Positions 1 to 20,000 are shown, counted from the first letter of the stretch. The stretch is 20,000 nt of DNA from an uncultured virus (IMG/VR IMGVR_UViG_3300005253_000005) (IMGVR_UViG_3300005253_000005), one strand, 5' to 3'. Program-made: numbers and translations. The notes: generated by a model from the sequence alone, not told the origin.

Positions 1-708
1 ATAGAGAGGGCGCAGCTCTTCTGGCGCATTACGAGTTTTAACCCATGATAACTTCAGTCTGTCTTTGATATCAGTTTCTTCAAGAAGAGCTAGCGTATCA
101 GCCCAAGATGCTATAATTGCGCCTCTGAAGTCCATTGAACCCATAGATATGATATCGCCTCTATATGTCATAAAAGGTTTACGAAGATGGTGGACTATAA
201 TCACAGCAACGCCGCACTCATTAATGAGTCTGTCCATTGTTTGAAACAGTTGAGCCATATCAGAAGGATCATTTTCTCGTCTAGCATGAATCTTATACAA
301 TGGATCGAAGATAACAATATCTATCTTATTCTGCAAGATAAATGATTTAAGTTTAACGATTAATACCTTATCTTCAAAAGTAAAACTTGTTGAACTCAGA
401 TGCCAAAACGTGTCGGACTTTTTATAGAAGGATATAATTTTCTCAAGTCTTATCTGGTAGCTGCGTGGGCCTATTTCCTCCTGAATATACAGAACACGCT
501 GAGGGACTTTACAGTCGAACTTGCCTAGTATTTTAACACCCATTGACAGCTCTTGTCCTATTTGTGTTACTATAACCGATTTTCCTATTCCTGGATGTCC
601 ACCTACACAGAGACGACTCTGCCTTGTTAGAATACCCGATGAAATTATATCATTATCAGGAAATGTCAGTTTCATAAACTGACTAGAAGTAAGAGGTTCA
701 AATTTCAA
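1..708 (-). CDS. AAA_25 / RepA-like (RecA-fold SF4) helicase, 3' end outside window
   Basis: Not in the ORF track; translated by hand from TTG at 708 (AGGAG 12 nt upstream; alternative ATG at 675): MKFEPLTSSQFMKLTFPDNDIISSGILTRQSRLCVGGHPGIGKS...RVLYIQEE...IDIVIFDPLYKIH...VAVIIVHHLRK...DFRGA...KTRNA. Contains Walker A, Walker B and the HH-x-RK motif. Frame is open to position 1. Confidence 0.85.
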   Translation of the reverse strand, partial: MKFEPLTSSQFMKLTFPDNDIISSGILTRQSRLCVGGHPGIGKSVIVTQIGQELSMGVKILGKFDCKVPQRVLYIQEEIGPRSYQIRLEKIISFYKKSDTFWHLSSTSFTFEDKVLIVKLKSFILQNKIDIVIFDPLYKIHARRENDPSDMAQLFQTMDRLINECGVAVIIVHHLRKPFMTYRGDIISMGSMDFRGAIIASWADTLALLEETDIKDRLKLSWVKTRNAPEELRPLY

Positions 709-754
709 TGTGGATGGAAGCTCCTAGCTCTTGACAGCTTACAAAGAGGGGGTG

Positions 755-783
755 TTTACAACTAAGCAGAAATATGATAACAT
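755..783 (+). promoter_or_regulatory. sigma70-like promoter for the plus-strand ORF
   Basis: TTTACA(755-760)-17 nt-TAACAT(778-783) with a TGn extension (775-777). Confidence 0.5.
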
Positions 784-802
784 ATATCTATGAGATTGTC
801 AA
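774..802 (-). promoter_or_regulatory. sigma70-like promoter for the helicase gene
   Basis: Minus strand TTGACA(802-797)-17 nt-TATCAT(779-774) with a TGn extended -10. Confidence 0.7.
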
Positions 803-839
803 GTGTTTTAGACACAAAACAGGGAGCAGAGGGAACAGT

Positions 840-1142
840 ATGAATGAAATTGAGAGAGGCAACCAGCGATTCGTCATTAACATGATGAGAGCTAGTTATA
901 ATCCTGACCAAGCTGCTCTTGATATGTTAGCAGATATAGAAACTTGGTTTCGTAAAGCACTACCTCATTATAAAAACTCATGGTCATTAAAGGCTAAAGC
1001 GCAAGGCATCAGAGGATACACAAAAGCCGTATATGCACTTGTTGAAGAGTTCTTCGCAGATTGCGAAGATCAAGGTATCACGATTCCTCGCTCTGGCCTG
1101 ATCGCTAAATCGGATATAGAACGTGCTATAGAAGGCCGTTAG
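840..1142 (+). CDS. hypothetical protein (~100 aa, helical)
   Basis: ORF track gives 774..1142, but that start lies inside the promoters. ATG at 840 follows a purine-rich SD-like stretch (GGGAGCAGAGGGA). Fills the gap between helicase and tail genes. Confidence 0.65.
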   Translation: MNEIERGNQRFVINMMRASYNPDQAALDMLADIETWFRKALPHYKNSWSLKAKAQGIRGYTKAVYALVEEFFADCEDQGITIPRSGLIAKSDIERAIEGR

Positions 1143-1150
1143 CTAGCTGT

Positions 1151-3466
1151 TTAAAGACCTAATGTTCCTCTAAATGCTCCACTACCAGTAATGGGTGTTC
1201 CACTTCCTGAAATATCAGCACCAGAAGATATCGCAGGGCCTGTAAGCAAGGAAGCTAACAGAGTATCTAATTTAGATGGCGGGAAGTCCAGAGTAAGTCT
1301 TAGCTGATTATTGAAAGCATCGTATTCCACTTCTTTAGCTACAAAGATTCTAAGTGTATCTAACGATCTTATTAAATCAGGACGTATTTGTGGTAGAGGT
1401 ATTAAGTCATGGAAGAAGATTACGTCGCCAGCTCTTACACGCCACAATGGTTCATTAACACCTACTGCATTAGCTATTGGCCCCGTAAGTGTTACTTCAG
1501 ACATTTGTGTAGGTAGTCGAGAATCTTCTGCGAATGCATTTCTGATCTTATCTGCTGTCTCAGACAATACACTACCTGCATCAATAATAGTATCTCTTTC
1601 ACTAAAAATAATCTCTTGCTCTGCAATGTTTTCTTTGACATCCGAGAAGGTGACAAGTCCATCAAACTGATTACGGAATCTAGTCCACACTCTAGTATAA
1701 TAGTTTTGGATTGAACGTTCTAACTCAATACCGCCTATATTCTGCTTCGAGATTCGCCACCTAACATTCTGCTCATCTCGTTTTTTGATATGTAATGTTC
1801 TTCGGCTAAACATGCCTGCAATAGCTGGATGTAATCTAAGCGTCGCAGTTTCTTCTGCAATGCCTGACCACATAGCTCCAGGGCTAGAACCATCTAAATA
1901 AACGACTTTACCAAAGAGAGGAGTTGGTGTAAGCTGTACTCTGTCCAGCCAAAAATCCCATATTCCCTGATCAAGGTCTTGTATAACTTGTAAATAAGCT
2001 TTAGCTGCATTAACTGGCGAAATTGCCTCAAAAGAGAACCGAGTGAATTTATTGAGAGCATCTGAACTATTAAAAGGAAATGCATCCGAGGAGATAATCG
2101 CATCAGCAGAAGTATACCAGTTTATTATTGCTTCCATTGTCTTCGATCCAGCATCTGCCTCAAAATCAAAAGCAAAAGTAAAAGCTCTATCAGCAATAAT
2201 ACCAGTAAGTCGTGCAGGCACAACTTTTTCTATTCTAACACCTGATTGAGCTGCGGCAATAGTAGTAATTTTAACAGAATTATCTCCACGAGTAGACTTC
2301 GTATTATCCTGTACTACAGTCTCTGAGCTCTTCGCAGCAAATCCTGCTATACTACCAGCTTTTTCACACCCAGGATTTTCTACAAGATTATATAATTCTG
2401 CTATACCGAAGCCGGTTAGTCTAGCAATAATATCTTGTAATGTCTCACCGTCAAAAACAGCAGGAAGTATTTCTAATTCAGAGTCTTCTATAAAAGTAAG
2501 ACTATCACTGATTTGTTTAGCATGAGTATCAACATTGATATCGCTATTCCCTTGTATCAGATCAGTTAATATCTTTCTCTGTTTAGTTTTCCTCGTTGTT
2601 GTAGCATCACGCTCTGACCATATTGTTATATTGCTAAAGACATATCTGACAAAATCATCTGCATGAGCCTCAGTAAAACCAATAGATAGAGTATCGACAC
2701 CAATAGCTACTGCTTCAGCAGATACTCCATCTGCTACAAGATTCTCTGTGAAAGTTCCCTGGTTAGTTAAAAATGTTGGAACTGCAAAGCGTTCTGTCCA
2801 TGTTCCCTTAGCATAATCAGCAGTCCATACTTTAGGTTGCAATTGTCCATCAGGAGTTACAACATCCCATGTAAACTGAATAGAGTGTATAGTCATAGGT
2901 TGAAACAATCTATCGTCTGACAAATTTGATACTCTAGGAAGTCGATAATATACTACAGCCTTATCACCAGGAATATATGCAGCACCAAAGCGAGTTCCCA
3001 TACTAAACAGCGCTTTACCTTTAAACATAATGAACTTCTGAATGTTACCAGCTCCAGATAGAGAAATCTCATTAGAAATAGCTCCAGCACCTTTAGCAGG
3101 AATAAGCCACGTCTCCATATTGTTATCAGCCCACCATGAGTAAAGCTTCTGATCAGCTAAGTTACTCCAATATCCTTCACAGTCTACATCTACACCTTCG
3201 TCAGTAAGCCTAACTACTACTATTCGACCTTCCCAAACAGGTAAATCAGCCTCAAAGACTTCTATACCAAAGAATGAAAATCTTTCATACCATTCTAAAG
3301 ACTTACTACGGGAAAGAACTAGAGACATGGTTAATGCCATATATCCACCAGGAAGACTTGACGAGAAACGAAGCTTAGAAATTCTATTAGTGAGATCTTC
3401 TAAGACTTTAGTGATCTTGTCACTTCTGTCAGCTCTGGCGGTTAAACAAACATTGATGTTAGACAT
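1151..3466 (-). CDS. tail tip / baseplate hub (Tal-like) protein with inserted carbohydrate-binding module
   Basis: 771 aa, directly after Dit. N-terminal hub-like motif (VWEGRI...VDCEGY), internal NLVENPGCE...FWLDRVQL CBM-like segment, C-terminal VRAGD...EVEYD...L.L hub motif. Confidence 0.7.
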   Translation of the reverse strand: MSNINVCLTARADRSDKITKVLEDLTNRISKLRFSSSLPGGYMALTMSLVLSRSKSLEWYERFSFFGIEVFEADLPVWEGRIVVVRLTDEGVDVDCEGYWSNLADQKLYSWWADNNMETWLIPAKGAGAISNEISLSGAGNIQKFIMFKGKALFSMGTRFGAAYIPGDKAVVYYRLPRVSNLSDDRLFQPMTIHSIQFTWDVVTPDGQLQPKVWTADYAKGTWTERFAVPTFLTNQGTFTENLVADGVSAEAVAIGVDTLSIGFTEAHADDFVRYVFSNITIWSERDATTTRKTKQRKILTDLIQGNSDINVDTHAKQISDSLTFIEDSELEILPAVFDGETLQDIIARLTGFGIAELYNLVENPGCEKAGSIAGFAAKSSETVVQDNTKSTRGDNSVKITTIAAAQSGVRIEKVVPARLTGIIADRAFTFAFDFEADAGSKTMEAIINWYTSADAIISSDAFPFNSSDALNKFTRFSFEAISPVNAAKAYLQVIQDLDQGIWDFWLDRVQLTPTPLFGKVVYLDGSSPGAMWSGIAEETATLRLHPAIAGMFSRRTLHIKKRDEQNVRWRISKQNIGGIELERSIQNYYTRVWTRFRNQFDGLVTFSDVKENIAEQEIIFSERDTIIDAGSVLSETADKIRNAFAEDSRLPTQMSEVTLTGPIANAVGVNEPLWRVRAGDVIFFHDLIPLPQIRPDLIRSLDTLRIFVAKEVEYDAFNNQLRLTLDFPPSKLDTLLASLLTGPAISSGADISGSGTPITGSGAFRGTLGL

Positions 3467-6206
3467 ATAAGAATCTTGGAGTATATTCTAACCATAGTTC
3501 TGCTGTGTGAGTTTCAACAAACTTGCCAAAGGGATCGTCGTTGGCTGCACCCCATTCGGAAAAAACAGCTGCAATCATTCCAGGTGACTCTGGCTGAATC
3601 CTAAAGCCTAGACCCATTGCCGCAACGTCTGGCGATGCTAATTCAGTCAATGTCTTAGTAAATGCACTATCGGGTGTGACAACCTCTCTACTAAAATAGA
3701 TGGATGATATAGCTTCTTCATCCATAGTATCTATAGTTAAAATCTCGTTCTCTTGTAGACCAAATGCTGGAAGACTGTTTGACGGTTGAAGTATTGCACT
3801 TCCATGATCAATAGGTAATGCAATCAGGATATTATACAGTAGATTACTTATCGCAGCATCTGCTATGTTAACTATTTCTAGTCCAGGGGTTAATTCAGCG
3901 TCTCCCGAAAGTCTAGATGCAGAAGTTACATCACCATCACGGAATCTTTGTAAGGCTGTTTCTGGAGGCCATGTAAGTATACCTCCGTCAACTAAATGAA
4001 AAACATCACTTTGTGTAACTGTTCCTTTTTGGGGAGCACTTATCAATGGAACAGTTGAGCCGGTTATACCACCAAATCGCAACTGACACATTGAGATAAG
4101 ATCAAGATTGCTTTCAGCTCCAATATACAACCGATGGCTTCCGTACTGATCCGAGGGGAACGGAAAAAGGCTAGACAATACAGCATGAAACCGTCGCTTG
4201 AGAGTGACTGCTGCATCACTTCTAATCTGCTCATCAGCAGCCGGATAAGCTCCATCATCAGGATCAATAATAAAGGATGACGCATTCCAGATCATTTGTT
4301 GTTTCCAGGGTTCTACCCCAAATCTTGCTCCAAGTCTAATAGGAGCGAGCTGCTTACCTGAACTTGTATTTTTAAAGCTGACCCTACATGTAGCAGGAAC
4401 GTCTCCTGGAAAGTCCTGAAGGGCGACAAAGTTAACTTTTGTACTATTGGGTTTAACTACAATCTGATGCGATCCTATAAACGGGCGTGTTATTAATTCT
4501 ACAGGAATATCACCTCCTGGATCTTGCGATCCAAACGGTAAACCAGGAAGCACCTGTATACCATCCATATCTACGTTTCCAAATCCACCCTGAGTCCACT
4601 TGAGTCTCAGTCTAAACGCTGTAATAGTAACAATGCTGGTAGTCCACTTATAAAGCTGCCAGTCTGTGGTTAGTCCTGCAAGTTCTTTCGTTGTAGCTCC
4701 ACCACCGTTAACTTCACGTTCTATTTCTATTGCTCCGCTAGCGAGATTCTGACGCGCCCAAAAGAGTATAGTCATCCCGTCAACAGAAGGAGATATAGTT
4801 AAGTCCTGTTCGATATACATGTTAGCATCGCCACCACCAGTTTCCTTAAAACGACACGAAAAAAGGCCGTATTTAGGCGTACTCTCTGACTCAAGACCAC
4901 TATCTGATGAACTGGCAAATGAAGAGCCCTGAGTCCAACCACTAGGCTTAAATACGAAAGGAGAACGAGTAGGAGATCCTATTACTGTTAAATCACGACT
5001 ATTCCCACTGACATCTAAAATGTCTCCAGCGCCAGATTCTTGTATCCAAACAGCACCAAAGTCAGCAGCCTCTAGCCCCCAATATTTTACATCCATAATT
5101 CCAGTATCATCTATGAGGCCCTGAAGACCATAATGATACATATAGATTATTTGATAAGGAAGAATGGGTCTTCCGCCTGCTATGACAAAAATACCGCCCA
5201 CTTTACCATCAAAGTCATTACCACCTGCTGCGTCACTGGCACCAACAACAAAATCCCCTACTGCAGTTTTGAAAGTGAAATCTGATGTTCTTTTACTACC
5301 AGCAACAACTGAATCATTAACTCCAAGCACAATCCATTGTGCTCCACGATACATAAATACAGAAAACCAGACGAAACTCCATGTGTCATTAGGAACCACG
5401 TCATCATCACTGGTTAAAGTAGTAATACTACCCACAGAATTAATTTGTCTAAGCGCCACAGAATTATTATCTTCGAATCTTAACTGCCATGACTCAGTAG
5501 TATCGCCACACACCATCATAGTATCAAATAATGTAGGAGTAACATCTGGATTAACCCAAATTCCTGCTGACATAATACCTTCTGCAGCAGTAGGAAATAA
5601 TCCTGTAGGAGATGTTCTATGCAGTCTCTGAGTAGAACCATTAAGATCTATTTCAAGACCGAAATCTCTGCCAGCTTCTCCTGGGTTCCAATCAAAGCTA
5701 GGATTAACTAAGAAGTTACGCATAATGACAGGAGTGCCGCGAGCAAATGGTTCACACAGAAGAGTAAGCTCGCAGTCCATCAACAATGATGGTTCTCGTT
5801 TAACAACTACAGATGCAAACTGTCCAGGTTTAAATTCGCCATCCATAACATCGAACGTAACGGTATCAGTAGCGTTTTCAAACTTATATTGAAGCTCAAC
5901 CTTGTTACCGAATCCTGCTTTAGATTGCTCCTTAGCTTTATCAATCAACTTCTGAATAGCTCTAAGATCAGACACTAGAGCATCATGATCAACTGCAGTT
6001 ATCTTAAATATAATAGTAATCTCTCTAAGACCATATTGACGCTCAGAGAGACGCTGGCCTTCAACAAGCGGTGATAGCTCACTAACGACACGATTGACTT
6101 CAGGCAAAGCGATATCTAATCCTTTGTCTAAGAGTACATAATCCGAAGAGCCACTTATGAAGTCTATCGTTGTAACACCGTCTGTAAACTGAAGTATGTC
6201 TGCCAT
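3459..6206 (-). CDS. evolved distal tail protein (Dit) with CBM-like and LamG/concanavalin A-like insertions
   Basis: 915 aa, directly after tape measure. Dit-like N-terminus (EGQRLSERQYGLREITI...LTLLCEPFARG), LamG signatures (SAGIWVNP, TWSFV, FDGKVGGI, DVSGN), C-terminal Dit-like YTPRFL. Confidence 0.75.
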   Translation of the reverse strand: MADILQFTDGVTTIDFISGSSDYVLLDKGLDIALPEVNRVVSELSPLVEGQRLSERQYGLREITIIFKITAVDHDALVSDLRAIQKLIDKAKEQSKAGFGNKVELQYKFENATDTVTFDVMDGEFKPGQFASVVVKREPSLLMDCELTLLCEPFARGTPVIMRNFLVNPSFDWNPGEAGRDFGLEIDLNGSTQRLHRTSPTGLFPTAAEGIMSAGIWVNPDVTPTLFDTMMVCGDTTESWQLRFEDNNSVALRQINSVGSITTLTSDDDVVPNDTWSFVWFSVFMYRGAQWIVLGVNDSVVAGSKRTSDFTFKTAVGDFVVGASDAAGGNDFDGKVGGIFVIAGGRPILPYQIIYMYHYGLQGLIDDTGIMDVKYWGLEAADFGAVWIQESGAGDILDVSGNSRDLTVIGSPTRSPFVFKPSGWTQGSSFASSSDSGLESESTPKYGLFSCRFKETGGGDANMYIEQDLTISPSVDGMTILFWARQNLASGAIEIEREVNGGGATTKELAGLTTDWQLYKWTTSIVTITAFRLRLKWTQGGFGNVDMDGIQVLPGLPFGSQDPGGDIPVELITRPFIGSHQIVVKPNSTKVNFVALQDFPGDVPATCRVSFKNTSSGKQLAPIRLGARFGVEPWKQQMIWNASSFIIDPDDGAYPAADEQIRSDAAVTLKRRFHAVLSSLFPFPSDQYGSHRLYIGAESNLDLISMCQLRFGGITGSTVPLISAPQKGTVTQSDVFHLVDGGILTWPPETALQRFRDGDVTSASRLSGDAELTPGLEIVNIADAAISNLLYNILIALPIDHGSAILQPSNSLPAFGLQENEILTIDTMDEEAISSIYFSREVVTPDSAFTKTLTELASPDVAAMGLGFRIQPESPGMIAAVFSEWGAANDDPFGKFVETHTAELWLEYTPRFLYV

Positions 6207-6209
6207 TAC

Positions 6210-8840
6210 CTACCTGCCTATGATGAATCTACGAGATCGTGATGTAAGCCTTACCTGATTTCCTGTTTGTTTACTAAGCGCACGTTCTAGTTTAGCTATA
6301 TCAGACGGCTTATTAACATAGAAATTCTCTATCTGGAATATAATAGACCTTGAAGAATCTGGAGATGGCAGAGCTCTCTGTCGCCGTTGTCCAGGAGTTA
6401 GAACTTCCTCTTCGCCGTGAACTACAGCCAACTGAGGTTTACCTCTTGGCCCTGGCACTACTCCACCAAACTGGAATCCTAATCCGAGTGAACTAAGGAA
6501 TTCACTATCAGCATTTGGAAAGATCGAAAGTATAAAGGCTCTCTGGAATGCCTTTCTTTGTGCAAGAAGTTGATCTAACGATCCACCAGTAAATGGAATA
6601 ACAATCTGCGCCATAGTTTGAAGCAGTGGAATTATAGAATCTCTAAGAAATTGAGCTGTGTTAATTCTTTCGCGCTGTTGTTCTTCAAGGACATCTAAGA
6701 TGTCTAGCTCAGCTTCACGAGCGTCTCGTGCAGCATCAATTTGTGTATCTCTAACTCGGTTTATTTCCTCTATCTGTGCATCTGCAGAACGCCTAGCTTC
6801 CTTAATATCGTCATTAGCACGCTTTGTAGCTGCACGCGATGACGCTCTCACGGCATCATTTATAGCAACTATCTTATTTTCTGTTACTCTCTGAGCTTGT
6901 CTTATTTCTGTATCAGCGGCCCTGCGAGCCTGTTTTTCTCGCTCTTTAGTTTCATCCTTGGCTGCATCTATAGCTTTATCTCTAACATCCTTTATAGCAT
7001 TAATAACATCTTCAAGAGACTTTATCAGACCCTGAAGTCCTTCTCGCTCCTTTTCTTGAGCACTCATAGTCTTATTAATAGCCCGCTCTTGTTCTTCTAA
7101 TCCTGCGAGACGCGCTCTAATAATAGTTTTCTCTTCAGTGGCCGAGACACCCTGTTGAGCTGCAGCAGCTTCAAGCTCAGCGAGTTCTGCTTCAGCGCCA
7201 AGGATAGCTGCTCGTATAGATGCACGTTCACTCTCAAGATCGCTGAGAATAGAAGTAAGTTTACGATCTTGAGCTTCTAGTATGTCTATCTTTTCCTTGT
7301 TAGCATCTATTTCTGCTGCAGCATTATCACGAATAGCGTCTAGCTGATCGTCTAAGCGATCCCGTATAAGACTTATTCTTTCATCAAAAGCATCTTGAAT
7401 ACCCCTGGTTTGCTCTCCAAGAGCATCCCGAAGAACCTGCGTTTGAGCACGCTGCCCATCACGAATAGCGTCTAGCTCAGCCTGGAGTGCTTCACGTCTA
7501 GCCGTAATTTGATTATCAAGATCAGTTCTGACTATATCACTCAAGAAGTCATTTAAGCTCTTCGCATTAGCTGATACAAGATCAAACTGTTCATCTAGCT
7601 GCTTTTTAGTTTCTTCAAGAGGAGCTAATGCAAGTTCCAACTCTTCTTGATCTCTAAACTGTTGCTGGAACTCATCTATCTTTTCTTTAGCAACATCATT
7701 GATTGCACTAAGGATAGCATCTAGATTAGTACGAGCTTCCGAGAGTCTACTTGCAGTATTCTCAATAGCTTCAGGAACTAAAGCAAGTCTTGGAGAGATT
7801 CCTTGTTGTAGGGTTTCTTCTATTGTTCTTTGAGTTACCCCTTCTCTCTGAAAACGCTGACTCGCCACTGTAAGATCTTTTAGAAGTTGTTCTATCTCTC
7901 TAAATTTATCAATTTGAGGCTGAAGTCCTATAACGAGACTGTCACCTCCCTGAACTAATCTTACGACCTCTTCAGCATATAAAGCAGTTTCGCCTTTAGC
8001 TTCAGCTATTGCATTAGTAAACCTTGTTACTTGTTCTGATACTCGCTCAATAACACTAGCACCTTTCTGAAAAGATGCTATTATTTTATCAAGAACAAGA
8101 GAAGTAAGAGCTGCACCAAGAGCTACAGAGACAGTAGTAAGATTAAGAAACTTCGTACCAGTGAACAGAATAGCAAAACCCAGACCGAACATGGCCTGAG
8201 ACAGTCTACCTGCTGCTAATTGTGATATAGAGAAACTAAGAAGTAGTCCTTGACCCGCCTTCTGAGACTGAGATAGCGGCTTATTAAAACGCTGTTCAGC
8301 AGCATTACCAGCCTCAATGAACTGCAGCCTAAGAATACCTAACTCGTTACCGAGGGCTCTAACGCCAGCTTTTCCGGCTTCAGTCCGAGGCTGTATTTTC
8401 GCTAATTGATTAGACAGTACATCAAATGTCGCTATTGTAGCCTGTCCTGTAACACCAATAGCTACCATCCGCTGAGACAGCTGCGAGAACTTATTCGCTG
8501 TCTCTTCAGAAATAGCATTACCGGCCTGAGCCTGCTTAGTGTAAGTTTGAAATGTCTTACCGGCGGTCAGTAAGGCAGAATTAACACCCTGAACACTGCC
8601 AATAAACCTGGGACTAAATCCTTTAGAAAGGATTTCGCTGAGTGCTCCCTGAGTTTGCCTTGTTGCCTCAGCAGACGCTATCGTTTCTTTTGTATACTGA
8701 CCTAGAACATTTCGTGCCCTGCCAGTTACTTGTGATAACGCCTGCAGCTTTGCAGATGTCTGTTCTATGGCTTGCAGTTTAGCTATCGTCTCTATGACGA
8801 TATTTAACTGAAGACTATCAGCTCCGCTATCTTGAACCAT
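6210..8840 (-). CDS. tape measure protein
   Basis: 876 aa, Ala/Gln/Glu-rich helical, hydrophobic segments around aa 195-250, long coiled coil, C-terminal FQFGGVVPG...AVVHGEEEVLT motif typical of TMPs. Lies after the chaperones. Confidence 0.9.
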   Translation of the reverse strand: MVQDSGADSLQLNIVIETIAKLQAIEQTSAKLQALSQVTGRARNVLGQYTKETIASAEATRQTQGALSEILSKGFSPRFIGSVQGVNSALLTAGKTFQTYTKQAQAGNAISEETANKFSQLSQRMVAIGVTGQATIATFDVLSNQLAKIQPRTEAGKAGVRALGNELGILRLQFIEAGNAAEQRFNKPLSQSQKAGQGLLLSFSISQLAAGRLSQAMFGLGFAILFTGTKFLNLTTVSVALGAALTSLVLDKIIASFQKGASVIERVSEQVTRFTNAIAEAKGETALYAEEVVRLVQGGDSLVIGLQPQIDKFREIEQLLKDLTVASQRFQREGVTQRTIEETLQQGISPRLALVPEAIENTASRLSEARTNLDAILSAINDVAKEKIDEFQQQFRDQEELELALAPLEETKKQLDEQFDLVSANAKSLNDFLSDIVRTDLDNQITARREALQAELDAIRDGQRAQTQVLRDALGEQTRGIQDAFDERISLIRDRLDDQLDAIRDNAAAEIDANKEKIDILEAQDRKLTSILSDLESERASIRAAILGAEAELAELEAAAAQQGVSATEEKTIIRARLAGLEEQERAINKTMSAQEKEREGLQGLIKSLEDVINAIKDVRDKAIDAAKDETKEREKQARRAADTEIRQAQRVTENKIVAINDAVRASSRAATKRANDDIKEARRSADAQIEEINRVRDTQIDAARDAREAELDILDVLEEQQRERINTAQFLRDSIIPLLQTMAQIVIPFTGGSLDQLLAQRKAFQRAFILSIFPNADSEFLSSLGLGFQFGGVVPGPRGKPQLAVVHGEEEVLTPGQRRQRALPSPDSSRSIIFQIENFYVNKPSDIAKLERALSKQTGNQVRLTSRSRRFIIGR

Positions 8841-8849
8841 AATGGTATT

Positions 8850-9376
8850 CTAACGTGGCTTTCCCCAAGCTACACCCTGACTAAAAGACTCGTCAGGCAT
8901 AGCCTTTACATCATCAAGAGCAGCCTGATCAGCCTGTTCAGAAGCTACTCGGATGTAACTTCTGTAGTATCCGGAGGGGAGTTTGAGGAGAGTTCCGAGA
9001 TCGATGACAATTCTTGGAAGATTGATGAGTTCTCTCGTAAAAAATCAGCCACTCCCTTAGCTTCATCAGTATCCATCCTGCCTGCTAAGAGAGTTAAAGA
9101 CTGATAAATAGAGCGAGGCAGAGCAAGAATCTCTTTATCTGTCATCTTAGGATTTACTAATCTATGGAAGAGATTCCAGAGATCAAACTCTATTGGGTCA
9201 ACTCTCACAGATCCCGTCTGGCTTCCATCCTCTGCCAACATAGGCTTTATGGACTTCTTACGCAAGTCCATAAATTGTCCACCTGTTATCTCACGGGATA
9301 ATTCATAAACTGCGCCATCAATAGTGGCAACCATAACATCATCACGATGTTCTACACTAACTTTCATGTCTGTCAA
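8850..9376 (-). CDS. tail assembly chaperone gpGT-like -1 frameshift product (~175 aa)
   Basis: In-phase T TTT TTA at 9044-9038. The -1 frame is open for 62 codons (TRELINLPRIVIDLGTLLKLPSGYYRSY...WGKPR) to TAG at 8852-8850, just before the TMP start. Confidence 0.8.
8945..9376 (-). CDS. tail assembly chaperone (gpG-like)
   Basis: 143 aa between tail tube and TMP; TTG start with GAGGAGG SD; contains a slippery heptamer. Confidence 0.8.
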   Translation of the reverse strand: MTDMKVSVEHRDDVMVATIDGAVYELSREITGGQFMDLRKKSIKPMLAEDGSQTGSVRVDPIEFDLWNLFHRLVNPKMTDKEILALPRSIYQSLTLLAGRMDTDEAKGVADFLRENSSIFQELSSISELSSNSPPDTTEVTSE

Positions 9377-9409
9377 ACCTCCTCTTAGTTTAAGAGGTAT
9401 CCTAATGGT

Positions 9410-9853
9410 TTAGGATACGGCTCTTGTTAGTTGTGAAGCACCACTCAGGCGTACACGAATAGTAGTTAATCCGCCTCTTGGTGCTGTAATCGGGAATCCT
9501 GCAAGAAAGACGCTACCAGAGTATTTTGGCTTAGTAACCCCAACTGGAAGACCATTAGGATAGAACTCGAAGTCTCTCTTGTCGAAGAGTGTTGTCATAG
9601 TGGCACCACCTAAGAAGACTTCTACTAGCTCGCCTGCAGCAGAGGCATAGAATGCTGTATAGTCAATACTAAACGTACCATCTATCAGCGTAAACTCACG
9701 CCAGTCTACTCCAAAACCAGTACCGTCTTCGTTGTTCAGTTCCAGATTCAGAGTAATCTCGTTACCGTCTGCTGAAACATCAACAACGGCACCGCCATCT
9801 GATGCCTCTATTTTGAAGACCGCATTCTTACCAAGAATTCTTACTGCAGCCAT
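9410..9853 (-). CDS. major tail tube protein
   Basis: 147 aa; GKNA N-terminus, DGTGFGVDWREF and FEFYPNG...KPKYSGSVFL motifs typical of sipho tail tube proteins; AAGGAGG SD. Confidence 0.8.
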   Translation of the reverse strand: MAAVRILGKNAVFKIEASDGGAVVDVSADGNEITLNLELNNEDGTGFGVDWREFTLIDGTFSIDYTAFYASAAGELVEVFLGGATMTTLFDKRDFEFYPNGLPVGVTKPKYSGSVFLAGFPITAPRGGLTTIRVRLSGASQLTRAVS

Positions 9854-10568
9854 TTCTTAGACCTCCTTCTCTCTCTGTTACTAAAATTATCTAATTAGGT
9901 TAGCTGAAACTACTATAAGACCAAGAGTTTCAGCTCCACCAGCATTATTTACCCTAATCCTGTGGTATCGTTTGCCAGCATCTGTTATATCCTCCTTATA
10001 GGCTGCTGAGATAGCTGTAAAGGTAGGAAACGCAATTGCAGCAGCCCATGCACTACCTGACGTTGCTGTATCTTGTACCTCAATTGTGAACACGCTGCCA
10101 GCTGTCTTTTTATATACACAATAGGCTGCGACTACACCTGTAACTGCTGCTACAGGTGCTCCAACATCTATATCTCCAGTCGGAGCTGGAAGAAATGTAT
10201 CTCCTGTGGGGAAAGACTGCTCTATTTGAGCTATAATAAATCCTGCTCGAAGGCCATCAGCACCCTGGAATCTACCCCTAAGCGTTTGTATATCGTTACG
10301 GGGAGCACTAAGAGCAACACTACCCAAGATGCTATTCATAAAGAAGGCTTTTTCACCAGCAGCAGCTGAGTTACCTGGAACAAATATAATAGGGACTTCA
10401 GGATCTGCTTTAAAGACTGAGCCGCCATCAGCCTGAAATGTATTGACATAAGCTGCATCAGTTACAAGATCATTCGCATCAGTAACTGGCCTTGTTTCAT
10501 CCATAAAAGCATTGACGCCCATAGTTACAGAGCCGTCTATAAATGTAAACTCACGCCAGTCTACTCCA
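9690..10568. repeat. exact 24-nt direct repeat shared by the two tail tube genes (9690-9713 and 10545-10568)
   Basis: GTAAACTCACGCCAGTCTACTCCA occurs twice; the first 15 nt of both genes (ATGGCTGCAGTAAGA) are also identical. Confidence 0.9.
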
Positions 10569-10690
10569 TATGCTGTACCGTCTTTAGTATTTAATTCCAT
10601 GTTGTTCTCCATCTCAAACATACGGAGATAGAGAGCAACATCATTCACATACATTCTGGCATTCTTTCCAACAACTCTTACTGCAGCCAT
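9887..10690 (-). CDS. second tail tube-like protein with extra C-terminal beta-sandwich domain
   Basis: 267 aa; N-terminal part clearly paralogous to 9410..9853 (MAAVR..GKNA; ELN..DGT..GVDWREFT.IDG), plus a ~110-aa C-terminal extension (IEVQD...W...RYHRIRV). Confidence 0.7.
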   Translation of the reverse strand: MAAVRVVGKNARMYVNDVALYLRMFEMENNMELNTKDGTAYGVDWREFTFIDGSVTMGVNAFMDETRPVTDANDLVTDAAYVNTFQADGGSVFKADPEVPIIFVPGNSAAAGEKAFFMNSILGSVALSAPRNDIQTLRGRFQGADGLRAGFIIAQIEQSFPTGDTFLPAPTGDIDVGAPVAAVTGVVAAYCVYKKTAGSVFTIEVQDTATSGSAWAAAIAFPTFTAISAAYKEDITDAGKRYHRIRVNNAGGAETLGLIVVSANLIR

Positions 10691-11190
10691 TATGAGCTTC
10701 CTCCTGAAAGAAGGGCCTTTATATCTTGTCTTACTTCTTTAGGTAATGTGGAAGCAACTCTATCACGAAGAATCTTAGCTCCACGTCTAAGGAATGGATT
10801 TGCGGATTGTCCTCTAACAGACCTTACCCTCATCCATCTGTTTTTTCTATTCCAGAAGAAGACTAAAACTTTAGAGCGTTGTGGAATTATAGGATCACCA
10901 GACGGGCCATATATTCCTGTTCCTTCATGCACCCATTTTGCATGTTTAGCTGACGCCGTAAGAGAACCTGTTAATACATCTCCCTGACTCTTGACATCAA
11001 TGCCTATAGAATCTCTCAGAACGTTTGTTTCACCAACAGGTGCCTCTTCCTTCACTCGTTCTAGTCCTTCTTCTAATCGTCTTCTGGCAAAGAACTGAGT
11101 ACCTCTAACTATACGCTGACGATTAACAGCACGTAGTCGTTGTTGAGCTTCATTAAACCCTTGAACTGTTACTATAAACTCTACTGTCAT
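10690..11190 (-). CDS. HK97 gp10-like tail completion / neck protein
   Basis: Basic protein with APVGETNVLRDSI, HAKWVHEGTGIYG and VRGQSANPFL motifs. Confidence 0.85.
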   Translation of the reverse strand: MTVEFIVTVQGFNEAQQRLRAVNRQRIVRGTQFFARRRLEEGLERVKEEAPVGETNVLRDSIGIDVKSQGDVLTGSLTASAKHAKWVHEGTGIYGPSGDPIIPQRSKVLVFFWNRKNRWMRVRSVRGQSANPFLRRGAKILRDRVASTLPKEVRQDIKALLSGGSS

Positions 11191-11194
11191 GATT

Positions 11195-11662
11195 CTACTC
11201 AGCCAAAGTTACTGAATGTTGCTGCTGTACTTCTACTAGAACACTCAAAGTAAAATGTGTAGGTGTCTCATTATCTTCGTCAAAGACAACTCCGAGATTA
11301 TCTCCTCTTATTAGCTTTGCATCTGTTATCTTACTTGTGTTTCCAGGCCCTTTGCCCAAGTATGTATTTTTCTCTATGATATCAATTACTGTATCACGAG
11401 CCTTAACAAGAGTCGCTACATCCTCTTCAATGTGAGCACTGTAGGTTTCATAGATATCAATAAAGAAGTCCCACCCAACAGCATACTCTCCACCGAATCC
11501 TGAGCCTTGATGAGCAAAGCCGCCAACTCGCAAGACGATAGCTGTTGAGCCTGAGTCAGCAATAACTGAAAAGTCATGCCTAGAAACATTGTTTTTGAAA
11601 GTATCATTAGCATTGAGAAGATCATGTAAATCGTCTAGTATTTCTTTGTATCCTACTGACAT
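11195..11662 (-). CDS. putative tail terminator protein
   Basis: 155 aa acidic protein in the neck module; size and alpha/beta pattern fit a terminator. Confidence 0.55.
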   Translation of the reverse strand: MSVGYKEILDDLHDLLNANDTFKNNVSRHDFSVIADSGSTAIVLRVGGFAHQGSGFGGEYAVGWDFFIDIYETYSAHIEEDVATLVKARDTVIDIIEKNTYLGKGPGNTSKITDAKLIRGDNLGVVFDEDNETPTHFTLSVLVEVQQQHSVTLAE

Positions 11663-11664
11663 TA

Positions 11665-12204
11665 TTACAATTCCTGACTTACGTGTGAACTACGGACTCT
11701 GCCAGGATGTCTAAAGCCATCTCTTGTAAACGCAGGTTGAACAGCGTCAGTATCTGTTGAGAGAGTCTCTTTTTCATCATGACTAACACCTGTAATAACA
11801 CCAAGCGTCTCTCTGTCACGAACTACACCAAGACGGTCTAATGTGTTTCCTTTAAGAATATCTTGCAGTGTTTCATACTGATCTTTAAGTACCATCCAGC
11901 GGCTATTACCTCTCGGAGCTGACTGGATACCAGGATGAGATAGTTCCATTCTGTAGGCTATTCCAAGAGCTGCAAACCACGCTAGATACTTTTTAGCTGC
12001 TACAGGATAATCAGCTATATCTATAGAAAATCCACTTCCGCCTAGCCACGCAAACATTTCAGCTTCTGTCTCAGATAATGCTTCTTCAGCCTGTTCTATA
12101 CTAGGCGTACTCGAAGAATCAAAAGTACCACCTTTAACTAGATGGCGTTCTAGCATAGTGACCATTTTTAGAACGTCGCCATTGTCTTCTTCAAAGTTAG
12201 CCAT
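11665..12204 (-). CDS. putative head-to-tail adaptor
   Basis: 179 aa helical protein, first of the neck genes; FDSSSTPS...LSETEAEMFAWLG pattern is adaptor-like. Confidence 0.6.
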   Translation of the reverse strand: MANFEEDNGDVLKMVTMLERHLVKGGTFDSSSTPSIEQAEEALSETEAEMFAWLGGSGFSIDIADYPVAAKKYLAWFAALGIAYRMELSHPGIQSAPRGNSRWMVLKDQYETLQDILKGNTLDRLGVVRDRETLGVITGVSHDEKETLSTDTDAVQPAFTRDGFRHPGRVRSSHVSQEL

Positions 12205-12321
12205 ATTATTTCTTCTATTCTACTTGATCTTTGCTATTCCGTTACCAATGCCACTATCGCCTGGTTCGATGGCAGCTCCAGGCTTATCTTCCAGTGTGTC
12301 TCCTATATCATTGATCTGTCT

Positions 12322-12657
12322 TTACTCCTCGTAGATTATTATAATTGTAACCGCGTTTCCATCGATTGCTGAACTGTTAGCGGCAATACAGTAAATCTGC
12401 ACGTTAGTGGCGTCTATAAAAAACTCAAACTCGTAATTGGCTACGCTTGTAAAGTGAGGAGGTATTGGATTACCGTTGTCGGCGGTCACTAAAACTTGTG
12501 CCCCAATTATCTTAGTTCTATCTGCGAGTCCGTGAGCTATAGTCCCTGAAGCTCCTACAGCAGGGGACGTGCCTGTGAGTTTCACCATTCTTACACTTGG
12601 CGCACCAGTTCCAATAGTTACAAACTCCCCATCTAGGATGTTCGGATGATCTGGCAT
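12322..12657 (-). CDS. small beta-rich virion protein (fibre-tip-like)
   Basis: 111 aa with TIAHGL motif and C-terminal IIIIYEE; start coupled to upstream stop (TAATG). Confidence 0.5.
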   Translation of the reverse strand: MPDHPNILDGEFVTIGTGAPSVRMVKLTGTSPAVGASGTIAHGLADRTKIIGAQVLVTADNGNPIPPHFTSVANYEFEFFIDATNVQIYCIAANSSAIDGNAVTIIIIYEE

Positions 12658-13028
12658 TAGTTTATCACCAACGCGCCTACTGAATATGTCATACTATCTG
12701 TGTCAGCAACGGCCATCTGGAAACGCCAATGAGCAGGCAGGATATCACTCGCAGCCGCGTTTGCTACTGCGACAATGCCTGGATAGACTTTAAGTACAGT
12801 CATTCCAGTAGCAGTAATTGCTATACCTACCAGAATATCATACCACTTGCCTGAAGCAGGATCTTTACCTTGAATCTTAGGCGTAATAGACGCTGTAGCA
12901 GGATCAACTGTTACATCTATGATAACATGCAGACCTTTGCCACGAGTGTTAGTTTGCTCATCGCTTTCCGTTTCTGCTGTACGAGCAGCAGAAGCGAGAA
13001 GCGTAATATCTTTATTATCAAAGGACAT
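12657..13028 (-). CDS. small beta-sandwich virion / decoration protein
   Basis: 123 aa (TLLASAARTA...KIQGKDPASGKWYDIL...LPAHWR); AAGGA SD. Confidence 0.5.
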   Translation of the reverse strand: MSFDNKDITLLASAARTAETESDEQTNTRGKGLHVIIDVTVDPATASITPKIQGKDPASGKWYDILVGIAITATGMTVLKVYPGIVAVANAAASDILPAHWRFQMAVADTDSMTYSVGALVIN

Positions 13029-13029
13029 A

Positions 13030-13218
13030 TTATGTTATTCCTTCTTCTAGCTCTGGTTTAATAATAACATCTACAAACTCGTGTCCGCAAGGACAACTCA
13101 TTAAGACACCATCTTCGTGCTCAAAGACCTCATGAAGCTTAGGTCTATTACACTGAGAACAATGATGTTCTATAGAGTCTAGCTTCTTTGACTTTCTAAC
13201 TGTCTTAGGCTTGGGCAT
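13030..13218 (-). CDS. small zinc-ribbon protein
   Basis: 62 aa with CSQC...CPCGH; fits operon spacing. Confidence 0.55.
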   Translation of the reverse strand: MPKPKTVRKSKKLDSIEHHCSQCNRPKLHEVFEHEDGVLMSCPCGHEFVDVIIKPELEEGIT

Positions 13219-13228
13219 TATCTGTTAT

Positions 13229-13525
13229 CTATTTCAGGCTTACTCTGGTCTTGCCACCACATTCGTTACAGATATAGATTCCCCAATCTTGACTGTCAGA
13301 AGCTCGTTGTGTATGAGCTGTTACTTTAGAGCAAGCCATACAGACTATCTCAGTCGTCTCTACCTCTTCTACTTCCACTGCTGTCGTAAAAGGCTCGTTA
13401 TCATCTGATTCATTATCCTCTGGTTGTAGATCATCAGCCAGTGGCAAATTCTTCTTGCCACGAATTCGCTCTTTAGTCTCTTCGTTCTCATACCAGCCGC
13501 CGCCTGTGTGTATCCAATTACTCAT
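13229..13525 (-). CDS. zinc-ribbon protein with N-terminal HTGGGWYE motif
   Basis: 98 aa; HTGGGWYE...RIRGK, acidic linker, CMAC...CNEC; GGGAG SD. Confidence 0.7.
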   Translation of the reverse strand: MSNWIHTGGGWYENEETKERIRGKKNLPLADDLQPEDNESDDNEPFTTAVEVEEVETTEIVCMACSKVTAHTQRASDSQDWGIYICNECGGKTRVSLK

Positions 13526-13549
13526 ATCTCTCTCCCTTCTCTTACTAAA

Positions 13550-13581
13550 CTAGCGGCTGCCCGAAACCGGAGAGCCGCTAG
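13550..13581 (-). terminator. GC-rich hairpin, possible weak intrinsic terminator or attenuator
   Basis: CTAGCGGCT(13550-13558)/AGCCGCTAG(13573-13581) stem with inner CCG/CGG pairing; followed on the minus strand by only TTTAGT. Confidence 0.55.
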
Positions 13582-13625
13582 CATTTGCCTTGCGGCCTCA
13601 GCCGCGTCCGTGTTGCTCAGGCTAT

Positions 13626-14144
13626 TTATGCTGCCACGAATGTAGATGTCTTTACAAAGTCTACAGGGTTTGCATAGATGACTATGATACGAAGCTCCCC
13701 TGTTGTAGCTGCAGTTCCTACTAGAGTAATTGTAGCTGTAATATTTGTAGCCGCAGCTCGGTAAGCATCTCTCTTCTGTCCGGTGAGATAGACACCAATC
13801 TCTAGAGAATCTGCAAAGTTAAGCTCTTCCTCTGCGACAAGATCAGTAGCTTTCAGGTCTACCGCATCATAGAATCCATTAGGATCTTCTGTATCACCAA
13901 CAATTAGAGCTGCAGATGTTCCAGCATTAAAGAGATCAATAGTATGAACACGAATATCAAGGATAGTGGCACCAGCAGGAATAGCAACTGGAACCATTGT
14001 AAGGACACCAGCGGCACCTGCTGCGCCATCATCATCAAAGGATATAACACGCTCTTGAACAACGGGAATTACGCCTTCATCAGTTTGGAAGCCACCATCA
14101 GCTTGATGGACTCCTTGTGTTCTACCTGCTGGAGTTTTAGCCAT
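13626..14144 (-). CDS. capsid decoration / cement protein (jelly-roll-like)
   Basis: 172 aa; IPAGATILDIRV...FNAGTSAALIVGD...ATTGELRIIVIY pattern seen in head-module proteins; AGGGAG SD. Confidence 0.6.
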   Translation of the reverse strand: MAKTPAGRTQGVHQADGGFQTDEGVIPVVQERVISFDDDGAAGAAGVLTMVPVAIPAGATILDIRVHTIDLFNAGTSAALIVGDTEDPNGFYDAVDLKATDLVAEEELNFADSLEIGVYLTGQKRDAYRAAATNITATITLVGTAATTGELRIIVIYANPVDFVKTSTFVAA

Positions 14145-14165
14145 GTTTTGTTCTCCCTAAAAAGG

Positions 14166-14498
14166 TTAACTCTTAGCCAGAGTTTGACTTCTCAATTCTG
14201 CTAGTGATGGTTCTGTAGCTGCATCTGCACCTACTGGAACTGGCTCAGCAGGAATGCTAATCCCTGGTTCTATAGGGCACTGCTCTTCGTGATAACGGAT
14301 AAACGAACTAGCCACAAATTTCTTGCCACACCGAAGGCAAGAAATCAGATCCTTACCATCGTGAAGTTTAATATAGCCGATGTTGATAAGGGACTGGTCA
14401 TTCTTCATCATACCAGTCTCGATCTGAACGTATTCGCCGCGTTCTAGATGGCGATCACCATAGTCGAACTCGTGATAGATACCGTATCCGTCAGCCAT
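14166..14498 (-). CDS. C2HC zinc-finger protein downstream of MCP
   Basis: 110 aa; CLRCGKKF...YHEEQC; AAGGAG SD. Confidence 0.7.
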   Translation of the reverse strand: MADGYGIYHEFDYGDRHLERGEYVQIETGMMKNDQSLINIGYIKLHDGKDLISCLRCGKKFVASSFIRYHEEQCPIEPGISIPAEPVPVGADAATEPSLAELRSQTLAKS

Positions 14499-14510
14499 GC
14501 TTCGGCTCCT

Positions 14511-15461
14511 TTAGGCTACAACACTAGCAGCAAACTCGCCCATGTCTGCATCAATCTGCTTCTGGTCATAGTAAGTGTGAACTTCGATTGTATCCTTACG
14601 AAGCTTATCATCCGTAATTCTTCGTATGAACCAGGGCGCTGCACCACCACCTACTAGTGGCTTCCAAACGAACGTGTATCCGCCTGTTGGAACAAAAAGC
14701 CCAGGAGCAGAAGGTGTGTAGACAACAAGAGCGTGCTTACCCCAAATAGCAGCAAAGGCATCTGTTGCACCTTCAAGTGAAGTCGCCTCAATTGCATCAC
14801 CGACTAGAACCCTGTCAAGACGAACAAGCTGAGCGATCATCTGCTCGGTCACAGAGCCACCTGTGTACTTGACACGCTCTACAAGCAGAGGGTGATCAAG
14901 AAGCTTGTCCATAACTAGGTTGTTAGTAACTAGAGTATTGGCAGGCTGGCCTGACTTACCCAAGACGTTACTACGCATTGTACGAAGGTCTTGAATTGGG
15001 TCAGACGCTGCATAATCAGACCACTGAGCAGATTCAACAAAATCTGTTCCCCACTTACCTGTAGCAAAGAAGTCTGCTGCGAACTGCTTCTCCCAATGAA
15101 TCTGAACCATCTCAGTCAACCATCGAGTAGCATCTCTGTCCATATCATATGGAGCATCGGTATTCTGGCGAACTTCGACAGGAATCTCTTTACCAAGAGC
15201 AAAGTTCTTGTTGAAGAACGTCATAGTATTGTCAACCGTGAAGCCGCTAGTCGCAACAGGCGCACCTGGAGCACGAAGCTTCATCTGCTCTCGGAACCAC
15301 TTGTCCTTATCATAACGTGGAACGATGTCCGACTGTTTATTAGTCGGAACAATGGGAAAGATCTGAGAGGCGATATAACGCTTGTTCTGATAACCAATTG
15401 ACATATTAGTTAGCAGCGCATCAACGTGGACATCGCCTACGTCTGGCTGAAATCCTGCCAT
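14511..15461 (-). CDS. major capsid protein (HK97 fold, gpE-like family)
   Basis: 316 aa; DVHVDALLTNMSIGY.N...IA..IFP.VP N-terminus, QWSDYAASDPIQD, IWGKHA, GYTF motifs; GAGG SD; no delta domain. Confidence 0.9.
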   Translation of the reverse strand: MAGFQPDVGDVHVDALLTNMSIGYQNKRYIASQIFPIVPTNKQSDIVPRYDKDKWFREQMKLRAPGAPVATSGFTVDNTMTFFNKNFALGKEIPVEVRQNTDAPYDMDRDATRWLTEMVQIHWEKQFAADFFATGKWGTDFVESAQWSDYAASDPIQDLRTMRSNVLGKSGQPANTLVTNNLVMDKLLDHPLLVERVKYTGGSVTEQMIAQLVRLDRVLVGDAIEATSLEGATDAFAAIWGKHALVVYTPSAPGLFVPTGGYTFVWKPLVGGGAAPWFIRRITDDKLRKDTIEVHTYYDQKQIDADMGEFAASVVA

Positions 15462-15500
15462 CTTATCCTACCTCACTTACTCTTGGTGTTTGACTACTGT

Positions 15501-15911
15501 CTACTGAGTTACTACTTCATAAGGGGCGTGAATAAAAACTGATACAACTTCGTCTTCGGCAGTTGCTGCTTCAAGTGCTACAGCGATAGCAATATCAGTT
15601 GCGACTGCTGTAGCAAGCTTTCCGTCTGATTTAGCCGATAGGTCATCGCCTATAGAGAAAGCCGCATCTGCTCGACCCTTAGATACACCTAGAGTCTGGA
15701 TATTAGCAGCCTGACCAATAGCTTTCGGCTTGTTCTGAAGAATGCCAATTAGAGTTTCCGGCGTTCCAGCACTACCGTCGCCTAACTTAGCTCGTCCTGC
15801 AGTATCAATTGATACTGCACAGAACTGGCCATCGCCAGCAACAGCAGCAGCAGCTAAAGCCGTAGCCGCCGGTAGGGTAGTGCTTGGTGCGTTAGTTTCT
15901 CCTGTTGCCAT
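15501..15911 (-). CDS. capsid cement / decoration protein (DUF2190-like)
   Basis: 136 aa Ala/Gly-rich (IGILQNKP...G.A...ALEAATAEDEVVSV), between scaffold and MCP; AGGAGG SD. Confidence 0.8.
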   Translation of the reverse strand: MATGETNAPSTTLPAATALAAAAVAGDGQFCAVSIDTAGRAKLGDGSAGTPETLIGILQNKPKAIGQAANIQTLGVSKGRADAAFSIGDDLSAKSDGKLATAVATDIAIAVALEAATAEDEVVSVFIHAPYEVVTQ

Positions 15912-15936
15912 TATCTATATCCTCCTATTACTGTTA

Positions 15937-16830
15937 TTAGGCAGTTACGCCAACTTTAGCCTGCGCAGCCTGCTCCTTACGATACTGGTCATACAAAGTT
16001 GGATTAGTTTGTACAGCATGTTCCCAAGCCTTACCTGGATCTTTGTCTTCAGACTTCTCAATAATGCTCTTAGCAATTGAGTCTAACTGCTCATAGGCAG
16101 AACCAGGAGTACTTGCAGCAGGATTACTCTGGCGCTCAAAGAGCTGTGACTTTTCAATCTGAACAACTAGACCACGCTGACTCTTGATATAGCTATCCCA
16201 ACCCTTGTCGTCCATAGACTTCTTAATAGTAATAAGTTCATCAACCTGCTCATCAGTAGGATCGTCATCGCCAGGAGTCATGCTCTTAGCGAAAATTCTC
16301 ATCTCGTCACGCTGAAGCTTATCTCGTAGATCAGTGATTTCGTCCTGAGCCTTCTTAATCTCAACCTGTAAAGGCTCAACAGCAGCCTTGTGAATAGTTT
16401 CAAGGACACCAGGGAAAGCCGACTTAATCATATCAGTCTTCTTCTTGGCCTCAGCTTTTTCAGCATCTTCTATTCGCTTTTTCTTCTTCTCTTCGTCCTT
16501 CTCGTCTTCGTTCTCGTGCTCAGCCTTCTTGATCTCGATTTCCTCATCAAGATTTAGCTCTTCGGCTGCGGACTTAAAAAACTCTCCAACCTCTTCAGGT
16601 AGAGAGTTTATATTGTCCTTGATAGCTTCATAAGATAAGGCTAAGGCATTCTTGGTCTTATCATCGATCTCTGAGAAGTCATAGCTTGGATCTTCGTCTT
16701 TGTTCTTTGCCATAATCACCTTCTCCTTGTTTGCTGCCTTTTTCACTAATGATAAGTCGCTGACATCTGGATCACCCAACTTGCCTGGGGTTCGTAGTTG
16801 CCGTAATCGTGCGAGAATACCTGCTGCCAT
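15937..16830 (-). CDS. capsid scaffold protein with N-terminal protease Ser motif; probable nested start at 16713
   Basis: Charged coiled coil ending AVQTNPTLYDQY. The track's TTG at 16884 is part of a TTGACA box. ATG at 16830 has AGGA upstream; ATG at 16713 has AAGGAGAAGGTGA upstream. SDLSLVKKAAN motif at about 16729-16767. Confidence 0.75.
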   Translation of the reverse strand: MAAGILARLRQLRTPGKLGDPDVSDLSLVKKAANKEKVIMAKNKDEDPSYDFSEIDDKTKNALALSYEAIKDNINSLPEEVGEFFKSAAEELNLDEEIEIKKAEHENEDEKDEEKKKKRIEDAEKAEAKKKTDMIKSAFPGVLETIHKAAVEPLQVEIKKAQDEITDLRDKLQRDEMRIFAKSMTPGDDDPTDEQVDELITIKKSMDDKGWDSYIKSQRGLVVQIEKSQLFERQSNPAASTPGSAYEQLDSIAKSIIEKSEDKDPGKAWEHAVQTNPTLYDQYRKEQAAQAKVGVTA

Positions 16831-16855
16831 CTCAATTTGTCCTATTACTGTATCC

Positions 16856-16884
16856 ACTATCTTATATATGGCTGGTTTTGTCAA
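16856..16884 (-). promoter_or_regulatory. possible promoter for the scaffold-capsid operon
   Basis: TTGACA(16884-16879)-17 nt-GATAGT(16861-16856): perfect -35, imperfect -10. Confidence 0.4.
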
Positions 16885-16924
16885 GGCCGCACCCCGCTCG
16901 TGCTAGATAGGTGTCACCCTATAC

Positions 16925-16953
16925 TTGACACACCCCATAAGATATGGTAGCCT
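16925..16953 (+). promoter_or_regulatory. sigma70-like promoter for the antisense HTH gene
   Basis: TTGACA(16925-16930)-17 nt-TAGCCT(16948-16953) with TGn extension; ATG at 16964. Confidence 0.6.
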
Positions 16954-16963
16954 TGAAGACGCC

Positions 16964-17215
16964 ATGAACATAGATTGTGACAAGTGTTCAGTTTATCATA
17001 GACATGATCATATGGAAGAATGGATGACCAAACGTAATAAGAAGATCGTTTTACTGAAGCGAGCAGGGCTGTCTTTTAGAGCTATAGCCCTACGAGACGA
17101 GATAGCTCTTACACATCAGCAGGTACATCGAGTCTACCATCAGTGGAAAGGCCGTGTACCTCTTCGGGAGTCGGCATCACTCCAGGTGACAGAATTGCTG
17201 GCCCCCGCGGACTAG
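16964..17215 (+). CDS. helix-turn-helix DNA-binding protein, antisense to the head module
   Basis: 83 aa from ATG 16964; RNKKIVLLKRAGLSFRAIA...LTHQQVHRVY is an HTH pattern; has its own promoter and occupies the gap between protease and scaffold. Confidence 0.65.
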   Translation: MNIDCDKCSVYHRHDHMEEWMTKRNKKIVLLKRAGLSFRAIALRDEIALTHQQVHRVYHQWKGRVPLRESASLQVTELLAPAD

Positions 17216-17798
17216 CACCTGTTAACTTACCACTCATAATTTTATTCCAGATTTCGTCATTAGGCACATACAGTACTACCATCCATGTACCCAGCACAAT
17301 ACTGTGCCCATTAAGCACGAAGTCTACAGGCGTTATATAACTCTGAGCTATAAAGACACCTGACGTTCTTTTACTATGCTCTTCAAAGATATGAGCTTCT
17401 CCAAGACCGTATCTAACTAAAAAGCGATGAGCCATTAATTCCACATCTTCAAGTGGAAACCATTGATCATCTGTATCAAGAGTATTTGGTTTAACAACTA
17501 TAAGATAAACTAAACGCTGAGAGTCATCTGCTTTAACTATCTTTATTGTCTCTTTTTCAGATTTCTTATAACCTGAACCAGATCGTTTACGAACATGAGC
17601 AGCACGATGATGCTTGTCGCATAACCATACTATATGTTTAGTGCCACTGTAAGAACCAGTAGGATGATGAGCCTGTGTTTTACCTGCGCCACATCTTGCA
17701 CACTTACCACGTTTTAGCTTACCTGATTTAACAGCAGCCCATACAGAAGAATAGGCAGAGTTACGATCTGGCATAGTCGCATTTTCTTTAGTGCCCAT
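17109..17798 (-). CDS. XkdF-like prohead protease with N-terminal HNH-like zinc domain
   Basis: C-terminal KADDSQRLVY...PNTLDTDDQW...MAHRF...EEHS...SYITPVDF...GTWM...IWNKIMSGKLTGASPRG matches the XkdF pattern. N-terminal AVKSGKLKRGKCARCG...AHH...WLCDKHHRAAH. Confidence 0.85.
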   Translation of the reverse strand: MGTKENATMPDRNSAYSSVWAAVKSGKLKRGKCARCGAGKTQAHHPTGSYSGTKHIVWLCDKHHRAAHVRKRSGSGYKKSEKETIKIVKADDSQRLVYLIVVKPNTLDTDDQWFPLEDVELMAHRFLVRYGLGEAHIFEEHSKRTSGVFIAQSYITPVDFVLNGHSIVLGTWMVVLYVPNDEIWNKIMSGKLTGASPRGPAILSPGVMPTPEEVHGLSTDGRLDVPADV

Positions 17799-18025
17799 TA
17801 TTTAAATAAGTCTACTATCACATCTCGGATACCAAAGATAAACAAAGGAGACATTAATCCTAATAATGCACCTGCGCCGAGTACACGCTGCATCCATGTT
17901 TCTAGAACGCCTAATCGTCCATTCTGCTCTTTCTGATGAATCTCCATAACCTCTATCGTCTCTTTAATATTTTCAGTACGTTCATCTAGTCGTCCAAGAA
18001 GCGCATCGCGTTCTGCTGCATCCAT
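17798..18025 (-). CDS. XhlA/holin-like single-TM membrane protein
   Basis: 75 aa; coiled coil (LGRLDERT...QNGRLGVLE) followed by a hydrophobic segment. Confidence 0.55.
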   Translation of the reverse strand: MDAAERDALLGRLDERTENIKETIEVMEIHQKEQNGRLGVLETWMQRVLGAGALLGLMSPLFIFGIRDVIVDLFK

Positions 18026-18649
18026 TTAATCAAAACCCTCATCTTCATCTGGTGACTTAAACTTACAGATAGATAACGCCACACCATCATCATCTTTATC
18101 GCTAAGAAGACTGTCTACATGAACATCTCCAGAATCAGGCTGTGCTTTAACGATTATATACTCTCCTGGCTTAAATAAATCACATGTGCCGAACTGTTCA
18201 ATATCACCTTCTACCAGCTGGCACACACCTGTATTACCTTCAAGATCAAAGAAGCTACAACTGGTACAGATGCGTCCGCTCCGCATCTGTTCATCTGTAG
18301 CTTTATCTTGATAATTAACTAAGTCTTTACTTAGAACACCAGCTGCTTTTTCTATCACTACTGGCTTTTTAGTTATTTTGCCTGTTCCACCAGCATGGCC
18401 TCTAGCTTTCTTCATAGCATCTTGTACTATAGCAGTAGGAAGTTGAGTAGTAAGATGAGAAGCAAACTTTACTAGAAACCGTTTAGTAGGAGTTTCGCGT
18501 TCCATCTCTTCGCGTAGGGACTTCTTAATCTTCGCAGTACATTGCTCACAGGCCACAGCCTTATCAGGTAACTTCTGTCCTGGTTTAGCTTTAACCTTAT
18601 CATTACAGACAGCACACATAAGGCGTCGAACTTTCTGAGTTGCAGGCAT
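18026..18649 (-). CDS. Cys-rich protein: Zn ribbon, HiPIP-like domain and MCP-N-terminus-like peptide
   Basis: CAVC...CEQC; YQD...CTSCSFF-x-C.LVEGDI...GTC..F (C-x2-C-x11-C-x12-C); QPDSGDVHVDSLL. Confidence 0.7.
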   Translation of the reverse strand: MPATQKVRRLMCAVCNDKVKAKPGQKLPDKAVACEQCTAKIKKSLREEMERETPTKRFLVKFASHLTTQLPTAIVQDAMKKARGHAGGTGKITKKPVVIEKAAGVLSKDLVNYQDKATDEQMRSGRICTSCSFFDLEGNTGVCQLVEGDIEQFGTCDLFKPGEYIIVKAQPDSGDVHVDSLLSDKDDDGVALSICKFKSPDEDEGFD

Positions 18650-18981
18650 TATGCTGCCAAACCTTCCTCAACCTGAAACTGGAAACGTTCTGTCTGTTGA
18701 GCACTACTTGAAAAAGTTAATTGTAGTTGACCTGAATAAGTACCAGCCGCTGTAATCCCGCCAGTAGGAAGAGTATAATCAATACGACCTGTAGGTTTAT
18801 CTATAATAGTAGCATTTACATCACCACCAGAGAATAGATTGGCTACAGCATCGTGTTTTCGTATAAAGCACTTAACTGATGTCAGGTCAGGATTTGAAAG
18901 ATCAACAACATTGCCATCTTCATCTTTAATAGTAAATTTAAACTTTGGGAGAGTATCATCCTTGAAGTATTTAACCGCCAT
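18649..18981 (-). CDS. BppU N-terminal-like Ig-fold virion protein
   Basis: 110 aa; DTLPKFKFTIKDEDGNVVDLS...TGRIDY...AGTYSGQLQLTF; CAGGAG SD. Confidence 0.7.
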   Translation of the reverse strand: MAVKYFKDDTLPKFKFTIKDEDGNVVDLSNPDLTSVKCFIRKHDAVANLFSGGDVNATIIDKPTGRIDYTLPTGGITAAGTYSGQLQLTFSSSAQQTERFQFQVEEGLAA

Positions 18982-19999
18982 CTTCTTTAGACTCCTGTAT
19001 ATTGATCATGTGGCCTGATATCAATTCAAGAGGTATTATAACAGACGTTTTTACCAATGAGAGATTCCCACTATCTAGTCCTATAGATAGGATATCAGTC
19101 TTTTTTACCGTTGTCAAGACACCACTATAAAGAGTTAAGGTAATAGCTAACAGTACTTCAGGTATTAATTTTAATACACCTGTAGCGCTTGGCTGAACAC
19201 CTGCTAACGCTCGCGTTGCTGCCCTACTCCGTACAAGAATTCCTGCAGCTGCAGTCTGACTGCCAACTATTATTCTAAGAGCTTTCTCAATCCGTATTAA
19301 TGTACCAGCTGAGACAGGTTGTGAACCTGATATTGTTCGATCAGCACCCTTTTCAGCTGATTCTAATGTCCCTGTTAATGCAGGTTGACTACCGATAACA
19401 GATCGGATAGCTTTTTCAGTGCGAATAAGTACCGCAGCTGCTGTCAGCTGAATGCCTGCAGATGATCGTTTCGCTTGTTTCTTACGAGATAAAGTGCCAG
19501 AAGGAGCAAGTTGAACTCCTGTGAGAACTCGAACAGCTTTTTCTATCCTGGTTAAAGCTCCAGTAGCTGATGGCTGGCTACCTACAAGATCACGCTTCGC
19601 AATATAGGTAAGAGTACCTGTAGCATTAAGCTGAGAACCTGAGAGTGATCGCAGAGCCTTTTCTATATGGATAAGAATTCCAGTTGCTGCGAGCTGGACT
19701 CCAGGTATAGCGCGAACGCCCTGTTTTATACGAGTGAAAATGCCTGTAGATGCTGATTGAATTCCTGTGAGAGTCCGCTTTCCCTGTTCTATACGGATGA
19801 GTGTTCCTGTTGCAGATAGTTGACTTCCAGATATCTGGCGAGAAGTTATAAGTGTCGCAGAGACTGTACCAGATGATGTAGGTTGATTACCAGATAAAGA
19901 TCGAGAGGCTTTTTCAATTCTAGCAAGGGTACTCGTAGCAGATAACTGACTACCTGATACAGAGCGTTGTAGTAGTACAGTAAGTGCCCCAGTTGAATT
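18971..19999 (-). CDS. fibre/shaft protein with ~21-aa tandem repeats, 5' end outside window
   Basis: Not in the ORF track; hand translation gives 342 sense codons ending ...QESKEDGG-TAA at 18973-18971, with 13 repeats of R-x-[LIV]-x-G-x-Q-x3-[TS]-G-x-L-x-R-x-E-K-A. Confidence 0.8.
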   Translation of the reverse strand, partial: NSTGALTVLLQRSVSGSQLSATSTLARIEKASRSLSGNQPTSSGTVSATLITSRQISGSQLSATGTLIRIEQGKRTLTGIQSASTGIFTRIKQGVRAIPGVQLAATGILIHIEKALRSLSGSQLNATGTLTYIAKRDLVGSQPSATGALTRIEKAVRVLTGVQLAPSGTLSRKKQAKRSSAGIQLTAAAVLIRTEKAIRSVIGSQPALTGTLESAEKGADRTISGSQPVSAGTLIRIEKALRIIVGSQTAAAGILVRSRAATRALAGVQPSATGVLKLIPEVLLAITLTLYSGVLTTVKKTDILSIGLDSGNLSLVKTSVIIPLELISGHMINIQESKEDGG

Positions 20000-20000
20000 A

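Follow-up and report, generated by a model that had tools for sequence, protein, structure and literature searches.

Why should a protein that is not a capsid subunit carry, near its C-terminus, a copy of the N-arm tip of the capsid protein? The question is raised by a 20,000-nucleotide stretch of DNA from an uncultured virus (IMG/VR IMGVR_UViG_3300005253_000005), referred to here as a whole as the window, in which a protein of 207 residues contains a peptide that closely resembles the capsid N-terminus and follows a putative proteolytic site. A sequence-only reading of this DNA had seen in the peptide a possible tag for a HiPIP-like protein. The analysis below considers the match itself, the capsid arm from which the peptide would be copied, the family of the 207-residue protein, the predicted site and the recurrence of the peptide in other head proteins, and then weighs what the peptide may do.

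Gene setting

The genes in this part of the window are all located on the minus strand (Table 1). The gene for the 207-residue protein lies 228 bases upstream of a gene for a prohead protease of the XkdF type, which in PHROG matches the head maturation protease; the N-terminal part of this protease has HNH-like Cys/His residues and matches PHROG endonuclease families at residues 10–74. The scaffolding protein candidate is acidic and Lys-rich and has a C-terminal helix-NP-helix element, 'NPTLYDQY'. This NPxLYxxY element recurs in the scaffolds at many related loci. Upstream of the same gene block, a related 67-kb contig (L002) has a Mu-type portal. Because of this setting, the 207-residue protein is assigned to head morphogenesis. 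The C-terminal tail of the protease, PTPEEVHGL, was considered as a degenerate copy of the capsid motif and dropped, as it is not kept in the L025 homologue.

Table 1. Genes and sequence features of the head module, in order of transcription (positions counted from the first nucleotide of the window)
Feature	Position	Strand	Residues and details
Long repeat protein	18971-19999 and beyond	-	First in transcription order
BppU_N-like ORF	 	-	110 residues; between the long repeat protein and the 207-residue protein gene
Head-module protein bearing the motif	18026..18649	-	ORF, 207 residues
Zn-ribbon-like module	 	 	Residues 12-37 of the 207-residue protein; CxxC...CxxC; N-terminal, basic
Conserved helical module	 	 	Residues 54-91 of the 207-residue protein; ends in ARGHAGGTGK
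HiPIP-like 4-Cys domain	18167..18277	-	Residues 125-161; C128-x2-C131-x11-C143-x12-C156
I-V-K-A, predicted prohead-protease site	18143..18154	-	Residues 166-169; cut inferred between K168 and A169
Tail of the 207-residue protein	 	 	Residues 169-207
Copy of the capsid N-arm tip	18104..18142	-	QPDSGDVHVDSLL, residues 170-182 of the 207-residue protein
Second conserved tail element, C-K-F-K-S-P	18050..18067	-	Residues 195-200, followed by an acidic end
75-residue ORF	 	-	Between the 207-residue protein gene and the protease gene
Prohead protease, XkdF type	17109..17798	-	Peptidase_S78_2 at residues 86-199, Pfam E 6.1e-19
Scaffolding protein candidate	15937..16884	-	315 residues; TTG start 16884, first ATG 16713
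Cement-like protein	 	-	Between the scaffold and capsid genes
Major capsid protein	14511..15461	-	316 residues; Phage_cap_E (Pfam) / phrog_1005
Original motif, N-arm tip of the capsid protein	15411..15449	-	QPDVGDVHVDALL, residues 5-17
Head-completion and tail genes	 	-	After the capsid gene

The peptide and the capsid N-terminus

Translation confirms the match of the peptide to residues 5–17 of the capsid protein described in the sequence-only reading. QPDSGDVHVDSLL and QPDVGDVHVDALL are identical at 11 of 13 residues and at 24 of 39 bases, and BLASTP of the 207-residue protein with the capsid protein gives 29.6 bits (E 3e-5). The count of nine different codons among the eleven identical residues was also correct; the two codons that are shared compare with 4.77 expected for independent draws from the codon usage of the window. 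Because two codons are shared and 4.77 are expected, no trace of recent DNA copying between the two genes is left. With the codons diverged to this extent, the earlier view that selection has acted at the peptide level, not on the DNA, stands.

When the capsid 13-mer was compared without gaps (BLOSUM62) to all six-frame ORFs of the window, the copy scored 59 and the best other non-self segment 20. The pattern GD[VIL]H[VIL] occurs in two places only in a six-frame search of the window, the capsid motif and the copy. Reading both peptide spans on the plus strand gave nothing comparable. Judged from these scores, the match is not a product of chance. The copy keeps the P, V, H and L that are invariant in the capsid family together with a near-invariant D; these are exactly the residues that appear constrained in the capsid protein.

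The capsid N-arm

The 316-residue ORF matches phrog_1005, 'major head protein', with E 2.2e-72. The AF2 model of the protein has the HK97 fold (mean pLDDT 83.4), with 3BJQ as the nearest solved structure. Encapsulin shells are found among the fold matches of this model. Residues 1–3 and 9–22 are its sole low-confidence part (pLDDT below 50), as would be expected if the arm tip needs a partner. In a comparison set of 47 distinct capsid proteins (36–89% identity to that of the window), P6, V11, H12, L17 and S21 never vary, and D10 and T18 hardly do.

In most of these 47 proteins, one to four residues after the initiator Met stand ahead of the motif. Longer leaders end directly before the motif in I-R-K↓S (L037), V-M-K↓A (L050) and V-L-K↓A (L052), where the arrow marks the putative cut, and the leader of L091 has I-R-K-T before the motif. 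The ribosome-binding sites are convincing for the starts of L037 and L050; the start of L052 is ambiguous. Since the leaders are mostly short and the longer ones end in the K↓S/A pattern, a free N-terminus on the motif seems to be important.

Phage JBD30 is a distant relative of the window phage. According to the available sections of the JBD30 study (PMC11445458), the capsid N-arm (residues 6–25) is a helix in the procapsid and becomes an extended hook in the mature head, where it reaches the neighbouring capsomer; the hooks pair at pseudo-twofold axes and bend beside the portal, and these sections do not describe cleavage of the arm. The DVHV signature is absent from the JBD30-like capsid protein of phage Young.

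The 207-residue protein and its homologues

The 207-residue protein has no PHROG match and only a sub-threshold match in Pfam (none to HIPIP, PF01355, at E ≤ 0.01), and neither database identifies an enzyme domain in it. No match was found among the sequences of solved structures. The four cysteines have a C-x2-C...C...C spacing that might accommodate a 4Fe-4S cluster; the AF2 model is of low confidence (mean pLDDT 50; residues 163–207 below 50). A low-confidence tail fits a disordered docking peptide.

A search of 5.8 billion proteins returned 22 homologues, all metagenomic, and tblastn against 50,697 phage records found nothing. A word-based search with the tail only (residues 160–207) gave two candidates and was uninformative. 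The motif, which the sequence-only reading expected in relatives of the protein, is kept in 21 of the 22 homologues, down to 41% overall identity; the one loss is P0016. It is retained in homologues with and without the HiPIP-like middle domain. This domain is missing in five homologues (P0015 and P0017–P0020), a DUF6582-like segment takes its place in P0021 and P0022, and P0013 has the DUF6582-like segment and the 4-Cys domain together. The HiPIP-like protein had been proposed as something loaded or anchored by the peptide; with the domain absent in some homologues and replaced in others, it is not a constant cargo.

The tail consensus of the family is K-[S/A]-QPDSxDVHVDxLL, a variable acidic linker and then LCKFESPD. 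H177 and D175 are nearly invariant. In the second element, C195, F197 and S199 are invariant and K196 and P200 nearly so (22 sequences). This CKFESP element is conserved and falls outside the docking account given below.

The predicted prohead-protease site

The I-V-K-A ahead of the copy had been put forward as a putative cleavage site, and two lines of evidence now favour this assignment. Written as [IVLMFY]-x-K-[SAG], the pattern occurs 12 times in the scaffold against 2.0 expected, a count that none of 2000 shuffles attained; one of them precedes the first ATG of the scaffold gene. The 207-residue protein has four such sites against 1.25 expected (p about 0.03), and the 20 other ORFs tested are all at background. 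Control patterns are flat in the scaffold (hydrophobic-x-E-[SAG], 0 against 1.75; hydrophobic-x-K-[DE], 1 against 2.1; reversed pattern, 2 against 2.1). Because 12 sites are found in the scaffold and two would be expected, hydrophobic-x-Lys-[Ser/Ala/Gly] is probably a prohead-protease site. Of 22 different scaffolds that have NPxLYxxY near the C-terminus, 14 show enrichment of the pattern (p ≤ 0.004), one is marginal (0.042) and seven show none; the last group includes L089 and L098, which both encode XkdF proteases.

The second line is conservation within the family. K168 is kept in 22 of 22 sequences, K43 in 19, K101 in 16 and K81 in 14, and all four are located at module boundaries. The 207-residue protein, a head-module gene product encoded beside the protease with scaffold-type sites at conserved positions, is thus a predicted protease substrate. 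That cleavage would expose a capsid-like N-terminus, as had been suggested, fits the three capsid proteins whose longer leaders end in the same pattern. A cut at K168 would strip the tag from the HiPIP-like and upstream modules, and cargo loading would therefore need docking before cleavage. The proposal that the tag anchors the HiPIP-like domain is not supported on this point, since the domain is upstream of the predicted cut and would be released from the tag.

The residues that follow the 12 sites in the scaffold are unrelated to the motif. Since scaffold sites occur without it, the role of the motif, as far as these proteins indicate, is something other than marking a cut.

Recurrence in other head proteins

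Capsid-related loci were scanned with their own capsid 13-mer and with a relaxed pattern. The capsid-seeded set comprised 80 loci; the capsid motif was visible in 74, and 42 had at least 4 kb of upstream sequence. In 11 of these 42, the pattern matched upstream of the capsid gene, and 10 of the matches are convincing. The match in L032 was judged to be due to chance. As a control, antisense ORFs gave seven matches to the relaxed pattern in 394,710 residues. On this count the tag appears to be absent from most relatives; no copy was found within 7 kb in Roseobacter phage RDJL Phi 1, Arthrobacter phage Kharcho and Rhizobium phage RHph_Y60.

The scan with the own 13-mer found copies in the clade of the window with scores of 41–55. 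A second clade also has copies, and its capsid proteins start with QPT/QPS..(D/Q)VH(V/I)DAIL. In this second clade, four large ORFs carry the peptide ahead of a basic run. In L033 (560 residues) the XkdF protease domain is followed by FKKG-QPTPSEVHVDS and the basic run. L042 (516 residues) has ITKS-EPTSTDVHLQT and L079 (936 residues) VSKE-TPTVSSVHLET, in both cases with the basic run and then DUF6321, and L062 (831 residues) has VLKA-DPTVSEVHADS, the basic run and a HiPIP-like 4-Cys segment.

A profile search with the family alignment against 1.84 billion representatives gave 15 proteins at E ≤ 0.001. P0027 and P0032 consist of a helical module, a D12 DNA methyltransferase, K-S-QPG/QPD..DVHV.., a basic run and an XkdF protease. 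P0033 has a HiPIP domain (PF01355, 29.2 bits against a cut-off of 22) homologous to that of the 207-residue protein, then LK-S-QPDASDTHVDAIV, a basic run and an XkdF protease. P0030 and P0034 are Mu-like_Pro protease/scaffold fusions whose N-terminal extensions contain SEPGVNAVHVNAPL and SEPDTSDVHVNAPV, respectively; the HiPIP-homologous domain of P0030 matches PF01355 weakly (14.6 bits). P0028 and P0031 share other modules, and no copy of the motif was seen in them. Loci seeded with the Mu-I type proteins add L102, L119 and L120, with the motif in the N-terminal part of the protease/scaffold fusion. The protease/scaffold protein of L108 starts with MTNPTPTDVHVPAPLG, the motif being at the very N-terminus, and would have a capsid-like N-terminus without need for cleavage.

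The search for the motif outside capsid proteins that had been proposed thus found it in XkdF polyproteins, methyltransferase–protease fusions, DUF6321 proteins and Mu-I fusions. Recurring beside XkdF and Mu-I proteases and in cargo-like polyproteins, it is not peculiar to the HiPIP-like protein. The same short peptide is found on several otherwise unrelated head proteins, from the 207-residue family to the Mu-I fusions, in phages whose capsid protein itself begins with the motif. The proteases beside it come from two unrelated families, XkdF and Mu-like_Pro. What these systems all have in common is a capsid protein of this family and the NPxLYxxY element at the C-terminus of the scaffold. The larger tag-bearing relatives, with the D12 methyltransferase fusion and ORFs of 516–936 residues, have a polyvalent-type build.

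In comparisons with cultured phages, matches to the tag-bearing ORF of L042 were confined to the DUF6321 part. Many XkdF proteases matched P0033, and one match (Bacillus phage PBP180 ORF10) reaches the motif region. ORF10 was rejected as a tag carrier, as it has only a loose 'THVSYVD' and the PBP180 capsid protein is without the motif. No cultured phage with the tag was found among the 50,697 phage records searched with the 207-residue protein or in the searches with L042 and P0033.

Covariation of the copy with the cognate capsid motif had been expected in the sequence-only reading. The score of thirteen cognate pairs is 531. Shuffling the copies among loci lowers the mean to 461.5, and 4 of 20,000 such shuffles reach the observed value. 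When the shuffles are kept within the three lineages, the mean is 520.6 and 2626 of 20,000 reach 531. A signal thus appears between the three lineages and not within them, where no fine-scale covariation was found in the 13 pairs. At position 12, the majority residues of capsid and copy in the three lineages are L/L, I/I and P/P. At position 3 they are D/D in the clade of the window and T/T in the second clade, and the Mu-I copies are mixed (S, T, D and G). The QPT capsid motif fits own-clade copies slightly better than its own (41.2 against 37.0). Altogether the pairs provide a weak indication of covariation, between the three lineages only.

Discussion

Our data suggest, tentatively, that the peptide serves as a tag for docking to whatever partner the capsid N-arm tip has, and that the protease would cut the modules of the protein apart; we regard this as a nearly even call that falls slightly on the side of doubt. 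The peptide itself is a selected short linear motif that copies the arm tip. The match, its conservation, its reappearance in further head proteins and the enrichment of the sites are observed; for the docking reading we infer cleavage, binding, partner and incorporation alike. Through the tag, a head-module protein or its tag-bearing fragment would contact the binder of the arm tip during procapsid assembly, and the tagged 207-residue protein would be co-assembled inside the procapsid. The XkdF-type protease would then cut at hydrophobic-x-Lys↓Ser/Ala (K168↓A169 and after K43, K81 and K101). The 39-residue tail would be detached in this way from the Zn-ribbon, helical and HiPIP-like modules and would gain an N-terminus like that of the capsid protein. 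Since sites in the scaffold occur without the motif and the motif accompanies two unrelated protease families, the motif is probably a binding element independent of the cut.

Three candidate partners are considered. Our first choice would be the C-terminal helix-turn-helix of the scaffold, by analogy with phage 80alpha, and the second a receiving site on a neighbouring capsid subunit; the third, the protease, is taken up below. In 80alpha procapsids the C-terminal helix-and-hook of the scaffold binds the capsid N-arm helix, according to the available part of PMC5644958, and the scaffold C-terminus is favoured here because of this contact. A complex prediction of the capsid protein (47 rows) with the tail (residues 169–207; 22 rows), run without controls, gave 0.00 twice against a mark of 0.32, and is given no weight on either side of the question of binding.

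A broader form of the docking reading would be a code of self-mimicry, in which phages with Phage_cap_E capsids put copies of the arm tip on head proteins and plug them into N-arm sites. The carriers would be proteases, protease/scaffold fusions, DNA methyltransferase fusions and cargo-like polyproteins. The copy would be present at a true N-terminus or be unmasked by the prohead protease at hydrophobic-x-Lys↓Ser/Ala, and the docking sites would be on the scaffold or the lattice, for example beside the portal, across the two unrelated protease families. We consider a code of this generality possible, with more doubt than belief.

The motif could instead be a recognition element for the protease, an exosite or prime-side ligand that lets the adjacent K↓S/A sites be cut efficiently; the capsid N-arm would then be a handle that recruits the protease into the procapsid. 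The position of the motif agrees with this. It stands right after the predicted site in 22 of 22 family sequences, and in the XkdF-linked architectures beyond the family the strict pattern precedes it in five of seven and a Lys is in place in all seven. In L033, P0027, P0032 and P0033 the motif flanks the protease domain, as a self-release site would. Cutting that depends on the motif is, however, hard to reconcile with the 12 scaffold sites that do without it. The motif occurs with two unrelated protease folds, hydrophobic-x-K-[SAG] was not found before the motif in the Mu-I lineage, and in L108 the motif is N-terminal already. We regard recognition by the protease as unlikely, and as an explanation of both the capsid arm and the tag it shares a single, equally low rating.

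A free capsid-like N-terminus might also compete for or fill the N-arm contact sites with no loading of cargo, for instance by occupying partnerless sites round the portal vertex or by restraining premature polymerisation of the capsid protein. The gene is located between the Mu-type portal and the protease, and the product of the predicted cut that keeps the tag is here a 39-residue peptide with a second conserved element; both would suit a modulator or cap. So would the N-arm hooks of JBD30 (PMC11445458, available sections), in their pairing at pseudo-twofold axes and their bending near the portal. In other lineages, however, the tags are on large domains (the protease, the DUF6321 polyproteins), which resembles the recruitment of domains, and we judge a role confined to modulation or capping to be rather improbable.

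That the motif serves an intrinsic function in each of the two proteins, such as metal binding through His/Asp/Cys or a role in folding, with no partner in common, would account for the near-invariant H177 and D175 and the invariant C195 of the tail and for the invariant H12 of the capsid protein. The capsid protein and the other tag-bearing proteins have nothing that corresponds to C195, and disorder is predicted for the region in the capsid protein and the 207-residue protein alike, so that we hold this to be very doubtful. That the motif is a functionless remnant, left when the 5' end of the capsid gene was once duplicated, or that it resembles the capsid N-terminus by chance, is scarcely credible given the BLASTP E of 3e-5, the score of 59 against 20 for the next best segment in the window, the retention in 21 of 22 homologues with synonymous sites saturated and the recurrence in several unrelated architectures, and is left with the point that the motif could first have arisen by duplication.

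The docking reading resembles known systems in its logic, namely the T4 capsid targeting sequence, encapsulin cargo peptides, the tail of the HK97 protease and SaPI1 CpmB, which copies a scaffold end. The capsid targeting sequence (CTS) of T4 is carried by the internal proteins IPI–III and Alt and is removed by the prohead protease gp21. As in T4, a short peptide is common to unrelated head proteins and stands beside a prohead-protease site, here a predicted one, and the tag and the remainder of the protein would be parted in maturation. The CTS is N-terminal, targets the scaffolding core and is not known to resemble the capsid protein, whereas here the tip of the capsid N-arm is copied. In T4 the tag is discarded and the cargo kept; here the tag is downstream of the predicted cut, internal or C-terminal, and in the 207-residue family only 25 residues come after it. 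The protease also differs, the predicted site being hydrophobic-x-Lys↓Ser/Ala and the enzyme of the XkdF type.

CpmB of SaPI1 and the scaffolding protein of 80alpha share a C-terminal end that binds the capsid protein. The available part of PMC5644958 describes competition between the 80alpha scaffold and CpmB at this end. As with CpmB, the binding peptide of one partner would be copied to enter an interface that involves the capsid N-arm. In SaPI1 a satellite copies the scaffold end and redirects capsid size, whereas here the phage's own proteins would copy the capsid side.

Encapsulin cargo-loading peptides are short terminal peptides that dock inside an HK97-fold shell. They are not known to be copies of the shell protein or to work with a protease or scaffold, and a likeness to the present peptide would lie in the proposed docking. 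The prohead protease gp4 of HK97 binds the capsid delta domain with its C-terminal tail. A peptide on a protease for entry into the procapsid would be a shared feature, as the tag adjoins the protease in P0027, P0032, P0033 and L033; gp4 is of another protease family, its tag is not known to be a capsid copy, and the capsid protein of the window has no delta domain.

Polyvalent proteins of phages are multi-domain head-module proteins predicted to be packaged, as set out in the available part of Iyer et al. 2017 (PMC5512222). Broadly this kind of protein is seen in the tag-bearing ORFs from L042, L079 and L062 and in the methyltransferase–protease fusions, but not in the protein of the window, which has only 207 residues and no recognised enzyme domain. 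The same part of that paper contains no mention of 'HiPIP', 'major capsid' or a capsid-mimicking tag (PMC5512222), and a limited search of the open-access literature found no description of a tag that mimics the capsid N-arm. What sets the present case apart from the known systems is that the capsid's own arm tip is copied, placed downstream of a Lys-type site and reused on proteases and large proteins.

The HiPIP-like domain, of a putative iron–sulfur type, appears to be a recurring passenger of phage head modules, and we know of no explanation for its presence there. If the pattern is a protease site, hydrophobic-x-Lys↓Ser/Ala would be the first specificity rule for the little-studied XkdF protease family. 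If docking is correct, a peptide of 13–17 residues would serve as a handle to bring foreign proteins into HK97-fold capsids. Docking would also explain how procapsids with neither a delta domain nor a T4-like core take up counted numbers of proteases and packaged enzymes, in a large group of phages that includes many uncultured marine and soil phages.

Head-module genes

The gene encoding the very long repeat protein lies between the portal gene and the 207-aa gene. The protein has 1258 aa in the related locus L001 and 951 aa in L002, a related 67-kb contig with a Mu-type portal, and is built from units of about 26 residues (SGSQLSATGTL.RIEKA.R.L); the N-terminus of the L002 protein weakly matches 'head protein' PHROGs. 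The GroES-like (Cpn10) ORF of L002 directly follows the portal gene. No family match was found for the 75-aa ORF that separates the protease gene from the 207-aa gene, nor a confident one for any of the three zinc-ribbon-like ORFs scattered among the head genes 3' of the capsid gene.

The HiPIP-like four-cysteine domain, an iron-sulfur-type domain, recurs in phage head-module proteins (the window, L062 and the related proteins P0033 and P0030) and occurs fused to XkdF or Mu-I proteases, the latter a second, unrelated type; P0033 passes the Pfam HIPIP cut-off. For the N-terminal part of the window's XkdF protease (aa 10–74) there are PHROG matches to endonuclease/HNH families (phrog_2340, E 9.9e-9; phrog_589), and such a part is an unusual partner of a head protease. 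The antisense 96-aa ORF occupies the protease–scaffold gap, overlapping the 3' end of the protease gene, and is probably a real gene, as it shares 79% identity over 94 aa with its L002 equivalent.

Features of the head module and of related loci
Feature	Position	Strand	Remarks
Repeat protein	window 18971-19999, continuing in L001:1903-5679	-	
HiPIP-like domain	window 18167-18277; within the ORF L062:595-3090		
75-aa ORF	window 17798-18025	-	hydrophobic C-terminal stretch
Protease N-terminal part	window 17577-17771	-	Cys/His-rich
96-aa ORF	window 16925-17215	+	helix-turn-helix look
Scaffold	window 15937-16884	-	
Small Cys-rich ORFs	window 13030-13218, 13229-13525, 14166-14498	-	
GroES-like ORF, 91 aa	L002:1781-2056		
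Capsid proteins with leaders	L037:6974-7981, L050:4930-5946, L052:3942-4952		

Predicted prohead-protease sites

In the scaffolds of the window and of L002, L005, L041, L042, L046, L048, L060, L062, L072, L077, L079, L080 and L094, which conserve a C-terminal NPxLYxxY helix-turn-helix, the predicted site pattern [IVLMFY]-x-K-[SAG] shows a four- to eight-fold enrichment. Seven other scaffolds with this element lack the enrichment, two of which (L089 and L098) adjoin XkdF proteases. The pattern is a candidate rule for XkdF protease specificity that has exceptions. In three related loci, the capsid protein carries a leader of 8–10 residues ending in hydrophobic-x-K-[S/A], with the N-arm motif immediately following; this ending suggests that the prohead protease trims these capsid N-termini.
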